Shown here: in pieces, positions 1 to 64,000 of the stretch
Numbering within the stretch: the stretch's first letter is position 1
Layout of the letters: each line of letters starts with the position of its first letter
Source of the DNA: Escherichia coli
GTDB lineage: Bacteria; Pseudomonadota; Gammaproteobacteria; Enterobacterales; Enterobacteriaceae
DNA: 64,000 nucleotides
Reading direction: 5' to 3' (one strand)
Assembly (NCBI RefSeq): GCF_003018235.1
Contig: NZ_CP027437.1
Notes under the pieces: generated by a model
Databases searched by the model: none
What the model was told of the DNA's origin: nothing
Seen by the model: only the letters and a program-made list of their open reading frames with translations
Made by a program: the position numbers and the translations under genes

Positions 1-1128
1 TTGGACCTGGCTTAAGATCTGGCTAAGTGGTTGTGATGATGTATCGTAGATTTTCAGCTCTGCGGATGGATTCGCGGGTGCGCTTACCGCTGCGGTGGTT
101 GCCGCCGGGGCGCTTACAGGCACCGGCTGGGCCGCAGGTTGTTCACCGGTCAGATCGCTAACCGAGGCTTGTGCCGGGCTGGCAACGCCATCCACGGTTT
201 GCGGCTGAGGTTGTTCTGCTACGTCTGCGGCAGGTGCGGCAGCTACCTGAGCCGCCACTGGCTGAGTGCCGATATTTTTCGCCGCTTCAAAGCCTTGCTG
301 AATAGTGCGACCAAATACCGCTGCCTGGCCATTCAGTGGCAAAAGCAGGGCGATTTTGTTGGTCGATGCGGGTTTAAACGCTTTTACGTTAACCAACTGC
401 GTTGGCAGCATTTTCGCGCCCGGGTTGTTCGGATAACGTTTCTGCCAGTCGGCGATCCCGGCTTTCATCATGTCGGGATCGTTACGGTTATCAAACCAGA
501 TGCGCTGCAGATCCAACCAGCCTTGCAGAATATTTTCGTCGGCATTGATCACCAGCGTATTCGCCTGTTCCTGAGTCATGGAGGAGAGCGCCTGCCAGGT
601 GGCGTCAATATTCTGCTGCTTTTCTTTCGCACCGAGCAGCGGTTCCTGAGCAATTAACGCGCGCAGTAAATCAATGGAAGGACGCCCCTGGCTGGCATCG
701 ATTTTTGCCTGCCAGTAACGCGCTTGCTGGTTTTGTTCTAAATCTGCAGGTGTGATTTTCGCCAGCAAGTTTTGCGCGCCAGCAAAATCTTTCTGCGCCA
801 GTTTAATCTCTGCCGCCAGCAGTGTTTTCTCGCGACGCTGAGAATCGTTCAGTTCTTGCGGTAGTTGGTTAAACAACTCCACCGCCTGTCCGGTTTTACC
901 TTCTTTCACCAGTGCACGAATGGCGAGTAATTGCCAGTTGATCCTGGTATCATCAGAACTTTGCTGCATCTGTTGCAGGTAAAAGGCAGAATCAGCCTGC
1001 GCCGTGCCCTGCATATAAGCAGTGGACTGATCGGGAGTATGGGTGCCACAACCGGCGAAAATCAGGGCTGCCAGAACAACAGGCAGACAACGCGCGGCTT
1101 TCAAACGAGAAAATGTTGAGGGTACCAT
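1..1128 (-). CDS. lpoA: Penicillin-binding protein activator LpoA (N-terminal 376 codons; 3' end runs off window start)
   Basis: Minus-strand frame open from ATG at 1126-1128 to position 1; translation starts MVPSTFSRLKAARCLPVVLAALIFAGCG (lipoprotein signal, lipobox) and matches recalled LpoA; divergent from rsmI as in E. coli. Confidence 0.85.
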   Translation of the reverse strand, partial: MVPSTFSRLKAARCLPVVLAALIFAGCGTHTPDQSTAYMQGTAQADSAFYLQQMQQSSDDTRINWQLLAIRALVKEGKTGQAVELFNQLPQELNDSQRREKTLLAAEIKLAQKDFAGAQNLLAKITPADLEQNQQARYWQAKIDASQGRPSIDLLRALIAQEPLLGAKEKQQNIDATWQALSSMTQEQANTLVINADENILQGWLDLQRIWFDNRNDPDMMKAGIADWQKRYPNNPGAKMLPTQLVNVKAFKPASTNKIALLLPLNGQAAVFGRTIQQGFEAAKNIGTQPVAAQVAAAPAADVAEQPQPQTVDGVASPAQASVSDLTGEQPAAQPVPVSAPAATTAAVSAPANPSAELKIYDTSSQPLSQILSQVQ

Positions 1129-1191
1129 AATGTATCCAGTGATATTTTTTTACGCAATGCTCAATATTAAATCGGCAATACGGACGACACA

Positions 1192-2055
1192 ATGAAACAA
1201 CACCAATCGGCGGATAATTCTCAGGGCCAGCTTTACATTGTACCGACGCCAATCGGCAATCTGGCGGATATCACCCAGCGTGCGTTGGAGGTATTACAGG
1301 CCGTTGATCTGATTGCCGCCGAGGATACGCGTCACACCGGTTTATTGCTGCAACATTTTGGGATTAATGCTCGGTTGTTTGCGCTGCACGACCATAACGA
1401 ACAACAAAAAGCCGAAACGCTGCTGGCGAAGCTGCAAGAGGGGCAAAACATTGCGCTGGTTTCCGATGCCGGAACGCCGCTAATTAACGATCCTGGCTAC
1501 CATCTGGTGCGTACCTGCCGTGAAGCGGGGATTCGCGTGGTGCCGCTACCCGGGCCGTGTGCTGCTATCACTGCGTTAAGCGCCGCGGGTTTACCATCCG
1601 ATCGTTTTTGTTATGAAGGCTTTTTACCTGCCAAATCAAAAGGCCGCCGTGATGCGCTAAAAGCCATTGAAGCGGAGCCGCGCACGCTGATTTTTTATGA
1701 ATCTACCCACCGTCTGTTAGATAGCCTGGAAGATATCGTTGCGGTATTAGGCGAATCCCGCTACGTGGTTCTGGCGCGTGAGCTAACCAAAACCTGGGAA
1801 ACCATTCACGGCGCGCCCGTTGGCGAGCTGCTGGCGTGGGTAAAAGAAGATGAAAACCGTCGCAAAGGCGAAATGGTGCTGATTGTCGAAGGCCATAAAG
1901 CGCAGGAAGATGACCTGCCTGCTGATGCCCTGCGCACGCTGGCGCTGCTACAGGCAGAACTGCCGCTGAAAAAAGCGGCGGCGCTGGCCGCAGAAATTCA
2001 CGGCGTGAAAAAAAATGCGCTGTATAAGTATGCGCTGGAGCAGCAGGGAGAGTGA
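1192..2055 (+). CDS. rsmI: 16S rRNA 2'-O-ribose C1402 methyltransferase RsmI
   Basis: 287-aa [31 protein letters not shown]..., tetrapyrrole-methylase-like fold typical of RsmI/YraL. Confidence 0.9.
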
Positions 2056-2158
2056 TATCTCTCCGTGGCCCCGTTTGAAGAACCCATGGGCCGCCTGCTA
2101 AACAATCAGTCTTTTTAGTGAATACCGCCGTAAATCCTCGCTCCGTGCGGACTGACCA

Positions 2159-3115
2159 TCAGGGAGCTAGTTGCGTGGTATAGTTGGCAGCGACCCAACG
2201 ATAACCCTTGCTGTTGCTTTTAACATGCCCCAGGCCAGGGAATGAGATATGGGCAGCTGCCACCCAGTAACCACCCTGAGCCGCATGTTTTAATACTCGC
2301 TCACGGGTTTTTACCGCTTGCTGTTGATCCACATCGAAATGTATCGCCACGTGAGGATCCGGCATCTGCACTGCTTTGGCATGAATAATATCACCCCACA
2401 ACACTAGCGTCTGGCCTTCACTCTCCACTGTGTACATCACGCTTCCAGGTGTATGGCCGGCCGTTGAGGTGGCCGTAATGTCTGCAAATACCGTTGCCGG
2501 TGCGATAAAGGTTTTCAGCTGACCTGCGTTGATCACTGGGCGGATGGTCTGCTCCGATTCGACAAAGGTGTGCTTCTGACTCTCTTCTACTTTCGAGGCA
2601 TTCGCCGGATTAAGCCAGAAATCCGCATCTTTCTGCTCAACGAATACCTGGGCGTTAGGGAAAGCTGGTTTGCCCTGACGGGAGATGCCACCAGAGTGGT
2701 CGGCATGAATATGCGTCAGCAGCACGGCATCAATGGTTTCAGCCGGATAGCCAGCAGCTGCCAGGTTCTCAAGCAGTTGGCCTCCATTGTTGCCAAACAG
2801 ATCGCCCGCACCGGCATCAATCAACACGCGTTGCTGACCATTATCAATAACAAATGCATTGATTGAAGTCTCCGTATGGGGTGTCAGAGAATCCTTTGCC
2901 AGTTGCTGGCGCAGTTTATCGGCAGGAATGTGGGTGAGTAATTTATCTAGCGGAATTGTCACCGTGCCGTCGGAGACGGCGGTAATACGTAGTTTGCCCA
3001 ATATCATGCGGTAATAGCCCGGTGCTTGTGTATCAGGAGGGGGCACAGGTATAGGCGTTGCTAACGCATTTACGGAGAGTACCAGTGAGGTCACCAGAGT
3101 CAGCAAAAGTTTCAT
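2159..3115 (-). CDS. Secreted metallo-beta-lactamase-fold hydrolase (unknown substrate)
   Basis: 318-aa ORF with N-terminal signal peptide (MKLLLTLVTSLVLSVNALA) and HxHxDH motif (THIHADHSGG); not part of the K-12 gene order at this position. Confidence 0.75.
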   Translation of the reverse strand: MKLLLTLVTSLVLSVNALATPIPVPPPDTQAPGYYRMILGKLRITAVSDGTVTIPLDKLLTHIPADKLRQQLAKDSLTPHTETSINAFVIDNGQQRVLIDAGAGDLFGNNGGQLLENLAAAGYPAETIDAVLLTHIHADHSGGISRQGKPAFPNAQVFVEQKDADFWLNPANASKVEESQKHTFVESEQTIRPVINAGQLKTFIAPATVFADITATSTAGHTPGSVMYTVESEGQTLVLWGDIIHAKAVQMPDPHVAIHFDVDQQQAVKTRERVLKHAAQGGYWVAAAHISFPGLGHVKSNSKGYRWVAANYTTQLAP

Positions 3116-3196
3116 TCTATCCTCGATAAGTTCTGTTATTACAGTACGGGCACCAGTATCCTTTTGCGGATAACATCATTCAAATTGATTAATATA

Positions 3197-4132
3197 ATGA
3201 ACTCTATCAGAGAAAATGATTTAAACCGGGTCGACCTCAACCTGCTAATCGTGTTCCTGGTGCTACATCGAGAGGGGGAGCGTTTCACGTGCAGCCAACA
3301 AGTTACACTTGGGGCAGCCAGCAGTCAGTGGCGCGCTGGCACGGCTGAGAGAAATGTTTAACGACCCGTTATTTGTGCGCACGGCAAAGGGGATGGCACC
3401 GACACCACGTGCACAAGATCTGGTTACGGCACTACTGCCGGTGATGGATCAAATGCAGCAGGTGATTTTTCAAAGGCCAGTTTTTACCCCAGAACAGGAT
3501 CAGCATACGTTTCGCCTGGGGATGAGTGACTGGGTCGAACGCTGGCTGATGCCTGGAATGATGGCAGATATAGCCCAAATGGCACCCGGGATTCGCTTAC
3601 AAGTCACGGCATCCGATCCTTTCCAGGATGGCGAAAAAGTGCAACAGGATAAGGTGGACGTAGCAATCTCCGTCGTGGAGCAGGTGCCCGCCGGAGTGGA
3701 ACGAGAAGTGATCACTCAAATGGGTTTTTGTACGATGTGGCATCCGCTCCAGTTATCTATCACTTCACCGTTAACCCTTGATGTATATACTGAAACCGAC
3801 CATCTTTTGGTCTCTTATCGCGGTGCAAGCAGTAGCTCTATCGATCTGATTTTGGCTGACTGCGGGCGTGGGAAGTGCGTTACGTCACGCCAAATTTCTC
3901 ATCGTTACCGTTGATGTTGAGACAGATACCGGCTTTAGCGACCGTACCGCAGGGGCTGGCAGAAGGTTGGGTAGCCGATTATGGGTTGCAATTTGCCGAT
4001 GTCCCACTCGAGGTTCCTGCTTTTACGCTCTCTCTACTCTGGAATAAGCGGCGTAATAATGATGAGGCGCTGCGCTGGTTACTAGAGAAATTACGTGCAC
4101 GAATGCAGGGCTGGGAGATGTTTTCAGAATGA
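3197..4132 (+). pseudogene. LysR-family transcriptional regulator disrupted by two frameshifts
   Basis: Three consecutive ORFs (3164-3361, 3309-3914, 3875-4132) in frames 2/0/2 together encode one LysR protein (HTH ...SVSRAANKLHLGQPAVSGALARLREMF, then substrate-binding domain); +1 shift in G5 run at 3274-3278, -1 shift near 3860-3875. Confidence 0.7.
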
Positions 4133-4189
4133 GTTTGAAAACGTAACAATGTGAACAGAAAATAAGGGCTTTCTAAATTAAATAATTCC

Positions 4190-4329
4190 TGTTGAATATC
4201 ATCGTTAGCGACAACATCATCCACGACTACCAGCAGATTTGCACCGATGGTGGATGTTCAGGTCACGCCAACCTGGCCATGAACCAGAAGGTTATCAATA
4301 CGGGTTAAGAGAATATTGAGTAATGTCAT
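4190..4329 (-). pseudogene. agaB: Remnant of PTS EIIB (mannose family, agaB-like) with premature TGA at codon 24
   Basis: ATG at 4327-4329 with AGGAG RBS; MTLLNILLTRIDNLLVHGQVGVT*TSTIGANLLVVVDDVVANDDIQQ; conserved RID..L(I/V)HGQV EIIB motif; in-frame TGA at 4258-4260; similarity ends around 4190, before the convergent LysR pseudogene. Confidence 0.6.
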
Positions 4330-4383
4330 AGTCTTATCTCCTGTTATCCTTGTCGCCTTTCATTTTTCGTTCTTTTGGCGGCA

Positions 4384-4413
4384 ATAAAAAAGGCAGATAA
4401 TTAATTATCTGCC
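4384..4413 (-). terminator. Rho-independent terminator downstream of the C-S lyase gene
   Basis: Perfect palindrome GGCAGATAATTAATTATCTGCC (4392-4413) followed on the minus strand by a U-run (A-run 4384-4391 on plus). Confidence 0.5.
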
Positions 4414-4420
4414 CTGTGGT

Positions 4421-5593
4421 TTATGCGATTTTTTGCATCCTTTCTAATGCTTGTTCAAGCCAGTATCTTTGGGTGCCGAAGTTTAAACGTAAGTAGTTTT
4501 CACCGTTTTGCACATAATGGCTGCCATCTTCAATAATGACTCCAGCGTTGCGGGCAAAATGATTGACCCATTCGGTCGCGGAGCGTCCACTTTCACTGAC
4601 ATCAATCCATGCCAGATATGACGATTCTGGTGTCATCATTTTCCATTCAGGAAAATGCGTCTTGAGGGCATCATTAAGCCAGTGGGAGTTATTGCGTAAA
4701 TAGATATTTAATGCATCCAGCCACGGTCTTGCATGCTGATAAGCCAGTGTAATTCCCCAAACGCCAAAAATATTCGGCGAAGTGATTGAGTTCATTTCCA
4801 GTCTCTGGCGAAAACGCTGCCTCAATCCTTTATTCGGAATGACTGAGTAAGATGTTTTCAGTCCCCCTAGGTTAAAGGCTTTATTTGGTGATGTTAGCAG
4901 GACCAGATTATCGTGATCGGCACATCCGGTAGCCAGGCAACTGACAAACTCGCCTTCCAGCAGGTGCTCGGCATGGACTTCATCCACGACCAGAATGACG
5001 CCGTAACGTTTACATAAGTCCGAAACCTGGCGAATCTCATCTGCCGTCCAGATTCGCCCGGAAGGGTTATGTGGAGAGCAGAAAAACCATAGTTTAGGTT
5101 TATGAAGTTTAAGCTGATCTTCAACCAGCGAAAAATCCAGTTGATAACGGTTATCCGCAATGCTTAACGGATTTGCCAGCACTTTAACCCCCTGGCGCTC
5201 TGTTGCCATGGCAAAAGGGTCATAGACTGGCGTATTCATCATGACGCTATCGCCCGGCTGGCAGAACGCCTGAACCATATAGTGCAGCGTTGAGACAGTA
5301 CCATAGGTTAGGGTGATCCAATTCTGCTCGATACTTACGTGGTGACGATCGCGCTGGAAGCCTATCACGGCCTCATAAAACTCATTAAAGGCGTATGTGT
5401 AGCCGAAAGTTCCGTGCTCAACAATCCGTTGAAAACCGTCAATTACCGCTGGTGGCGAAGTAAAATCCATATCAGCGATCCAAAGAGGGATAAAATCTTC
5501 TGCAACCGCACCGAAGCGTGAGCAGACAAACTGATGATCCCATTTGCGGCACTTGTCGCTTTTACGCTCGATAATTCTATCGAAATCGAACAT
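4421..5593 (-). CDS. PLP-dependent aminotransferase class I/II, MalY/PatB-type C-S lyase (cystathionine beta-lyase-like)
   Basis: 390-aa ORF, AGGAG RBS; N-terminus MFDFDRIIERKSDKCRKWD and overall pattern resemble E. coli MalY; 12 nt downstream of the PTS gene (operon). Confidence 0.85.
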   Translation of the reverse strand: MFDFDRIIERKSDKCRKWDHQFVCSRFGAVAEDFIPLWIADMDFTSPPAVIDGFQRIVEHGTFGYTYAFNEFYEAVIGFQRDRHHVSIEQNWITLTYGTVSTLHYMVQAFCQPGDSVMMNTPVYDPFAMATERQGVKVLANPLSIADNRYQLDFSLVEDQLKLHKPKLWFFCSPHNPSGRIWTADEIRQVSDLCKRYGVILVVDEVHAEHLLEGEFVSCLATGCADHDNLVLLTSPNKAFNLGGLKTSYSVIPNKGLRQRFRQRLEMNSITSPNIFGVWGITLAYQHARPWLDALNIYLRNNSHWLNDALKTHFPEWKMMTPESSYLAWIDVSESGRSATEWVNHFARNAGVIIEDGSHYVQNGENYLRLNFGTQRYWLEQALERMQKIA

Positions 5594-5605
5594 TTTTAAC
5601 TCCTG

Positions 5606-7177
5606 TTAAATTAAAGCTTCAAGGCCCGTTTTCACACTTTGAACTTGCGGGCCAATAATTACCTGCACACTGTGAGCATCCAGTACAACCACCGACAGGG
5701 CACCTGCATTCTTTAACGTGGCTTGATCCACTTTCGACATATCTTTCACCACCAAACGTAAACGAGTAATACAGTTATCCAGTGAATCAATATTTTCTTT
5801 TCCGCCAAGCGCACTCAAAATCACAGCATGATCATATTTAGATTTGCCTCGTGCTTTTGAATTTGCTGCAACAGCCTGTGCTGCATCCTCAGATGAGTCT
5901 TCACGGCCTGGGGTTTTAATATCATGCTTAAGGATGTACCAACGGAAAACAAAGAAATAAATAGCAAACCAAACAATACCCACCGGAAGTATTAAATACC
6001 ATTTAGTAGAAGTACCCTGCATGATACCAAATATTAATAAATCCAAAATCCCGCCATCAGTATTACCGATAGTCACGCCCAGGATTGCCATAACCATTAA
6101 GGCCAGACCGGACATGATAATATGGAATATATACAACGCAGGAGCAATAAAGAGGAATAAAAACTCAATTGGTTCAGAAATGCCAGTAACAACAGATACT
6201 AATACGCCTGAAAGCAGTAAGCCTTTAATTACAGGACGATTTTCTGGTTTGGCTGTACGATAAATTGCGTAAGCCACAGCAGGCAAACCAAACATAAAGG
6301 TTGGCATAAAGCCTTGGGATAAAAACGCAGTAACATGTGGGCTAAAGGGAAGACCGGCTTTTAATTCTGCATAGAAAATATTGAGTGCTCCGGCAACTTC
6401 ATGACCGTCGACAATTTCTGTACCGCCCGCAGGTGTGAAGCGAACCATTGCAAGCAAGATATGATGTAGCCCGAAAGGCTTAAGCAAAAGCACACCAACG
6501 CCATAAAGGAACGGGCCGAATACGCTGGTACTTTGAATAATGTGGCCAATACCAGCAATACCCATTGCAACATAGGTCCAGAGCAAAGGAATGGCCTGGC
6601 CTACTAATGATAATGTTAGCGAAGTGATGATGGGTACGAAGCGGATACCGCTAAAGAAGGCAAAGGCATCATGTAATACAGTATCCTGAAAACGTTCGTG
6701 GAGAAAATAAGTTATTACCCCGGCGATGATGCCACCTAAAACGCCCATCTCTAAGGTTTGAATACCTAATACTACAGATTGACCAACCTGCTTCATCGTG
6801 GCAGCATCGGCAAGTTGATGGGTAACAGTGAGATAATAATTAATACTCATGTTCATTAGCATATAGCCAACAAAACCTGAATATGCGCCTACTGCTTTAT
6901 TTCTCTTTGCCATTCCTAATGGAATTGCAATAGCAAACATAACAGGTAGATAAGTAAATGCAAAGCCACCTACCATTGCAATAAAGCCAAATGTAAGTTG
7001 GGTAAGCTCACCACCTAAAAAGGGGAAGTTATTAATTGTTGAGGGGCTGGTTACTGAACTACCTATACCTAACAGAAGTCCCATAAAAGCGAGTAATGAT
7101 ACTGGGAACATAAATGTTTTCCCTAAACTTTGGAAAAACTCCCAGACCCGTGACTTTATAGACTTTTCCTGTGTCAT
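5606..7177 (-). CDS. PTS glucose/maltose-family EIICB component (MalX-like)
   Basis: 523-aa ORF; membrane EIIC domain followed by EIIB domain with the conserved phospho-cysteine motif NCITRLR; AAGGAG RBS; resembles MalX/PtsG. Confidence 0.85.
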   Translation of the reverse strand: MTQEKSIKSRVWEFFQSLGKTFMFPVSLLAFMGLLLGIGSSVTSPSTINNFPFLGGELTQLTFGFIAMVGGFAFTYLPVMFAIAIPLGMAKRNKAVGAYSGFVGYMLMNMSINYYLTVTHQLADAATMKQVGQSVVLGIQTLEMGVLGGIIAGVITYFLHERFQDTVLHDAFAFFSGIRFVPIITSLTLSLVGQAIPLLWTYVAMGIAGIGHIIQSTSVFGPFLYGVGVLLLKPFGLHHILLAMVRFTPAGGTEIVDGHEVAGALNIFYAELKAGLPFSPHVTAFLSQGFMPTFMFGLPAVAYAIYRTAKPENRPVIKGLLLSGVLVSVVTGISEPIEFLFLFIAPALYIFHIIMSGLALMVMAILGVTIGNTDGGILDLLIFGIMQGTSTKWYLILPVGIVWFAIYFFVFRWYILKHDIKTPGREDSSEDAAQAVAANSKARGKSKYDHAVILSALGGKENIDSLDNCITRLRLVVKDMSKVDQATLKNAGALSVVVLDAHSVQVIIGPQVQSVKTGLEALI

Positions 7178-7314
7178 TTAATAGACTCCTTGATTTTTAT
7201 AAGCATAGTTTCAAGGTCATGAAAAAGTAATCATGACCTTTTATATTTGTGAGGTAAGTTGTTTTTTATTGTCTGAATACAGCTGCTAAGAAACTGTTAT
7301 TCACATATTTTTAA

Positions 7315-8184
<870 letters not shown>

Positions 8185-9339
8185 TTATGCCTGCCACGGA
8201 TGAATGATTACGCCTTGCACCACGCGGTTAACGGTGCCACTGGCTGATGGGGTATCCGGCGTATTGCCCATGTGCAGCGACTGCATCAGTGCAAACGTCT
8301 GGGCGTACATCAGGAAGCAAAATGCCTGCTCAACGTCGATAAAGTGACGGGACGGCGGCAGGATGATATGTGGACCGGCGGTAATAACGTCGTTGCTTTC
8401 CGCGGCGATAGCGATTACGCGCATCGCCTGGTTGTCACGACGAAGTTCAGCCAGCAGATCAAGATCATACTGGCGGGTGTAAGGGTGGCTGGAGACAAAT
8501 ACCACCACCAGCGTTTCGTTATCGACCAGCGATTTTGGTCCATGACGGAATCCGGTCGGGGAATCATAAAAGGCCGCCAGTTTACCCGCCGTCAGTTCCA
8601 GTACTTTCAGCGCCGACTCGCGTGCTGCGCCCTGTAAGCCACCGCTGCCGAGATAAACGATCCGTTTCCACGGTGCGTAACCAAACACACCTTCGCTGAA
8701 ATCGCTCAGTGAGGTTAGGATCGCCTGGCAACGATCCGCCACGTCGCGGAAGCTCTGGCTGTTGATCGTCTCAGGTGCGAAAACCGCGAGGCAGCTGGCC
8801 ATCATGGTGGTAATGCTGCTGGTCATCGCAAAGCCGCGATCGTGCGTTTCTGCGGGCATCAGCAGGGCAAACGCGTTGTCGCTGTTGATCGCGTTTTGGT
8901 AAAGAGCGCCCGCTTCGTTGCAGGTGATCGGCAGGTGATAGCACTCGGGTACAAATTGATTTGCCAGTTCCACGGCGGCGACGCTTTCCGGGCTGTTGCC
9001 GGATCGACCGAAGGAGATCAACAGCAGCGGATGAGCTGGATTCAGGTAGTCCATCGGATTGGTGACCAGATCGGTGGTCGGTACGGCGCTGAAGTTTTTA
9101 CCGGTATGGCTGGCGAGCCACGGCGCGATGATGTCACCGATAAATGCCGAGGTTCCGGCTCCGGTCAGGATTACCCGCAGATTCTCTTTGCGCAGTAACG
9201 GTTCAAGGAAGTTATTGAGCGCGGAACGTAGCGCGTCGATGTTGGTGAGTGAACGGATCCATGCGCGAGGCTGATGGCGGATCTCTTCTTCAGTCCATGT
9301 ACCGGTTGCGGCAGCAGCAGGGGTGTAATTTTCTGGCAT
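8185..9339 (-). CDS. agaS: Galactosamine-6-phosphate deaminase/isomerase AgaS (SIS domain)
   Basis: 384-aa ORF, tandem SIS domains, matches recalled AgaS length and N-terminus. Confidence 0.9.
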   Translation of the reverse strand: MPENYTPAAAATGTWTEEEIRHQPRAWIRSLTNIDALRSALNNFLEPLLRKENLRVILTGAGTSAFIGDIIAPWLASHTGKNFSAVPTTDLVTNPMDYLNPAHPLLLISFGRSGNSPESVAAVELANQFVPECYHLPITCNEAGALYQNAINSDNAFALLMPAETHDRGFAMTSSITTMMASCLAVFAPETINSQSFRDVADRCQAILTSLSDFSEGVFGYAPWKRIVYLGSGGLQGAARESALKVLELTAGKLAAFYDSPTGFRHGPKSLVDNETLVVVFVSSHPYTRQYDLDLLAELRRDNQAMRVIAIAAESNDVITAGPHIILPPSRHFIDVEQAFCFLMYAQTFALMQSLHMGNTPDTPSASGTVNRVVQGVIIHPWQA

Positions 9340-9520
9340 AACTCAATCCTTAGTCTGATGAACTTGACGTCGGGCGTTGTCGCTTTCGCTTACCTTTCGT
9401 TTCATTTCACTTGGTGATGTCTTTCGTTGATTAAAATCTATAGAAAAGAAACTGAAAGTTCAATGGAGAAAAAAGAAATAAAACGAAATTTGTGATCATT
9501 GAAAGAAAAGACAAGGGAAG
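9340..9520 (-). promoter_or_regulatory. agaS promoter region with AgaR-type operator repeats
   Basis: Arrays of TTTC/GAAA repeats (cgctttcgcttacctttcgtttcatttcac; gaaactgaaagtt; aaacgaaatttg) typical of DeoR-type AgaR operators upstream of agaS. Confidence 0.45.
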
Positions 9521-9560
9521 ATTAAAGGATGGCGTGATGACGTTGCTATGTTCACCGATT

Positions 9561-9614
9561 GCCGGATGCGGCGTACCGTAGGTCAAAGAAGACGCGTCAG
9601 CGTCGCATCCGATA
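9561..9614. repeat. REP (repetitive extragenic palindromic) element pair
   Basis: GCCGGATGCGGCG ... CGTCGCATCCGATA inverted units between agaA stop and agaS promoter. Confidence 0.5.
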
Positions 9615-9688
9615 CCCTGCACAGAGCACAACGAAAGAAAAAGAAAGGCCTTACGGGGGAAGTGAAGGCCCAATAAAGGAGCAAACCA

Positions 9689-10822
9689 TCAAAACGAAGC
9701 TAATTGACCCTGAATCCAGATTTGTTGCACATGCAGCCCGCTATCCAGCGCAACGATGCTGGCGCGTTTGCCCGGTTTAAGCGATCCCAGAACATCATCA
9801 ACACCCAGCATTTGCGCCGGATGCAGCGACGCCATATGGATGGCTTCGGCAGGCGTTACACCCGCCAACTCAACCATGTTGCGCACTGCCGCATCGACAG
9901 ACAGCGTACTGCCCGCCAGCCCACCGGACGCGGTACGGACAACGCCACCGTGCATCTGCACTTCTTCACCACATAACGTATAGCGACCATCCGGCATCCC
10001 GGCTGCCTGCATCGCGTCGGTGATGAGCACGATTCTCTCTTTTGCACAGCAACAACACAGCGACATCGCCGCCGGATGCACATGATGACCATCGGCTATC
10101 AGTTCCAGCCAGGCGCGCTTGTCCGTTAATCCCGCACCAACCATTCCCGGTTCGCGGTGATGTAAACCTGTCATCCCGTTATAGCAATGCACCAGGCCGT
10201 CGGCACCAGCGTCAAACGCGGCACGGGTTTGTTGCCAGGTCGCCGCGCTATGCCCCAGCATCACCCGTACGTTTTGCTGTTTAAGATGGCGGATGGCCTG
10301 CAATGCCCCTTCTTTTTCCGGTGCCAGCGCTACCACGCGCAAGGTGTGCTGAGAAACGGCAATCAACTGATCCAGCTCGGCAATTTCCAGCTCGCGAAAC
10401 AGCTCCGGCGGATGCGCGCCTTTATTCTGCGGCGTGAAGTATGGTCTTTCGAGATAACTCCCCAGCACTTGCGCACCAGGTCCGCCGCGTTGGCAACGTT
10501 GAGCAATACGTTTCAGCGCCGCATGAATGGTATTAAGCGGCGCGGTTACGGTGGTCGGTAACCAACTGCCGACACCTTCGCGTGCCTTGTGCATTGCCAG
10601 CTTGTCGAGCACATCCGGCGCGTCATCCATTACATCAACGCCCGCACCACCGTGTACATGGGTGTCGATGTAAGCGGGGCAGAGCAGTTCCGCATCGCGT
10701 TCAGTCACGCCCACTGGAATCGGTTCGATTGCTGCGATTACACCGTCAGCAATACGCAACTGATGGTCATCGAGCCATCCCTCTTCAGTCAGCAGCCTTC
10801 TGGCGCGCAGAACGTGTGTCAT
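9689..10822 (-). CDS. agaA: N-acetylgalactosamine-6-phosphate deacetylase AgaA (full length)
   Basis: Start chosen at MTHVLRARRLL (377 aa; track ORF extends 7 codons upstream); metal-dependent amidohydrolase; start overlaps agaF stop by ATGA. Confidence 0.85.
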   Translation of the reverse strand: MTHVLRARRLLTEEGWLDDHQLRIADGVIAAIEPIPVGVTERDAELLCPAYIDTHVHGGAGVDVMDDAPDVLDKLAMHKAREGVGSWLPTTVTAPLNTIHAALKRIAQRCQRGGPGAQVLGSYLERPYFTPQNKGAHPPELFRELEIAELDQLIAVSQHTLRVVALAPEKEGALQAIRHLKQQNVRVMLGHSAATWQQTRAAFDAGADGLVHCYNGMTGLHHREPGMVGAGLTDKRAWLELIADGHHVHPAAMSLCCCCAKERIVLITDAMQAAGMPDGRYTLCGEEVQMHGGVVRTASGGLAGSTLSVDAAVRNMVELAGVTPAEAIHMASLHPAQMLGVDDVLGSLKPGKRASIVALDSGLHVQQIWIQGQLASF

Positions 10823-11253
10823 ATTCCTTCCTCGACCGGACATTCTTCATGGCAGCGGCCTAACTCGTCCACCAAACTGGTCAGCCCACGGTGTCCACAC
10901 TCCAGCGCCTGCACACGGAACTCTTCACCGCTTAACCCTTCGCGCTCCAGCACCATCTCCAGTAGCAGTTGCAAATTGGTGCCGGTGATCACTTCACAGC
11001 CCGGTTTTTGCATCGCCAGCGTTGAAGCTACGCGAAACGGCGTGCCGCCCAGCAAATCCGTCAGAAAAACAATGCCGTCTTCACAATCGAGTTGGGCGAT
11101 GGCCTCTTCAAGCTGCGATGTAAGCAGCGCGGTGCTTGAGGTTTCGGGAAAATCGATGGCAATAAACTGCGATTGCTCGCCGAGGATTTGCTTCATTGCT
11201 TTTTCTATGCCACTGGCAAACCCGCCATGCCCTGTCAAAATAATACTTAACAT
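10819..11253 (-). CDS. agaF: PTS mannose-family EIIA component (GalNAc-specific)
   Basis: 144-aa ORF MLSIILTGHGGFASG..., EIIA-Man fold; position between agaE and agaA. Confidence 0.85.
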   Translation of the reverse strand: MLSIILTGHGGFASGIEKAMKQILGEQSQFIAIDFPETSSTALLTSQLEEAIAQLDCEDGIVFLTDLLGGTPFRVASTLAMQKPGCEVITGTNLQLLLEMVLEREGLSGEEFRVQALECGHRGLTSLVDELGRCHEECPVEEGI

Positions 11254-11270
11254 CTAATACCTCATTGTAT

Positions 11271-12155
11271 TTAAAGGAAATGGCAGAATTTACCGACGAT
11301 GCCGAGAACCACGGTAACTGCAATCAGGCGCAGCGGACTCCAGCCGCGGCGTACCAGCCAGAACATGGTCAGGGTGTAGACCAGCGGTAAGAAGGCTGGC
11401 ATCAGTTTGTCGATAACATCAGCCTGTAACTTAACCACTGCGTCGCCAGCGGTGATTTCCAGCGTGGTGCTTAAACGAACATAGGTTGCCACCAGCGCGC
11501 CGATTACCGTCATCCCAACGATTGACGCAGCATGGCCGACTTTTTGGGTATTCGCTTTAATGAGTGGAATCGCCGCCACGCCCATGCGGTAAGCATAATG
11601 CGCCAGACCAAAACGCAGCCCCAGGTGTACCACGTTGAACAGCACAATAAAGACGACTGCGCCAAGAATAGAGCCTTGTAGCGCGAGGCTTGCGCCTATC
11701 CCGCCACAAATCGGCAGTAGCGTCAGCCAGAACATCGCATCGCCAATCCCGCCGAGCGGCGCACCGACGGCAATTTTGGTGCTCTGAATACTGTTAACGT
11801 CCTGCTTAGAACGCTCCATCGCAAGGATAATGCCGATAACAAACGTCACCAGAAACGGATGGGTATTGAAGAAACCCATATGCCCTTTCATGGCGCGCGC
11901 CAGGTCGCGTTTATTAGTGTGGATCTTTTTCAGAGCAGGCAGCAGACCGTACAACCAGCCGGAAGCCTGCATACGCTCGTAGTTAAAAGACGCTTGTAAC
12001 AGCATGGAACGCCAGGCGACGCGGTTGATATCTTTTTTCGTCAGCTCTGCGCCAATGCTCTGATCTTCATACACGTTTTCATTGACGCCTGTCAGCAGTG
12101 TTTCTTCGTTTTCACTGACGTTCGGCAGGGTGGTTTGATTAGATGCCATCTTCAA
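11271..12155 (-). CDS. agaE: PTS mannose-family EIID component (GalNAc-specific)
   Basis: 294-aa membrane ORF; start uncertain (12155 or 12149), overlaps agaW stop. Confidence 0.8.
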   Translation of the reverse strand: MKMASNQTTLPNVSENEETLLTGVNENVYEDQSIGAELTKKDINRVAWRSMLLQASFNYERMQASGWLYGLLPALKKIHTNKRDLARAMKGHMGFFNTHPFLVTFVIGIILAMERSKQDVNSIQSTKIAVGAPLGGIGDAMFWLTLLPICGGIGASLALQGSILGAVVFIVLFNVVHLGLRFGLAHYAYRMGVAAIPLIKANTQKVGHAASIVGMTVIGALVATYVRLSTTLEITAGDAVVKLQADVIDKLMPAFLPLVYTLTMFWLVRRGWSPLRLIAVTVVLGIVGKFCHFL

Positions 12156-12918
12156 ATTCCTCTTTCTGTGCCGCAGGTTGAGTCGGTTCAGGAGATTTAC
12201 GCAGCAGATCGATCAGCGCCATCGCCAGCGCGGCGGCAGCAATAGCCAGCACCGGTAACTTGAGCCAGGCTGCGGCAACAAAGCCCAGGATGAAGTAGGG
12301 GATGTAGACGTTTTTCATCATGATTTTCAGCAGCACGGCAAAACCGATTGCTGGCATGATGCCGCCCGCGACGCCGAGGCCGTCGATTAATCGTTGCGGC
12401 AGGACATCAATGATGGTTTTGGCATGTTCTGCGCCGAAGTAGATAGGCAGGAAAGCGCAGAGAAAATAGAAAGTGCCGAGTGCCAGCAGTGCCAGATAGT
12501 TCACGCGTTCAATGCCGCGAGTATCGGCGTTCTCCGCCATCCGGTCGCAGCGGGACATTACGCCAGACATCACCGAGAACAGGAAGGTAATCCCCATCTG
12601 TACTGCGACAGCGAAAGGTACGGCGACACCGACCGCGACATCGGGTTTCACGCCAGTAGTAATGGCAAACGCCGTGCCGACGATAGTACCGATAATCACG
12701 TTAGGCGGTTGTGCGCCTGCCAGCGGGGCCAGCCCCATCCACACCAGTTCCAGCGTACCGCCGGTTAAAATACCGGTATGCAGATCGCCAAGTACCAGCC
12801 CGACTAACGGGCCGAGGACCACCGGGCGGTGCATATGGGTTAAGCCGTTAAACATATCCAGGCCAGCGATAAAGGCGATAATGCCCAACGCGAATGCCTG
12901 CAACAGACTGATTTCCAT
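12139..12918 (-). CDS. agaW: PTS mannose-family EIIC component (GalNAc-specific), intact
   Basis: 259-aa polytopic membrane ORF. Confidence 0.85.
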   Translation of the reverse strand: MEISLLQAFALGIIAFIAGLDMFNGLTHMHRPVVLGPLVGLVLGDLHTGILTGGTLELVWMGLAPLAGAQPPNVIIGTIVGTAFAITTGVKPDVAVGVAVPFAVAVQMGITFLFSVMSGVMSRCDRMAENADTRGIERVNYLALLALGTFYFLCAFLPIYFGAEHAKTIIDVLPQRLIDGLGVAGGIMPAIGFAVLLKIMMKNVYIPYFILGFVAAAWLKLPVLAIAAAALAMALIDLLRKSPEPTQPAAQKEEFEDGI

Positions 12919-12928
12919 GATGAATCCC

Positions 12929-13402
12929 TCAAAGTAATTTAAAGAGGTCCACAGCAGGCTCTGTCGGGACGCCCTGAACGAAGCATTCCACCCCAGCGGC
13001 TTTCAGGTCGTTAAATGCTGCGATATCGCCCGCATCCACAGAAACCGTTTTGGCGATTTGTTGCTTGCCATTGGCGTAGTGCATATTGCCAACGTTAATG
13101 CGATTCACCGGAACGCCACCTTTCACCAGCGTCAGGAAATCGGCAGGTGTTTTACAAACCAGCAGGATTTTCTGTCGATCGGCGGCGCGATGAATGTTGT
13201 CGATGACTTTTTGCAGCGTCCAGAAACGTACGGCGATCCCTTCTGCCAGTACCATTTCCATCAGGTTTTGTTGTACCGGATCTTCGGCAACCTCATCGTT
13301 GGCTACCAGCACCAGATTTGCCCCCGCAAATCCGACCCACTGAACGCCGACCTGACCGTGAATCAAGCGTTCATCAATCCGGCTTAAAATAATATTTGGC
13401 AT
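12929..13402 (-). CDS. agaV: PTS mannose-family EIIB component (GalNAc-specific)
   Basis: Start chosen at MPNIILSRIDERLIHGQVGV (157 aa; track ORF has a 12-codon upstream extension that would overlap kbaZ). Confidence 0.85.
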   Translation of the reverse strand: MPNIILSRIDERLIHGQVGVQWVGFAGANLVLVANDEVAEDPVQQNLMEMVLAEGIAVRFWTLQKVIDNIHRAADRQKILLVCKTPADFLTLVKGGVPVNRINVGNMHYANGKQQIAKTVSVDAGDIAAFNDLKAAGVECFVQGVPTEPAVDLFKLL

Positions 13403-13424
13403 AGCGTGTTCCTCTTTGTTTTGC

Positions 13425-14705
13425 TTATTGGCCTTCACAGGCTGTGTGGTACTGCGCCAGGATGTCCTGAATATGGTTGATAATGAGTTCCCGTGGCGTC
13501 GGTTGCAGCTCGCCGGAGCGAACTTTCACGTATTGCAGCGGCAGATACTGGCTGATGAGCGGCAGCGGAATCGGTGAATCCGCCAGATTACGAACCAGAT
13601 GGGCGAAAGCGTCATCAATCTGGCTGTCCGGCCAGTAATAGCGCACGCGATCCGAGTAGCTATAACCACGCGCCAGACGACGCGCGTTGCCGTCACCGTG
13701 GTAGTGGCTTTGCCAGTATTCCGGGCGGTCGAGCATCACGTTTTCCAGCACCTGACGCAGACCGGAACAGGCTTTCGCTGGTACCAGTTCTTCTTCAATC
13801 GCCGCCAGAGAAAAAAGGGCTTCACGCAGGGCGAAGGTCAGCGCCGGGCCAACTTTCAGAATGGCAAAGTGGTCAATCACCAGCTGGCGCAACGATTGCG
13901 GCGTTTGGTAATCGGTAGAGTGCGCTTCGAAAATCAGCGTTTCGTAGTTTTCGACCATCTGGCTTAATGCGGTCGCTTTAGCTGGCTGATAATCAATAAC
14001 GTTGGTGTGATCGAATTCGACGCCGGGTTGAACCACCAGGGCAATAATGCGTGGCCAGATGGCATTCAGGCCCTGCTTTTCAAAGGCGTGGCGATGGGCT
14101 TCCAGTGTGGCGCGGGCGGCATCCGGCGTGGTGACCGCCAGCTCGCTTAAGGTTTCATGCGCGCCGCCAGGTACCGGTACTTCGGTACCAATGACATACT
14201 CCAGATCGGCCGCGCCAAAATGTTCACGGCAGGTTTCTTCCGCCACTTTCGCCAGACGAGCGGCGCGTTCGGCCACGATGTCATCAGTTAAGGGAATCGG
14301 ATCGTCCTGACAGGACATGCTGCAATCAAGGTGAATTTTTTTGAATCCTGCCGCCACGTAGCTTTTAATCAAATCATCGGCATTGGCCATTGCCTGAGCG
14401 GCAGGCAGGTTTTGCCAGCGGTTTGGCCCCAGATGGTCGCCACCCAGAATCAACGCATCCTGTGGGAAATTCAACGAGTCGGCGAGCTGACAAACAAAGC
14501 CGCGAAAATCGGCGGGCGTCATTCCGGTATAACCGCCGAACTGGTCCACCTGATTGGAGGTTGCTTCAATCAGTAACGGTGTTTGGTTTGCACTGGCGTA
14601 GCGGATTGCAGCTTCCAGCACCAGCGGATGTGCGGAACAAACGGCATAAATCCCATTTGTTTTGCCCTCTTTGTGCTGTCTCACCATTTCTGTCAGATGT
14701 TTCAC
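13425..14705 (-). CDS. kbaZ: Tagatose-bisphosphate aldolase non-catalytic subunit KbaZ
   Basis: 426-aa ORF, GTG start; [33 protein letters not shown]... Confidence 0.9.
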
Positions 14706-14953
14706 TTTCCTCTCCAGTTCAGATTACTGCGATATTAATCTTTCGTTTTGTTTCAGTTGATACTGCGCCATGGTGAGATAAAAATAAAACGAAAGATAAT
14801 AGTTTTCTGATCTGATTCACAAAAGAAACATAATGAAAGCCACTGAAACGAGAGTAGCTTGCGCCAATGGGTAAGGTGGGCTTGCATTTGCTTAATAGAA
14901 AGGCGTTAATAGGCAAAACGAAATGAAACGAAAGTTTTACGAAAGGACTTACT
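14706..14953. promoter_or_regulatory. Divergent kbaZ/agaR promoter region with AgaR operator repeats
   Basis: Multiple copies of TTTCGTTTTGTTTC / AAACGAAATGAAACGAAAG type repeats in the 248-bp divergent intergenic region. Confidence 0.5.
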
Positions 14954-15763
14954 ATGAGTAATACCGACGCTTCAGGCGAGAAGCGAGTGACAGGCACCAG
15001 TGAGCGACGAGAGCAGATCATTCAACGCCTGCGCCAGCAAGGAAGTGTGCAGGTTAACGATCTGTCGGCATTGTATGGCGTATCTACTGTGACGATCCGC
15101 AACGATCTGGCGTTTCTGGAAAAGCAGGGGATCGCTGTGCGTGCCTATGGCGGCGCGTTGATCTGCGATAGCACGACGCCGTCAGTCGAGCCATCAGTGG
15201 AAGATAAAAGCGCGCTGAACACCGCAATGAAACGCAGCGTTGCGAAAGCTGCCGTTGAGTTGATTCAGCCAGGTCATCGGGTAATCCTCGATTCCGGGAC
15301 CACCACTTTTGAGATTGCTCGTCTGATGCGCAAGCACACTGACGTAATTGCGATGACCAACGGTATGAACGTGGCTAATGCGTTGCTGGAAGCGGAAGGC
15401 GTTGAGCTGCTGATGACCGGCGGGCATTTGCGCCGTCAGTCGCAATCTTTTTACGGCGATCAGGCTGAACAATCGCTGCAAAATTACCACTTCGATATGC
15501 TGTTTCTTGGCGTAGATGCGATCGATCTGGAGCGCGGCGTCAGCACGCATAATGAAGATGAAGCCCGTTTAAACCGTCGGATGTGCGAAGTTGCGGAACG
15601 GATCATCGTGGTCACCGATTCCAGTAAGTTCAATCGTTCCAGTTTACATAAGATCATTGATACTCAACGTATCGACATGATCATTGTTGATGAAGGCATT
15701 CCTGCGGATAGTCTGGAAGGACTGCGAAAGGCTGGGGTTGAAGTGATTCTGGTCGGGGAGTGA
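14954..15763 (+). CDS. agaR: DeoR-family repressor of the aga regulon AgaR
   Basis: 269-aa ORF with N-terminal HTH and C-terminal DeoR sugar-binding domain. Confidence 0.9.
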
Positions 15764-15817
15764 GAAAGGGTGCCCGCTGGTCAACACGAATGCGTTCGGC
15801 GGGCATTGTGAACACCA

Positions 15818-16282
15818 TCAATGGGTTTCTTCTGTCTCTCGGGTGAGGGTTTCCCAGTCGGCAGGAGGATGTCCTCTTTTTAACATTTTGCTGAATACGG
15901 TATAGGCATCTGTTTTTTTACCGTAGGTGCGCAGAGTGTTTTCATCGTTCATCCATCCCAGAATGATGACTTTCTCTTTTTCACTATAACGAAAGAAGAG
16001 ACGATAACGACCAGCACCAAATTTTACCCGTGACCAGTCTTTATTTTTCCCAGAGCCTAACGACTTGCCATGACGGAATGCCGGTGATGATGGATTGACC
16101 GTGATATGCTCCTCAATCACTTTATGGACTACCGCCAATAACTTTGTGGCGGCTTTTCTCTGATAATTTTCAGGATCTTTTCCCTTTAATATCTCGACTT
16201 CGGCAACTAAAGCGTCGTAGGTTTCCTGAAAACAGGGATGAGCATATAGCGCCCAACCATTAACCCTTTGTGGAAAATCCAT
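15818..16282 (-). CDS. yhaV: Type II toxin YhaV (ribosome-dependent mRNA interferase)
   Basis: 154-aa ORF MDFPQRVNGWALYAHPCFQETYDALVAEVE...; overlaps prlF stop by 1 nt. Confidence 0.9.
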   Translation of the reverse strand: MDFPQRVNGWALYAHPCFQETYDALVAEVEILKGKDPENYQRKAATKLLAVVHKVIEEHITVNPSSPAFRHGKSLGSGKNKDWSRVKFGAGRYRLFFRYSEKEKVIILGWMNDENTLRTYGKKTDAYTVFSKMLKRGHPPADWETLTRETEETH

Positions 16283-16617
16283 TATTCGTCGTCGCCAATC
16301 TCATCATCAATGTTGACGTCCAGGCCAGCGACCAGTTTCTTTCCTTGCTGAATGTTGAATGGACGAGTTTTTTGCGGGTTGTTCTGGATATCTGCATCCA
16401 GAAAACGCAAAAATGCATTCATGGTATGATCCTCCTGTTCATCTCCCAGTCGGCACATAAATACTTGCCCACCAGGCAGAATTTCGTAATGAATGCTGTC
16501 CTGGCCTGGCTTCAGTTTTAAGGCCTCACGCACTGGCGCGGGGATAGTTGTTTGTCCGCGTATCGTGACCTTTGATTCAGTGGTCAGTACAGCGTGAGAG
16601 CGAGCATTAGCGGGCAT
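16282..16617 (-). CDS. prlF: Antitoxin PrlF (SohA), AbrB/SpoVT-fold DNA-binding
   Basis: 111-aa ORF MPANARSHAVLTTESKVTIRGQTTIPAPVREAL..., acidic C-terminal tail. Confidence 0.9.
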   Translation of the reverse strand: MPANARSHAVLTTESKVTIRGQTTIPAPVREALKLKPGQDSIHYEILPGGQVFMCRLGDEQEDHTMNAFLRFLDADIQNNPQKTRPFNIQQGKKLVAGLDVNIDDEIGDDE

Positions 16618-16673
16618 GATTCACTGTCCTTTTACAGCCTGTTTTCTGCTCAAATTATAAGCTTGAACTAAGG

Positions 16674-16689
16674 TAATGCAAATGCATTA
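16674..16689. promoter_or_regulatory. Perfect 16-bp palindrome in prlF promoter (candidate PrlF-YhaV operator)
   Basis: TAATGCAAATGCATTA, 57-72 nt upstream of prlF ATG. Confidence 0.35.
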
Positions 16690-16716
16690 TTAATGGACGT
16701 GGGGACTTTAAACAAT

Positions 16717-16743
16717 AAAAACATGGCACTAAGGCCATGTTTT
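16717..16743 (-). terminator. Rho-independent terminator downstream of garD
   Basis: Hairpin AAAACATGGCC-ttagt-GCCATGTTTT followed by U-rich tract on minus strand. Confidence 0.5.
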
Positions 16744-16765
16744 GCGAGGGACGTTCCAAAAGAAA

Positions 16766-18337
16766 TCAGGTCACCGGTGCCGGGTTAAACACCGCCAGCT
16801 GGTTATGCAGTCCCCATTGATCTGAGAAGGTTTTCTTCTTCCCGCTGGCGACGTCGAGAATAAAGTGGAACAACTTCCAGCCCACCTCTTCAATAGTTTC
16901 TTCGCCAGTAGCGATGGTGCCCGCATTAATATCCATTAAATCAAACCAGCGGTTCGCCAGCTCGGTGCGGGTCGCCATTTTAATGACGGGTACCGCCATC
17001 AGGCCGTACGGCGTACCGCGACCGGTCGTAAACACTTGCACGGTAATCCCTGAAGCCACCTGTTGTGTGCCACAGACAAAATCGCTGGCTGGCGTCGCGG
17101 CGTAAATTAATCCGCGTTTAGTCGGGCGTTGACCGGGCGACAGCACTTCAACAATTGCACTTTTACCCGATTTAGCAATGGAGCCGAGCGCTTTCTCCAC
17201 CACGTTTGCCAGACCGCCTTTCTTGTTGCCCGGCGAAGGGTTGGCGCTGCGGTCGGTTTTTCCCATATTGAGATAGTTATCGTACCACTCCATCTCCTCC
17301 AGCAGCCGTTTGCCGACCTCTTTGTTCACTGCGCGTGGTGTCAGCAGATGGATCGCGTCACGCACTTCCGTGACTTCTGAAAACATCACCGTTGCGCCGC
17401 AGCGCACCAGTAGATCAGACGCATACCCAACCGCCGGGTTTGCCGTTACGCCAGAAAACGCATCGCTGCCGCCGCACTGCATGCCGACAACCAGTTCTGA
17501 AGCCGGACAGGTTTCTCGCTGCCGTTGATTCAGTTTGTGCAAATGGCGTTCGGCGACCTGCAAAATATCCTCGACCATGGACTGAAAGCCGACATGCTTT
17601 TCATCCTGCAAACTGACAATGCTGGCGCTTTCTACTGGAATAGCTTGCACATCATCTGTTCCAGTCAGCAGGCGCTCAGGCTGCAACTTTTCACAACCCA
17701 GACCAATCACCATTACTTCGCCGCCAAAGTTAGGGTTCAGCGAAATATTGTGGATGGTACGAATAGGCACAACTGCCGCCGGTGCGTTAATCGCCACGCC
17801 ACAGCCGTACAAATGATTCAGCCCCACCACGCCATCGACGTTCGGGTATTTCGGTAGCAGATCGCGTTCAATGATTTTTACTACATAGTCCACCACGCCT
17901 GCCACACAGTGGACGCTGGTGGTGATGCCGAGCAGGTTTTTGGTGCCCACGCTGCCATCGGCATTGCGATAGCCCTCAAAGGTGTATCCTTCCAGTGGCG
18001 GTAAGGGTTCCGGGACTTTGGTTGCCAGTGGCAGCGTGTGTAACGGTGGCGCTTCCGGTAGCACAACCATTGATTCGTCGATCCAGCTTCCGCGTGGGAT
18101 TGCGCGCACGGCGTAACCAATCACTTCGCCATAACGAATAATTTCACCATTAGCCGGAATGTCCAGCAATGCGACTTTATGCCCCTGGGGAATATGTTCA
18201 ATTAATTCCAGCCCATCCGGAAAACGCGTTCCTGCTTTCAGGCCATTATCATTAACAATAATTGCCACATTATCTGTGTCGTGAACTTTTATATAAAACG
18301 CAGTTGGCGTTTCTTGTCTGATTTCGATGTTGGCCAT
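16766..18337 (-). CDS. garD: Galactarate dehydratase GarD
   Basis: 523-aa [29 protein letters not shown]...; altronate/galactarate dehydratase (SAF + UxaA) family. Confidence 0.9.
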
Positions 18338-18711
18338 TGTGCAATATTCTCCAGCCAGGGGTTATTAAAATGAGGACCTGGTCTCATTTAAAAATAAATG
18401 ACTTCATTGGGTGAAATAAGAATGTCAGGAGTTTAAAGGCAGAAATGTGATCAATGTCAATCATTTCAGGGATTGCAGTGCCGCGCGGTAAGGTAAAGCG
18501 CAAATCTGTGCTTTAGCGCGCAACCTTATGTGCATATGCTCAAAATAATATTTAAATAGTATTAATTAAATTAGCATTTGCACAATGATTATTATTCTCG
18601 CGCTGCTTATACTAATTCCCGAGTTCATTGCCGTAACGGCATAAATAAAACTCATAAATAACACCTTCCCCATAATAATAAAAATCAGCATAAGTACCCG
18701 AGGTAAATAAA

Positions 18712-20046
18712 ATGATTCTGGACACCGTTGACGTAAAAAAGAAAGGCGTGCATACCCGCTATTTAATATTACTGATTATTTTTATTGTTACCGCCGTTAA
18801 CTACGCCGATCGTGCAACGCTGTCTATTGCTGGTACCGAAGTGGCAAAAGAGTTGCAGTTAAGTGCGGTTTCGATGGGTTACATCTTCTCTGCTTTTGGC
18901 TGGGCCTACTTGCTGATGCAAATCCCCGGCGGCTGGCTGCTTGATAAGTTTGGTTCGAAAAAAGTTTACACCTACAGCCTCTTTTTCTGGTCGCTATTCA
19001 CCTTCCTGCAAGGCTTTGTTGATATGTTCCCGCTGGCCTGGGCAGGGATCTCCATGTTCTTTATGCGCTTTATGCTGGGGTTCTCGGAAGCGCCATCATT
19101 CCCGGCGAACGCCCGTATTGTCGCCGCCTGGTTCCCAACGAAAGAACGTGGTACTGCCTCCGCCATCTTTAACTCGGCGCAATATTTCTCGCTGGCGCTC
19201 TTTTCGCCGCTGCTTGGCTGGCTGACTTTCGCCTGGGGCTGGGAGCACGTCTTTACCGTTATGGGGGTAATTGGTTTTGTGCTGACGGCGCTGTGGATCA
19301 AGTTGATTCATAACCCGACAGATCACCCACGTATGTCTGCGGAAGAGCTGAAGTTTATCTCAGAAAATGGCGCGGTGGTCGATATGGACCACAAAAAGCC
19401 GGGCAGTGTGGCAGCAAGCGGTCCCAAACTGCATTACATCAAGCAATTGCTCTCTAACCGCATGATGCTGGGCGTATTTTTCGGACAATATTTTATCAAC
19501 ACCATCACCTGGTTCTTCCTCACCTGGTTCCCAATTTATCTGGTGCAGGAAAAAGGCATGTCGATTCTGAAAGTGGGTCTGGTCGCCTCGATTCCGGCAC
19601 TGTGTGGCTTTGCGGGCGGCGTGCTGGGAGGTGTCTTCTCGGATTATCTGATCAAACGCGGTTTGTCCCTGACCCTGGCACGTAAGCTACCGATTGTGCT
19701 GGGAATGTTGCTGGCTTCCACCATCATCTTATGTAACTACACCAACAACACCACGCTGGTGGTCATGCTGATGGCGCTGGCTTTCTTTGGCAAAGGATTT
19801 GGTGCGCTGGGCTGGCCGGTAATTTCTGACACCGCGCCGAAAGAGATTGTTGGCCTCTGCGGCGGCGTCTTTAACGTCTTTGGCAATGTTGCCTCCATTG
19901 TCACTCCACTGGTGATTGGCTATCTGGTAAGTGAACTGCACTCCTTCAATGCAGCACTGGTTTTCGTGGGATGTTCAGCGCTGATGGCGATGGTCTGCTA
20001 CCTCTTTGTAGTTGGCGACATTAAACGTATGGAATTGCAGAAATAA
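18712..20046 (+). CDS. garP: Galactarate/glucarate/glycerate MFS transporter GarP
   Basis: 444-aa MFS ORF; first gene of garPLRK, divergent from garD. Confidence 0.9.
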   Translation: MILDTVDVKKKGVHTRYLILLIIFIVTAVNYADRATLSIAGTEVAKELQLSAVSMGYIFSAFGWAYLLMQIPGGWLLDKFGSKKVYTYSLFFWSLFTFLQGFVDMFPLAWAGISMFFMRFMLGFSEAPSFPANARIVAAWFPTKERGTASAIFNSAQYFSLALFSPLLGWLTFAWGWEHVFTVMGVIGFVLTALWIKLIHNPTDHPRMSAEELKFISENGAVVDMDHKKPGSVAASGPKLHYIKQLLSNRMMLGVFFGQYFINTITWFFLTWFPIYLVQEKGMSILKVGLVASIPALCGFAGGVLGGVFSDYLIKRGLSLTLARKLPIVLGMLLASTIILCNYTNNTTLVVMLMALAFFGKGFGALGWPVISDTAPKEIVGLCGGVFNVFGNVASIVTPLVIGYLVSELHSFNAALVFVGCSALMAMVCYLFVVGDIKRMELQK

Positions 20047-20061
20047 GCAAAGGTATAAGCG

Positions 20062-20832
20062 ATGAATAACGATGTTTTCCCGAATAAATTCAAAGCCGCA
20101 CTGGCTGCGAAACAGGTACAAATTGGTTGCTGGTCAGCACTCTCTAACCCGATTAGCACTGAAGTTCTTGGTTTGGCTGGGTTTGACTGGCTGGTGCTGG
20201 ATGGCGAACATGCGCCAAACGATATCTCCACGTTTATTCCGCAGTTAATGGCCCTGAAAGGCAGCGCCAGCGCGCCAGTAGTGCGAGTGCCGACCAACGA
20301 GCCGGTAATTATTAAGCGTCTTCTGGATATCGGTTTCTATAACTTCCTGATTCCTTTTGTAGAAACAAAAGAGGAAGCAGAGCAGGCGGTGGCATCAACC
20401 CGTTATCCACCGGAAGGCATTCGCGGCGTCTCCGTTTCTCACCGCGCCAATATGTTTGGCACCGTGGCGGATTATTTCGCTCAGTCGAACAAGAACATCA
20501 CCATTCTGGTCCAGATAGAAAGTCAGCAGGGCGTAGATAACGTCGATGCCATTGCCGCTACCGAAGGCGTAGACGGTATCTTCGTCGGCCCCAGCGATCT
20601 GGCTGCGGCATTAGGCCATCTCGGCAATGCCTCGCACCCGGATGTACAAAAAGCAATTCAGCATATTTTTAACCGTGCCAGTGCGCACGGCAAACCCAGC
20701 GGTATCCTCGCACCGGTCGAAGCCGATGCGCGTCGTTATCTGGAATGGGGTGCGACGTTTGTGGCTGTCGGCAGCGATCTCGGCGTCTTCCGCTCTGCCA
20801 CTCAGAAACTGGCTGATACCTTTAAAAAATAA
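20062..20832 (+). CDS. garL: 5-keto-4-deoxy-D-glucarate (2-dehydro-3-deoxygalactarate) aldolase GarL
   Basis: 256-aa HpcH/HpaI aldolase family ORF. Confidence 0.9.
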
Positions 20833-20861
20833 CCACCACCGCAACAAGAGAGATGATTGAT

Positions 20862-21752
20862 ATGACTATGAAAGTTGGTTTTATTGGCCTGGGGATTATG
20901 GGTAAACCAATGAGTAAAAACCTTCTGAAAGCAGGTTACTCGCTGGTGGTTGCTGACCGTAACCCAGAAGCTATTGCTGACGTGATTGCTGCAGGTGCAG
21001 AAACAGCCTCTACGGCTAAAGCGATCGCTGAACAGTGCGACGTCATCATAACCATGCTGCCAAACTCCCCTCATGTGAAAGAGGTGGCGCTGGGTGAGAA
21101 TGGCATTATTGAAGGCGCGAAGCCAGGTACGGTATTGATCGATATGAGTTCTATCGCACCGCTGGCAAGCCGTGAAATCAGCGAAGCTCTGAAAGCGAAA
21201 GGCATTGATATGCTGGACGCCCCGGTGAGCGGCGGTGAACCGAAAGCCATCGACGGTACGCTGTCAGTGATGGTGGGCGGCGACAAGGCTATTTTCGACA
21301 AATACTATGATTTGATGAAAGCGATGGCGGGTTCCGTGGTGCATACCGGGGAAATTGGTGCAGGTAACGTCACCAAACTGGCGAATCAGGTCATTGTGGC
21401 GCTGAATATTGCCGCGATGTCAGAAGCGTTAACGCTGGCAACTAAAGCGGGCGTTAACCCGGACCTGGTTTATCAGGCAATTCGCGGTGGGCTGGCGGGC
21501 AGTACCGTGCTGGATGCCAAAGCGCCGATGGTGATGGACCGCAACTTCAAGCCGGGCTTCCGCATTGATCTGCATATTAAGGATCTGGCGAATGCGCTGG
21601 ATACTTCTCACGGCGTCGGCGCGCAACTGCCGCTCACAGCTGCGGTTATGGAGATGATGCAGGCACTGCGTGCAGATGGTTTAGGAACGGCGGATCATAG
21701 CGCCCTGGCTTGCTACTACGAAAAACTGGCGAAAGTCGAAGTTACTCGCTAA
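20862..21752 (+). CDS. garR: Tartronate semialdehyde reductase GarR
   Basis: NAD-binding GxGxxG (GFIGLGIMG); three in-frame ATGs (20853, 20862, 20868), 20862 chosen. Confidence 0.85.
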   Translation: MTMKVGFIGLGIMGKPMSKNLLKAGYSLVVADRNPEAIADVIAAGAETASTAKAIAEQCDVIITMLPNSPHVKEVALGENGIIEGAKPGTVLIDMSSIAPLASREISEALKAKGIDMLDAPVSGGEPKAIDGTLSVMVGGDKAIFDKYYDLMKAMAGSVVHTGEIGAGNVTKLANQVIVALNIAAMSEALTLATKAGVNPDLVYQAIRGGLAGSTVLDAKAPMVMDRNFKPGFRIDLHIKDLANALDTSHGVGAQLPLTAAVMEMMQALRADGLGTADHSALACYYEKLAKVEVTR

Positions 21753-21848
21753 TGACGTCGTGCCCGGATGGCGTATTGCAATCCGGGCCTGGAATCCAGG
21801 CCGAATAAGAGAAACGCCCTCCGGCGTCATGTGGTAACAGGCATAGGT

Positions 21849-22994
21849 ATGAAAATCGTAATCGCCCCAGACTCTTATAAAGAAAGTTTATCTGCCAGCG
21901 AGGTTGCGCAGGCGATAGAAAAAGGATTTCGGGAAATTTTTCCTGATGCACAGTACGTTTCTGTTCCGGTTGCCGACGGTGGCGAAGGAACGGTGGAAGC
22001 GATGATTGCAGCCACCCAGGGTTCCGAACGTCACGCCTGGGTTACAGGGCCGCTGGGCGAGAAAGTGGATGCCAGTTGGGGGATCTCCGGCGATGGCAAA
22101 ACCGCGTTTATTGAAATGGCGGCGGCCAGTGGGCTGGAGCTGGTACCTGCGGAAAAACGCGATCCACTCGTGACCACTTCACGCGGCACAGGCGAGTTAA
22201 TCCTGCAGGCGCTGGAGAGCGGTGCAACAAACATTATTATCGGCATTGGCGGCAGCGCTACAAATGATGGCGGCGCAGGCATGGTACAGGCGCTGGGGGC
22301 GAAATTATGCGACGCCAACGGCAATGAAATTGGTTTTGGCGGCGGTAGTCTTAATACTCTGAATGATATTGATATTTCCGGCCTCGATCCGCGCTTAAAA
22401 GATTGCGTCATTCGCGTCGCTTGTGATGTCACCAATCCGCTGGTGGGTGATAACGGCGCATCGCGCATCTTTGGCCCACAAAAGGGAGCCAGTGAAGCGA
22501 TGATTGTCGAGCTGGACAATAACCTCTCTCACTATGCCGATGTCATTAAAAAAGCGCTGCATGTTGATGTGAAAGATGTCCCCGGCGCAGGAGCTGCGGG
22601 CGGTATGGGCGCGGCGCTGATGGCGTTTCTTGGTGCAGAACTGAAAAGTGGTATTGAAATAGTCACTACGGCGCTGAATCTGGAGGAACATATTCACGAT
22701 TGTACGCTGGTGATCACCGGTGAAGGGCGTATTGACAGCCAGAGTATTCACGGCAAGGTTCCGATTGGCGTCGCAAACGTGGCGAAAAAGTACCATAAAC
22801 CGGTGATTGGCATTGCGGGTAGCCTGACCAATGATGTTGGCGTTGTACATCAGCATGGCATTGATGCGGTCTTCAGCGTATTGACCAGCATTGGTACGTT
22901 GGACGAAGCATTCCGCGGGGCTTATGACAATATTTACCGTGCTTCACGTAATATCGCCGCGACACTGGCGATTGGAATGCGCAACGCGGGGTGA
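21849..22994 (+). CDS. garK: Glycerate 2-kinase GarK
   Basis: Start at MKIVIAPDSYKESLSA (381 aa); track ORF has a 27-codon upstream extension. Confidence 0.85.
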   Translation: MKIVIAPDSYKESLSASEVAQAIEKGFREIFPDAQYVSVPVADGGEGTVEAMIAATQGSERHAWVTGPLGEKVDASWGISGDGKTAFIEMAAASGLELVPAEKRDPLVTTSRGTGELILQALESGATNIIIGIGGSATNDGGAGMVQALGAKLCDANGNEIGFGGGSLNTLNDIDISGLDPRLKDCVIRVACDVTNPLVGDNGASRIFGPQKGASEAMIVELDNNLSHYADVIKKALHVDVKDVPGAGAAGGMGAALMAFLGAELKSGIEIVTTALNLEEHIHDCTLVITGEGRIDSQSIHGKVPIGVANVAKKYHKPVIGIAGSLTNDVGVVHQHGIDAVFSVLTSIGTLDEAFRGAYDNIYRASRNIAATLAIGMRNAG

Positions 22995-23018
22995 CAAGGG
23001 CGCGCAAACCCTCTATAC
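22990..23018 (+). promoter_or_regulatory. rnpB promoter
   Basis: -35 GTGACA (22990-22995), 17-bp spacer, -10 TATACT (23013-23018), 7 nt upstream of RNA 5' end. Confidence 0.6.
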
Positions 23019-23025
23019 TGCGCGC

Positions 23026-23402
<377 letters not shown>

Positions 23403-23412
23403 TGTTTTACGT

Positions 23413-23440
23413 AAAAACCCGCTTCGGCGGGTTTTTGCTT
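23413..23440 (+). terminator. Rho-independent terminator of rnpB
   Basis: AAAAACCCGC-ttcg-GCGGGTTTTT hairpin followed by T-rich tract. Confidence 0.6.
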
Positions 23441-23509
23441 TTGGTGCACAGGGTAAGATGAATAAATATCTACGGTATTAATAATAGACTTTGTAAGAAG
23501 TTATTAAGT

Positions 23510-24697
23510 CTATATTGCATTTAAAAGGTCGTAATTATACGTATAGTCCTCTCTGGTAAAATATTGATTCTCTGAGTTATAAGCTTCATATGTATTATAT
23601 TTTACGACTTCAAAGCAATTGTCTGAAGAATTTTCGTCTTTCTCGAGTGTATTATCTGGAAGGAATTCCTCTGAGCTAGAGTCCTCTATGTTTAAATCTG
23701 TATTGTAATTAATTTTTGGATCGATTAGATAAGCATTTCCTTTGACGCTTTCATAATCTTTAATGATTATATCGATGTAATAATCTATTTTTTCTGATGA
23801 GAATGCTTTCATCTCTGGTAATCTAATTCTGTTCAAGTAATTGTTAATTTTCGATGAGCTTTTATATATTTCTTTTGTTAATTCATTTTCTAATTCATCT
23901 GTTAGAGTTGCTCTTGGTATAGATTCTATAATTGCAAGTCTCATAATTTTTAATTGTTCTTCGGTAATATCCCCAAGCGCATTTAAACAACTTTCGACAA
24001 GCTTAATTTTTTCTTCAGAATACATATCGCTAATGCTTGTTATAACAGGCGTTATTTTTAGTAAATAATCCCAGGAGATTGTGGCGTTTTGTGTTGAACT
24101 AACGAAATTTACCTGAAACATGTTGGCATTAGTAAAATCTGTGTCATCCAATTTAAAAGGATTTAAAATTGTATTGGCCATATGTTTATCTGTAAAATCA
24201 TAAAGTTCTAAATCGACATTCCGTAAGTCCAGAGAGGATAGATCAACTATACCTCCAGTCCCACAACTAAAGATTACGTTCAACCTCCTGATTTCATTGT
24301 AAATGTCTTTCAATGGGCAATTAACATTGATATTGCCTGTGGATATTTCCTGGTTTTTTAACGGTTCATTAATGGTAAGTTCACAGGTATTGTCTGATCG
24401 TTGAATAATTCGGGCGTTATAACCTAAAAAATCCAGACGAAGAGACGAGTCATTATAAAGAATTACATTTTGTAAGTACGCTAATTCTTTTTGAAAATCA
24501 CCAGTGATAATGCATTTCCCACCTGGTTGTAACGCGTTAAGTAAAGTGACCATTTGAACAGAGGTCTGTTTTAGTTTTTCTATGCCTGGTGCTAGTGCTT
24601 CGAGGTTATTTCCTATGGGGCTTTCAGGAAGATCATTCATTTTTCGACGGGCTAAATCACAACTAATATCATTACCAATTGATGAAACAGGGGACAT
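23510..24697 (-). CDS. yhaC: Pentapeptide-repeat-like protein YhaC
   Basis: 395-aa ORF in strongly AT-rich DNA; matches recalled YhaC position and length. Confidence 0.8.
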   Translation of the reverse strand: MSPVSSIGNDISCDLARRKMNDLPESPIGNNLEALAPGIEKLKQTSVQMVTLLNALQPGGKCIITGDFQKELAYLQNVILYNDSSLRLDFLGYNARIIQRSDNTCELTINEPLKNQEISTGNINVNCPLKDIYNEIRRLNVIFSCGTGGIVDLSSLDLRNVDLELYDFTDKHMANTILNPFKLDDTDFTNANMFQVNFVSSTQNATISWDYLLKITPVITSISDMYSEEKIKLVESCLNALGDITEEQLKIMRLAIIESIPRATLTDELENELTKEIYKSSSKINNYLNRIRLPEMKAFSSEKIDYYIDIIIKDYESVKGNAYLIDPKINYNTDLNIEDSSSEEFLPDNTLEKDENSSDNCFEVVKYNTYEAYNSENQYFTREDYTYNYDLLNAI

Positions 24698-24718
24698 TAT
24701 TTTATCCTTTATAAATAA

Positions 24719-25288
24719 TCAATAAAAATCATTATTAAAATGATCGGGTGAAAAAAAGAGAATTTGCCAACAATCTGAAGGAATGGCTGTTTTATTAAAG
24801 TACGTAGGGGGGGTTAAGATGGCTTCTTTTCGGGTGAATTTTGCACAATACTTAGAAATCGTCTCCTTAATATATTCCAGCTCTTTTTTATTGACGACTG
24901 AGCAAGTACATTGTTCACCAAAAGGTGCAAAAGTGCCTACATCTAATGTTTGTATGATGTAATCGTCATGTTCTCCTGTAGAAATATCTATGATGAATGG
25001 ACTCATATTTTCCGGTTGGATTCGGATCATGACAGAAGGAATATCGCCTTGATAGAAATTCAATGCAGTAATTGCAGATAATACTCTCCGCAGTTCATTA
25101 CTTATACTGTAAATTTTATTAACGTCATTGGTGGAGACAATTTCTGCAAACTTTCTTTTTACCGTCCAATAATCAATATTTCTATTGTGATTGTTAACCA
25201 CTGCGTGCATTGGCGGGATTGAAGGGTGAAAAATATGTGCAATTGGGAAGCCTTTCATTGATGCCTGCCTTGTCATCATGACAAACAA
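24719..25288 (-). CDS. yhaB: Uncharacterized protein YhaB
   Basis: 189-aa ORF (possible start a few codons downstream), 21 nt upstream of yhaC, AT-rich. Confidence 0.7.
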   Translation of the reverse strand: MFVMMTRQASMKGFPIAHIFHPSIPPMHAVVNNHNRNIDYWTVKRKFAEIVSTNDVNKIYSISNELRRVLSAITALNFYQGDIPSVMIRIQPENMSPFIIDISTGEHDDYIIQTLDVGTFAPFGEQCTCSVVNKKELEYIKETISKYCAKFTRKEAILTPPTYFNKTAIPSDCWQILFFSPDHFNNDFY

Positions 25289-25513
25289 TAATAGATGCTT
25301 ATTTTCCTCGCAGGGTTCTTTCGCACTATCAAAAAACGCTCATTTACCCGGCGTTACAGTAAACGAAGCAACATTCTGTGGCCTACGCCGATCAAAAGCT
25401 CTGTGAAAATTTCCCTTGTTGTCTTTGTCTGACCTTATCGCGGCGACCAGCAATTATTCGTTTTGTGATCCTCAACACAAAATGCTATTCGTCACCTATG
25501 AGGGGAGAAGAAT

Positions 25514-25858
25514 TTATGGAAAACGATTGCATTCACAAAATGACGTCCTGTCAGAAGAGAAAAAGTTGACGTTAATCAATTGTTCGAGATGATCAATATT
25601 TGTATTCGAAATTTTAAAATATTGATAAAATAAATGTTTGTTCTCCAACAAATAGCGTGAAAAAATGTGACGTGCCGCATTATTTATCGCTGAAAATGAT
25701 TTATTTATAATAAAATTTGAGAACTTGCTCATTAAATTTAACTCAAAATTTGCCTGGTAATTATCCGGTAATTGCTTGAAATATGGTCTCAGCCCCTTTT
25801 TTGTATTAACCACATAACGAATGATGTTATCGCCATAAAATATGGTTATCCCCGTCAT
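25514..25858 (-). CDS. tdcR: Putative tdc operon activator TdcR
   Basis: Small ORF divergent from tdcA at the position of tdcR; start placed at MTGITIFYG; AT-rich; true length uncertain. Confidence 0.5.
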   Translation of the reverse strand: MTGITIFYGDNIIRYVVNTKKGLRPYFKQLPDNYQANFELNLMSKFSNFIINKSFSAINNAARHIFSRYLLENKHLFYQYFKISNTNIDHLEQLINVNFFSSDRTSFCECNRFP

Positions 25859-25967
25859 TTTTTTTGACAAAAATCAGGGTTTATGCTGATTTTTATACTT
25901 TAACTTATTGATATATAAAGATATTTAATTGGAATAACGATACCATGGAAAGTATTGAAAGTTAATT

Positions 25968-25983
25968 TGTGAGTGGTCGCACA
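25968..25983. promoter_or_regulatory. CRP binding site in tdc promoter
   Basis: TGTGAgtggtcGCACA (TGTGA-N6-TCACA-like), about 65 nt upstream of tdcA. Confidence 0.55.
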
Positions 25984-26046
25984 TATCCTGTTCATTTCAT
26001 TTTGATACACTTCATGCCGTCAATGAGGTAATTAACGTAGGTCGTT

Positions 26047-26985
26047 ATGAGCACTATTCTTCTTCCGAAAACGCAGCACCTGGTAGTCTTTCAGGAAGTC
26101 ATTAGAAGTGGCTCTATCGGCTCGGCTGCAAAAGAATTAGGGTTAACTCAACCGGCCGTCAGTAAAATCATTAACGATATTGAAGATTATTTTGGCGTGG
26201 AATTAGTGGTGCGGAAAAATACCGGTGTAACATTAACACCTGCCGGTCAATTGTTACTCTCCCGTTCCGAATCCATTACCCGTGAAATGAAAAATATGGT
26301 TAATGAGATAAGCGGTATGTCTTCTGAGGCGGTGGTGGAAGTCTCATTTGGTTTTCCTTCATTGATTGGTTTTACTTTTATGTCCGGGATGATCAACAAG
26401 TTCAAAGAGGTGTTCCCGAAAGCGCAGGTTTCTATGTATGAAGCGCAACTGTCTTCGTTCTTACCGGCAATCCGCGACGGTCGACTGGATTTTGCGATTG
26501 GTACGTTAAGCGCAGAAATGAAGCTTCAGGATTTACATGTTGAGCCGCTGTTCGAGTCCGAGTTTGTGCTGGTAGCCAGTAAGTCCCGAACATGCACCGG
26601 CACCACCACGCTGGAGTCGTTGAAGAACGAACAGTGGGTGTTGCCACAAACCAATATGGGGTACTACAGCGAGCTGCTCACCACGTTACAAAGAAATGGC
26701 ATCAGTATTGAAAACATCGTTAAAACCGACTCAGTCGTGACAATTTATAATCTTGTTCTCAATGCTGATTTCTTAACTGTAATTCCTTGTGATATGACAT
26801 CACCTTTTGGTTCTAATCAATTTATTACTATTCCGGTTGAAGAAACATTACCTGTGGCACAATATGCCGCGGTATGGTCGAAAAATTATCGTATTAAAAA
26901 AGCAGCATCGGTTTTGGTGGAATTAGCCAAAGAGTATTCATCTTATAATGGGTGTAGACGAAGGCAATTAATTGAAGTTGGTTAG
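26047..26985 (+). CDS. tdcA: LysR-family activator of the tdc operon TdcA
   Basis: 312-aa ORF with LysR HTH (AAKELGLTQPAVSKIINDIE). Confidence 0.9.
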   Translation: MSTILLPKTQHLVVFQEVIRSGSIGSAAKELGLTQPAVSKIINDIEDYFGVELVVRKNTGVTLTPAGQLLLSRSESITREMKNMVNEISGMSSEAVVEVSFGFPSLIGFTFMSGMINKFKEVFPKAQVSMYEAQLSSFLPAIRDGRLDFAIGTLSAEMKLQDLHVEPLFESEFVLVASKSRTCTGTTTLESLKNEQWVLPQTNMGYYSELLTTLQRNGISIENIVKTDSVVTIYNLVLNADFLTVIPCDMTSPFGSNQFITIPVEETLPVAQYAAVWSKNYRIKKAASVLVELAKEYSSYNGCRRRQLIEVG

Positions 26986-27083
26986 TTATTTGTTTTTATT
27001 TAAACATAAATAATCCACCTGTCTGTTTTGCAGGTGTCGGTTACGGTTACCTACATATTTAATTCAGGCTAAGAGGTTTTATA

Positions 27084-28073
27084 ATGCATATTACATACGA
27101 TCTCCCGGTTGCTATTGATGACATCATTGAAGCAAAACAACGACTGGCTGGGCGAATTTATAAAACAGGCATGCCTCGCTCCAACTATTTTAGTGAACGT
27201 TGCAAAGGTGAAATATTCCTCAAATTCGAAAACATGCAGCGTACCGGTTCATTTAAAATTCGTGGCGCATTTAATAAATTAAGTTCACTGACCGATGCGG
27301 AAAAACGTAAAGGTGTAGTGGCCTGTTCTGCGGGCAACCATGCGCAAGGGGTTTCCCTCTCCTGCGCGATGCTGGGCATCGACGGTAAAGTGGTGATGCC
27401 AAAAGGCGCGCCGAAATCCAAAGTAGCGGCAACGTGCGACTACTCTGCAGAAGTCGTTCTGCATGGTGATAACTTCAACGACACTATCGCTAAAGTGAGC
27501 GAAATTGTCGAAATGGAAGGCCGTATTTTTATCCCACCTTATGATGATCCGAAAGTGATTGCTGGCCAGGGAACGATTGGTCTGGAAATTATGGAAGATC
27601 TCTATGATGTCGATAATGTGATTGTGCCAATTGGTGGTGGCGGTTTAATTGCTGGTATTGCGGTGGCAATAAAATCTATTAACCCGACCATTCGTGTTAT
27701 TGGCGTACAGTCAGAAAACGTTCACGGCATGGCGGCTTCTTTCCACTCCGGAGAAATAACCACGCACCGAACTACCGGCACCCTGGCGGATGGTTGTGAT
27801 GTCTCCCGCCCGGGTAATTTAACTTACGAAATCGTTCGTGAATTAGTCGATGACATCGTGCTGGTCAGCGAAGACGAAATCAGAAACAGTATGATTGCCT
27901 TAATTCAGCGCAATAAAGTCGTCACCGAAGGCGCAGGCGCTCTGGCATGTGCTGCATTATTAAGCGGTAAATTAGACCAATATATTCAAAACAGAAAAAC
28001 CGTCAGTATTATTTCCGGCGGCAATATCGATCTTTCTCGCGTCTCTCAAATCACCGGTTTCGTTGACGCTTAA
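27084..28073 (+). CDS. tdcB: Catabolic threonine dehydratase TdcB (PLP-dependent)
   Basis: 329-aa ORF; PLP lysine motif context [15 protein letters not shown]. Confidence 0.9.
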
Positions 28074-28091
28074 TTAATTCGTTGAGGATAG

Positions 28092-29426
<1,335 letters not shown>

Positions 29427-29451
29427 TCCGTAACTCAGGATGAGAAAAGAG

Positions 29452-30660
29452 ATGAATGAATTTCCGGTTGTTTTGGTTATTAACTGTGGTTCGTCTTCAA
29501 TTAAGTTTTCCGTACTCGATGCCAGCGACTGTGAAGTATTAATGTCAGGTATTGCCGACGGTATTAACTCGGAAAATGCATTCTTATCCGTAAATGGGGG
29601 AGAGCCAGCACCGCTGGCTCACCACAGCTACGAAGGTGCATTGAAGGCAATTGCATTTGAACTGGAAAAACGGAATTTAAATGACAGTGTGGCCTTAATT
29701 GGCCACCGCATCGCTCACGGCGGCAGTATTTTTACCGAGTCCGCCATTATTACCGATGAAGTCATTGATAATATCCGTCGCGTTTCTCCACTGGCACCCC
29801 TGCATAATTACGCCAATTTAAGTGGTATTGAATCGGCGCAGCAATTATTTCCGGGCGTAACTCAGGTGGCGGTATTTGATACCAGTTTCCACCAGACGAT
29901 GGCACCGGAGGCTTATTTATACGGCCTGCCGTGGAAATATTATGAAGAGTTAGGTGTACGCCGTTATGGTTTCCACGGCACGTCGCACCGCTACGTTTCC
30001 CAGCGCGCGCATTCTTTGCTGAATCTGGCGGAAGATGACTCCGGCCTGGTCGTGGCGCATCTTGGCAATGGCGCGTCAATCTGCGCAGTTCGCAACGGTC
30101 AGAGTGTTGACACTTCAATGGGAATGACGCCGCTGGAAGGCTTGATGATGGGGACCCGCAGTGGTGATGTCGACTTCGGGGCGATGTCCTGGGTCGCCAG
30201 CCAAACCAACCAGAGCCTGGGTGACCTGGAGCGCGTAGTGAATAAAGAGTCGGGATTATTAGGCATTTCCGGTCTTTCTTCGGATTTACGTGTTCTGGAA
30301 AAAGCCCGGCATGAAGGTCACGAACGCGCGCAACTGGCAATTAAAACCTTTGTTCACCGAATTGCCCGTCATATTGCCGGACACGCAGCCTCATTACGTC
30401 GCCTGGATGGAATTATATTCACCGGCGGAATAGGAGAAAATTCAAGTTTAATTCGTCGTCTGGTCATGGAACATTTGGCTGTATTAGGCGTAGAGATTGA
30501 TACAGAAATGAATAATCGCTCTAACTCCTGTGGAGAGCGAATTGTTTCCAGTGAAAATGCGCGTGTCATTTGCGCCGTTATCCCAACCAACGAAGAAAAA
30601 ATGATTGCTTTGGATGCCATTCATTTAGGCAAAGTGAACGCGCCCGCAGAATTTGCATAA
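29452..30660 (+). CDS. tdcD: Propionate/acetate kinase TdcD
   Basis: Start at [19 protein letters not shown] (402 aa); acetate-kinase family. Confidence 0.85.
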
Positions 30661-30693
30661 TTTAGTTGAAGTATTGTAGAGAGATTATTTTTC

Positions 30694-32988
30694 ATGAAGG
30701 TAGATATTGATACCAGCGATAAGCTGTACGCCGACGCATGGCTTGGCTTTAAAGGTACGGACTGGAAAAACGAAATTAATGTCCGCGATTTTATTCAACA
30801 TAACTATACACCGTATGAAGGTGATGAATCTTTTCTCGCCGAAGCGACGCCAGCCACCACGGAATTGTGGGAAAAAGTGATGGAAGGCATTCGTATCGAA
30901 AACGCAACCCACGCGCCGGTTGATTTCGATACTAATATTGCTACCACCATTACCGCTCATGATGCGGGATATATTAACCAGCCGCTGGAAAAAATAGTGG
31001 GCCTGCAAACGGATGCGCCATTAAAGCGTGCGCTGCATCCGTTCGGTGGCATTAATATGATTAAAAGTTCATTCCACGCCTATGGCCGTGAAATGGACAG
31101 TGAATTTGAATATCTGTTTACCGATCTGCGTAAAACCCATAATCAGGGCGTATTTGATGTTTACTCACCAGATATGCTGCGCTGCCGTAAATCGGGTGTA
31201 CTGACTGGTTTGCCAGATGGTTATGGCCGTGGGCGCATTATCGGTGACTACCGCCGCGTGGCGCTGTATGGCATCAGTTATCTGGTGCGTGAACGCGAAC
31301 TGCAATTTGCCGATCTCCAGTCCCGTCTGGAAAAAGGCGAGGATCTGGAAGCCACCATCCGTCTGCGTGAGGAGCTGGCAGAGCATCGTCATGCGCTGTT
31401 GCAGATTCAGGAAATGGCGGCGAAATATGGCTTTGATATCTCTCGCCCGGCGCAGAATGCGCAGGAAGCGGTGCAGTGGCTCTACTTCGCTTACCTGGCG
31501 GCAGTGAAATCGCAAAATGGCGGCGCGATGTCGCTGGGTCGCACGGCATCGTTCCTCGATATCTACATTGAGCGCGACTTTAAAGCTGGCGTACTCAATG
31601 AGCAGCAGGCACAGGAACTGATCGATCACTTCATTATGAAGATCCGTATGGTGCGCTTCTTGCGTACGCCGGAATTTGATTCGCTGTTCTCCGGCGACCC
31701 AATCTGGGCGACGGAAGTGATCGGCGGGATGGGGCTGGACGGTCGTACGCTGGTGACCAAAAACTCCTTCCGCTATTTGCACACCCTGCACACTATGGGG
31801 CCTGCACCGGAACCTAACCTGACCATTCTTTGGTCGGAAGAATTACCGATTGCCTTCAAAAAATATGCCGCGCAGGTGTCGATCGTCACCTCTTCCTTGC
31901 AGTATGAAAACGACGATCTGATGCGTACTGACTTCAACAGCGACGATTACGCGATTGCCTGCTGCGTCAGCCCAATGGTGATTGGTAAGCAAATGCAGTT
32001 CTTTGGTGCACGCGCTAACCTGGCGAAAACACTGCTGTACGCAATTAACGGCGGGGTGGACGAGAAGCTGAAGATTCAGGTCGGGCCGAAAACAGCACCG
32101 TTGATGGACGACGTGCTGGATTACGACAAAGTGATGGACAGCCTCGATCACTTCATGGACTGGCTGGCGGTGCAGTACATCAGCGCGCTGAATATCATTC
32201 ACTACATGCACGACAAGTACAGCTACGAAGCTTCGCTGATGGCGCTGCACGATCGTGATGTCTATCGCACTATGGCATGCGGCATCGCGGGCCTGTCGGT
32301 GGCAACAGACTCCCTGTCCGCTATCAAATATGCCCGCGTGAAACCAATCCGTGACGAAAACGGCCTGGCGGTGGATTTCGAAATCGACGGTGAATATCCG
32401 CAGTACGGCAACAACGACGAGCGCGTAGACAGTATTGCCTGCGACCTGGTTGAACGCTTTATGAAGAAAATTAAAGCGCTGCCAACCTATCGCAACGCCG
32501 TCCCTACCCAGTCGATTCTGACTATCACTTCTAACGTGGTGTACGGCCAGAAAACCGGTAACACGCCAGACGGTCGTCGCGCGGGTACACCGTTCGCACC
32601 GGGCGCTAACCCGATGCACGGTCGTGACCGCAAAGGTGCGGTAGCCTCATTGACGTCGGTGGCGAAACTGCCGTTCACCTACGCCAAAGACGGGATCTCG
32701 TACACCTTCTCGATCGTGCCTGCGGCGCTGGGCAAAGAAGATCCAGTACGTAAAACCAACCTTGTCGGCCTGCTGGATGGGTATTTCCACCACGAAGCGG
32801 ATGTCGAAGGCGGTCAACACCTCAACGTCAACGTAATGAATCGGGAAATGCTGCTGGATGCCATCGAGCACCCGGAAAAATATCCTAACCTGACAATCCG
32901 TGTCTCTGGCTACGCCGTGCGCTTCAACGCACTGACCCGTGAACAGCAACAGGATGTTATTTCACGTACTTTTACCCAGGCGCTCTGA
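30694..32988 (+). CDS. tdcE: 2-ketobutyrate/pyruvate formate-lyase TdcE (glycyl radical enzyme)
   Basis: 764-aa ORF; C-terminal glycyl-radical motif RVSGYAVRF. Confidence 0.9.
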
Positions 32989-33001
32989 CGCCGGAGGATG
33001 T

Positions 33002-33391
33002 ATGAAAAAGATTATCGAAACGCAACGTGCCCCAGGCGCAATCGGCCCTTATGTTCAGGGCGTTGATTTAGGCAGCATGGTCTTCACCTCCGGGCAAATT
33101 CCGGTTTGCCCACAGACCGGTGAGATCCCGGCTGATGTGCAAGATCAGGCGCGTTTAAGCCTCGAAAACGTCAAAGCGATCGTGGTTGCTGCCGGGCTGA
33201 GCGTGGGCGATATCATCAAGATGACCGTGTTCATCACCGATCTGAATGATTTTGCCACCATCAATGAAGTCTATAAGCAGTTCTTCGATGAACATCAGGC
33301 GACCTACCCGACCCGGAGCTGTGTACAGGTCGCGCGTTTGCCGAAAGATGTGAAGCTGGAAATTGAAGCCATCGCAGTACGTAGTGCGTAA
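33002..33391 (+). CDS. tdcF: RidA-family enamine/imine deaminase TdcF
   Basis: Start at MKKIIETQRAPGAIGPYVQ (129 aa) with GGAGG RBS; track ORF is N-extended. Confidence 0.9.
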   Translation: MKKIIETQRAPGAIGPYVQGVDLGSMVFTSGQIPVCPQTGEIPADVQDQARLSLENVKAIVVAAGLSVGDIIKMTVFITDLNDFATINEVYKQFFDEHQATYPTRSCVQVARLPKDVKLEIEAIAVRSA

Positions 33392-33462
33392 AGCCTCGTG
33401 AGCGGGACGGTCGCAAGGTCGTTCCGCTCCACTTCACTGAACGGCAATCCGAGGGTGTGGAT

Positions 33463-34827
33463 ATGATTAGTGCATTCGATATTTTCAAAATTGGGATTGG
33501 TCCCTCCAGTTCGCATACCGTGGGGCCAATGAATGCCGGAAAAAGTTTTATTGATCGGCTGGAAAGTAGCGGCTTATTAACCGCGACGAGCCATATTGTG
33601 GTCGATCTGTACGGGTCGTTGTCACTGACGGGCAAAGGCCATGCCACGGATGTCGCCATCATCATGGGACTGGCAGGAAACAGTCCGCAGGATGTTGTCA
33701 TTGATGAGATCCCTGCATTTATAGAGTTAGTAACGCGCAGCGGGCGGCTGCCAGTGGCATCTGGTGCGCATATTGTTGATTTTCCTGTAGCAAAGAACAT
33801 TATCTTCCATCCCGAAATGTTGCCTCGCCATGAGAACGGAATGCGGATCACTGCCTGGAAGGGACAGGAAGCGCTATTAAGTAAAACCTATTACTCTGTC
33901 GGCGGCGGGTTTATTGTCGAAGAAGAACACTTCGGCCTGTCGCACGATGTCGAAACGTCCGTACCTTACGATTTCCACTCAGCAGGTGAACTGCTGAAAA
34001 TGTGTGATTACAACGGCCTGTCTATATCTGGTCTGATGATGCACAACGAGCTGGCGCTGCGCAGCAAAGCGGAAATTGACGCCGGTTTTGCCCGTATCTG
34101 GCAAGTGATGCATGACGGTATTGAACGCGGGATGAACACTGAAGGCGTGCTGCCTGGTCCGCTCAATGTGCCGCGTCGTGCCGTAGCGCTGCGTCGTCAG
34201 CTGGTTTCCAGCGATAACATCTCTAACGATCCGATGAATGTCATCGACTGGATCAATATGTACGCGCTGGCGGTTAGTGAAGAAAACGCAGCTGGCGGGC
34301 GTGTGGTAACGGCACCGACTAACGGTGCGTGCGGCATTATTCCGGCAGTGCTGGCTTATTACGATAAGTTCCGTCGTCCGGTAAACGAGCGGTCAATTGC
34401 CCGCTATTTTCTGGCCGCGGGGGCTATTGGCGCGCTGTATAAAATGAACGCCTCCATCTCTGGCGCGGAAGTCGGCTGTCAGGGGGAGATTGGCGTGGCC
34501 TGTTCAATGGCGGCGGCAGGGTTAACTGAACTACTGGGCGGCAGTCCGGCGCAGGTATGCAATGCGGCGGAAATCGCGATGGAGCATAACCTTGGGCTGA
34601 CCTGCGATCCGGTTGCCGGACAGGTACAAATCCCGTGCATTGAACGTAATGCCATTAATGCCGTGAAAGCAGTAAACGCCGCGCGGATGGCGATGCGCCG
34701 CACCTCGGCACCGCGTGTTTCACTCGATAAAGTGATCGAGACGATGTATGAAACCGGCAAAGATATGAACGATAAATACCGCGAAACATCACGCGGAGGA
34801 CTGGCTATTAAAGTGGTCTGCGGCTGA
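33463..34827 (+). CDS. tdcG: L-serine dehydratase TdcG (Fe-S)
   Basis: Start at [19 protein letters not shown] (454 aa); serine dehydratase alpha/beta family. Confidence 0.9.
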
Positions 34828-34850
34828 CATTACTGTCAGCTTTCATCCTT

Positions 34851-34878
34851 GGGTGCACAAATGTGCACCTTTTTTTTG
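34851..34878 (+). terminator. Rho-independent terminator of tdc operon
   Basis: GGGTGCACAAATGTGCACC hairpin followed by T8. Confidence 0.7.
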
Positions 34879-35101
34879 TGATCTGCCGCAAATAGAGAAT
34901 GAATATTCTCTTGCAGTTAATTTAGTAGAAAATTCTTATCCATCTCCGTTATTTCAAAGTCTTGATTGTGAAGATTTTCTCTGACCTCGCGCGTATCATT
35001 TCTTTATTCTAATAACTCGCCTGCAAAAACGTAGACCGCATATCGCCTTGATGCGGCTCGGAAAAAAATAATAAGCCCTACAAAATATTGAGCGAGAAAT
35101 T

Positions 35102-36433
35102 ATGGAAATTGCATCGAATAAAGGCGTCATTGCAGACGCTTCGACCCCGGCGGGTCGTGCTGGAATGAGTGAGAGCGAGTGGCGAGAAGCGATCAAATTC
35201 GACAGTACTGACACCGGCTGGGTGATTATGAGTATCGGGATGGCGATTGGCGCGGGGATTGTTTTTCTCCCGGTGCAGGTCGGTTTGATGGGATTGTGGG
35301 TATTTTTGCTCTCATCGGTGATTGGTTACCCGGCAATGTATCTGTTTCAGCGGTTGTTTATTAATACGCTGGCAGAATCACCAGAATGTAAAGATTACCC
35401 GAGCGTCATTAGCGGTTATTTAGGTAAAAACTGGGGCATCCTGTTAGGTGCACTCTATTTCGTAATGCTGGTGATTTGGATGTTCGTCTATTCCACCGCC
35501 ATCACCAACGATAGTGCTTCCTACCTGCATACCTTCGGCGTGACGGAAGGGTTGCTGTCAGACAGTCCCTTTTATGGTCTGGTACTGATTTGCATTCTGG
35601 TGGCGATCTCCTCACGCGGCGAGAAATTGTTATTCAAAATTTCGACGGGGATGGTGCTGACCAAGCTGCTGGTGGTCGCGGCGCTGGGCGTGTCGATGGT
35701 GGGAATGTGGCATCTGTATAACGTCGGTTCGCTACCGCCGCTGGGGCTGCTGGTGAAAAACGCCATTATTACGCTGCCGTTTACCCTGACGTCGATTCTG
35801 TTTATCCAGACGTTAAGCCCGATGGTGATCTCTTATCGCTCGCGGGAAAAATCGATTGAAGTAGCGCGGCATAAAGCATTGCGGGCAATGAATATCGCGT
35901 TTGGCATTTTGTTTGTCACCGTCTTTTTCTACGCCGTGTCGTTCACGCTGGCGATGGGACATGACGAAGCGGTAAAAGCCTACGAGCAGAATATTTCCGC
36001 GCTGGCGATTGCCGCACAGTTTATTAGCGGTGATGGCGCAGCGTGGGTGAAAGTGGTCAGCGTCATTCTCAATATCTTTGCTGTAATGACTGCATTCTTT
36101 GGCGTCTATTTAGGCTTTCGCGAAGCAACGCAAGGGATCGTAATGAACATCCTGCGTCGCAAGATACCTGCCGAGAAGATTAACGAAAATCTCGTTCAGC
36201 GCGGCATCATGATTTTCGCCATTTTGCTGGCCTGGAGCGCCATCGTACTGAACGCCCCGGTGTTGAGCGTCACCTCTATCTGTAGCCCGATTTTCGGCAT
36301 GGTAGGGTGCCTGATCCCGGCGTGGCTGGTTTACAAAGTACCGGCATTGCACAAATACAAAGGGATGTCTCTGTACCTGATTATCGTCACTGGTTTGTTG
36401 CTTTGTGTTTCTCCGTTCCTGGCATTTTCTTGA
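35102..36433 (+). CDS. cyuP: Cysteine/serine transporter CyuP (YhaO)
   Basis: 443-aa HAAAP-family membrane ORF, paralogous to TdcC. Confidence 0.85.
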   Translation: MEIASNKGVIADASTPAGRAGMSESEWREAIKFDSTDTGWVIMSIGMAIGAGIVFLPVQVGLMGLWVFLLSSVIGYPAMYLFQRLFINTLAESPECKDYPSVISGYLGKNWGILLGALYFVMLVIWMFVYSTAITNDSASYLHTFGVTEGLLSDSPFYGLVLICILVAISSRGEKLLFKISTGMVLTKLLVVAALGVSMVGMWHLYNVGSLPPLGLLVKNAIITLPFTLTSILFIQTLSPMVISYRSREKSIEVARHKALRAMNIAFGILFVTVFFYAVSFTLAMGHDEAVKAYEQNISALAIAAQFISGDGAAWVKVVSVILNIFAVMTAFFGVYLGFREATQGIVMNILRRKIPAEKINENLVQRGIMIFAILLAWSAIVLNAPVLSVTSICSPIFGMVGCLIPAWLVYKVPALHKYKGMSLYLIIVTGLLLCVSPFLAFS

Positions 36434-36460
36434 TTTACCTGAAATTTTAAGGTTTTTAAT

Positions 36461-37771
36461 ATGTTTGATTCGACTTTAAATCCGTTATGGCAGCGTTACA
36501 TCCTCGCCGTTCAGGAGGAAGTAAAACCGGCGCTGGGGTGTACTGAACCGATTTCACTGGCGCTGGCGGCGGCGGTTGCTGCGGCAGAACTGGAAGGTCC
36601 GGTTGAACGTGTAGAAGCCTGGGTTTCGCCAAATCTGATGAAGAACGGTCTGGGCGTCACCGTTCCCGGCACGGGAATGGTGGGGCTGCCAATTGCGGCG
36701 GCGCTGGGAGCGTTAGGTGGAAATGCTAACGCCGGGCTGGAAGTGCTGAAAGACGCAACAGCGCAGGCAATTTCCGATGCCAAAGCACTGCTGGCGGCGG
36801 GGAAAGTCTCAGTTAAGATCCAGGAACCTTGCGATGAAATCCTCTTCTCACGCGCCAAAGTCTGGAACGGTGAGAAGTGGGCGTGTGTCACCATCGTCGG
36901 CGGGCATACCAACATTGTGCATATTGAGACGCACAATGGTGTGGTGTTTACCCAGCAGGCGTGTGTGGCAGATGGCGAGCAAGAGTCTCCGCTGACGGTG
37001 CTTTCCAGAACGACGCTGGCTGAGATCCTGAAGTTCGTCAATGAAGTCCCGTTTGCGGCGATCCGCTTTATTCTCGATTCCGCGAAGCTAAATTGCGCGT
37101 TATCGCAGGAAGGTTTGAGTGGTAACTGGGGGCTGCATATTGGTGCGACGCTGGAAAAACAGTGCGAGCGCGGTTTGCTGGCGAAAGATCTCTCTTCATC
37201 CATTGTGATTCGTACCAGCGCGGCATCCGATGCGCGTATGGGCGGCGCTACGCTTCCGGCAATGAGTAACTCCGGCTCGGGTAACCAGGGGATCACTGCA
37301 ACAATGCCAGTGGTGGTGGTAGCAGAACACTTCGGGGCCGATGATGAACGGCTGGCGCGTGCGCTGATGCTTTCGCATTTGAGCGCGATTTACATCCATA
37401 ACCAGTTACCGCGTTTGTCTGCGCTTTGTGCCGCAACGACCGCAGCAATGGGGGCCGCCGCCGGGATGGCATGGCTGGTGGATGGGCGTTATGAAACCAT
37501 CTCGATGGCGATCAGCAGTATGATCGGCGATGTCAGCGGCATGATTTGCGATGGTGCGTCGAACAGCTGCGCGATGAAGGTTTCGACCAGTGCTTCGGCT
37601 GCGTGGAAAGCGGTGTTAATGGCGCTGGATGATACCGCTGTGACCGGCAATGAAGGGATTGTGGCGCATGATGTTGAGCAGTCGATTTCCAACCTGTGTG
37701 CGTTAGCAAGCCATTCGATGCAGCAAACGGATCGGCAGATTATCGAGATTATGGCGAGCAAGGCCAGATAA
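36461..37771 (+). CDS. cyuA: L-cysteine desulfidase CyuA (YhaM)
   Basis: 436-aa ORF of the serine dehydratase-like (UPF0597) family, immediately downstream of cyuP. Confidence 0.85.
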
Positions 37772-37790
37772 TCGCCAGGTTTTGGGTATC

Positions 37791-37824
37791 GTGCCGGATA
37801 AGGCGTTTACGCCGCATCCGGCAT
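37791..37824. repeat. REP element
   Basis: GTGCCGGATAAGGCGTTTACGCCGCATCCGGCAT, canonical REP palindrome. Confidence 0.55.
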
Positions 37825-37830
37825 CTGTCT

Positions 37831-37995
37831 TTACGCGGTAGCTTCATCCTCGGCTAAACGCGTTTCAGCATCCGCGACGATGGCTTCCAGCTCGCTCAAT
37901 ATCTCTTCATAGCCAAAATTTTTGGCGGTGCGAGCAGGTTCTTTCGCCACCACGGGCTTCACTGGCTGACGCTTTTTGGCCGATTTTTTACTCAT
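37831..37995 (-). CDS. yhaL: Small protein YhaL (54 aa)
   Basis: Minus-strand ORF M(M)SKKSAKKRQPVKPVVAKEPARTAKNFGYEEILSELEAIVADAETRLAEDEATA, below the track's 60-aa cutoff; read by hand. Confidence 0.7.
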   Translation of the reverse strand: MSKKSAKKRQPVKPVVAKEPARTAKNFGYEEILSELEAIVADAETRLAEDEATA

Positions 37996-38017
37996 CATCA
38001 TCTCCCTGTAAAAACAA

Positions 38018-38719
38018 CTAGACAGGCAAATCTATCAGCAAAGCGCGCAGTGGGGAATCGGCAACCAGCGTAATGTTAGCCTCGTCACGAATAAACGCCC
38101 CATCACCGCAGGTCAGCGCTGCTTTCTCTTCATAATGCGTAAGCGCATGAAATTTCCCGTGAATCGATTGTAAATACGCGCGTGGCCCATGCAACTGGAA
38201 ATTCGCACTTTCGCCTTTGTCGAGCACAATATGATGCAGCCATACTTGCTGGCGCAATTGCAGGCTTCCCATCGCACCCTCTGGCGAGGCAATTAATTGC
38301 TGCTTGTCCATATTAAGCGCCAGCTTTTGAATCAGCGGATTCTCTCGCTGCGGGCAGGCATCCAGCCAAAGCTGCATTCGCGTTAACGGTTTGTCTTTGC
38401 TGAGATTGTGTTCGCTATAGCTGACACCCGGCTGGGTAGAGAGCAGCAACACCTCACCAGCGCTGGCCTGAACATGATTGCCTTCGCTGTCGCGATACTC
38501 AGCTTCTCCATCCAGAATCACATTTAAAATATCGACTTTGGGATAGGTTCGCGGCTGAAAGGCGGCACCTGGGGCCAGCACTTCCTGGTTAAGCACGCGC
38601 AGGGAGGCATAGCCTAACAATTTCGGGTCGAAGTAGTGTCCAAAGGAAAAAGTATACCGGGCCTGCAACCATCCGTAGTCTGCTTGTCCACACTGCCTGG
38701 CAGTTCGGGTAGTAATCAT
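38018..38719 (-). CDS. yhaK: Pirin-like bicupin protein YhaK
   Basis: 233-aa ORF, divergent from yhaJ. Confidence 0.85.
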   Translation of the reverse strand: MITTRTARQCGQADYGWLQARYTFSFGHYFDPKLLGYASLRVLNQEVLAPGAAFQPRTYPKVDILNVILDGEAEYRDSEGNHVQASAGEVLLLSTQPGVSYSEHNLSKDKPLTRMQLWLDACPQRENPLIQKLALNMDKQQLIASPEGAMGSLQLRQQVWLHHIVLDKGESANFQLHGPRAYLQSIHGKFHALTHYEEKAALTCGDGAFIRDEANITLVADSPLRALLIDLPV

Positions 38720-38823
38720 AATTCTTGACCTCTCTTTACTTCCTTTTATGGTAAGGGGCTGGACGCTACATTGTTAGCCAGATATTCTGCCCGGTATGTT
38801 CAAATTTCCTGAATGAGAACGGA

Positions 38824-39720
38824 ATGGCCAAAGAAAGGGCATTAACGCTGGAAGCACTACGGGTTATGGACGCGATCGATCGCCGGGGCAGTTTTGCGGC
38901 GGCGGCGGATGAGCTGGGACGCGTGCCTTCCGCACTTAGCTACACCATGCAAAAACTGGAAGAAGAGCTGGATGTGGTGCTGTTTGACCGCTCGGGCCAT
39001 CGCACCAAATTCACCAATGTCGGGAGGATGTTGCTGGAGCGAGGGCGCGTTTTGCTGGAAGCCGCAGATAAACTGACTACCGATGCGGAAGCCCTCGCGC
39101 GCGGTTGGGAAACGCATCTCACCATTGTGACCGAGGCGTTGGTACCGACACCTGCCTTTTTCCCGTTAATCGACAAACTGGCGGCAAAAGCCAATACCCA
39201 ACTGGCAATTATCACCGAAGTGCTGGCGGGGGCGTGGGAACGGCTGGAGCAGGGGCGGGCGGATATCGTTATCGCGCCGGATATGCATTTTCGTTCCTCG
39301 TCGGAGATCAACTCGCGCAAACTCTATACCTTAATGAACGTCTATGTTGCCGCGCCTGATCACCCGATTCATCAGGAGCCGGAACCGTTATCTGAAGTGA
39401 CGCGCGTGAAATATCGTGGAATTGCGGTGGCGGATACCGCTCGTGAGCGCCCGGTATTGACCGTACAGCTGCTGGACAAACAGCCGCGCTTAACGGTGAG
39501 CACGATTGAAGATAAACGTCAGGCATTACTGGCGGGGCTTGGCGTGGCGACGATGCCGTATCCGATGGTCGAAAAAGATATCGCGGAAGGGCGGTTGCGT
39601 GTCGTCAGCCCGGAATCGACCAGCGAGATCGATATTATTATGGCCTGGCGTCGTGACAGTATGGGGGAAGCGAAATCCTGGTGTCTGCGGGAAATTCCCA
39701 AACTTTTTAGCGGAAAATAA
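38824..39720 (+). CDS. yhaJ: LysR-family transcriptional regulator YhaJ
   Basis: 298-aa ORF with LysR HTH. Confidence 0.85.
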   Translation: MAKERALTLEALRVMDAIDRRGSFAAAADELGRVPSALSYTMQKLEEELDVVLFDRSGHRTKFTNVGRMLLERGRVLLEAADKLTTDAEALARGWETHLTIVTEALVPTPAFFPLIDKLAAKANTQLAIITEVLAGAWERLEQGRADIVIAPDMHFRSSSEINSRKLYTLMNVYVAAPDHPIHQEPEPLSEVTRVKYRGIAVADTARERPVLTVQLLDKQPRLTVSTIEDKRQALLAGLGVATMPYPMVEKDIAEGRLRVVSPESTSEIDIIMAWRRDSMGEAKSWCLREIPKLFSGK

Positions 39721-39742
39721 TATTTATTATTGTTAATAAAAA

Positions 39743-39760
39743 GGGGCGAAATATCGCCCC
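39743..39760. terminator. Bidirectional rho-independent terminator between convergent yhaJ and yhaI
   Basis: GGGGCGAAATATCGCCCC hairpin flanked by A-run and T-rich tract. Confidence 0.6.
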
Positions 39761-39770
39761 AATTTAAATA

Positions 39771-40127
39771 TTAATTTGAACCAAATTTCGGATCGTTTCC
39801 GTAACGATTGCTGCCAGAATTGCCCTCTAAACAGGCAAATACAAACAGAACTAACCAGCCAATGATCGGTACCAGATAGAGAAGCGCCCACGCACCTGAA
39901 CGGTCAGTATCATGCAGACGACGAACGCACAGAGCAATGACCGGAATGATTGTTGCTGCCAGGTAAATGAGAGAAAGGAACGGAAACTCTAAACCTAAAA
40001 TCAATTGAATGACATTGATAATAGCGCCGACGATGGCGTTAATCAGAGTAAACATCCAGTACTCTTTACGACGTGCGCGACCAGAGAAACCAACATAATT
40101 TTTTAATACGGATAAATACCACTGCAT
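39771..40127 (-). CDS. yhaI: DUF805 inner-membrane protein YhaI
   Basis: 118-aa ORF MQWYLSVLKNYVGFSGRARRKEYWMF... Confidence 0.8.
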   Translation of the reverse strand: MQWYLSVLKNYVGFSGRARRKEYWMFTLINAIVGAIINVIQLILGLEFPFLSLIYLAATIIPVIALCVRRLHDTDRSGAWALLYLVPIIGWLVLFVFACLEGNSGSNRYGNDPKFGSN

Positions 40128-40368
40128 AAAAACATCCCTTTAATTAAAAGTGACGAAAGTTTATTCCGGGTATTGTGTAAATGCTATTCGTATCTTTCTT
40201 TTTCGGATGTTATAAAGGTTTTGATATTTAAGATAAATACATGATTATTTTTTATAGGTAATTTATATAACGACATTGAAATATTTTAAATAAACATTAG
40301 TAAATTATTCATTCATCAACATAATGATAAAAGCCGGATGAGTCAGACATCCGGCGAGCAGATTTGTT

Positions 40369-40734
40369 TTAAGGTTCCAGTTTTGGATCAGGTCCAAAGC
40401 GGTTTTCGCCTGGCGTACCCGCCTGGCAGTTAAAGACGATGATAATAAGCCAGCCGATAAACGGGATTAAGAACAGCAGTGCCCACCACGCCGAGCGGTC
40501 GGTGTCGTGCAGGCGGCGGAACTGAACCGCCCACCACGGTAAAAACACCAGAATACCGTAGATTGTTGTCAGGATGCCTTCGCCACCAGCGCGTTGCCAG
40601 CCTAACATTTTATCCAGCAGCCCCAGCACGAACGTAAAGATGATGTTGACCAGAATAAACATCCAGTACTCTTTGCGCCGCGCACGACCCCGGAAACCGA
40701 CATAATTTTTTAGTACTTTCAGATACCAGTCCAT
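40369..40734 (-). CDS. yhaH: DUF805 inner-membrane protein YhaH
   Basis: Start at MDWYLKVLKNYVGFRGRARRKEYWMF (121 aa); paralog of yhaI. Confidence 0.8.
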   Translation of the reverse strand: MDWYLKVLKNYVGFRGRARRKEYWMFILVNIIFTFVLGLLDKMLGWQRAGGEGILTTIYGILVFLPWWAVQFRRLHDTDRSAWWALLFLIPFIGWLIIIVFNCQAGTPGENRFGPDPKLEP

Positions 40735-40869
40735 TTTTGCCTCAATTTTGCTCAATCACTTGTTTTTAAAGCAGCAAATTAAGAATAGACGTGAATGAAA
40801 TGGCAGTAAATATTCGTTCAAGGAATTAATAAAGTGCCGTGAAGGCGCGCTAAGACTGATGACAAGCGC

Positions 40870-40975
40870 AAAATCGCCAGATGCGCTACGCTTATCTGGC
40901 CTACGCGGCATTGTAACATATTGAATATAAACGTTTTGTAGGTTGGAGAAGACGTTCACGCCGCATCCGACATAA
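40870..40975. repeat. REP-like palindromic units between yqjG and yhaH
   Basis: CGCCAGATGCGCTACGCTTATCTGGCCTACG and GTTCACGCCGCATCCGAC units. Confidence 0.4.
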
Positions 40976-41025
40976 ATAACACGCACTTAGCTAATAATCA
41001 GAGGCACCTCGTAAGGTGCCTTTTT

Positions 41026-42012
41026 TTAACCGAAGCGAACATCTCGTCCATGCGGTTCATCGAGATCCTGCCACGGACCAATTGAAATAATCCCCGTAGG
41101 GTTGATGGTCTTATGGCTGCGGAAGTAGTGATTACGGATGTGATCGAAATTGACAGTTTCGGCAATCCCCGGCATCTGGTAGATATCGCGCAGGAAACCA
41201 TACAGATTCAGGTAATCGCTGATGCGGTGCTTATCACACTTGAAGTGGGTGACATACACCGGATCAAAACGCACCAGCGTGGTCCACAGGCGAATATCGG
41301 CTTCGGTTAGCTGGTTGCCGGTCAGGTAACGATGCTGGCCTAAAATCTGCTCCAGTCGCGCCAGCGATTCAAACACTTTCACTACCGCCTCGTCGTAGGC
41401 TTGCTGGCTGGTGGCAAAACCGGCTTTATACACGCCATTGTTAACGGTGTCATAAATCCAGCCGTTAAGTTCGTCAATTTTCGTTTGCAGGGCTGATGGG
41501 TAGTAATCACCAGCTTTCGCGCCCAGCGCATCAAACGCGGTATTGAACATGCGGATGATTTCTGCTGATTCGTTGCTGACGATGGTGTGGTTCTTTTTGT
41601 CCCACAGCACGGGAACAGTAACTCGTCCGCTGTAGTGTGGATCGGCGTGGAGATAAAGCTGATACAGAAATTCATGTTGATAGAGCGTATCTCCGGTTGC
41701 TCCCGGAAAACTGTCATCAAAGGTCCAGCCGTTTTCCAGCATCAGCGGGTTCACTACGGAAACGGAAATAAACGGTTCCAGTCCTTTGAGTTTACGCATG
41801 ATCAGCGTACGGTGCGCCCACGGGCAGGCGAGTGAAACATAGAGATGATAACGATCTTTCTCTGCGGTAAAACCGCCTATGCCAGTGGGGCCAGGAGTGC
41901 CATCGGCAGTGAGCCAGTTACGAAATGCGGAAGCTGAACGTTGAAATTTACCGCCGGTGGATTTGGTATCGTACCAGGTGTCATGCCAGACGCCGTCAAT
42001 CAGTTGACCCAT
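41026..42012 (-). CDS. yqjG: Glutathionyl-hydroquinone reductase YqjG (GST Xi class)
   Basis: Start at MGQLIDGVWHDTWYD (328 aa), GGAGG RBS. Confidence 0.85.
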   Translation of the reverse strand: MGQLIDGVWHDTWYDTKSTGGKFQRSASAFRNWLTADGTPGPTGIGGFTAEKDRYHLYVSLACPWAHRTLIMRKLKGLEPFISVSVVNPLMLENGWTFDDSFPGATGDTLYQHEFLYQLYLHADPHYSGRVTVPVLWDKKNHTIVSNESAEIIRMFNTAFDALGAKAGDYYPSALQTKIDELNGWIYDTVNNGVYKAGFATSQQAYDEAVVKVFESLARLEQILGQHRYLTGNQLTEADIRLWTTLVRFDPVYVTHFKCDKHRISDYLNLYGFLRDIYQMPGIAETVNFDHIRNHYFRSHKTINPTGIISIGPWQDLDEPHGRDVRFG

Positions 42013-42081
42013 TTTTCTCTCCTCCAATAGCAAAAACGAGGAGCTTCCTCCTCGTTTTTTATCGTTAAGTATAGCGCGTGC

Positions 42082-42474
42082 TTACCACTTTTTATTCAGC
42101 AGGCGGTCGATGCTATACGCGCCCGGACCGGTAATTGCCAGTAGCAGGAATCCGCCAGAAATTGTCAGGTTTTTCATGAACATCAGCGAGTTGACGCCTT
42201 CAGCAAAGTTGCTGTGAAATAAAAATGCCGTCAGCAGCGTAAAGCCCGCAGTAAACAGGGCTGTGGTGCGAGTCAGGAAACCAAACAGGATTGCCAGACC
42301 ACCACCAAACTCAAGCAGAATCACCAGCGGCAGCATAAAGCCTGGGACACCCATCGCTTCCATATATTGTTGGGTACCCGCGTAGCCAGTAATTTTTCCC
42401 CAGCCTGCGGTAATAAACAGAATCGGCATTAAAATGCGCGCTACCAGTACACCAACATCTTCTAATTTTTTCAT
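42082..42474 (-). CDS. yqjF: DoxX-family inner-membrane protein YqjF
   Basis: Start at MKKLEDVGVLVARILMPILF (130 aa). Confidence 0.8.
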   Translation of the reverse strand: MKKLEDVGVLVARILMPILFITAGWGKITGYAGTQQYMEAMGVPGFMLPLVILLEFGGGLAILFGFLTRTTALFTAGFTLLTAFLFHSNFAEGVNSLMFMKNLTISGGFLLLAITGPGAYSIDRLLNKKW

Positions 42475-42660
42475 CATACTCTCCACTGCGCCACTCAGGC
42501 TGCTGATTGTTTTTTTGTGCAAGGGCGCGGTATTAGCGTCGTTGCTGTCGATGGAGAGAATCATAAACGTGGTGAATGATGATTGTTAGCAAGGAAAACT
42601 GTCAAAAATCTTCAAAAAATTTGAGGGATAAGGCCGGAATGGCTCCGGCCAGAGAGGTTA

Positions 42661-42960
42661 TTAACCGCGAAGCTGTTGCTGCTTGAGGGTCGTTTTAACC
42701 AGACGCCAGGCGCTCCATAAGCCAAAACCGCGTCTGGCCCAGCGGACCAGCATATTAGGATGGCGAATCGTCCAGATCGCCATCACGCTACTGCCAACCA
42801 GCGCCCAGGAGCGCAGACTTAGCAGCATATTCCAGCGACGATCGTAAGCGCCTGTTGCCTCCAGCCATTCACGACGACTGGCAGAAAGATCCAGCCGTTG
42901 TTGCTGGATCTGGCTAAGCAGTTGCGCCTTACGTCGTTCACGTTCGACTTTACTGCTCAC
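42661..42960 (-). CDS. yqjK: Small membrane protein YqjK
   Basis: 99 aa from GTG start (VSSKVERERRKAQLLSQIQQQRLDL...); overlaps yqjE 3' end. Confidence 0.7.
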   Translation of the reverse strand: MSSKVERERRKAQLLSQIQQQRLDLSASRREWLEATGAYDRRWNMLLSLRSWALVGSSVMAIWTIRHPNMLVRWARRGFGLWSAWRLVKTTLKQQQLRG

Positions 42961-43354
42961 GGGACTCCTCCTCGAGCAGCTGCCGATCGTTTGCCAGCTC
43001 ATGGCGTGTATGGCGCAGCAAGGTGGATTTACGCGATTTACGTAACGTCCAGATACCGCCAATCAGTGCCAGTAGCAGCAACACCACGGTGGTGGCAATC
43101 ATCGCATTCAGGCGATATTGCGGATCAACCGCCCAAATAATCAGCACCATCAGGCTCATAAGACCAAATGCAGCGAAAAGCATCGTCAGGCCCAGCATCA
43201 GTAAAAGTTGAAAGAGATTCGCTTTTTCCTCTTCCAGCTCCACCACCGCCAGCCGCAGACGTGTTTCCACCATTTCAACCATGATGGAAACAATTCGCTG
43301 CCCGATGCCCAGAACGCTTTTACCGGGCCCTTGCGCGTGATGAGTGTCCGCCAT
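42950..43354 (-). CDS. yqjE: Inner-membrane protein YqjE (DUF1469)
   Basis: Start at MADTHHAQGPGKSVLGIGQRIV (134 aa). Confidence 0.8.
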   Translation of the reverse strand: MADTHHAQGPGKSVLGIGQRIVSIMVEMVETRLRLAVVELEEEKANLFQLLLMLGLTMLFAAFGLMSLMVLIIWAVDPQYRLNAMIATTVVLLLLALIGGIWTLRKSRKSTLLRHTRHELANDRQLLEEESREQ

Positions 43355-43356
43355 AA

Positions 43357-43662
43357 TTAACGACGCGACAGCAGAACGCCGAGCACTACACCGATTGCAG
43401 CGCCAATGCCCACGCCCGTCCATGGATTTTCACGCACATACTCATCGGCACGCGCTGCCGCAACACGGGTTTGTTTGGCGATGGCATCACCGGTTTCACC
43501 CAGGCGATAACGGCTCTGTTTCAGTGCCTGCTCCGCTTTGCTACGAATCTTACTCAACTCTTCTTTCGACTTCTCGCCAGATGAGCTAAGCACCTCTTCC
43601 AGCGTATCGGAAAGGGATTTCAACTCAGCACGCAGATGTTCCGTAGTGTGTTCTTTCGACAT
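43357..43662 (-). CDS. yqjD: Ribosome-associated membrane protein YqjD (ElaB family)
   Basis: 101-aa ORF with C-terminal transmembrane anchor. Confidence 0.85.
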   Translation of the reverse strand: MSKEHTTEHLRAELKSLSDTLEEVLSSSGEKSKEELSKIRSKAEQALKQSRYRLGETGDAIAKQTRVAAARADEYVRENPWTGVGIGAAIGVVLGVLLSRR

Positions 43663-43699
43663 AGTTTTCTCCAGGTGAGTAAGTAGTGACTATTGTGAG

Positions 43700-44068
43700 T
43701 TAGTAGTCGCGCGCTTCCAGCTTTTTCAGCTCTTCCTGCGCTTCTGCCAGTTTCCGTTCGCGTTTGGCAATCTTATCGGCATCGCCTTTTTGCTTCGCCT
43801 CGGCTAAATCTTGCTGGCGTTCCGCCACCTCATCTTTCTGCTTTGCGATTTTCTTCTGATGATCGGCACGCAGCTGGCTATCTGAACAGTTGGCCCGGAC
43901 TTCACTCAGGGCTTTATTCAGACCGTCAATACGATTCTGGTTTTGGTGTTTTTCGGCATAGCTGATCTCCTTAAGGATATTTTGCTCCTTTTCCTGACAC
44001 AGGGTAGTGGCATAACTACCGGCACTAAGAGCAAAAAGAGAAACAGCTAAAGCGATGCGGTATTTCAT
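43700..44068 (-). CDS. yqjC: Periplasmic DUF1090 protein YqjC
   Basis: Start at MKYRIALAVSLFALSAGSYA (signal peptide), charged coiled-coil-like remainder. Confidence 0.8.
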   Translation of the reverse strand: MKYRIALAVSLFALSAGSYATTLCQEKEQNILKEISYAEKHQNQNRIDGLNKALSEVRANCSDSQLRADHQKKIAKQKDEVAERQQDLAEAKQKGDADKIAKRERKLAEAQEELKKLEARDY

Positions 44069-44214
44069 TCTTGAACCTTCCATTGTGATTCGGACCTATT
44101 ACAAAGGAACGATTGTCCAGACAACGAAGCGGTAGTGTTAACCACCGCCTCATTAATCATAGACAGTTACGGTGAAATCACCAAAGTCAGTGATATGTTT
44201 CGGATAACAGGAAG

Positions 44215-44598
44215 TTATCCGAAGCGATGAGAGTTATCCCGCAACCGGGTCAGCCACTGCATAGCCTGACTATTATTGTCCTGCTGTGCAATGATGTAGC
44301 CATGGGGCAATGTTCTGTCGAGGACCTCTTTTGCGGCGGCACTCTGGTCGCTGGAGTCAAAGGTAATTAACAGAGTGTCATTTTTGGGGGTGATACTTTT
44401 GAAAGGAATGCCGTGAGCGTCAAGGTGATGCCAGATTGAAAAACCGTCTGGCATCGTTGTGCCTTGATGAACGGCACGAATCGCCAGCGTAGACTCTTGC
44501 TGGCGAACCGCGGACCAGGCCAGCAACAGTGTGCCGACCAGAAGTAAAACAGCGCCGGACCAGGCTAGCTGGCGAAGCGACATGCGAGGTATTTGCAT
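44215..44598 (-). CDS. mzrA: Modulator of EnvZ/OmpR MzrA
   Basis: 127-aa [31 protein letters not shown]... Confidence 0.85.
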
Positions 44599-44601
44599 CC
44601 C

Positions 44602-45264
44602 TTACCCCCGATTTCCATATTTCTTTTTCCATAACACGACCAGAGAACCTGCCAGGCCAAACACCAGCAGCACCACCGGGAGCAGCATCAGGCATGACAT
44701 CAGCTGGTCCTCGTACTTTAAAAATACCGGCGTTTTGCCGAGCATGTAACCCAGAGTTGTCAGGATCAATACCCACAGCAGACCGCTCATCCAGTTGAAG
44801 AACTGAAAGCGCGCGTTATTCAGCCCTGATAATCCGGCAATCGTCGGCAGCAGTGTTCTGACAAATGCAATAAAGCGACCAATTAACAGCGCCGATAAAC
44901 CGTGTTTATGAAAAAGATGGTGTGCGCGTTGATGATAATGCGCGGGTAAATGAGATAGCCAGTTTTGTACAGTGCGGGTATTGCCCAACCATCGCCCCTG
45001 AATATAGCTGACCCAGCAACCGAGGCTGGCGGCAACGGTCAGCAGCAGAATCGTTTGCGGATAGCCCATCGCGCCTTTCGCAATCAATACGCCGACCAAC
45101 ACCAGTAAACTGTCGCCCGGTAAAAAGGCCGCCGGAAGCAAGCCGTTTTCAAGGAACAAAATTACAAACAAGACAAAATACAACATGCCAATCATCGACG
45201 GATTGGCCAGGGTTTCAAAATCCTGCGCCCACAGGGCTTGCAGCAATTGGGTCAAAAGTTCCAT
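44602..45264 (-). CDS. yqjA: DedA-family inner-membrane protein YqjA
   Basis: 220-aa polytopic ORF, 3 nt upstream of mzrA. Confidence 0.85.
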
Positions 45265-45608
45265 TCATTATTCCTGGTGAATCGGTTAACGCCACGCTGG
45301 TTTTAAAAGATGCACTACCGCAATGTTATTGCTGTTTTGGTATGTTTTGCGGGTTTGATACATCAACACAGCCTGAACTATTCCCTGTTAAATCGTGAGA
45401 TAAGAAAGCATTCAAAAGCATAAATTCAAATTGAATCTAATTGTAACAAAGGTCAACGTTGTTCGTTATCAAAATTACATGTCCGTGGAGTCTGATTTTG
45501 CTGATTGCAGGGGAGGGTGGCGAGAGGATTTACACAGGCTGACACTTTATACTTTTCGCTTACCGACGAAGCAAACAGGCGCATTGCAGCGCCTGTCGGA
45601 TGGAAATT

Positions 45609-46385
45609 TCATTTGCTGCCGCTGGTGGCCGTATCGAGATGCACAACCGGGTTTTCTGCGAACAGATAGCGGTCGGCATTGAACTCGAAATCGTCGCTGG
45701 TTTCGTTAAATAACATGATTTTGGTGTTTTCCAGATGCTGCCACATTGCCAGCTTAGCAGCATGAGGATCTTTGCGAATTAACGCCTTGAGGATCTGATC
45801 GTGGTCATCGCACCAGTTATCGACAGTACGGGCATCAATGTGTTCGTGTAGTTTTTTCCAGTACGGGTTATGGCTACGTTGGGTCCACATTTTTTCAACG
45901 ATAGCCGCCAGGGCGGAGTTCTGCGTCGCCAGGGCTACCTGAATGTGGAACTGCAAATCCCACTCGGAATCACGGAAGCATTGTTCGCCGCGCGCCTGCT
46001 CCTGGATGGCCATCAATTTCATGATGTCCTGTTTCGTTACCTGAGTTGCCGCGAACTCGGCAATATTACTTTCGATGAGCTGGCGAGCCTGGAGCAACTC
46101 AAACGGACCGTAATTGGCGAATTCCATATTATTGTCCGCCGCCTGCTGATGACGCGGCTGGTTGGAAACCACGTGAATACCTGAACCTTTACGCACCTCC
46201 ACATAGCCTTCAACTTCCAGCATGATGATGGCTTCACGAACTACCGTACGGCTGACGTTCTTTTCATCGGCAATAAAGCGCTCAGCAGGCAGTTTATCAC
46301 CCACCAGATAGACGCCCTGTTCGATGCGCTCTTTCAGGTCAGCGGCAAGTTGTTGATACAAACGGCGTGGTTCAGTGATTTCCAT
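45609..46385 (-). CDS. exuR: GntR-family repressor of hexuronate regulon ExuR
   Basis: Start at [26 protein letters not shown] (258 aa). Confidence 0.85.
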
Positions 46386-46465
46386 ATGCGCTCCAGGCAT
46401 GATACGGCAGACTATATTTGTTATACCACTTTTGCGAGTTTAGCTCTACTCGCAGTGATGAAAAA

Positions 46466-46483
46466 GCCGCCTGAGAAGGCGGC
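46466..46483 (-). terminator. Rho-independent terminator downstream of exuT
   Basis: GCCGCC-tgagaa-GGCGGC hairpin followed on the minus strand by a U-run. Confidence 0.5.
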
Positions 46484-46514
46484 TTTGAAGGGAAACTAAA
46501 ACTTACACGAAGCC

Positions 46515-47813
46515 TTAATGTTGCGGTGCGGGATCGTTATGTGATTCCTGCGCCACCTCAATCGCCGGTTTGTTCTGCAACACGGTCCAGATAACCAGCG
46601 CACCTAACAGGTCGAACACTGCCAGAACTGCGAACAGCGGGCTGAAGCCGATGGTGTCAGCCAGTGCACCGACAACCAGCGCAAACAGCGTACTTGCCAG
46701 CCATGCGGACATCCCGGTTAAACCGTTCGCCGTTGCCACTTCGTTACGACCAAACACGTCGGAAGAGAGCGTAATCAGCGCGCCAGACAGTGCCTGGTGG
46801 GCAAAACCACCGATACACAGCAGCATAATTGCGACATACGGGTTGGTGAACAGACCGATCATACCCGGGCCAATCATCAGCACAGCACCCAGCGTTACGA
46901 CCATCTTACGGGAAACGATCAGGTTCACACCAAACCAACGCTGGAACAGCGGCGGCAGGTAACCACCGAGGATACAACCGAGGTCAGCAAACAGCATCGG
47001 CATCCAGGCAAACATCGCGATCTCTTTCAGGTTAAAGCCGTAAACTTTAAACATGAACAGCGGGATCCACGCGTTAAAAGTACCCCATGCCGGTTCTGCC
47101 AGGAAGCGCGGCAGCGCGATACCCCAGAACTGACGGTTACGCAGGATCTGACCAACGGACATTTTCTTCGCTGTGTCAACCTGGTGCTGGGCTTCCTGAC
47201 CATTAATAATGTAGTCGCGTTCTTCATCGGTCAGATGCTTCTGGTCGCGCGGATGTTTATAGAAAATCAGCCATGCCATCGCCCAGATAAAGCTCAATGC
47301 ACCGGAGATGATAAATGCCATCTGCCAGCTGTGCATTACGATTGCCCATACCACCAGCGGCGGTGCAATCATCGCACCAATCGAAGAACCTACGTTAAAG
47401 TAACCTACCGCGATGGAACGCTCTTTCGCCGGGAACCATTCGGAGCTGGCTTTCAGACCCGCCGGGATCATCGCTGCTTCCGCGGCACCGACCGCACCAC
47501 GAGCAACAGCCAGGCCGCCCCAGCTACCTGCCAGCGCGGTTGCACCACAGAACACGGCCCACAGCACAGCAAACATTGCATAACCGATTTTCGTACCCAG
47601 CACATCCAGTACATAACCTGCTACCGGTTGCATGACCGTATAAGCAGCAGAATAGGCTGCGATGATATAGGAATACTGTTGGGTGGAGATGTTTAACTCT
47701 TCCATCAGAGTTGGCGCAGCTGCCGCCACAGTGTTACGCGTCAGGTAACCAAGCACGGTGCCGAGCGTCACCAGTGCGATCATATACCAACGTAACCCTT
47801 TAATTTTACGCAT
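46515..47813 (-). CDS. exuT: Hexuronate (galacturonate/glucuronate) MFS transporter ExuT
   Basis: Start at MRKIKGLRWYMIALVTLG (432 aa); track ORF has a 40-codon upstream extension. Confidence 0.85.
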   Translation of the reverse strand: MRKIKGLRWYMIALVTLGTVLGYLTRNTVAAAAPTLMEELNISTQQYSYIIAAYSAAYTVMQPVAGYVLDVLGTKIGYAMFAVLWAVFCGATALAGSWGGLAVARGAVGAAEAAMIPAGLKASSEWFPAKERSIAVGYFNVGSSIGAMIAPPLVVWAIVMHSWQMAFIISGALSFIWAMAWLIFYKHPRDQKHLTDEERDYIINGQEAQHQVDTAKKMSVGQILRNRQFWGIALPRFLAEPAWGTFNAWIPLFMFKVYGFNLKEIAMFAWMPMLFADLGCILGGYLPPLFQRWFGVNLIVSRKMVVTLGAVLMIGPGMIGLFTNPYVAIMLLCIGGFAHQALSGALITLSSDVFGRNEVATANGLTGMSAWLASTLFALVVGALADTIGFSPLFAVLAVFDLLGALVIWTVLQNKPAIEVAQESHNDPAPQH

Positions 47814-48193
47814 GTAAAACCTCATCGTTTTGTTATATCCGCAGGAAGCGCGGCCATCATCCCGCCAGAGGCTGAAGATGTTAGTTACGACCGGGTAACC
47901 GAAAAAAAACCGGCACGCCCCGAACGTTGCCATGAAAGTTTCGTGCTAATTCGGCTTCCGTACCGGTTAACCCGATTCATCTAACAAATGAATGAATCGG
48001 CAATTTGCATTCCGTCGACTTATGATTTGCGACGGCAGAAAGATAACTTGTCATACAACTTTAAAAGGTGAGAGCCATCACAAATGTGGGAATATTTGTA
48101 GGGACATTACCTGACGACAGCGAGGCCAGTACTGGCGCGGCCTGCAGCGAGATTTACCACTTTGAGAGTAATTTTTTTAACTACGTTTATTGA

Positions 48194-49708
<1,515 letters not shown>

Positions 49709-49722
49709 GGTCTGGGGTTGAT

Positions 49723-51210
49723 ATGCAATACATCAAGATCCATGCGCTGGATAACGTCGCGGTCGCTTTAGCAGATTTGGCTGAAGGCACAGAAGTCAGT
49801 GTCGATAACCAGACTGTTACGCTGCGCCAGGATGTTGCTCGTGGACATAAATTTGCGTTAACGGATATCGCAAAAGGGGCCAACGTCATCAAATATGGCC
49901 TGCCGATTGGTTATGCATTGGCGGATATTGCGGCGGGGGAACACGTCCACGCCCACAATACGCGCACGAATCTGAGCGATCTGGATCAGTATCGCTATCA
50001 ACCTGATTTTCAGGATCTGCCTGCGCAAGCGGCAGATCGTGAAGTGCAGATCTATCGTCGCGCTAACGGCGATGTCGGGGTGCGTAATGAGCTGTGGATC
50101 CTGCCAACCGTGGGCTGTGTCAACGGCATCGCGCGGCAGATCCAAAATCGTTTCCTGAAAGAGACCAACAACGCCGAAGGTACCGACGGCGTGTTCCTCT
50201 TCAGCCACACCTACGGCTGCTCACAGCTGGGCGACGATCACATTAATACCCGCACCATGCTGCAAAACATGGTGCGCCACCCGAACGCAGGGGCAGTGCT
50301 GGTGATTGGTCTGGGCTGTGAAAACAACCAGGTTGCCGCATTCCGTGAAACGCTGGGCGATATCGATCCTGAACGCGTTCATTTCATGATCTGCCAACAG
50401 CAGGATGATGAGATCGAAGCCGGGATCGAGCATTTGCATCAGCTGTATAGCGTGATGCGCAACGATAAACGCGAGCCGGGCAAACTCAGCGAACTGAAGT
50501 TTGGTCTGGAGTGCGGTGGTTCTGACGGTCTTTCTGGTATTACTGCTAACCCGATGCTGGGGCGTTTCTCTGACTACGTGATTGCTAACGGCGGTACTAC
50601 CGTACTGACCGAAGTGCCGGAGATGTTCGGCGCAGAGCAGTTGCTGATGGACCATTGTCGTGACGAAGCAACGTTTGAAAAACTGGTCACCATGGTCAAT
50701 GACTTCAAGCAGTACTTTATTGCCCATGACCAGCCGATTTACGAAAACCCATCACCGGGGAACAAAGCGGGTGGTATCACCACGCTGGAAGATAAATCCC
50801 TTGGCTGTACCCAGAAAGCGGGTTCCAGTGTCGTGGTTGACGTGCTGCGTTACGGCGAGCGTCTGAAAACGCCGGGGCTGAACTTGTTAAGTGCGCCAGG
50901 TAACGATGCCGTAGCGACCAGCGCCCTGGCGGGTGCGGGCTGCCATATGGTGCTGTTCAGTACTGGTCGCGGCACGCCATACGGCGGCTTTGTACCGACG
51001 GTGAAAATCGCCACCAACAGCGAACTGGCGGCGAAGAAAAAACACTGGATCGACTTTGACGCGGGTCAGCTGATCCACGGTAAAGCGATGCCGCAGTTGC
51101 TGGAAGAATTCATCGATACCATCGTTGAGTTTGCCAACGGTAAGCAAACCTGTAACGAGCGTAACGACTTCCGCGAACTGGCGATCTTCAAAAGCGGCGT
51201 AACGCTATAA
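49723..51210 (+). CDS. uxaA: Altronate dehydratase UxaA
   Basis: 495-aa ORF, SAF + UxaA dehydratase family (paralog of GarD). Confidence 0.9.
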   Translation: MQYIKIHALDNVAVALADLAEGTEVSVDNQTVTLRQDVARGHKFALTDIAKGANVIKYGLPIGYALADIAAGEHVHAHNTRTNLSDLDQYRYQPDFQDLPAQAADREVQIYRRANGDVGVRNELWILPTVGCVNGIARQIQNRFLKETNNAEGTDGVFLFSHTYGCSQLGDDHINTRTMLQNMVRHPNAGAVLVIGLGCENNQVAAFRETLGDIDPERVHFMICQQQDDEIEAGIEHLHQLYSVMRNDKREPGKLSELKFGLECGGSDGLSGITANPMLGRFSDYVIANGGTTVLTEVPEMFGAEQLLMDHCRDEATFEKLVTMVNDFKQYFIAHDQPIYENPSPGNKAGGITTLEDKSLGCTQKAGSSVVVDVLRYGERLKTPGLNLLSAPGNDAVATSALAGAGCHMVLFSTGRGTPYGGFVPTVKIATNSELAAKKKHWIDFDAGQLIHGKAMPQLLEEFIDTIVEFANGKQTCNERNDFRELAIFKSGVTL

Positions 51211-51232
51211 AGTCGAAATGAGTTGTTAATAA

Positions 51233-51270
51233 AAAACGGCGTTTCATAATGTGAAGCGCCGTTTGCTTTT
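51233..51270 (+). terminator. Candidate rho-independent terminator after uxaA
   Basis: AAACGGCGTTTC / GAAGCGCCGTTT imperfect hairpin followed by GCTTTT. Confidence 0.45.
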
Positions 51271-51292
51271 CCAGACCTGCTAAGGATTTATC

Positions 51293-51844
51293 ATGACCGC
51301 GTATTGGCTGGCCCAGGGCGTGGGTGTCATCGCCTTTCTGATTGGTATCACAACATTTTTCAATCGTGACGAACGTCGCTTCAAAAAGCAGCTTTCGGTC
51401 TATAGCGCCGTTATTGGCGTACATTTTTTTCTTCTGGGCACCTATCCCGCGGGGGCCAGCGCCATCCTTAATGCCATTCGTACACTCATTACCTTACGCA
51501 CGCGTAGCTTATGGGTAATGGCGATTTTTATTGTGCTGACTGGCGGAATTGGCCTCGCGAAGTTCCATCATCCTGTCGAACTATTGCCGGTAATCGGCAC
51601 GATTGTCAGTACCTGGGCGCTGTTCCGCTGTAAAGGGCTGACCATGCGCTGCGTAATGTGGTTTTCAACGTGTTGCTGGGTGATTCACAACTTCTGGGCG
51701 GGGTCGATAGGCGGCACGATGATTGAGGGGAGTTTTCTGCTCATGAATGGCCTGAATATCATTCGTTTCTGGCGGATGCAGAAAAGGGGAATTGATCCGT
51801 TTAAAGTAGAGAAAACCCCTTCCGCCGTAGACGAAAGGGGTTAA
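51293..51844 (+). CDS. ygjV: Inner-membrane protein YgjV
   Basis: 183-aa polytopic ORF. Confidence 0.8.
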   Translation: MTAYWLAQGVGVIAFLIGITTFFNRDERRFKKQLSVYSAVIGVHFFLLGTYPAGASAILNAIRTLITLRTRSLWVMAIFIVLTGGIGLAKFHHPVELLPVIGTIVSTWALFRCKGLTMRCVMWFSTCCWVIHNFWAGSIGGTMIEGSFLLMNGLNIIRFWRMQKRGIDPFKVEKTPSAVDERG

Positions 51845-51848
51845 ACAA

Positions 51849-53093
51849 TTAATTACGCAGGGCGCTATTTGCCAGACGATCGTCTTCTGCCTGGCAAGCT
51901 GCCGCAGTGAACAGCACGTCAGTTGAAGAGTTCAGCGCGGTTTCGCAAGAGTCCTGCAATACGCCGATGATAAAGCCAACGGCAACCACCTGCATGGCGA
52001 TATCGTTCGAAATACCGAACATATTACAGGCCAGTGGGATCAGCAGCAAAGACCCCCCCGCCACGCCGGATGCGCCACAGGCACACAGAGAAGCCACTAC
52101 GCTCAACAGCAGCGCTGTGGGCAGATCGACCGGAATACCCAGCGTATTAACCGCAGCCAGCGTCAACACGGTAATGGTGATTGCTGCGCCTGCCATATTG
52201 ATGGTGGCTCCCAGCGGAATAGAAACGGAATAGGTATCGCGATCCAGATTCAGCTTTTCACACAGCGCCATATTCACCGGAATGTTCGCTGCAGAGCTGC
52301 GGGTGAAGAAGGCATACACACCGCTTTCACGCAGGCACAGCAGCACCAGCGGGAACGGGTTACGACGAATTTTCCACCACACCAGCAATGGGTTAACCAC
52401 CAGCGCCACCAGTAACATACAGCCAACCAGCACGACCAGCAGTTGCGCGTAGCCCCACAGTGTGGAGAAACCGGTGGTTGCCAGGGTAGAAGAAACCAGA
52501 CCAAAAATACCGATCGGTGCGAAGCGAATGACCAGTTTCACCATAAAGGTGACGGCATTCGACATATCGTTGATCAGGTTTTTGGTGGTCTCGTTACCGT
52601 GACGCAGTGCGAAACCGAGGCCAATTGCCCACACCAGGATCCCGATGTAGTTACCTTTCAGCAGCGCGTCGATGGGGTTGGAAACCATGCTCATTACCAG
52701 CCCGCGCATCACTTCTACAATGCCTGACGGCGGCGAAATATCACCCGCGCTACTGGATAAGTGTAGGGTAGAAGGGAAGGCAAAGCTGAAGACTACTGCG
52801 GCCAGAGCAGCAGAGAAGGTGCCCAGCAGATAGAGGAACAAAATAGGGCGGATATTGGTTTTCTGCCCGTGCTGGTGGTTAGCAATAGATGCCATCACCA
52901 GCATCAACACCAGGATGGGGGCAACGGCTTTCAGTGCGCCGACGAACAAAGTACCTAACAGACCAACAGCTTCCGCCGCGGGTTTTGAGATCCATGCCAG
53001 AAGAATCCCCAGAACAAGGCCGACCAGGATTTGTTTTACCAGGCTGCCATGAGCCAGACGCCGGAATAGCCCCGGTGAACGTTGCGTAGTCAT
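51849..53093 (-). CDS. sstT: Serine/threonine:Na+ symporter SstT
   Basis: 414-aa DAACS-family [28 protein letters not shown]... Confidence 0.9.
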
Positions 53094-53389
53094 TTTTCGA
53101 TCCTTTCATTGTGTTGTCGCACATCCCTGGTGCGTTCTGTCGACGCATCTTTCAGGATGTAACAAAGTGTTTGCAAGGTCGAGTATAAGGAAAGTTACAG
53201 CTTCGGGAAGCGAAAAATGCTGGATTTTAAAGAGAGGTCATGTTTTGCAACTTAATGGTTACATTTGTTTGACATAAACAGAGGGAAGGACTGGCTACTA
53301 AGGCTGATTAGATAACATATGGGCAAAACTATTTGGAATATGAGAACGGTTGCGCTCCTTTAATGTGCTATGCCATATAAAGTCACTGG

Positions 53390-53620
53390 CGCAGGGAGCG
53401 CGCAGGGGGCGGCCAATCGCCGCCGCCCCCTGCACCCCCAGGCTCTGGCGAACAAAATCGCCGCTGCGCGGTTCCCTCAGCTTATCCCTTGCGGCTACCG
53501 GGTCGGGCGTAAGGGAACGTCCCTGTAAGATGCGCCCTCGCCGCGCATCCATGCGCGTCGCCCCGGCCTCCAGGGAACGCTTCGGCGATTTTGACGCCAC
53601 CAACACCCGTGCGGTCTTTT
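53390..53620. other. GC-rich intergenic element with nested inverted repeats (function unknown)
   Basis: Hairpin CAGGGGGCGG/CCGCCCCCTG (53403-53432), long-range inverted repeat CAAAATCGCCG/CGGCGATTTTG (53453-53463 / 53583-53593), palindrome CGCGCATCCATGCGCG (53542-53557), repeated AGGGAACG motif; no convincing ORF. Confidence 0.3.
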
Positions 53621-53708
53621 TGTAAAGAGCTATAAGCCGATTACATAATTAATAGCTCACCTTTGTCTGGAATGAGTTATCTCTAGTAATGGCTTAATAT
53701 ACAGCGAA

Positions 53709-54674
53709 TCATTCTCCCCGCTGCTTATCATGCCGATAATTCACCCAGGCGTTGATAATAAATGTCATCACCAGAATGCCAAACACCACGCCCAGCGAGA
53801 CGGCGATTGGAATATGGTAGAAGTCGACAATCAGCATCTTGATACCGATAAACACCAGAATCACCGCCAGGCCATATTTGAGCATCGAGAAACGTTCTGC
53901 TACGCCCGCCAGCAGGAAATACATCGCACGCAGGCCGAGGATCGCAAACAGGTTTGAGGTCAGCACAATAAACGGATCGGTGGTCACGGCGAAGATAGCC
54001 GGGATGCTATCCACGGCGAAAATCACGTCGCTCAATTCCACCAGAATCAGCACCAGCATCAGCGGCGTGGCATACAGCAAGCCATTCTTACGCACAAAGA
54101 AATGCTCGTTGTCGATGGTGTCGGTCATGCGCAAATGACCGCGTAGCCAGCGCACCAGCGGCTTGTCGCCAATGCCTGATTCATCTTCATGGGCGAGCGC
54201 CATCTTCACGCCGGTAAACAACAGGAAGGCACCGAAGATATACAGGATCCAGTCGAACTGCGAAATCAGCCAGCTGCCAGTGAAGATCATGATGGTACGC
54301 AGAACAATCGCCCCGAGCACGCCATACACCAGCACGCGGCGTTGTAATGCCGCCGGAACAGAGAAATAGCTGAACAACATCAGCCAGACAAAGACGTTAT
54401 CGACCGCCAGCGATTTCTCAATCAGATAACCCGTGAGAAAGGCCAGTGCCTGTGGATCGGCAACGGCGCGACCTTCGGTTTGCACCAGATACCACCAGAA
54501 AGCGGCGTTAAACAGTAACGACAGCGTCACCCAGACCAGCGACCAGGCCGCAGCCTGTTTCATGGTCATGGCATGTGCCCCACGACGCCCCTGCAACAAC
54601 AGGTCGATAGCCAGCATAATGGCGACAACAACAGCGAATCCGCCCCATAGCAACGGCGTGCCGACAGTATTCAT
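53709..54674 (-). CDS. alx: TerC-family membrane protein Alx (putative Mn2+ exporter)
   Basis: 321-aa [30 protein letters not shown]... Confidence 0.9.
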
Positions 54675-54699
54675 AGAAGTTCCTTACACATAAAAAAAA

Positions 54700-54910
54700 C
54701 GGCCAACGTCGGAAGACGTCAGCCGCTGCTTTTTATGCATAGACCTCGCCTTCCGGCAAGGTCTCACTTACAACAAAAAAGGAATACGTCTGCGTATTCC
54801 TTTCGGGTTGCCCGGTGACCGGATGTGGTTTTTCACACATCGTAATGACGATCGACCGACAATGAAGTTACTCCCCTTTGCAGGTAACAAAGTATGACAG
54901 ACCATTCAGC
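54700..54910 (-). ncRNA. alx 5' leader: yybP-ykoY-family (Mn2+/alkaline-pH responsive) riboswitch element (SraF/PRE region)
   Basis: Minus-strand leader contains CUUUGUUACCUGCAAAGGGGAGUAAC... characteristic of the yybP-ykoY motif; located in the ygjR-alx intergenic region. Confidence 0.55.
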
Positions 54911-54957
54911 CAGTCAATGGTCTGTTACATACCTTTTACACTGTTTTACTTTGGCAA

Positions 54958-55944
54958 TTATAGTTTTACGCTATCTGCCGGAAAAATCACCCCAGTCTGG
55001 CGGCGGATCTCAGTCAGCAGTTTGGCGGTGATGCGACTGACCGCCAGCCCTGGATGATCCACCAGATGTTCATCCACCAGTTCAGCAAACAGCTCTGCTT
55101 CGTAGAGCATGGTATTAATATGCTGCGGTTGGGTGAGATCCTGCATCTGGCTGCCACGCGGAACAAAGCAAACTTTCTGGCATTCAGACAGTTTTTCAAT
55201 CACCAGCGATCCTGCTTCGCCCTGAATCTCGCTTGCCAGGACAGAATCGCTCACTTTTGAGTGCTGCAACGTAACGCTGAAATCACCGTAATCCATCACC
55301 ACCACGCCGTGGGCATCCACACCGCTTGCCAGCAAACTGGCGGTTGCCTGCACGCTTTTCGGTTCACCGAATAATGCCACCGCCGACGCCAGGCAGTAAA
55401 AGCCGATATCCATAATCGAACCGTTAGAGAATGCCGGATTAAAGGTGTTGGGATTCTCACCATCCAGGTAACGTTGATACCGCGAGGAATACTGGCAATA
55501 GTTGAAAAAGACTTTACGCAGTTTGCCGACTTTCGGCAGTGCCTGGCGTAACAGATGAAAGTTCGGCAGACTGGCGGTTTTAAATGCCTCAAACAGCACC
55601 ACCTGATTTTCCCGCGCACAGGCAATGGCGGCATCCACTTCCGCCAGATTCGATGCCAGCGGCTTCTCGCAAATCACATGAATTTTGTGGCTAAGGAAAA
55701 GTTGTGTCTGGGAAAAGTGCAGGGCATTCGGGCTAGCAATATACACCGCGTCAATGGCATCGCTTTCTGCCATCGCTTCCAGCGAGGTAAACAGATGCTC
55801 GACAGAAAAATCATTGGCAAAGTGCTGGGCCTGCTCAAGGCTGCGGGAATAAACGGCGGTTAACTTGTATTTACCGCTCTCATGGGCGGCCTCGACGAAC
55901 TGGCGAGTGATCCAGTTCGTACCAATCACAGCGAAACGTATCAT
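54958..55944 (-). CDS. ygjR: Gfo/Idh/MocA-family NAD(P)-dependent oxidoreductase YgjR
   Basis: Start at MIRFAVIGTNWITRQF (328 aa), Rossmann N-terminus. Confidence 0.8.
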   Translation of the reverse strand: MIRFAVIGTNWITRQFVEAAHESGKYKLTAVYSRSLEQAQHFANDFSVEHLFTSLEAMAESDAIDAVYIASPNALHFSQTQLFLSHKIHVICEKPLASNLAEVDAAIACARENQVVLFEAFKTASLPNFHLLRQALPKVGKLRKVFFNYCQYSSRYQRYLDGENPNTFNPAFSNGSIMDIGFYCLASAVALFGEPKSVQATASLLASGVDAHGVVVMDYGDFSVTLQHSKVSDSVLASEIQGEAGSLVIEKLSECQKVCFVPRGSQMQDLTQPQHINTMLYEAELFAELVDEHLVDHPGLAVSRITAKLLTEIRRQTGVIFPADSVKL

Positions 55945-56022
55945 AACGCGTGGATACTCCATAAAGGGATTCTGTCGTCAATGTAGCACGCCTTTTTCAT
56001 CTTCGACGTGCGCAGATACGCA

Positions 56023-56715
56023 TTATTCTTTCGCCGGACAGCCATGCTCACTAAACGGCCCAATCATGACCGATGGCCCGAGATATTTCGGCTGGCGATG
56101 GAGGATTTTTGCGTCAATCACCGCGCTGACGCGAGCGAGTTTCTCCCGCAGTTGAGTATAAAAACCGTGCTTCATATTGAGGTCTGGCGCGTTAAAACCG
56201 ATAGCGTCGATGCCGTACTGTTTTGCCAGCCAGATGGCGCGTTGGTTATGAAATTCTTGCGAAATAATGGTGATATGGTTTTCCCCAAACACCTTTTTGG
56301 CACGCACCACCGAATCAAGCGTTGAGAATCCGGCATAGTCGCAGAAGATCACTTTTGCCGGTACGCCTTTAGCGATTAAAGCCTGCTGCATACCTGATGC
56401 TTCATCGTAATTTTTACGTCCGTTATCGCCACTTACCAGTAGCCATTTCACTTTTCCGGCGTGGTACAACGCTGCTGCGGTATCAATACGTCGGGTAAAG
56501 TAGCGATTACCCGGCCTCGCCCCCAGCAATAAACCCACGTTACGCGCCGGAACGGCGTTGACATCGCTCCAGGTCAGCTGCTTGCTGGCGTTGACCATAA
56601 CGCGATCGGCAATAAAAATGGTCGCTCCTGCTATAAGCAACAATAAACAGCCAATCTTAAGAGTCCGGCGAGAAAAACAAATACGGAGAAGAAGGCGGGC
56701 AAAGGCGCGCAGCAT
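56023..56715 (-). CDS. ygjQ: DUF218 (ElyC/SanA-like) protein YgjQ
   Basis: 230-aa ORF with N-terminal membrane anchor. Confidence 0.8.
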
Positions 56716-56791
56716 GGTCGTTATCCTTAACGAAAGGGGGGAGGTCGATTTTAGGCGCTAAAGGAAGAAAAGATAACGCCTGACATCATTT

Positions 56792-57295
56792 TCAGATTTT
56801 GTCCTGCCCAAGCGACAACTGCGTTAGCCACAGCCGGGTGTCGAACTCAAGCTGGTGGTACTGCGGCTCCATATGGCAGCACAATTGATAGAACGCTTTG
56901 TTATGCTCTTTCTCCTTCAGGTGCGCCAACTCGTGCACCACGATCATGCTCAAAAACGGTTCCGGCGCGTTGCGAAACACGGTAGCGACGCGGATCTCCG
57001 CCTTTGCTTTCAGCTTGCCGCCCTGCACACGCGAAACAGCGGTATGTAACCCGAGCGCGTTTTTCAGCACATGGATCTTGTTGTCATACATCACTTTAGT
57101 GATCGGCGGGGCATTGCGCAGAAACTGATTTTTAAGATCCTGAGTATATTGCCAGAGGGCTTTATCGGTGGCGTAGTCGTGTGTTCCCGGATAGCGTTTT
57201 GCCAGCACATCGCCCAGACGCTGTTCGTTAATCAGCGTTCGCACCTGGGAAAGTAGCTGGTCGGGATAACCCTGAAGATAAGTAAGATTGCTCAT
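56792..57295 (-). CDS. ygjP: Metal-dependent hydrolase YgjP (HExxH, DUF45/WLM-like)
   Basis: Start at [17 protein letters not shown] (167 aa); zinc motif VVHELAHL. Confidence 0.8.
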
Positions 57296-57379
57296 AACCG
57301 CCCACGAAAAAGAGAAAAAGGGTATACTCACGCACCCTTTTCAGGGGCAACGTCGAAATTTTATCATTCAGGAGGGCCG

Positions 57380-58516
57380 ATGAGCCACTTAGACAACGGT
57401 TTCCGTTCACTGACACTACAACGTTTTCCGGCGACGGATGACGTTAACCCACTACAGGCGTGGGAAGCGGCGGATGAATATTTGCTGCAACAGTTGGACG
57501 ACACAGAAATCCGCGGCCCGGTGTTGATCCTGAATGATGCCTTTGGTGCGTTAAGTTGTGTGCTGGCGGAACATAAGCCATACAGCATTGGCGACTCATA
57601 CATCAGCGAACTGGCGACGCGCGAGAATTTACGCCTCAACGGGATTGATGAGTCGAGCGTGAAGTTTCTCGACAGCACCGCCGACTACCCGCAACAGCCG
57701 GGCGTGGTACTGATCAAAGTACCGAAAACACTGGCGTTGCTGGAACAACAACTGCGTGCGCTGCGCAAAGTGGTCACGCCGGATACACGTATTATTGCCG
57801 GTGCCAAAGCCCGTGACATCCACACTTCCACGCTGGAACTGTTCGAAAAAGTGCTCGGCCCGACCACCACCACGCTGGCATGGAAGAAGGCACGCTTAAT
57901 TAACTGTACTTTCAACGAGCCGCCGCTGGCCGATGCGCCGCAGACCGTTAGCTGGAAACTGGAAGGTACTGACTGGACTATCCACAACCATGCGAATGTC
58001 TTCTCCCGCACCGGGCTGGATATTGGCGCGCGCTTCTTTATGCAGCATCTGCCAGAGAATCTCGAAGGTGAGATTGTCGATCTCGGTTGTGGTAATGGCG
58101 TTATTGGTCTGACGCTGCTTGATAAAAACCCGCAGGCGAAAGTGGTGTTTGTCGATGAATCACCGATGGCGGTTGCTTCCAGCCGTTTGAACGTTGAAAC
58201 CAACATGCCCGAGGCATTGGATCGCTGCGAATTTATGATCAACAACGCGCTCTCCGGCGTTGAGCCTTTCCGCTTTAATGCTGTGCTCTGCAATCCGCCG
58301 TTTCATCAGCAACATGCGCTGACCGATAACGTCGCCTGGGAGATGTTCCACCACGCCCGCCGCTGTCTGAAAATCAACGGCGAGCTGTATATCGTTGCCA
58401 ACCGTCACCTGGATTACTTCCATAAACTGAAGAAGATTTTCGGCAACTGCACCACCATCGCCACGAATAATAAATTTGTGGTGCTGAAAGCGGTGAAGCT
58501 GGGGCGTCGTCGGTAA
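57380..58516 (+). CDS. rlmG: 23S rRNA m2G1835 methyltransferase RlmG
   Basis: 378-aa ORF with tandem methyltransferase domains; SAM motif VDLGCGNG. Confidence 0.9.
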
Positions 58517-58529
58517 GATTGGCAGCTAC

Positions 58530-58620
58530 CTGCCAGATAAGGCGTAAACGCCTTATCTGGCATACGTTCAGCACGTTACCCCCAGGTCGGATAAGACGCG
58601 GCAAGCATCGCATCCGGCAC
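58530..58620. repeat. REP/BIME cluster between convergent rlmG and fadH
   Basis: TGCCAGATAAGGCGTAAACGCCTTATCTGGCA and GTCGGATAAGACGCGGCAAGCATCGCATCCGGCAC units fill the 117-bp gap. Confidence 0.5.
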
Positions 58621-58633
58621 TTCAATGCACGAT

Positions 58634-60679
<2,046 letters not shown>

Positions 60680-60780
60680 TTATGTGGTCGGATGAGTTCT
60701 AATTTAGCCGTCGCCAGAGAAAAGGGAAAAGGGGAGTGCGGGGTTTGTGATGGGATTCAAAAAGAATACGCCCGGTGGTA

Positions 60781-60870
<90 letters not shown>

Positions 60871-60877
60871 TTGCAAA

Positions 60878-64000
<3,123 letters not shown>

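Follow-up and report, generated by a model that had tools for sequence, protein, structure and literature searches.

Do yhaC, yhaB and tdcR, the three open reading frames of the AT-rich interval between rnpB and the tdc operon of Escherichia coli, share one history of acquisition, or does this interval join DNA of different origins? An earlier note on this sequence had described the interval as a strongly AT-rich islet whose pattern is typical of old, horizontally acquired, H-NS-silenced DNA next to a stable RNA gene. AT-rich, H-NS-bound, lineage-restricted DNA at this position is an ordinary textbook case, and the K-12 locus is already catalogued and mostly published. We addressed the question of a single history in an E. 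coli window (the whole stretch of DNA analysed, 64,000 nucleotides), and we put at roughly 0.75 the probability that the islet is composite, an Escherichia yhaB–yhaC insert lying beside an ancestral AT-rich tdc control region with a different history (Table 1).

Table 1 Features of the rnpB–tdcA interval (positions in the 64,000-nucleotide window)
Feature	Coordinates	Strand	Basis or remark
rnpB (RNase P RNA), G+C-rich left border of the islet	23027–23403	+	Rfam RF00010, 318.6 bits, E = 1.7e-103
Last 23 nt of rnpB with intrinsic terminator hairpin	23381–23444	+	Single repeat unit
rnpB terminator hairpin	23411–23438		Terminator scan
Escherichia-restricted insert (yhaC, yhaB, spacer upstream of yhaB)	23475–25449		Borders good to tens of bases
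yhaC, 395 aa	23510–24697	-	NCBIfam NF007262
Degenerate pentapeptide-repeat segment, YhaC residues 152–201	24095–24244	-	Ten consecutive pentads
yhaB, 179 aa in RefSeq	24719–25258	-	RefSeq annotation of near-identical strains
AT-rich tdc regulatory block (tdcR ORF and tdc promoter region)	25450–26046		rnpB–tdcA position kept across Enterobacteriaceae
Distal CRP-like site TGTGATCCTCAACACA	25464–25479		583 bp upstream of tdcA ATG
tdcR, 72-aa ORF annotated as transcriptional activator	25514–25732	-	NCBIfam NF008507
FNR-like palindrome TTGACGTTAATCAA	25566–25579		Within 3′ part of tdcR; pattern scan
Proximal CRP-like site TGTGAGTGGTCGCACA	25968–25983		79 bp upstream of tdcA ATG
tdcA, right border of the islet	26047–26985	+	ORF list, RefSeq annotation, G+C

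Base composition and layout of the interval

The AT-rich islet is borne out as the lowest-G+C stretch of its size in the 64 kb. Positions 23404–26046 have a G+C of 33.7%, compared to 50.7% for the whole window, and the interval 23460–25900 has 0.336; among all 2441-bp windows the minimum (0.335, at 23491) falls ~4 SD under the mean (mean 0.506, sd 0.042). By part, G+C amounts to 0.327 in yhaC, 0.360 in yhaB, 0.288 in tdcR and 0.315 in the tdcR–tdcA spacer, against 0.618 in rnpB, 0.535 in garK and 0.507 in the window. The sharp drop described after the rnpB terminator is evident (0.63 to 0.29 inside ~300 bp past rnpB), but the recovery described at tdcA is only partial: tdcA reaches 0.429 and tdcB 0.462, and a second dip, to 0.34, occupies the tdcA–tdcB spacer. 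Codon usage of yhaC (GC3 0.28, codon-bias distance 0.60) and yhaB (GC3 0.32, distance 0.58) lies 4–5 SD off that of neighbouring genes (GC3 0.58 ± 0.07 and distance 0.28 ± 0.07 for the remaining 41 long ORFs in the window), such that the sliding-window and codon-usage checks proposed earlier both mark yhaBC as atypical. Composition is weaker evidence of transfer here than it usually is, because the host spacer is AT-rich too.

yhaB lies 21 nt upstream of yhaC, and the two are therefore probably co-transcribed. The open frame of yhaB extends to an upstream TTG at 25288, which yields the 189-aa length given in the earlier note. Promoter-like hexamers are in excess in the islet (18 observed, 11.4 ± 4.0 expected), and a promoter of the yhaBC operon is listed in an RpoD SELEX study (PMC3946193). 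In K-12, each of the three ChIP data sets has H-NS bound over yhaC (PMC3661553, Table 1), binding is also listed over the tdcA/tdcR spacer (PMC3661553; H-NS mark in PMC3946193), and yhaC has been predicted as foreign by Nakamura and by Lawrence & Ochman (PMC3661553, Table 1). These published ChIP data are from K-12, and the window strain carries another haplotype.

Distribution of yhaBC across syntenic loci

We compared garK–rnpB–tdcA loci from a genome scan (the best 80 of 258 GarK loci), a set without E. fergusonii and without the main E. coli representative, in which absence of yhaBC outside E. coli is a sampled absence. Within this set, the order garK–rnpB–spacer–tdcA is kept in ~35 loci of >15 genera, and rnpB–tdcA spacers outside E. 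coli measure 620–860 bp with a G+C of 0.32–0.39. YhaC has no match in those ~35 syntenic loci and YhaB matches an E. albertii relic only; by tblastn, no trace of yhaBC was found in >20 other genera with garK–rnpB–tdcA synteny. Likewise, the insert (23475–25449) gave no alignment to rnpB–tdcA spacers of other genera, with short relics in E. albertii and Escherichia sp. MOD1-EC7003 as the only counterparts. The earlier note had named as evidence for ancestral core DNA a uniform occurrence across related genera together with ordinary codon usage, and these loci do not show that pattern. Absence from syntenic relatives, as in a genomic islet, holds for 23475–25449 and does not hold for 25450–26046.

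Searches beyond these loci point the same way. A HMMER search with YhaC of 1.84 billion representative proteins returned matches of at least 54% identity, full-length or fragmentary, and otherwise two marginal repeat matches; in a word-indexed search, all named YhaC homologues belong to E. coli or Shigella, and the same search, the only one made for YhaB, placed its homologues in E. coli/Shigella only. No phage matches were found for yhaBC. A plasmid origin was rejected: the four “plasmid” matches are three records of 4.8–4.9 Mb and one of 354 kb, all from E. coli and non-mobilizable, and probably represent mislabelled chromosomal DNA.

The tdc-proximal quarter of the islet

Homology sets 25450–26046 apart from the insert. 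This block is 79–87% identical at the nucleotide level to that of other Escherichia species and 66–69% identical to that of Citrobacter, Salmonella arizonae and Enterobacter sp. ENT03, and the 700 bp upstream of tdcA have a G+C of 0.32–0.38 in 25/25 other lineages. On this homology, the tdcR/tdc-promoter part is no insertion but ancestral DNA (~600 bp, about a quarter of the islet); since homologous DNA is AT-rich across genera, low G+C in this part carries no information on gene transfer. The horizontal origin proposed for the whole interval therefore divides: composition, absence from relatives and lack of homologues uphold it for yhaB–yhaC, but it fails for the tdcR/promoter part, which is homologous in Citrobacter, Salmonella and Enterobacter.

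Candidate regulatory sites lie within this block. In Escherichia, Citrobacter, S. arizonae and Enterobacter ENT03, the half-sites of the distal CRP-like site, which precedes the yhaB ATG by ~205 bp, keep their place at -582/-583, with a 6-nt spacer that varies; a CRP footprint obtained in vitro and attributed to yhaB has the same sequence as this site (PMC12871828). The proximal CRP-like site was found at -77 to -82 in 26/26 lineages scanned. The FNR-like palindrome has the sequence of a predicted site under a K-12 FNR ChIP-chip peak labelled yhaB (PMC1802558).

TdcR itself matches its equivalog family NF008507 over residues 1–72 with 168.2 bits (cut-off 100), with a chance-level match in PADLOC-DB v2 (E = 0.022). 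The tdcR frame is intact in some Escherichia lineages only and absent in other genera though the DNA is homologous, and its dN/dS is 0.5–2. Since the frame is barely constrained and restricted to part of Escherichia, the question arises whether the genetic effect reported for tdcR comes from the protein or from the DNA or RNA of the conserved control region. The interval is also a warning to anyone calling islands by composition: one quarter of the “islet” consists of ancestral regulatory DNA, which would be AT-rich for reasons of its own.

Age, allelic divergence and loss of yhaBC

The described “old” acquisition agrees with both relics and allelic divergence. E. albertii retains a colinear relic of the 5′ part of yhaB (123–132 nt, 73–79% identity, E ~1e-15), and Escherichia sp. 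MOD1-EC7003 a weaker relic of yhaC (E = 3e-5). Between two strains, allelic dS inside yhaBC is 0.51–0.58 (about 0.55), compared to 0.04–0.12 for garK, tdcA and tdcB of the same strains, and matches the genus-level dS of 0.42–0.77 between E. coli and E. albertii; all these values are rough because the genes are short and compositionally extreme and because Nei–Gojobori counts were used. Protein identities between allele classes within E. coli are 64%, 88% and 95–98%, and mosaics such as P0029 also occur; in one haplotype YhaB (76%) and YhaC (64%) have diverged together. The window carries a rarer haplotype, with a YhaC ~88% identical to the K-12-like allele. Divergence between E. coli haplotypes reaches 13–33% of nucleotides within a hyper-divergent block (~23418–25600) whose flanks are 95–100% identical.

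Overall dN/dS of yhaBC is 0.25–0.45, with 0.29–0.45 for yhaC between alleles and 0.13–0.58 for yhaB; in comparison with the class C allele, YhaC codons 81–160 and 201–240 give 0.06–0.25. The fast segments, the pentapeptide region and the C-terminal tail, give 0.6–1.0. A study of 92 E. coli genomes reported yhaC as one of its 14 strongest signals of positive selection (PMC9110714), which does not fit a merely decaying passenger. The yhaC core is missing from 1090 of 5426 complete E. coli genomes (~20%), and an identical double-deletion junction is found in 1062 of these 1090, including the type strain ATCC 11775 and ST131.

The insertion point and its relation to rnpB

The islet had also been tied to the neighbouring stable RNA gene, a link that the borders do not support: no integrase or recombinase ORF appears in the ORF list at the islet, no tRNA was found there, and no further copy of the rnpB 3′ end occurs in 23481–27000. 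Direct or inverted terminal repeats above chance are likewise lacking at the insert borders, and integrase-type insertion at rnpB was rejected on these grounds. In K-12-like strains the rnpB 3′ end and terminator form a unit of 113-bp period in 3.5 tandem copies (TRF, K-12-like loci L003 and L004); the window has one copy, to which the K-12-like unit maps at 23381–23444 (98% over 64 nt), and TRF found no tandem repeats of note in its islet. The 113-bp repeats are tandem and confined to the rnpB side, and they are also seen where yhaBC is lacking, with 2–3 copies in several loci from Escherichia, Citrobacter and Enterobacter. A search for hidden RNA genes in the islet (Rfam, E ≤ 1) returned only terminator-hairpin look-alikes and a chance OmrA-B match (E = 0.65).

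In other genera, the rnpB–tdcA gap holds unrelated cargo: toxin and immunity genes (a PAAR toxin, a colicin-immunity gene), regulators (DeoR, and GntR with PTS-like ORFs), an MCP and an IS. The spacer is a variable locus across Enterobacteriaceae, and yhaBC, with its genus-old alleles, merits a simple phenotype screen.

The YhaC and YhaB proteins

That these proteins have no recognisable function was confirmed: among Pfam, NCBIfam, PADLOC and PHROGs, scans returned self-named families (NF007262 for YhaC, NF008507 for TdcR) and chance-level matches. YhaC meets its equivalog model NF007262 over residues 1–395 with 856.6 bits (cut-off 765) and is an acidic (pI 4.4), soluble orphan protein with no predicted TM segment. 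YhaB homologues of 73–96% identity all carry a precomputed Pfam PF27690 (UCP004546) assignment; a Pfam scan of the 189-aa ORF gave no match, the PF27690 model presumably being newer than the release scanned. AlphaFold2 models reached a mean pLDDT of 31.8 for YhaC (12-sequence alignment, all residues ≤50) and 35.6 for YhaB (6 sequences).

The label “pentapeptide-like” given to YhaC is weakly supported. Ten pentads are visible (DLSSL DLRNV DLELY DFTDK HMANT ILNPF KLDDT DFTNA NMFQV NFVSS), each with L, F or M at position 2, but the Pfam thresholds are missed (PF13599, 14.8 of the required 38 bits, E = 0.031; PF00805, 12.4 of the required 20.2 bits). A PDB profile search gave weak matches to the pentapeptide proteins 2j8k and 4yfo (E = 0.016–0.06); a match to a folate dehydrogenase in that search, over a low-complexity stretch (E = 0.001), was set aside as likely spurious. 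A link to type III effectors was also rejected, as YhaC shows no similarity to EspX1 (ECs_0025) by BLASTP (best E = 3.2). The chance of a 395-codon open frame at 33% G+C is ~1e-13 (hand calculation, stop-codon frequency ~0.073). Read from sequence, yhaB and yhaC encode real proteins that are weakly constrained and dispensable.

Proposed history and alternatives

We propose that 25450–26046 was already in place between rnpB and tdcA when the enterobacterial genera split and has stayed there, and that in Escherichia this tdc control region came to hold the short, poorly constrained frame of tdcR. The yhaB–yhaC part is probably of horizontal origin; as the searches turned up neither a donor nor a vehicle nor an insertion scar, the case for it is one of composition and distribution. 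Early in the ancestry of Escherichia, an orphan operon (~23475–25449) would have come into the spacer from an unsampled source. With neither an integrase nor a rnpB 3′ duplication present, entry was probably through recombination, illegitimate or homologous, into a spacer that would be a recurrent insertion point in other genera too. The insert, at ~33% G+C, is expected to be coated by H-NS in the window strain, as K-12 ChIP reports, and hence to be little transcribed, and yhaBC is probably expressed conditionally, by way of the conserved distal CRP site and of the promoter located in the tdcR–yhaB spacer. Deletion would then have removed yhaBC from E. albertii, from other Escherichia lineages and from ~20% of E. 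coli (one inherited double deletion), and the surviving alleles, as diverged as Escherichia species are, would have been exchanged by recombination via the conserved flanks.

This composite history was weighed against four others. The whole 2.6-kb stretch could be one acquired islet targeting rnpB in the manner of tRNA-associated islands, a view encouraged by low G+C that is unbroken from 23440 to 26046, by three ORFs that all lack informative family matches, and by K-12-like tandem copies of the rnpB 3′ end that superficially resemble att duplications. We consider this very improbable: genera without yhaBC have a homologous tdcR/promoter block that is just as AT-rich, integrase, tRNA and a distal rnpB 3′ copy are all missing, and the 113-bp repeats stand on the rnpB side only and also occur in species that lack yhaBC. 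Homology of the tdc block, together with its conserved CRP-like sites, largely refutes a one-islet origin. Least probable of the four is that yhaBC is ancestral Enterobacteriaceae core, turned AT-rich by relaxed selection and lost independently elsewhere. Loss does occur, as E. albertii, MOD1-EC7003 and the E. coli deletion lineage document, but the >20 syntenic genera without a tblastn trace would need many independent clean deletions, and codon usage 4–5 SD from that of the neighbours also argues against it. Birth of yhaB and yhaC de novo, by growth of the ancestral AT-rich spacer within Escherichia, would account for the lack of homologues outside E. coli/Shigella among 1.84e9 representative proteins and for a host spacer equal to yhaBC in base composition, and tdcR does resemble a young ORF born in that spacer. 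Elsewhere, however, the 620–860 bp of spacer are fully filled by terminator repeats and the tdc block, and ~2 kb of extra DNA therefore needs a source; frames of 395 and 179 codons at 33% G+C are extremely unlikely by chance, the YhaC core is under purifying selection, and the repeat comparison already suggests that the insert is unlike duplicated spacer sequence, leaving this origin with little credence.

A further alternative, unlikely in our estimate, concerns what keeps yhaB–yhaC polymorphic: the pair may be a conflict module, either anti-phage or anti-competitor genes or a secreted effector with its partner, under diversifying or balancing selection. Allele classes as deep as the genus coexist in one species with mosaics, presence and absence are polymorphic, the two proteins co-diverge, some YhaC segments evolve fast (dN/dS 0.6–1.0), positive selection on yhaC has been published, toxin and immunity genes occupy the same gap elsewhere, and the type III effector-like EspX1 also has short degenerate pentapeptide segments. 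However, neither protein has a PADLOC match, a meaningful PHROG match or a detected enzymatic or toxin domain, the YhaC–EspX1 comparison is at chance level, and overall dN/dS stays below 0.5; deep alleles can just as well have entered a locus under weak selection by introgression from elsewhere in Escherichia, and the fact that 20% of strains and sister species have cleanly lost the pair argues for dispensability. If yhaB–yhaC were such a module, H-NS binding would be a regulatory layer and no mark of junk.

Comparison with known systems

Like islands at the 3′ ends of tRNA and tmRNA genes, the yhaBC islet lies directly downstream of a stable RNA gene, is lineage-restricted and occupies a position that holds different cargo in each genus. 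Unlike them, the insert is only ~2 kb and has no integrase, distal RNA 3′ repeat or mobility genes, and what varies is better taken to be the rnpB–tdcA intergenic spacer than rnpB itself. YhaC resembles pentapeptide-repeat proteins (PF00805/PF13599) in its ten pentads, hydrophobic position 2 and weak profile matches, and EspX1 of E. coli O157 likewise has a sub-threshold pentapeptide match (E = 0.0027); it differs in that the repeat covers ~50 of 395 residues, that scores fall far under the cut-offs and that the model has a pLDDT of 32, and, outside the repeat, it shares no similarity with EspX1. As in hypervariable E. coli loci whose deep allele classes are exchanged by recombination through the flanks, a sharply bounded divergent block, mosaics and presence/absence variants sit between near-identical flanks, though yhaBC is not known to have a surface-exposed or restriction function that could account for diversifying selection.

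The closest counterpart is the set of H-NS-bound xenogeneic islets and promoter islands of K-12 (Panyukov/Ozoline; Lawrence–Ochman, Nakamura), in which K-12 yhaC and the tdcA/tdcR spacer are entries (PMC3661553). The window holds the same locus, with 33% G+C and an excess of promoter-like hexamers, in a rarer haplotype and with one terminator repeat instead of 3.5. The published K-12 lists draw no distinction within the interval, whereas the present comparison sets the ancestral tdc-proximal quarter apart from the yhaB–yhaC insert.

The rnpB–tdcA interval is compositionally atypical

Between rnpB and tdcA (23404–26046), G+C content is 0.337 compared to 0.507 in the whole window, and the minimum-G+C stretch of 2441 bp in these 64 kb, beginning at 23491, lies ~4 SD under the mean. 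The AT-rich islet described in the earlier note is therefore borne out, as is its sharp onset (G+C falls abruptly past rnpB); the recovery it placed at tdcA is present only in part (0.43 in tdcA, 0.46 in tdcB). Codon usage, proposed as a check, proved equally aberrant: GC3 is 0.28 in yhaC and 0.32 in yhaB compared to 0.58 ± 0.07 in the 41 other long ORFs of the window, with codon-bias distances of 0.60 and 0.58 compared to 0.28 ± 0.07. The next most atypical coding region is a second gene pair (4421–7177, minus strand), encoding a MalX-like PTS IIBC transporter (523 aa, GC3 0.35, codon-bias distance 0.52) and a PatB/MalY-like C-S lyase (390 aa). Other short low-G+C stretches (~0.40) lie at 39701–40550 and at 18101–19000, the latter coinciding with the spacer preceding ORF 18712–20046. 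Gene order (garR-garK-rnpB-yhaC-yhaB-tdcR-tdcA-tdcB) is the E. coli arrangement, and the proteins flanking the islet are 99–100% identical to their counterparts in E. coli complete genomes.

Features of the rnpB–tdcA locus (window coordinates unless a locus is named)
Feature	Position	Strand	Remarks
rnpB	23027–23403	+	Rfam RF00010, 318.6 bits
113-bp unit, single copy	23381–23444
113-bp unit, 3.5 copies	L003 3752–4144; L004 1976–2368		K-12-like and KO11 strains
Strong terminator hairpin	23411–23438		3′ of rnpB
yhaC	23510–24697	−	395 aa
yhaB	24719–25258	−	179 aa; frame open up to TTG at 25288 (189 aa)
Distal CRP-like site	25464–25479		−582/−583 from tdcA ATG; Escherichia, Citrobacter, Salmonella, Enterobacter ENT03
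tdcR	25514–25732	−	72 aa
FNR palindrome	25566–25579		TTGACGTTAATCAA, near-perfect; within tdcR coding sequence
Proximal CRP-like site	25968–25983		79 bp upstream of tdcA ATG; in 26/26 lineages scanned
tdcA	start 26047	+

An ancestral tdc control block adjoins a lineage-specific yhaBC insert

To compare the locus across species, garK loci were collected from one genome per GTDB species with 10 kb kept on either side, and rnpB, TdcA, TdcB, TdcR, YhaB, and YhaC were located in the best 80 of 258. Among these 80, the arrangement garK-rnpB-spacer-tdcA is shared by many genera (including Escherichia, Pseudocitrobacter, Citrobacter, Enterobacter, Lelliottia, Salmonella, Silvania, Trabulsiella, Superficieibacter, and Huaxiibacter), in most of which the rnpB–tdcA spacer measures merely 620–860 bp, with a G+C content of 0.32–0.39 in all such cases. 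The DNA at 25450–26046 aligns to the tdcA-proximal spacer of other Escherichia species at 79–87% and to that of Citrobacter, Salmonella arizonae, and Enterobacter sp. ENT03 at 66–69%. Given this cross-genus alignment and the conserved CRP-like sites, tdcR and the rest of the islet's right-hand quarter belong to ancestral tdc control DNA whose AT-richness is its own, and only ~23475–25449 (the yhaBC operon and its upstream spacer) is lineage-specific. In the same 80 loci, YhaC had no match outside E. coli genomes, and the only non-coli match to YhaB was a 39-aa relic in E. albertii, a distribution that supports the proposed horizontal acquisition for the yhaBC part; the tdcR/promoter part, homologous across genera, does not share that origin.

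The two CRP-like sites lie 504 bp apart, their positions being kept across genera (loci L009–L073). The distal one, with conserved half-sites around a variable 6-nt spacer, sits on the border of ancestral DNA and insert and has the sequence of a CRP footprint that was obtained in vitro and attributed to yhaB (PMC12871828). The FNR palindrome, conserved in some Escherichia lineages only, is the predicted site beneath a published FNR ChIP peak (PMC1802558). The tdcR ORF itself is barely constrained (dN/dS 0.6–2 within E. coli, 0.54–0.76 between Escherichia species), carries a premature stop in strain SCPM-O-B-8794, is not intact in E. albertii, and is absent in other genera despite the 66–69% conservation of the underlying DNA. 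TdcR, annotated as an "activator", may be an ORF of recent origin within control DNA that is itself conserved. IS5 is reported to have inserted recurrently at one position of the tdcA/tdcR spacer (window about 25733–26046) in E. coli evolving in the old-mouse gut, reaching frequencies up to 65% and exceeding 5% in 4/6 mice (PMC7518454), which suggests selection to alter expression from the region.

yhaBC comprises real, old, and dispensable genes

By hand calculation, stops make up ~7% of random codons at the islet's composition, and the chance of a 395-codon open frame is therefore near 1e-13. Between haplotypes, dN/dS is 0.29–0.45 for yhaC and 0.13–0.58 for yhaB, compared to 0.00–0.10 for garK, tdcA, and tdcB; yhaB and yhaC are real genes under weak constraint. 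Against the class C allele, the most divergent of three E. coli classes, YhaC codons 81–160 and 201–240 are the most constrained (0.06–0.25), and the pentapeptide-like segment and acidic C-terminal tail near 0.6–1.0. YhaC, an acidic protein (pI 4.4), lacks membrane segments; its residues 152–201 comprise ten pentads, each having L/F/M as the second residue, with sub-threshold profile support. AlphaFold2 yielded no usable model for either protein (pLDDT 32 and 36). In a published scan for positive selection in E. coli, yhaC is one of the 14 strongest signals (PMC9110714).

YhaC identity is 95–98% for window-like alleles, ~88% for K-12-like alleles, and 64% for class C (76% for YhaB). All three classes occupy the same position, mosaics exist (e.g., P0029), and the divergent block extends from ~23418 to 25600 within flanks 95–100% identical. 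Between window and class C, dS is 0.51–0.58 for yhaBC compared to 0.04–0.12 for flanking genes of the same strains, and equals the flanking-gene divergence of E. coli from E. albertii (0.42–0.77) or E. whittamii (0.31–0.65). E. albertii retains a colinear 123–132-nt relic of the 5′ part of yhaB (73–79% identity, E about 1e-15) and Escherichia sp. MOD1-EC7003 a weaker one from yhaC; the module is therefore older than the species split and was later deleted in both. The latter strain also has mosaic flanks (garK clade-like, dS 0.63 to the window; tdcA and tdcB E. coli-like, dS 0.08–0.13), placing a recombination breakpoint in or near the spacer. The yhaC core is found in 4336/5426 complete genomes, always single-copy and chromosomal, and one identical double deletion (23554–24365 and 24429–25155) in 1062, including type strain ATCC 11775 and O25b:H4-ST131; yhaBC is dispensable. 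That such genus-deep, recombining alleles mark a conflict-related function is the one reading that would raise interest if true, and we consider it improbable.

A word-indexed search of 5.8e9 clusters gave homologues whose named sources were all E. coli or Shigella, and a full HMMER search of 1.84e9 representatives gave nothing beyond matches of at least 54% identity (full-length or fragments) and two marginal ones, one a pentapeptide-repeat protein. This lack of relatives agrees with the young stratum assigned to the operon by phylostratigraphy (PMC12218254). No phage matches were found; the four "plasmid" matches (three records of 4.8–4.9 Mb, one of 354 kb; all E. coli, non-mobilizable) are probably mislabelled chromosomal DNA. 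Overall, yhaBC has the character of old, probably foreign DNA.

In K-12, a 706-bp "promoter island" inside yhaC is H-NS-bound in 3/3 ChIP data sets, and yhaC is predicted foreign by two methods (PMC3661553, Table 1); a second promoter island is listed in the tdcA/tdcR spacer (PMC3661553), which is marked H-NS-associated, and a yhaBC promoter is recorded in the tdcR–yhaB spacer (PMC3946193). Promoter-like hexamer pairs are somewhat enriched in the window (18 compared to 11.4 ± 4.0). H-NS silencing, documented for the reference strain, is thus plausible for the window haplotype.

The rnpB–tdcA gap is a recurrent insertion point

In other genera the gap holds 2–5 kb of unrelated cargo (loci L025, L032, L035, L037, L040, and L073), which makes it a repeatedly used insertion point: a PAAR-domain protein alongside a small membrane ORF (Enterobacter soli), an orphan colicin/pyocin immunity gene amid unknown ORFs (Citrobacter amalonaticus S646), a chemoreceptor (Lelliottia species), an IS transposase remnant (Salmonella arizonae), a DeoR regulator (Huaxiibacter), and a GntR regulator with PTS-like ORFs (Citrobacter sp. 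NCU1). The 113-bp unit, comprising the last rnpB nucleotides and the terminator, is tandem in K-12-like strains and present in 2–3 copies in several other Escherichia, Citrobacter, and Enterobacter loci; its copy-number variation explains the length differences among E. coli matches. We rejected these repeats as insertion scars of the islet because they also occur in species without yhaBC.

Taken together, the AT-rich observation is confirmed and its interpretation supported in part, yhaBC being old and probably foreign and the tdcR/promoter part ancestral. In essence the finding has been published before, and its interest is low as it stands. The resemblance to an island beside a stable RNA gene did not hold: no integrase, tRNA, or terminal repeat was found at the islet, and the rnpB 3′ end is not duplicated at its far border. 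The combined recombinase and att signature by which tRNA-type islands are known was seen neither in yhaBC nor in the six other gap cargoes.

Follow-up and report, generated by a model that had tools for sequence, protein, structure and literature searches.

The 18-bp palindrome at 34894-34911 of the window, the 64-kb stretch of Escherichia coli DNA analyzed here, is best read as an auxiliary distal operator for the AsnC-family activator CyuR and not as an anaerobic-regulator site. Comparison across Enterobacterales suggests that it may be the distal member (box 1) of a three-box Lrp/AsnC-type array for CyuR at the cyuPA promoter, a reading to which we assign a probability of roughly 0.5. The palindrome is unlikely to be the principal CyuR site; boxes 2 and 3 are better conserved and lie nearer the core promoter. 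The features of the region, with distances counted from the putative transcription start site (TSS), are as follows.

34851-34877, plus strand: tdcG intrinsic terminator (hairpin 34851-34870, then a T-run to 34877).
34877-34892, unstranded: candidate CRP/FNR-family site TGTGA-TCTGCC-GCAAA, TGTGATCTGCCGCAAA, centred at 34884.5 (about -121.5) and ending 1 nt before the palindrome.
34894-34911, unstranded: box 1, the palindrome AGAGAAT-GAAT-ATTCTCT, at about -103.5.
34926-34940, unstranded: box 2, TAGAA-AATTC-TTATC (tAGAA-N5-TTCT), centred at 34933 (about -73).
34966-34981, plus strand: box 3, TTGTGAAGATTTTCTC, the promoter-proximal conserved element, from -40 to -25 (centre about -31.5).
34994-34999, plus strand: putative -10, TATCAT (TATGAT in most genera), a conserved T-A-T-x-A-T at a fixed 12-nt gap after TTTTCTC.
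35006, plus strand: putative TSS, an invariant A after a pyrimidine, 7 nt past the -10, placed by conservation.

E. coli converts cysteine to H2S anaerobically mainly by way of cyuPA, which has been tied to gut H2S levels, to the reduction of azo dyes and drugs, to antibiotic tolerance, and to virulence (PMC9040844, PMC10653809, PMC11408624). Cysteine induces cyuPA more than 50-fold via CyuR (DecR/YbaO), and a cyuP-lacZ fusion requires Crp and cAMP, with direct Crp action left open and the site unmapped (PMC9040844). CyuR activates cyuPA and cdsH and is bound upstream of cyuP and cyuR (PMC9040844, PMC11408624, PMC5934670, PMC6237786); genomic SELEX and ChIP-exo located it upstream of yhaO/cyuP and of cyuR at the level of regions (PMC5934670, PMC6237786, PMC11408624). 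A single CyuR motif has been defined, GAAwAAATTGTxGxxATTTsyCC; it comes from the regions upstream of cyuR, and CyuR without cysteine bound it in vitro (PMC11408624). ChIP-exo coordinates for CyuR near cyuP are absent from the Rodionova 2024 supplements, and PMC10791167, PMC5423876, and PMC7767077 hold no site information.

The palindrome (AGAGAATGAATATTCTCT) is part of the 274-bp spacer that separates tdcG (stop at 34827) from cyuP (ATG at 35102). In the inverted-repeat listing it has perfectly complementary 7-bp arms around the 4-nt spacer GAAT, and its core can be written as GAGAA (34895-99)-N6-TTCTC (34906-10), centred at 34902.5. The initial annotation had described an 18-bp near-perfect inverted repeat following the tdc terminator, about 190 bp before cyuP, and both points are correct: the two central pairs are mismatched, and the repeat starts 17 nt past the tdcG T-run and ends 191 nt 5' of the cyuP ATG. 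The tdcG terminator is the boundary of the regulatory region and is separate from the palindrome.

Taken alone, the palindrome is statistically unremarkable and within chance expectation. Perfect inverted repeats with 7-bp arms and 0-8 nt spacers number 72 in the window, compared with 42 ± 6 in dinucleotide shuffles, and 17% of dinucleotide-shuffled versions of 34878-35101 (224 bp) contain at least one such repeat. It is the sole perfect GAGAA-N4-7-TTCTC in the 64 kb. The exact palindrome was found in 2989 of 5426 complete E. coli genomes; the K-12 version, AGAGAATGAATATTCTCC (...ATTCTCC), has lost the outermost pair, and the window strain is not K-12. The surrounding 70-mer (34872-34941) is exact in only 41 of the 5426 genomes, most of which differ at 2-3 positions, and no part of the spacer varies more within Escherichia than 34901-34925, from the left arm of box 1 to box 2.

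A total of 80 cyuP loci from species-representative genomes, covering about 24 Enterobacterales genera and many of them without tdcG upstream, were compared. Gap-free anchoring on TTTTCTC-12 nt-TAT(G/C)AT (TATNAT) succeeded for 72 of 78 cyuP promoters, and dereplication at <80% identity left 49 promoters for the counts. Inspection of the 72 anchored promoters revealed a fixed register of box 3, box 2, and box 1, with a CRP/FNR-type site just upstream. TTTTCTC (34975-81) is near-invariant across 24 genera and always lies 12 nt 5' of the -10. Box 3, with the pattern TTGTGAnnTTTTTCTC across the anchored promoters, spans the region of the usual -35 hexamer. A consensus promoter scan found no sigma-70 -35/-10 pair and no recognisable -35, and the missing -35 fits an activator-dependent promoter, for which A35006 is the likely transcription start. 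Box 2 has AGAA at -49/-48 from the anchor in 25 of the 49 promoters and TTCT at -40/-39 in 22, and it scores at least 7/10 against GAGAA-N5-TTCTC in 43; its right half is degenerate in E. coli (TTATC vs the usual TTCTC). The box centres (34902.5, 34933, and 34974.5) give spacings of 30.5 and 41.5 bp, which place the boxes upstream of the promoter whole helical turns apart.

The left half of box 1 is the better conserved part. Its AGAA stands at -80/-79 from the anchor in 29 of the 49 promoters and within 1-2 nt of that register in 34, and it is kept in most Enterobacteriaceae, including genera without tdcG or with unrelated DNA upstream, so that the left half is to be counted as cyuP promoter sequence. 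When the alignment was restricted to Escherichia, Salmonella, and Citrobacter, it gave an invariant AGAA (34896-99) in the left arm and a variable right arm, and its picture of a simply unconserved right arm is, by the wider anchored comparison, too pessimistic. TTCT follows the left AGAA in 11 of 34 promoters (N5 in six, N6 in three, and N7 and N8 in one each). Box 1 scores at least 8/10 to GAGAA-N5-TTCTC in 9 of 49 promoters, against 0.26 ± 0.47 in shuffles, although the sequences are related and the conserved left half contributes much to this count. Kluyvera lacks the right half of box 1, and no clear box 1 is present in Buttiauxella, Yersinia, Proteus, and Edwardsiella, all four of which have boxes 2 and 3. 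The E. coli centre, TGAATA, is A/T-rich but six nucleotides long, whereas box 2, the cdsH boxes, and most box 1 orthologues have N5; read at N5, E. coli box 1 matches in its left half only.

The main alternative, possible if rather unlikely, is that only this left half (tAGAGAA) is functional, as a half-site or as part of a composite with the CRP site, and that the right arm and the symmetry arose by accident in a stretch that is T-rich and evolves fast. The right arm differs among Escherichia and has been lost from Salmonella and several Citrobacter, the spacer is N6 vs the N5 of related boxes, the outer pair is already lost in K-12, and chance alone produces the palindrome class in the 17% of shuffles given above. 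A fortuitous right arm is harder to reconcile with the retention of TTCT 6-7 nt past AGAA in all seven Escherichia-clade sequences compared, despite heavy surrounding divergence, and with the recurrence of TTCTC at N5-N6 in unrelated Atlantibacter, Trabulsiella, Pseudenterobacter, an Enterobacter MAG, and the loci L052 and L058. Across the comparison, TTCT at N5-N7 occurs in 10 of 34 promoters, where a rough estimate from composition would predict about one.

Further evidence for a CyuR operator comes from the distribution of the motif. With 536 kb of DNA flanking the cyuP promoter zones as background, GAGAA-N5-TTCTC at 9/10 or better occurs at 1.84 per kb in the promoter zones vs 0.011 per kb in the flanks (160-fold), and the N6 form at 0.31 vs 0.022 per kb. 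The motif co-occurs at the second CyuR-controlled locus. E. coli K-12 (NC_000913.3) carries a perfect AGAGAA-AAAAA-TTCTCT (L081 1856-1872) 12 nt 5' of the cyuR/decR ATG; its 6-bp arms, AGAGAA/TTCTCT, are identical to those of the cyuP palindrome, and it is distinct from the published CyuR 23-mer (L081 1816-1838), which lies about 35 nt apart. All nine cyuR/cdsH spacers examined have (G/T)AGAA-N5-TTCTC, i.e., K-12 and eight genomes with cyuR divergent from cdsH (Salmonella-labelled, Citrobacter, Enterobacter, Buttiauxella, Cronobacter, Kosakonia, Yokenella, and Shimwellia, the last with a weaker copy, GAGTA...TTCCC). The distance to the cyuR ATG was measured as 12 nt in five of the eight non-E. 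coli spacers and is about 10 nt in L082; L092 and L094 fell outside this measurement.

In the cdsH direction, a TATGCT-like -10 follows the palindrome after about 68 nt, and GCAAC-N2-TTTTTTC stands 12 nt before that -10, a layout equal to boxes 2 and 3 of cyuP. Box 2 is the positional equivalent of the cdsH palindrome, with 68 nt to the -10 in both promoters, and box 3 is positionally homologous to the 23-mer published for the cdsH/cyuR spacer. Taken on its opposite strand, that motif is the cdsH box 3, with GGCTAAATGGCAACAATTTTTTC, 12 nt, and TATGCT (L081 1816-1838; L084, L085, L086, L087, L093, and L094). Because the published motif is the reverse complement of the box-3 region, CyuR binding of the box-3 type has in vitro support (PMC11408624). 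The AGAA-TTCT palindrome would then add a second element, hitherto undescribed, to the cyuP and cdsH promoters; our search of the accessible literature returned no earlier description of the cdsH-box palindrome. In E. coli, which lacks cdsH, the cyuR-proximal palindrome looks like a cdsH promoter relic or an extra autoregulatory site.

The published 23-mer has no match at the cyuP palindrome in a scan of the spacer and the whole window. Its best matches in the spacer, 34959-34981 (minus strand) and 35025-35047 (plus strand), each carry 8 mismatches in 23 positions, which is the background level of the window; the first of them falls at box 3. The suggestion that the palindrome binds the cysteine-responsive regulator of cyuPA is partly upheld: the comparative data favor a conserved cyuP promoter box of a palindrome type that recurs at cyuR/cdsH, while the unmatched motif, the poorly conserved right arm and N6 spacing, and the rank of box 1 as the least conserved of the three boxes count against it.

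CyuR is 33% identical to Lrp, and the two have the stretch T-P-C-x-x-R-x-x-R-L-E of the HTH region in common. The Lrp SELEX consensus is YAGHAWATTWTDCTR, and AGAA-N5-TTCT is congruent with its core. The similar HTH regions and this fit raise the idea that a protein other than CyuR binds the box, either the global regulator Lrp or the LysR-type YhaJ, which we regard as improbable. The box type is specifically associated with the two promoters that CyuR activates, with the 160-fold enrichment described above, and by hand count the E. coli N6 copy reaches at best 10/15 against the Lrp 15-mer; a literature search for Lrp ChIP data on yhaO found nothing usable. YhaJ shifted a fragment of about 300 bp from upstream of yhaO (cyuP) in EMSA and had a 1.5-2-fold effect on a yhaO reporter (PMC4699771). 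However, the main text of the YhaJ ChIP-seq paper does not contain the word yhaO, and the motif it reports, T-N11-A, is an odd-length dyad that an even palindrome of 18 bp cannot centre (PMC6765310).

A role in RNA, whether the palindrome forms a hairpin when transcription reads through from tdcG or serves as a second terminator, is highly implausible despite a predicted 7-bp stem that extends to 10 pairs (dG -8.7 kcal/mol), since the palindrome lies beyond a strong terminator, its A/U-rich stem has no U-run after it, and its arms decay independently with no compensatory changes and no Rfam match (a scan of 34780-35160 gave sub-threshold chance matches only).

Several known element types were compared with the palindrome and rejected. 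As an intrinsic terminator it was unreported by the terminator scan, and its A/T-rich stem is followed by TGCAG. A Fur box has a 7-1-7 structure (tGATAATnATTATCa) with GATAAT-type arms 1 nt apart; the arms GAGAAT/ATTCTC agree with GATAAT at 5/6 positions, but they are 4 nt apart and the right arm is not conserved. No T-N11-A of a LysR-type YhaJ box is centred on the palindrome axis. The ArcA half-repeat is GTTAATTAA, and the ArcA-like GTTAATTTA at 34916-34924 is one half-repeat whose second is absent and which is not conserved even within Escherichia. Both TTGAT-N4-ATCAA (FNR) and TGTGA-N6-TCACA (CRP) are absent within 34894-34911.

With the FNR and ArcA consensus sequences absent from these 18 bp, the initial annotation's alternative of an anaerobic regulator was not borne out for the palindrome. 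The idea could fit the adjacent site at 34877-34892, which matches CRP at 8/10 and FNR at 7/10 positions. CRP half-sites of at least 8/10 were found in 29 of the 49 dereplicated cyuP promoters, in two registers one helical turn apart (-99/-98 and -109/-108). In Escherichia, Citrobacter, and Pseudescherichia the adjacent site resembles a CRP site, and some Enterobacter and Lelliottia have an FNR-like version (TTGAT-N4-ATCAC, 9/10). Crp may act on cyuPA directly through this candidate site, a point left open earlier (PMC9040844), and the site would then offer a direct explanation for the Crp dependence of the operon. The effect of FNR on cyu genes is reportedly indirect, via FnrS (PMC10653809).

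Two further observations were made at this locus. The cyuP 5' leader contains a conserved stem-loop at 35030-35061 (stem 35036-41/35051-56, loop ATCGCCTTG; about +31 to +51) with AUCG(C) in the loop. The AUCG(C) motif is found in a hairpin loop in 38 of 49 dereplicated leaders, and the stems vary by compensatory changes (CCGCAU/AUGCGG, CUGC/GCAG, GUUGC/GCAAC, and CUCAUU/GGUGAG), with no match to an Rfam family. In E. coli VL40 (NZ_CM177011.1, L090 256-455), similarity to the window ends at about 34926 and is followed by an IS3-like IS600 transposase gene, and the cyuP regulatory region of this strain is apparently disrupted by an IS element between box 1 and box 2.

Under the preferred reading of the palindrome as a distal CyuR operator, cysteine-activated CyuR would switch on the -35-less cyuPA promoter through three boxes, its dimers recognising (G/T)AGAA-N5-TTCTC dyads. 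The principal CyuR sites would be box 2 (-73) and box 3 (-40 to -25), both common to the cdsH promoter. Box 1, 30.5 bp or about three helical turns upstream of box 2, may give a higher-order CyuR oligomer a third point of cooperative contact; such oligomers with cooperative contacts are usual in the Lrp/AsnC family. Given that the right half of box 2 is degenerate in E. coli, the symmetric box 1 may compensate, and a CRP dimer adjoining box 1 at -121.5 could help to shape the CyuR complex. The palindrome sequence, its conservation and register, and the presence of the motif at both CyuR-controlled loci are observed; CyuR binding to box 1, its cooperativity, and the TSS position we infer from sequence comparison.

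A tentative and, on balance, doubtful extension holds that CyuR has two DNA-recognition modes and that the palindrome array is a cysteine-dependent 'activation code' common to cyuPA and cdsH. The 23-bp motif of the box-3 type would be occupied without cysteine, and a cysteine-bound oligomer would engage AGAGAA-N5/6-TTCTC dyads that stand in phase near -73 and -103. The dyads and CRP (at -121.5) would jointly wrap the upstream DNA and activate the -35-less promoter, and the cyuR-proximal palindrome of E. coli would be a relic of a lost cdsH promoter.

The sole defined CyuR motif, coming from the cyuR promoter, leaves the cysteine-dependent activation of cyuPA unexplained, and a box common to the cyuP and cdsH promoters offers concrete bases to mutate. 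Its practical value would lie in promoter dissection, in the definition of the CyuR regulon, and in the design of cysteine/H2S biosensors. As a putative operator upstream of a known target of its regulator, the palindrome is an ordinary kind of feature with small conceptual novelty.

Among known systems, the CRP (TGTGA-N6-TCACA) and FNR (TTGAT-N4-ATCAA) sites resemble it as activator-binding palindromes in front of catabolic or anaerobic operons, and one candidate abuts the palindrome, but the palindrome itself has neither consensus. The published CyuR auto-repression motif has the regulator and regulon in common with it, and its site matches box 3 of cyuP in position; the palindrome does not match that motif, which was established with cysteine-free CyuR on the promoter of cyuR itself. 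The operators of the Lrp/AsnC family (YAGHAWATTWTDCTR, phased arrays) resemble it in the dyad AGAA...TTCT core, the A/T-rich centre, the helical-turn spacing of boxes, and the location upstream of an activator-dependent promoter, and the candidate regulator CyuR is an AsnC-family protein with an Lrp-like HTH region. They differ in that the E. coli palindrome has a centre of 6 nt and not 5 and that its partner boxes are better conserved. The palindrome of the cdsH (ccdA) promoter has AGAGAA/TTCTCT arms in K-12, belongs to a CyuR-activated gene, and is followed by a TTTT(C/T)TC-12-TATGMT core; it differs in having N5 and in occupying the place of box 2, 68 nt from the -10, whereas the cyuP palindrome lies one box further upstream with N6.

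Follow-up and report, generated by a model that had tools for sequence, protein, structure and literature searches.

TRIP1d, a copy of the enterobacterial TRIP1/RRS repeat family, is the probable identity of the GC-rich block between alx and sstT in Escherichia coli

The GC-rich block in the alx-sstT intergenic region is already known, being a published member of a published repeat family. It is very probably TRIP1d, a copy of the enterobacterial TRIP1/RRS repeat family, acting as DNA and not as a regulator of a particular gene or locus. The analysis was carried out on a 64-kb stretch of E. coli DNA, here called the window, in which a first-pass annotation had left the block unexplained and had listed, among other candidates, a dispersed repeat family that it could not name. 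This candidate proved correct, the family being TRIP1 and the copy TRIP1d (PMC10888264). The same annotation had stated that a match to a known repeat family would speak against its own label; TRIP1/RRS is such a match, and the identification mostly removes the word "unexplained" from the block. As judged from the sequence, every feature tested is that of a TRIP1 family member.

Identity and borders of the element

The features of the region are given below in window coordinates, with the source of each in brackets. The G-rich strand of TRIP1d is the sense strand for both alx and sstT.

51849..53093, minus strand: sstT, serine/threonine:Na+ symporter, downstream neighbour (ORF list; annotation)
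53094-53708: alx-sstT intergenic region, 615 bp
53349..53615, minus strand (= G-rich strand): TRIP1d repeat, RRS-family element (blastn against K-12 TRIP1a/TRIP1c)
53349..53393, unstranded: AT-richer tail of TRIP1d with a short closing stem, 53351-53355 / 53389-53393 (paralogue alignments; consensus helix 11)
53402..53433, unstranded: perfect GC hairpin of 12 bp with an 8-nt loop (inverted repeat, 100% complementary)
53420..53439, minus strand: G-quadruplex-forming 20-mer GGGGGTGCAGGGGGCGGCGG (exact match to the RRS G4, PMC11194060)
53447..53598, unstranded: large branched domain, with stem 53453-53468 / 53578-53593 plus 53447-53450 / 53595-53598 (inverted repeat, folds)
53505..53537, unstranded: hairpin 2, with a GGGCGC.../...GCGCCC stem (consensus helices 8 and 9)
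53539..53560, unstranded: hairpin 1, with 10-nt arms and the G-strand loop AUGGAU (inverted repeat; contains the sequence first described as a palindrome)
53709..54674, minus strand: alx, TerC-family Mn2+ exporter, upstream neighbour (ORF list; same-locus annotation in other genomes)

The TRIP1 family was first described by Rudd (1999, Res Microbiol 150:653), whose K-12 copies were TRIP1a between aqpZ and lysO, the internally deleted TRIP1b after putP, and TRIP1c after dusC/yohI. Two further TRIP1 loci were defined by Li et al. (2024, Genes 15:236, PMC10888264) in a survey of 6725 mostly draft genomes. According to that survey, TRIP1d is 264 bp long, has a GC content of 62-65%, and is located with the alx stop 96 bp upstream and the sstT start 255 bp downstream. 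The same spacing was observed in the window, with 96 bp between the alx stop codon and TRIP1d and 255 bp between TRIP1d and the sstT start codon. Applying the published distances to the window resulted in 53349-53612 (264 bp), while the measured homology borders were 53349 and 53615. In the work of Pham et al., RRS was equated with TRIP1, the RRS being TRIP1a and TRIP1c (PMC11194060).

Using blastn, TRIP1d was found to be 87.6% identical to K-12 TRIP1a (lysO-aqpZ) over 53349-53615 (267 bp) and 87.5% identical to K-12 TRIP1c (yohP-dusC) over 53349-53632 (287 aligned columns). K-12 TRIP1b was matched in two blocks, of 90.7% and 87.1% identity, located on either side of its internal deletion. By homology, the element spans approximately 267 bp (53349-53615), the right border being 53632 in the comparison with the K-12 dusC copy. 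The window contains one copy.

The GC content was 65.9% for TRIP1d and 68.8% over 53390-53620, compared to 39% in the remaining intergenic region, which confirmed the block of about 70% GC in an AT-rich spacer that had been reported initially. The extent of the block had been given as 53390-53620; the block is real, but homology begins at 53349, approximately 40 bp further left. The AT-richer tail found there (53349-53389) terminates in the invariant GTTGCGCTCC, as seen in the paralogue alignments, and its end is represented on the G strand by the family-invariant GGAGCGCAAC. The hairpin, long-range inverted repeat, motifs and GC-rich block of the first-pass annotation were all recovered at their sites. 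The repeated motif AGGGAACG is located at 53512 and 53572 and occurs a single further time in the 64 kb, at 27568. The statement that the block does not belong to the REP sequences was consistent with the findings, the unit being about 265 bp long, present in at most five copies and devoid of an internal REP consensus.

Distribution among genomes

The element was detected by megablast in 5425 of 5426 complete E. coli genomes, at one to five places per genome (median 3). Copies of at least 99% identity were confined to about a fifth of the complete E. coli genomes; in the remainder, copies were approximately 90% identical and were located elsewhere. The entire 615-bp intergenic allele was present in 1659 of the 5426 complete genomes (31%). 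Since genomes carrying this 615-bp allele show four places by megablast, TRIP1d is an additional copy and not a replacement. In about 70% of the complete E. coli genomes, K-12 included, the alx-sstT locus is without the element. The K-12 spacer, from which it is absent, measures 398 bp instead of 615 bp, and the best K-12 match is found between yohP and dusC. From the copies at other loci and the absence in K-12, it follows that the block is a low-copy dispersed repeat and is not specific to alx or sstT.

The BLASTN check for additional copies, as proposed earlier, yielded paralogues in nearly all E. coli genomes. For the comparison across species, one genome per species was scanned with a 26-mer of the perfect hairpin as query. 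Copies were obtained from Escherichia species, Pseudocitrobacter and Kluyvera, together with one obvious contaminant contig. At least seven copies were counted in one Kluyvera genome and five in another, and this expansion was the only hint of mobility. One Kluyvera copy sits between urtA- and urtB-like ORFs, and many Kluyvera copies are found at contig ends. Plasmid copies were considered as a sign of mobility and were discarded, as they correspond to the chromosomal putA-putP-efeU block on a large plasmid. TRIP1a and TRIP1c have frequently been inverted in nature, both orientations occurring in genomes, and two TRIP1a/1d rearrangements are on record (PMC10888264).

Hairpins and conservation of pairing

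The inverted repeats that had been reported in the block were verified individually. The arms of the 10-bp hairpin (53403-53412 / 53423-53432) are perfect, and the true stem comprises 12 bp (53402-53413 / 53422-53433). No part of the family is more conserved than this hairpin, which shares sequence with the 3' portion of the G4 motif; the hairpin was unchanged in all 22 aligned copies, which is partly by construction, as the copies were retrieved with its own 26-mer. The 11-bp long-range inverted repeat (53453-53463 / 53583-53593) is likewise perfect and can be extended to 16 nt with 88% complementarity. It belongs to the outer stem of the branched domain, which encloses inner helices and the two hairpins. 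A 16-bp palindrome had been placed at 53542-53557; this sequence is self-complementary in 14 of 16 positions but is not perfect, and represents a 7+2+7 inverted repeat within the 10-nt-arm hairpin. The apical region of hairpin 2 reads ACAGGGACG on the G strand.

Folding as single-stranded DNA gave -81.4 kcal/mol (z -5.3) for the minus strand and -79.3 kcal/mol (z -5.6) for the plus strand, and folding of the minus strand as RNA gave -142.7 (z -4.45). In each of the three cases, none of 200 shuffles was as good. The description of the block as highly self-complementary was thereby confirmed, folding being better than that of shuffles on both strands (z about -5).

Conservation of pairing was assessed on a MAFFT alignment of 22 full-length copies, with a consensus structure derived without G-U pairs. 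In this structure, 99.3% of the cells pair. Compensated double changes were observed at six pairs (28 cells), compared to 0-1 pairs in controls in which the partners were slid by 1-3 columns. Helices 1-6 of the branched domain are 98-100% paired in the consensus and contain compensated changes at columns 29/166 and 45/135. The other four compensated pairs are specific to the TRIP1d lineage. Three of these are in hairpin 1 (columns 61/80, 64/77 and 66/75), where both bases differ from TRIP1a/c and still pair, and one is in hairpin 2 (columns 90/110).

Because six base pairs show compensatory changes over the 22 copies, the hairpins are conserved across the family. Covariation, which the first-pass annotation had named as a check, supports conserved pairing, with 22 copies and few independent events. 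The compensations of the TRIP1d lineage indicate, at the level of the alignment, that the hairpins are maintained rather than merely inherited, the events having occurred in essentially two lineages, Kluyvera and TRIP1d. The same covariation signal fits hairpins of DNA or RNA, on either strand. Wobble pairs, counted with the structure derived without G-U pairs, were distributed 6 versus 3 between the strands. A preference for the G strand, based on a 17:2 excess of G-T wobbles, was rejected, as this excess arose from allowing G-U pairs on that strand.

The G4 motif and the direction of replication

The 20-mer listed above is the sole match to the RRS G4 in the 64-kb window, even when up to three mismatches are allowed, with 0 matches expected in shuffles. 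With a G4Hunter score of -1.84, it ranks in the top three sites of the 64 kb.

The orientation of the motif was determined as follows. Compared to K-12, the window runs in the opposite direction: rnpB is on the plus strand, and alx and sstT are on the minus strand here and on the plus strand in K-12. In a complete TRIP1d-bearing genome whose numbering starts at thrL, both alx and sstT are located on the plus strand at 3.07 of 4.53 Mb, which places the locus in the left replichore. On the plus strand of the window, the GC skew is +0.016 and the ratios of Chi and KOPS sites are 13:6 and 3:1, respectively. On the basis of skew, Chi and KOPS, the plus strand is the leading-strand sequence, that is, the lagging-strand template. 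The G4 is on the minus (alx-sense) strand and therefore on the leading-strand template. TRIP1d is a natural RRS paralogue in "inverted" orientation, with its G4 on the leading-strand template. Applied to the two K-12 copies, this reasoning gives the lagging-template G4 that was published for both, at lysO (G4 on plus, right replichore) and at dusC (G4 on minus, left replichore). Local GC skew near the element was rejected as a marker of replication direction, being too noisy, and was replaced by whole-window skew, Chi, KOPS and synteny.

By synteny, the locus corresponds to 3.2396 Mb in K-12. On the K-12 map, dif is about 1.65 Mb away from it and oriC about 0.69 Mb. The distance of about 1.65 Mb from dif counts against TRIP1d sharing the position that is thought to be important for RRS function.

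Alternative explanations

The alx-sstT locus is polymorphic (1659 of 5426 genomes with the element), and the family is multi-copy, strongly self-complementary as is common among MITEs, and expanded in Kluyvera (at least seven copies in one genome). These properties would suit a functionless, MITE-like non-autonomous mobile element inserted between alx and sstT. Such an insertion is nevertheless quite unlikely. No terminal inverted repeat joins the two ends, and a by-eye search of the borders revealed no target-site duplication. A simple insertion with K-12 as the empty site was rejected, as the K-12 allele is a different segment containing another dispersed GC-rich repeat, with allele-specific flanks. 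In E. coli each copy has a fixed locus and at most five copies occur. The sequence is also very highly conserved from genus to genus and the K-12 pair is conditionally essential, which points to a function of the family that is under selection. It is extremely improbable that the element is a terminator or insulator between alx and sstT, or a small protein gene, as the RefSeq "hypothetical protein" would have it. Its location 96 bp past the alx stop, with other copies 38-70 bp past a stop codon, and its very stable hairpins, which could make RNA polymerase pause or shield 3' ends, would be compatible with a terminator. However, no terminator-like site was found on either strand, no U-tract follows the last hairpin on the alx-sense strand, and K-12 and about 70% of the strains are without the element at this site. 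As for a protein, the initial statement that the block has no plausible ORF requires correction: two ORFs, one of 102 aa on the minus strand and one of 91 aa on the plus strand, run across the element, and the former, which spans it, is annotated by PGAP in some genomes. No frame is open in all 22 copies on either strand. Protein coding was rejected because the 102-aa frame is closed by stops in the K-12 paralogues and because the copies differ by frame-shifting indels, of 1 nt at columns 16 and 89, and by the loss of 1 nt at column 169. In DNA of 66-69% GC, moreover, open frames as long as this are to be expected. The RefSeq "hypothetical protein" annotated over the element in some genomes is almost certainly spurious.

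A function at the RNA level, in which the G strand is transcribed as a 3' extension of alx and serves as a structured 3' UTR, an sRNA or a protein sponge resembling TwoAYGGAY, is also improbable. An Rfam scan had been proposed as a check on the block; at the gathering threshold there was no match anywhere near the element, and the sole signal, below threshold, was TwoAYGGAY (RF01731, clan CL00106), on the G strand of all three full-length copies. The window copy scored 29.9 bits (E = 0.12) and the K-12 copies 30.9 and 30.6 bits, with E values of 0.12-0.23 per search. These scores of about 30 bits are far below the TwoAYGGAY gathering score of 43, the three copies are paralogous and not independent, and covariance-model scores are inflated by GC-rich hairpins; membership of TwoAYGGAY was therefore rejected and only the resemblance was retained. 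Consistent with the resemblance, the loop of hairpin 1 is AUGGAU, and in Kluyvera its second base varies (AGGGAU, AAGGAU) with GGA invariant. Hairpin 2 of K-12 reads UUACAGGGAUGU, which is close to the CsrA SELEX consensus. The RNA fold (z -4.45) and the presence of compensatory pairs would likewise agree with a structured transcript. TwoAYGGAY RNA (Rfam RF01731; Weinberg et al. 2010, PMC2864571) is known from gamma-Proteobacteria among other taxa and has been proposed to bind or sequester CsrA, and transcription of TRIP1 repeats has also been speculated on (PMC10888264). On the other hand, a link between CsrA and TRIP1 loci is absent from the literature found. The orientation of the flanking genes varies, the G strand being sense to dusC and alx and the C strand sense to aqpZ and putP, and TRIP1a and TRIP1c naturally occur in both orientations. 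Promoter-like sites in the intergenic region are found only at the edges and are unremarkable; on the minus strand, no promoter-like site lies upstream of the element inside this region, and a terminator is absent. The wobble counts (6 versus 3 pairs, structure without G-U) favour neither strand. The candidates originally put forward for this locus, a structured 3' UTR or sRNA of alx and a regulatory leader of sstT, found no support, since the element is missing from the locus in about 70% of the genomes, copies are present elsewhere with varying orientation relative to their neighbours, no Rfam match reaches the gathering score and no terminator-like site is present.

Proposed action of TRIP1d

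The reading of TRIP1d as an RRS-family repeat acting as DNA draws on published work on the K-12 copies (Pham et al. 2023, NAR 51:5527, PMC10287960; Pham et al. 2024, NAR 52:6392, PMC11194060; see also Kusi-Appauh et al. 2026, bioRxiv 10.64898/2026.06.16.732529). RRS-lysO and RRS-dusC have 222-bp cores located about 650 kb on either side of dif (PMC10287960, PMC11194060), in an inverted, symmetric placement flanking the Ter macrodomain (Pham et al. 2023/2024). Each contains one G4-forming sequence, GGGGGTGCAGGGGGCGGCGG, on the lagging-strand template (PMC11194060). The G4 site stops Pol I, II and IV in vitro and, wherever an RRS is placed with its G4 on the lagging-strand template, lagging-strand gaps of about 2 kb are formed that load RecA and SSB; the pair is conditionally essential and affects supercoiling genome-wide (PMC10287960, PMC11194060). 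In the published experiments with inverted RRS, the RecA/SSB peak was absent in vivo, and in vitro the G4-on-leading orientation gave a gap frequency of about 66% with gaps of about half the size. The results with the inverted orientation imply that the C-rich strand is the weaker polymerase block.

By analogy, the action of TRIP1d would be as follows. When the fork unwinds the duplex, the strands of TRIP1d would fold into very stable hairpins, and the G-rich strand would additionally form a G-quadruplex; hairpins and G-quadruplex would then obstruct DNA polymerase. At the K-12 lysO and dusC copies, as shown by others, each passage of the replisome leaves a post-replication single-strand gap loading SSB and RecA. 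With the G4 of TRIP1d on the leading template, no strong RecA/SSB peak would be expected in vivo, and at most rarer and smaller lagging-strand gaps would result from hairpins of the C-rich strand. Because of this inverted RRS orientation, TRIP1d is predicted to be a weaker gap trigger than the lysO and dusC copies, a prediction based on published data for K-12 copies that are about 12% divergent and oppositely oriented. TRIP1d may show hardly any replication phenotype, or none, and could be a neutral passenger, engineered inversions having been negative for RecA/SSB peaks in vivo. It is an accessory, strain-variable extra copy and also offers the other copies a partner for homologous recombination.

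Implications

The family is of current interest, its two conserved copies, the RRS elements, being conditionally essential sites of programmed post-replication gaps with an effect on genome-wide supercoiling. The present analysis adds one small point, stated in neither source paper: an intact G4 on the leading-strand template is present in an accessory copy in about 30% of complete E. coli genomes. Natural strains thus already provide the "inverted extra RRS" experiment. In addition, repeat copies such as TRIP1d can break assemblies or seed inversions.

A further proposal is very much a long shot. The TRIP1/RRS core, which on the G strand is a long stem around two GGA-looped hairpins, might be a distant gammaproteobacterial relative of TwoAYGGAY that, when transcribed (here as a 3' extension of alx), binds CsrA or another RNA-binding protein, as a second role beside its DNA-level effect. 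In a more modest variant, TRIP1d, as a natural inverted RRS, would give about one third of the strains a weak-gap site. If the RNA version were true, the TRIP1/RRS family would gain an RNA-level role beside its DNA-level effect on replication. If the more modest version were true, strain-specific weak gap formation and altered supercoiling would be expected in the left non-structured region in about one third of E. coli.

Comparison with known systems

Like TwoAYGGAY RNA, the G strand of TRIP1d has a long outer stem around two adjacent hairpins, the first with the loop AUGGAU. The second hairpin aligns poorly and its loop departs from the AYGGAY consensus of both terminal loops, TRIP1d having AGGGAC and K-12 having AGGGAU, each with a purine in place of a Y. 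Kluyvera copies also contain AGGGAU or AAGGAU in hairpin 1. REP/BIME sequences are similarly GC-rich, palindromic, extragenic and dispersed in enterobacterial genomes; REP units, in contrast, are about 35 bp long and present in hundreds of copies, compared to about 265 bp and at most five copies for TRIP1d. The REP-derived Rfam model naRNA4 (naRNA4/REP325) matched elsewhere in the K-12 loci and not on the element. Some BIMEs influence DNA topology as gyrase binding sites (PMC11194060).

The only comparable case cited by Pham et al. is the pilE-associated G4 of Neisseria gonorrhoeae. In both systems, a bacterial G-quadruplex that folds during replication or transcription would lead to a gap or nick feeding recombination. 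The pilE G4 is unrelated in sequence; it serves a single purpose at its position upstream of pilE, requires an sRNA promoter and is not surrounded by a 200-bp hairpin scaffold.

The element described here and TRIP1d of Li et al. (PMC10888264) have the same locus, borders, length and GC content. Identity to TRIP1a was 89% in that study and 87.6% here (blastn), and the frequency of TRIP1d was 23% of 6725 genomes there versus 31% of 5426 complete genomes here. Their account of TRIP1d draws no connection to RRS, the G4 motif or the direction of replication.

With respect to RRS-lysO and RRS-dusC, TRIP1d differs in the template that carries the G4, which is the lagging-strand template in the RRS pair and the leading-strand template in TRIP1d, and in position, the pair being located about 650 kb from dif at the Ter flank and TRIP1d, by synteny, far from it. 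As judged from strand orientation and genomic position, TRIP1d does not qualify as an RRS in the functional sense. Unlike the RRS pair, it occurs in only about one third of strains, and its hairpin 1 has been rebuilt with different base pairs. At the same time, TRIP1d is homologous to these two elements over the full 222-bp core and beyond, at approximately 87.5% identity. The G4 20-mer is identical, and the branched hairpin architecture is common to all three, with compensatory changes preserving it.

Structured RNA and G4Hunter signals in the window

A single Rfam match at gathering score was obtained within the window, namely:

23027-23403, + strand: rnpB, the RNase P RNA (RF00010, 318.6 bits)

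The inversion of the window with respect to K-12 is confirmed by the plus-strand position of this gene. rnpB also explains the strongest G4Hunter signal on the plus strand of the window (23063-23094). Around 60730-60755 lies another site, the third in the window, whose 25-nt G4Hunter score reaches at least 1.75 in absolute value.

Gene call across the repeat

In some genomes, a 100-aa 'hypothetical protein' (WP_001441093.1) was called by RefSeq/PGAP across TRIP1d, the GC-rich hairpin repeat between alx and sstT:

53298-53606, - strand (2419-2721 in locus L003): open reading frame called as hypothetical protein

A comparable call adjoins the putP copy of the repeat on a plasmid-borne segment. 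The reading frame of WP_001441093.1 is not kept in the TRIP1 paralogues, and the call is therefore probably spurious.

Copies in other replicons and genera

The few plasmid matches of the repeat were found to correspond to a chromosomal putA-putP-efeUOB block, including TRIP1b, the internally deleted K-12 copy following putP. They do not represent an independently mobile copy. The block is located as follows:

NZ_CP194962.1, 201984-207069: putA-putP-efeUOB block with TRIP1b on the 243-kb plasmid pEC16-AU-EG1 (L036)

A TRIP1 copy with 95% identity was retrieved from a 'Bacillus sp.' assembly (L029, NZ_JABWSY010000051.1; 583-bp contig, coverage 0.72), and is evidently E. coli contamination. Its 3′ flank is of the putP type, yet the copy is full length and its hairpin 1 is of the TRIP1d type. 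Together, these features hint that K-12 TRIP1b may be a deletion derivative of a TRIP1d-like full-length ancestor.

In Kluyvera, copies of the TRIP1/RRS family were far above the E. coli number, with at least seven in Kluyvera genomosp. 1 (L008-L014) and at least five in K. cryocrescens (L020-L024). Several are positioned at contig ends and one 52-kb contig carries three copies. One copy is apparently located inside an operon:

L021, 2774-3026: TRIP1/RRS copy between urtA-like and urtB-like open reading frames

The Kluyvera copies suggest that the family is able to proliferate.

Two alleles of the alx-sstT spacer

The alx-sstT spacer is polymorphic in the GC-rich repeat it carries (window 53094-53708 versus 3547-3944 in the K-12 locus, L005). 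In K-12-type genomes, TRIP1d is replaced by a different, boxC-like palindromic repeat of approximately 170 bp (CCCTCTCCC...GGGAGAGGG...GGGGTGAGGG). Because the sequences adjoining the two repeats also differ by allele, interpretation of the alleles as a filled and an empty site was ruled out. The K-12-type repeat is itself dispersed, occurring at a median of five places per genome; in 2772 genomes, at least one place spans 80% or more of its length.

Follow-up and report, generated by a model that had tools for sequence, protein, structure and literature searches.

The window, that is, the whole stretch of 64,000 nucleotides (64 kb) under analysis, is a segment of the Escherichia coli chromosome, on whose minus strand the stop codon of ygjR (54958) and the ATG of alx (54674) are separated by a spacer of 283 bp. 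A 401-nt leader query matched 5419 of 5426 complete E. coli genomes, the best matches lying in the ygjR-alx interval with an identity of 99.8%. The product of alx, named 'TerC family membrane protein Alx' in RefSeq, was recognized by the Pfam family TerC (PF03741, E = 1.3e-53), which corroborates the family given in the first-pass annotation of this DNA. The term 'exporter' used there is in line with the current literature, in which Alx is assigned as a Mn2+ exporter against an earlier importer suggestion (PMC10197570). The same annotation had proposed 54675-54957 as approximate boundaries of the leader. This interval encloses the element, but it is the entire ygjR-alx intergenic spacer, whereas the leader as transcribed covers only ~54882-54675 (minus strand); 54957-54883 comprises the ygjR 3′ flank and the alx promoter. 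The leader is framed by the following features.

53709-54674, minus strand: alx coding sequence, an ORF of 321 aa of the TerC family
54681-54685, minus strand: Shine-Dalgarno sequence AAGGA of alx, read from the sequence; (A)AGGA is kept in orthologs
54912-54917, minus strand: -35 hexamer TTGACT of the alx promoter, read from the sequence and conserved in orthologs
54889-54894, minus strand: -10 hexamer TACTTT of the alx promoter, conserved in orthologs, with a 17-nt spacer to the -35 hexamer
54882, minus strand: probable transcription start (+1), obtained by fitting the published numbering to the sequence, 7 nt past the -10 hexamer

The refined promoter span is 54917-54889 (minus strand). Over 62-76 orthologous leaders the -35 TTGAC was found to be invariant or nearly so, at a constant distance to the aptamer; the -10 hexamer reads TATTTT in most genera, and both hexamers are kept across genera at constant spacing. 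A simple sigma-70 consensus scan did not call this promoter, because the -10 TACTTT fits TATAAT at only three of six positions, and it was therefore located by hand and by conservation. The transcription start was derived from the residue numbers used in the literature (A11 in L1, U35/A37 in L3, C19/G23 in L2 and A114/A115), which fit the sequence only with +1 = 54882. Furthermore, an inverted repeat, ACAGACCAT...ATGGTCTGT (54897-54925, minus strand), flanks the -35 hexamer on both sides. Between genera its arms were paired at 72.9%, compared to 31-38% in slid controls, and they co-vary, 54 double-change cells being counted where shuffles gave 29 ± 6. Judged from the sequence, this repeat may be an operator, or else the terminator of ygjR, in which case it overlaps the alx promoter and its U-rich tail serves at the same time as the -10 region.

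Leaders of genes for TerC, MntP/UPF0016 and P-type ATPase membrane proteins are the known context of the yybP-ykoY class, and here a metal-homeostasis gene, the TerC-family gene alx, is located 3′ of the leader with its ATG 195 nt from the core. The first-pass annotation had described a conserved yybP-ykoY core with flanking pairing in the minus-strand leader. Both were recovered: AAAGGGGAGTA has a single exact match in the 64-kb window, at 54879-54869 (minus strand), where 0.01 would be expected by chance, and the adjoining helices P1.1 and P1.2 are invariant in 70 orthologs. The architecture of the aptamer was derived from single-sequence folds and a 70-sequence alignment of Enterobacterales alx leaders, and comprises the following parts.

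54869-54879, minus strand: core AAAGGGGAGUA, the 3′ end of the P1.1 rising strand together with the 5′ side of L1; unique match, invariant in 70 orthologs
54756-54881, minus strand: Mn2+ aptamer, a three-way-junction variant of yybP-ykoY closed by P1.1, from the alx-type covariance model and 70-sequence pairing
54860-54864, minus strand: L2 capping loop CAUUG (C19-G23 in the literature), which replaces the P2 helix (PMC12934788)
54812-54859, minus strand: P3 arm with P3.1, the L3 bulge and P3.2, from pairing over 70 sequences
54770-54811, minus strand: P4 arm with the base helix GCAAC/GUUGU, the distal hairpin GGAAUACG/CGUAUUCC (54800-54781) and U6 (54780-54775)
54756-54769, minus strand: falling strand AAGU-GAGA-CCUUGC, i.e. 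the 3′ side of P1.2, the 3′ side of L1 and the 3′ switch strand of P1.1; invariant in 70 orthologs

P1.1 is formed by GCAA(A)GG (54881-54875) with CCUUGC (54761-54756) and P1.2 by ACUU (54868-54865) with AAGU (54769-54766). The internal loop L1 between them (GGAGUA/GAGA) has its 5′ side at 54874-54869, A11 of the literature being 54872, and carries the signature of the class, GGGGAGUA on the 5′ side and GAGACC on the 3′ side, both strands being invariant and pairable in the 70 orthologs. Between P1.2 and P3.1 only the five nucleotides CAUUG are found in 70 of 70 orthologs; neither folds nor alignment revealed a P2 hairpin in any of these leaders, and the four-way junction is thus replaced by a three-way junction. 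The literature does not count the four-way junction, canonical as it is, among the essential features of the class, as the three-way alx structure contains the same metal core. P3.1 (54859-54849 with 54821-54812) is 99.1% paired over 70 sequences and the P3.2 hairpin (54841-54822) 91.9%, each with five compensatory pairs. These covarying helices enclose the seven-nucleotide asymmetric bulge L3, UCAUUAC (54848-54842), which matches ACAUACU of mntP in length, position and the common C-A-U, is near-invariant across the 70 genera-spanning alx leaders and contains the Mn-contacting A37 at 54846, an assignment that agrees with PMC12934788. The base helix of P4, the arm that completes the left leg, is 99.4% paired with three compensatory pairs over 70 sequences, and the distal part of this arm varies in length. 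The falling strand 54756-54769 can pair alternatively in P5 of the expression platform.

For comparison, 80 alx loci were collected from one-genome-per-species bacterial assemblies, ranging from Escherichia to Serratia, Hafnia, Pantoea and Erwinia. Almost all of them carry GGGGAGTA and GAGACC upstream of alx, in nearly all cases 81-142 nt apart. In the 70 aligned leaders the three-way-junction fold (P1.1-L1-P1.2, L2 cap, P3.1-L3-P3.2, P4) yielded 96.5% standard pairs, compared to 24-40% in slid controls, and 13 pairs with changes on both sides, all of them in P3.1, P3.2 and P4; its covariation score was reached by none of 500 shuffles. P1.1 and P1.2 are invariant in these leaders and consequently give no covariation signal. 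An alx-type covariance model (R1) produced a single match in the window, full length at 54885-54752 (126.2 bits, E = 5.7e-33), which is partly by construction, as the model was trained on the 70 leaders including that of the window; likewise, its matches at 79 of the 80 orthologous loci are largely training sequences. For this reason the independent support for membership in the three-way-junction subclass comes from the covariation count.

Several leaders deviate from this layout. In Escherichia albertii NBRC 107761 (positions 814-1124 of its locus) an insertion of ~190 nt with REP-like sequence is located inside the P4 hairpin, separating the 5′ part (P1 rising strand, L1, L2, P3 and the 5′ half of P4; 814-~915) from the intact 3′ half of P4, the P1 falling strand and the platform (~1044-1203). 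ERIC-like insertions were found in P4 of Siccibacter and 'Enterobacter' pulveris and, in Phytobacter, between riboswitch and ATG. In Atlantibacter sp. RC6 an internal stretch is deleted, so that L1 directly adjoins the P1.1 falling strand, and Rouxiella has no aptamer and keeps the P6 terminator hairpin.

The expression platform extends from the aptamer to 54675 and offers two alternative sets of helices.

54741-54764, minus strand: P5 hairpin of the OFF state (AGACCUUGCC / GGCGAGGUCU), present in the minimum free energy (MFE) fold, which captures the P1.1/L1 falling strand
54692-54725, minus strand: P6 intrinsic terminator 'site D', stem 54725-54715 / 54710-54700, followed by U8 (54699-54692)
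54747-54754, minus strand: 5′ strand GGAAGGCG of the ON helix ('P5/P6', anti-terminator), pairing with 54718-54711
54711-54718, minus strand: 3′ strand CGUCUUCC of the ON helix, overlapping the P6 5′ strand and loop

P5 (54764-54755 with 54750-54741) shows 91.3% pairing in the 70 sequences and is mutually exclusive with P1.1, as a switch helix should be; P5 of the MFE fold agrees with the published P5 (PMC12153347). The terminator-like P6 is 95.3% paired with three compensatory pairs, and P5 and P6 taken together are 93.4% paired across the 70 orthologs, with the compensatory changes in P6. The ON helix, which excludes both P5 and P6, reaches 99.1% pairing compared to 48-72% in slid controls, and its pairs change from G-C to A-U in 11 sequences and from A-U to U-A in two. 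As these compensatory changes join the loops of two hairpins of the OFF state, the comparative data support both conformers. The MFE fold of the full leader (z = -7.2) contains P5 and P6 with U8, has the L1 rising strand paired with the ribosome-binding region and is the published inactive conformer (PMC12153347).

Two terminator-like hairpins end at 54775 and ~54693, i.e. 108 and 190 nt from +1. In vitro termination products of ~108 and ~190 nt ('sites B and D') have been reported, the ~190-nt product being SraF, or PRE (PMC9472077), and the hairpin ends coincide with them if +1 = 54882. The 54775 end belongs to the distal P4 hairpin with U6, the intrinsic terminator 'site B'. By a crude criterion, a T-run of at least five just ahead of the 3′ strand in the base helix of P4, such a terminator was found in 10 of 76 orthologous aptamers, including Escherichia, Pseudocitrobacter and some Lelliottia; in most genera P4 is short and lacks a U-tract. 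Equilibrium folding of 74 leaders did not reproduce the switch: the fold with the aptamer forced was ~15-16 kcal/mol less stable than the MFE fold, P6 was retained, and the predicted pairing of the Shine-Dalgarno sequence was inconsistent across orthologs. Consequently, a model of switching would have to rely on co-transcriptional kinetics, for which the alx literature has also argued.

The first-pass annotation had expected an Rfam/Infernal scan with the yybP-ykoY covariance model to fix the boundaries of the element. This expectation failed. RF00080 of Rfam 15 ('Manganese'), the family to which the literature assigns alx, gave no match at E ≤ 10 in the leader, neither in a 351-nt segment nor, at E ≤ 1, in a 6-kb segment, nor in the whole window at gathering thresholds, so that the leader stays below the gathering score of 45 bits; 20 diverse orthologous alx leaders likewise gave no match at E ≤ 10, and RefSeq/PGAP annotates no riboswitch in the alx leader. 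As a positive control, the mntP leader of E. coli K-12 (L002:662-758) was scored by the same model with 41.6 bits (E = 6e-10), also under the 45-bit gathering score, and no riboswitch is annotated at the mntP leader in the K-12 record. The RF00080 consensus structure models the P2 hairpin, P3 and P4 and has no P1 pairs. Since the mntP control also falls below the gathering score and RF00080 models a P2 that alx does not have, we attribute the negative result at alx to insensitivity of the model, not to absence of the element. The lack of a covariance-model match, which had been named beforehand as refuting the assignment, was literally obtained, yet it is unsound as a refutation and is a false negative; as evidence of absence it was rejected, given that the structurally validated mntP aptamer itself lies below threshold. 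Alx-type sequences thus go unrecognized by the current covariance model. Those Rfam members whose L3 reads as in alx all belong to Bacillales and make up 3% of the members (PMC12934788), which suggests that the Rfam set does not include the enterobacterial alx class.

In the opposite direction, the alx-type model gave no match in the mntP leader with default filters, and 5.5 bits (E = 0.2) with filters off, the latter placement falling exactly on the L1 halves GGGGAGUAGCC...GGCGAGACC. Homology of the alx and mntP aptamers is therefore not demonstrated by covariance models in either direction. Sub-threshold matches of other Rfam families in the leader (STnc370, STnc240, RydC, mir-192 and others) were discarded as generic terminator or hairpin look-alikes.

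The only Rfam match above gathering threshold in the window is rnpB, the class A RNase P RNA (23027-23403, plus strand, 318.6 bits). On the other side of alx, the alx-sstT spacer (53094-53708) contains at 53440-53605 (minus strand) a GC-rich (65%), strongly paired element of ~166 nt (fold z = -2.6), which matched the Rfam family TwoAYGGAY over its full length with a sub-threshold 29.9 bits (gathering score 43). This element is repeated at dispersed sites and carries no annotation; 5425 of 5426 E. coli genomes have 1-5 copies of it, the other copies being ~88% identical to the one here, and similar sub-threshold matches to TwoAYGGAY were obtained for a paralog in the yohP-dusC spacer (25.9 bits) and for the copy of Escherichia sp. 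L005 (31.4 bits). The ~430 bp past the alx stop codon (~53280-53708) are unrelated to the alx-sstT spacer of K-12, which has a different segment of ~200 bp rich in repeats of the CCCTCTCCC/GGGAGAGGG type; only the sstT-proximal ~210 bp are common to the window and K-12. Of 5426 genomes, 1659 have the spacer type of the window over its full length.

Compared to the alx leader of K-12, the locus, architecture, promoter and expression platform of the present strain are the same, and L1, L2, L3, P1, P4, P5 and P6 are identical. Three differences were found: U instead of C at 54859, which gives a U·G instead of a C-G pair at the base of P3.1; C instead of A at 54828 in the capping loop of P3.2; and a terminal U-tract of U8 instead of U7. 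The change at 54828 was considered as one in the published pH-sensing loop and rejected, as that loop is L2 (54864-54860) and 54828 belongs to the P3.2 cap. None of the three is located in L1, L2 or L3, they appear structurally neutral, and no functional difference is expected; from the sequence we infer that this 3-nt variant behaves like the K-12 element.

The canonical aptamer of the E. coli mntP (yebN) leader has in common with alx the L1 module GGGGAGUA(R)C...G(Y)GAGACC, a seven-nucleotide L3 with C-A-U on the 5′ side of P3, P3.1/P3.2, P4 and the switch helix P1.1, and both exert translational ON control of a Mn2+ exporter. Unlike alx, mntP has a P2 hairpin and hence a four-way junction, ACAUACU as L3 (UCAUUAC in alx; PMC12934788), no internal terminators and no pH response, and it is found by RF00080 (41.6 bits), which does not find alx. 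The apo structure of the mntP aptamer is cited in PMC12153347 as PDB 4Y1M. As described in PMC12153347 and PMC12934788, the two coaxial legs of the Lactococcus lactis yoaB and Xanthomonas oryzae yybP-ykoY riboswitches dock via L1 and L3 around Mg2+ and Mn2+ and use P1.1 as switch helix, as in alx, but are joined in four-way junctions. The first-pass wording 'typical' needs correction: covariation tests and the literature show the L1/L3 core of the class, but the element is its three-way-junction variant, its L3 is divergent, and it contains two intrinsic terminators internally.

Taken together, locus identity, covariation of the three-way junction and the literature establish that the leader is the known pH- and Mn-responsive element SraF/PRE upstream of alx, as the first-pass annotation had proposed; the element is already known. 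We hold with high confidence that the leader ~54882-54675 (minus strand) is the alx riboswitch, a three-way-junction Mn2+ ON-switch of the yybP-ykoY class with the switching described below. In this reading, sequence, fold, covariation of the aptamer and of both platform conformers, promoter conservation and terminator positions were obtained by computation, and Mn2+ binding, the pH effect, reporter responses, the three-dimensional structure and the function of Alx are taken from the literature. Sensing of Mn2+ and pH by this element was established in published work by the crystal structure, reporters and probing. The alx aptamer was reported to be devoid of P2, to have a divergent L3 and an intrinsic terminator in P4, and alx-like riboswitches were reported only in Enterobacterales (PMC12153347). 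Its crystal structure (9JGM) shows a three-way junction with the class-typical L1/L3 metal-binding core, and the same work, which includes smFRET and mutants of L2 and L3, reports that Mn2+ stabilizes docking and that alkaline pH sensitizes the aptamer via the L2 capping loop and the alx-specific L3 (PMC12934788).

According to the mechanism we favor, Mn2+ would be bound between L1 (GGAGUA/GAGA) of the P1 leg and the seven-nucleotide L3 (UCAUUAC, with A at 54846) of the P3 leg, and docking of the two legs would stabilize the switch helix P1.1. In the absence of Mn2+, P5 would capture the L1/P1.1 falling strand, whereupon P6 and U8 could form and yield the ~190-nt SraF RNA; the freed rising strand would pair with the ribosome-binding region, leaving alx poorly transcribed and untranslated. 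In the presence of Mn2+, P1.1 is predicted to hold and P5 not to form, so that GGAAGGCG (54754-54747) would pair with CGUCUUCC (54718-54711) to the exclusion of P6, the Shine-Dalgarno sequence would be exposed, and Alx, a TerC-family Mn2+ transporter, would be made. Alkaline pH would sensitize the aptamer to Mn2+ via the L2 capping loop and the alx-specific L3, and it also raises cytoplasmic Mn2+.

The distribution of the reporter responses bears on whether the leader is mainly a transcription attenuator, in which the terminators P4/U6 and P6/U8 are the chief control and translational effects are secondary. The two terminator-like hairpins with their matching in vitro products, the classic anti-terminator geometry of the ON helix and the retention of P6 in every genus, even in the aptamer-less Rouxiella, fit such a mechanism, as does the K-12 transcriptional reporter, which rises 5-fold with pH and 2.7-fold with Mn, a response attributed to terminator D (PMC10197570). 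However, induction of the translational fusions is far larger (68-fold by pH, 21-fold by Mn), the response being mainly post-transcriptional (PMC10197570), and a P4 terminator present in only 10 of 76 orthologs, by the crude T-run count, cannot be a conserved mechanism; we regard an attenuator of this kind as unlikely. Still less can be said for a pure pH sensor in which alkaline pH prolongs RNA-polymerase pauses and so leads to the active fold with no metal ligand involved. Such pausing was the first published mechanism for PRE, as summarized in PMC9472077 and PMC3874183, and the large free-energy gap between the forced aptamer and the MFE fold does argue for kinetic control. In later kinetics, however, pH 8.5 did not lengthen the pause dwell times, and the pauses turned out to have been mis-mapped (PMC9472077), the pH response is reported to require Mn binding and the mutation A37U abolishes activation (PMC12153347, PMC12934788), and an invariant L1 with a near-invariant L3 over 70 leaders is what a ligand pocket, not a pause signal, predicts, which makes this mechanism highly improbable.

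Equally implausible is that the ~190-nt SraF acts in trans as a small RNA in its own right and is linked to alx only incidentally: although SraF was originally identified as a separate small RNA and a strong terminator (P6 with U8) precedes the Shine-Dalgarno sequence, synteny of the element with alx extends to 79 of 80 Enterobacterales loci, the platform pairs with the ribosome-binding region of alx itself, regulation in cis has been demonstrated (PMC10197570), and the cited alx literature reports no trans target of SraF. The weakest case is made by a leader unrelated to yybP-ykoY, with the 11-mer arising by chance or convergence and the Rfam negative taken at face value. The absence of an RF00080 match at E ≤ 10, of a significant alx-type match on mntP and of P2 from the alx leader would agree with this, but RF00080 is insensitive even to mntP, the L1 halves, the seven-nucleotide L3 with C-A-U, P3.1/P3.2, P4 and the P1.1 switch strand are ordered as in mntP, the crystal structure of alx has the metal-binding core of the class (PMC12934788), and a TerC gene is the typical context; we find this reading barely credible. 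The three-way-junction Mn2+ riboswitch accordingly remains our preferred reading.

Beyond this riboswitch function we mention a speculation to which we give little credence: the abundant ~190-nt SraF, which includes the Mn2+ aptamer in full, might also act in trans, for instance as a Mn2+-buffering or base-pairing RNA, and, separately, the P4 terminator might be a recent add-on in few lineages (about 10 of 76 orthologs by the crude count, including Escherichia). The former, if true, would explain why the P6 terminator is retained in every genus including the aptamer-less Rouxiella; the latter, if true, would provide a third, pre-aptamer checkpoint.

For the biology of E. coli the analysis adds nothing new, as the alx leader is among the best-studied riboswitches of this organism and the present copy has essentially the K-12 sequence. 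For the family, RF00080 and hence RefSeq annotation miss the whole enterobacterial alx class, with mntP below threshold, and because of this the phrase 'no Rfam hit' is unusable as a refutation for yybP-ykoY elements. Comparison of the sequences, in turn, independently supports the published three-way junction as well as both conformers of the expression platform.

Follow-up and report, generated by a model that had tools for sequence, protein, structure and literature searches.

The intergenic site between rlmG and fadH in the Escherichia coli DNA analysed here (a stretch of 64,000 nucleotides, hereafter the window) carries no higBA toxin-antitoxin (TA) genes and holds a single BIME. Alignment with occupied alleles, including one of the K-12 type, shows that occupied and empty alleles differ by exactly one "higBA + BIME" unit. 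The case is an ordinary presence/absence polymorphism, already on record, in which a chromosomal type II TA module is carried by some strains only. Such a polymorphism had been proposed in the first-pass annotation, and both the allele alignment and a survey of E. coli genomes bear it out. Chromosomal type II TA modules are well known as accessory genes. On balance, we lean slightly towards the view that the empty allele arose by loss of the module, through recombination between two direct BIME copies.

The rlmG-fadH spacer in the window

The coordinates of the ORF list confirm that rlmG and fadH are convergent and separated by 117 bp (58517..58633), as described at first pass. The features of the spacer, of its two neighbours and of a second TA locus in the window are as follows.

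15818-16282, minus strand: yhaV, 154-aa ORF (Pfam Toxin_YhaV PF11663, 180.2 bits)
16282-16617, minus strand: prlF, 111-aa ORF (NCBIfam PrlF equivalog NF007429, 168.3 bits against a cut-off of 125)
57380..58516, plus strand: rlmG, 23S rRNA m2G1835 methyltransferase, 378 aa (ORF list; TAA stop at 58514-58516)
58517..58530: 14-nt flank from the rlmG stop codon to REP1, GATTGGCAGCTACC (aligns in empty and occupied alleles)
58531..58562: REP1, rlmG-proximal BIME arm, TGCCAGATAAGGCGT-AA-ACGCCTTATCTGGCA (inverted repeat, fold, allele alignment)
58563..58585: BIME linker, 23 nt, TACGTTCAGCACGTTACCCCCAG (includes the degraded GTAG foot of REP2, CCAG)
58586..58619: REP2, fadH-proximal BIME arm, inverted relative to REP1, GTCGGATAAGACGCGGCAAGCATCGCATCCGGCA (REP motif, fold, junction)
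58620..58633: 14-nt flank from REP2 to the fadH stop codon, CTTCAATGCACGAT (alignments)
58634..60652, minus strand: fadH, NADPH-dependent 2,4-dienoyl-CoA reductase, 672 aa (ORF list)

The identity of rlmG is given by the NCBIfam RlmG equivalog NF011577 (886.9 bits against a cut-off of 468), and that of fadH by collinearity with the RefSeq-annotated fadH in all E. coli genomes examined, with 97.6-99% protein identity. Two inverted REP hairpins and their 23-nt linker make up one BIME covering 89 of the 117 nt, the hairpins alone accounting for 66 nt. The earlier description of the spacer as almost entirely REP sequence was thus right about the hairpins and slightly generous about their extent.

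We took as a HigBA module an ORF of the HigB_toxin family (PF09907) followed by an HTH-type HigA ORF, behind operator palindromes of the TTGCCAAT type; the K-12-like HigB and HigA proteins match PF09907 and HTH_3. A tblastn search of all 64 kb with K-12-type HigB and HigA found no match, and the BIME with its flanks fills the 117-bp spacer completely. The reported absence of higBA from the site therefore stands. The nearby prlF-yhaV pair, also noted at first pass, is an intact PrlF-YhaV type II TA locus, in which the two full-length ORFs are adjacent with overlapping stop and start codons. A scan of 58300-58850 revealed no promoter-like or intrinsic-terminator-like sites; the spacer hairpins have no T-runs and so are not canonical intrinsic terminators. 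A small RNA gene in the spacer was considered and rejected: the only Rfam matches were to naRNA4 and fell below threshold (24-31 bits against a gathering score of 59.5). We take naRNA4 to be a family derived from REP sequences, and these matches to reflect REP similarity.

The criteria for membership in the E. coli REP/BIME class were those of PMC3333891. The class comprises extragenic imperfect palindromes of 30-40 nt; REP1 (32 nt) and REP2 (34 nt) both form stems. REP1 is a perfect 15+15-nt palindrome in the window (inverted repeat of 15 nt, 100% complementary), whereas its K-12 orthologue has the canonical GC/TT mismatch. On either strand the two hairpins fold better than 200 of 200 shuffled sequences (z = -4.7 and -3.6). 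They lie in opposite orientation on the two sides of the linker, as expected for an inverted pair, and REP2 contains a REP motif match (58606-58618, minus strand). High copy number, judged by motif count within the 64-kb window, is also found: the REP head motif occurs nine times against 0.74 expected, a count reached in 0 of 100 shuffles. The GTAG or CTAC expected at the stem foot is absent, ATAC following REP1 and CCAG preceding REP2. Since the orthologous copies at two other loci (L007 and L013) keep CTAC and GTAG, the REPs of the window are degenerate descendants of bona fide REPs.

REP1 is orthologous to the canonical TGCCGGATGCGGCGTAAACGCCTTATCCGGCCTAC of K-12, with the CTAC foot degraded to ATAC. 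Relative to K-12, GC in its left arm has become AA, which now pairs with TT of the right arm, and there is an additional compensatory G to A / C to T pair. This change looks like a quasi-palindrome (templated) correction. The same perfect palindrome is seen at L001, L005, L006, L096 and L004. Binding and cleavage by TnpA-REP in vitro need both a 2-nt stem mismatch and GTAG (PMC3333891). As REP1 has neither the mismatch nor CTAC and REP2 has no GTAG, the BIME of the window is predicted by these rules to be inactive as a TnpA-REP substrate, and can probably no longer be mobilised.

Exactly 14 nt separate each REP hairpin from the stop codon of the gene that it faces (58514-58531 and 58619-58636), and the fadH-side spacing is kept in K-12 by way of a 23-nt remnant hairpin. 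REPs generally act as 3'-end structures of transcripts, a role that this spacing fits, and those within 15 nt of a stop codon are said, in work of Liang and Deutscher, to affect translation termination. The BIME probably acts only as a 3'-end hairpin structure for both convergent transcripts.

Comparison with occupied alleles

In the annotation of MG1655 (NC_000913.3) the gene order is fadH (b3081), higA (b3082), higB (b3083) and rlmG (b3084), and the published K-12 layout is rlmG-283 bp-higB-higA-44 bp-fadH (PMC5120126, Table 1). The K-12 pair is thus located at exactly the rlmG-fadH site, and the gene numbers b3082/b3083, on which the first-pass comparison hinged, prove to be correct. The window is collinear with a K-12-like allele through rlmG and the whole of the left BIME, and the alignment resumes 14 nt before the fadH stop codon. 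The 938 bp missing from the window at this same site comprise the promoter, the operator, higB, higA and a 23-nt right hairpin.

From the rlmG side, occupied alleles run through the left BIME, the promoter, operator and genes of the higB-higA operon, another direct copy of the BIME and the 14-nt fadH flank. The last base of REP2 (58619) is the point after which higBA and the second BIME copy are placed in these alleles. All occupied alleles have the left junction GCATCCGGCA/ATGTCTGCCC in common, with no difference between the K-12-like strain, ST131, the B1-type relic, STEC299 and E. whittamii. The right-hand copy is preserved to different degrees. In E. whittamii a complete REP1-linker-REP2 is present on either side of higBA, and in Escherichia sp. 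MOD1-EC7003 the right copy is likewise complete. The right copy of STEC299 lacks one arm of REP1, and in K-12, ST131 and the B1-type relic it is reduced to a REP1 head fused to a REP2 tail, forming the 23-nt hairpin tgccggatgcgttgcatccggcg. The left and right copies of E. whittamii have species-specific variants in common (GTGAACGCC and ACGATCA), which suggests gene conversion between them.

No short target-site duplication, terminal inverted repeat or transposase gene was found at the occupied alleles, which therefore do not have the makeup of a transposon or IS insertion. The sole repeat at their boundaries is the BIME, 23 to 90 nt long, and the only genes inside are higB and higA; the module is bracketed by direct BIME copies. 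Separately, in STEC299 (L004:1118-1540) 29 nt of the HigA operator region (TTGCCAATCTGTCAACGGATGTTATCATA) are duplicated in tandem, and higB has an internal deletion.

Allele frequencies in E. coli

The rlmG-fadH pair was found in 5,420 of the 5,426 complete E. coli genomes surveyed. Any match to the 939-bp higBA interval is present in 4,377 genomes (81%), and a near-full-length interval (at least 80% covered) in 2,824 (52%). With only about half of complete genomes carrying it near full length, higBA is not a core component of E. coli. About 1,553 genomes (29%) have a partial match, corresponding to a relic in which higB is deleted and higA alone is left, so that higBA decay is ongoing in the species; annotation pipelines still name such an orphan higA as a TA component. 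Most partial matches are of a 614-bp form (B1-type) that has lost the promoter and the first 79 codons of higB, with higA intact, and in a rarer form higB is cut internally. The interval has no match in 1,049 genomes (19%), and the contiguous empty junction seen in the window is present in at least 838 (15%); an empty state like that of the window is therefore a property of 15-19% of complete E. coli genomes, or about one in six. The long right-hand BIME copy of the STEC299 type occurs in 109 genomes (2%), and a DUF1266 gene replaces higB in 2 of 5,426 (<0.1%), namely WL297 and 2013C-4282.

These counts bear on whether the empty junction could be an assembly artefact, produced by a collapse of the two BIME repeats. 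In short-read assemblies, whatever lies between two direct repeats may in principle be lost when these collapse. Yet the repeats here are under 100 nt, shorter than sequencing reads, and the same contiguous junction recurs in the 838 or more complete genomes just mentioned. Moreover, an identical FadH adjoins rlmG over the same 117-bp gap in the five independent draft-genome contigs listed of the 23 carrying this FadH. We consider this explanation to have next to no chance of being correct.

TA content is known to be uneven among E. coli strains and lineages (PMC7167474). The polymorphism at fadH-rlmG is common and already published, and is known in kind. The present additions, namely allele frequencies, the bracketing by BIMEs and the occurrence of higBA at this site in several genera, are tidy but unsurprising.

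The site across Escherichia and Enterobacteriaceae

A scan for RlmG with one genome per species (GTDB) yielded 80 loci, 75 of which have fadH converging on rlmG as in the window. None of the 80 is from E. coli proper, E. fergusonii, E. marmotae, E. ruysiae or Salmonella, and the absence of E. fergusonii, E. marmotae and E. ruysiae makes outgroup sampling within Escherichia thin. The site is gene-free in 69 of the 75 Enterobacteriaceae species, as a spacer of 3-215 bp in 66 and as a REP/BIME array in three. These arrays (L033:5135-5515, L034:5135-5600 and L063:5135-5590), found in two Citrobacter-like genomes and one Enterobacter, consist of 4-5 tandem units with a period of about 100 bp and contain no gene.

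Homologues of higBA occupy the same site in four of the 75 species: E. whittamii, Pseudocitrobacter faecalis, "Citrobacter sp. 18056" and Enterobacteriaceae bacterium RIT691. They are thus present at rlmG-fadH in three genera besides Escherichia. Local palindromic repeats of the CCCTCTCCC...GGGAGAGGG type stand on either side of the module in Pseudocitrobacter and RIT691. The higB of "Citrobacter sp. 18056" (L073:5353-5667) is interrupted by an in-frame stop codon (…LLTHR*YDVF…) next to an intact higA; judged from its sequence, this is another instance of the toxin decaying first.

The two remaining loci carry other genes. One of the 75 has a DUF1266 gene together with higA: in MOD1-EC7003 (L009:5333-6130) AT-rich DNA encoding a 265-aa DUF1266 protein (PF06889, 87 bits) replaces the left BIME and higB, and the gene lies directly upstream of an intact higA, giving a third allele of the site. 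A contig of E. albertii NBRC 107761 (L010) has the same left-flank sequence as this allele and ends before higA. The other locus, again one of 75, contains an unrelated pair: in Enterobacter sp. kpr-6 (L061:5297-6681) a YPO3983-family protein (TIGR03034, 306 bits) and a DUF943 membrane protein are encoded in the spacer. This unrelated two-gene insert indicates that the spacer accepts different cargoes.

One might go further and regard the rlmG-fadH BIME as a reusable docking site, where small cassettes come and go in units of "cargo + one BIME" across the genera of Enterobacteriaceae. Turnover would proceed by REP-specific or BIME-BIME recombination, the cargoes would be higBA, the DUF1266-higA hybrid and the YPO3983-family/DUF943 pair, and a module would be "locked in" once its right BIME had decayed to a 23-nt hairpin like that of K-12. 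If this were so, REP elements would take an active part in the turnover of gene cassettes, beyond being passive repeats between genes. We regard this broader proposal as speculative and unlikely.

Origin of the empty allele

By the reading that we favour slightly, recombination between the two direct BIME copies would have removed the module together with one copy, leaving a single clean BIME. The loss could have happened in the source lineage itself, or elsewhere, with the empty allele imported afterwards by homologous replacement across the flanking rlmG and fadH sequences. Loss is favoured by the direct BIME repeats, which offer recombination an obvious substrate, and by the ongoing decay of the module. 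Empty alleles also occur on at least two BIME haplotypes, each of which is shared with an occupied allele (the window, L001, L005 and L006 with L004; L007 with L003), and from these haplotypes we infer more than one origin of empty alleles.

Several observations weigh against loss. The structure is symmetrical, so that an insertion accompanied by BIME duplication looks like the reverse of a deletion, and the deep ancestral state may be empty, given the 69 of 75 gene-free species. As a tentative alternative, we hold that the site in the source lineage may never have been occupied. The single BIME would then be ancestral; the module and a BIME would have entered once in an Escherichia ancestor, with the K-12 state derived, and the module would have spread or persisted in most lineages, with empty haplotypes continuing to segregate and to move by recombination. 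Besides the predominance of gene-free spacers, the site is empty in two divergent Escherichia representatives (L011 and L013), and the BIME of empty alleles is the same as the left copy of occupied ones down to the final base. In the case of the window this likeness comes from asking whether its BIME is a left-right chimera, a weak test because STEC299 is the sole comparator with diagnostic left/right differences; given the likeness, any crossover would have to lie at the very tip of the repeat. The flank of empty alleles, CCGGCA CTTCAATGCAC, matches only the rare STEC299-type long form (about 2% of genomes); the common K-12-type flank is CCGGCG CTTCAAATAAC. Slippage within K-12-type alleles is not how the empty alleles came about. 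A mobile source exists as well, since HigB-family modules are carried by plasmids (Erwinia pJE01, with 71% identity in HigB and 77% in HigA).

Evidence against a site never occupied comes from the two or more shared BIME haplotypes and from how the module has diverged. Four Escherichia lineages have the module or higA, namely E. coli, E. whittamii, MOD1-EC7003 and the E. albertii contig, the last counted by its left-flank sequence, with divergence comparable to that of the flanks: a comparison of E. coli with E. whittamii gives 95.0-95.3% identity for the module and 92.3-94.2% for the flanks. Across genera, HigA divergence follows that of the hosts, HigA identity among carriers having the same rank order as RlmG and FadH identity. 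HigA and RlmG are 83% and 88% identical, respectively, between E. coli and Pseudocitrobacter, 71% and 85% between E. coli and RIT691, 71% and 85% between E. coli and "Citrobacter sp. 18056", and 82% and 91% between RIT691 and "Citrobacter sp. 18056". Same-site chromosomal copies also have in common an upstream TTCTGGAAGCG block that is missing from plasmid copies. Taken together, the module/flank divergence, the rank order of HigA and host, the upstream block and the spread within Escherichia favour a long residence of the module at the site with repeated loss. Spread of the module by homologous replacement among relatives may account for the same data. As for direct donors, a plasmid origin was rejected, the homologues being up to 71% identical (Erwinia) but without the upstream block of the same-site copies, and so was a phage as immediate source, the best phage HigB match being 41% identical.

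A further candidate is TnpA-REP (RAYT, REP-associated tyrosine transposase), which might catalyse loss or gain by cleavage at equivalent iREP/linker sites of the two BIME copies and strand transfer that would yield "higBA + one BIME" as a single-stranded circle, as has been proposed for changes in BIME copy number. The enzyme cleaves and recombines BIMEs in vitro at the iREP and linker, for which an excision/integration model has been put forward (PMC3333891). The indel here is exactly one BIME-delimited unit, and tandem BIME arrays stand at the same site in Citrobacter. The window has neither the mismatch nor the GTAG that the enzyme requires (PMC3333891), its REP1 being perfectly palindromic with ATAC at the foot and its REP2 preceded by CCAG; K-12 REP2 has no GTAG either. 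Movement of kilobase cargo by TnpA-REP was not found in the literature consulted, and nothing found here separates its action from ordinary homologous recombination. We think a part for TnpA-REP quite improbable.

The site lies in strongly mosaic surroundings: identity between the window and ETEC1701 is about 99.8% over 57001-58000, within rlmG, and 93.6% in mid-fadH. Over about 55000-62000 (ygjR, ygjQ, ygjP, rlmG and fadH) the window is diverged by 4-6% from the K-12-like strain, against 1-2% elsewhere, and none of the complete E. coli genomes examined matches closely across all of this segment. The proximate event in the source strain may well have been the import of an empty haplotype. Haplotypes of such unusual depth are also compatible with long-lived alleles, as expected had the site never been occupied. 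For comparison, rlmG is 96% identical between E. coli strains and 94-95% identical between Escherichia species, and the higBA module differs by only 1.6% between K-12 and ST131. The next spacer, between fadH and ygjK (60653-60877 of the window), is polymorphic too: a 1,542-bp "hypothetical protein" CDS is located there in VCSW7, 21AH004 and ETEC1701 (L001:6058+, L005:9058-10599 and L096:41329-42869; frameshifted in ETEC1701). It is missing from K-12 and from the window, whose fadH-ygjK spacer has REP motifs at 60783 and 60853.

Significance and relation to known systems

The source strain has neither the HigB mRNA interferase nor the HigA repressor at rlmG-fadH. The empty site of the window leaves current understanding unchanged and carries little weight on its own. 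The BIME bracket and the recurrence at the same site in several genera nevertheless provide a simple, testable example of clean TA module loss.

The nearest known system is the K-12 higB-higA pair itself, a "reverse-order" type II TA module whose HigB is a ribosome-dependent mRNA interferase. It has the same chromosomal site and the same left BIME as the window, and its 14-nt fadH-side flank is orthologous to that of the window with three bases different. The window, in contrast, has lost or never had the whole module, of which no remnant is detectable.

A similar pattern is provided by the textbook case of ccdO157 at folA-apaH, which Mine et al. (2009) reportedly found to be present, decayed or absent across E. 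coli. There too intact, degraded and empty alleles of a small TA module coexist within one species at a conserved intergenic position, although the TA family and the site are different; we know of no BIME bracket at folA-apaH.

Orphan-higA alleles at fadH-rlmG have been described in CFT073 and NRG857c (PMC7232551), and the B1-type 614-bp and STEC299 forms found here likewise belong to the non-functional states of this same locus. These alleles show that higBA decays in natural populations. They keep higA and have lost only higB, through internal deletions, in contrast to the window, where the whole unit is absent cleanly at the BIME boundary.

Finally, the polymorphism resembles the BIME copy-number variation of E. 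coli described by Ton-Hoang et al. (2012, PMC3333891), in which the number of BIMEs per locus varies between strains. At rlmG-fadH, where one BIME up to a five-copy tandem array is found depending on the species, the varying unit differs in that it includes 0.85 kb of protein-coding cargo.
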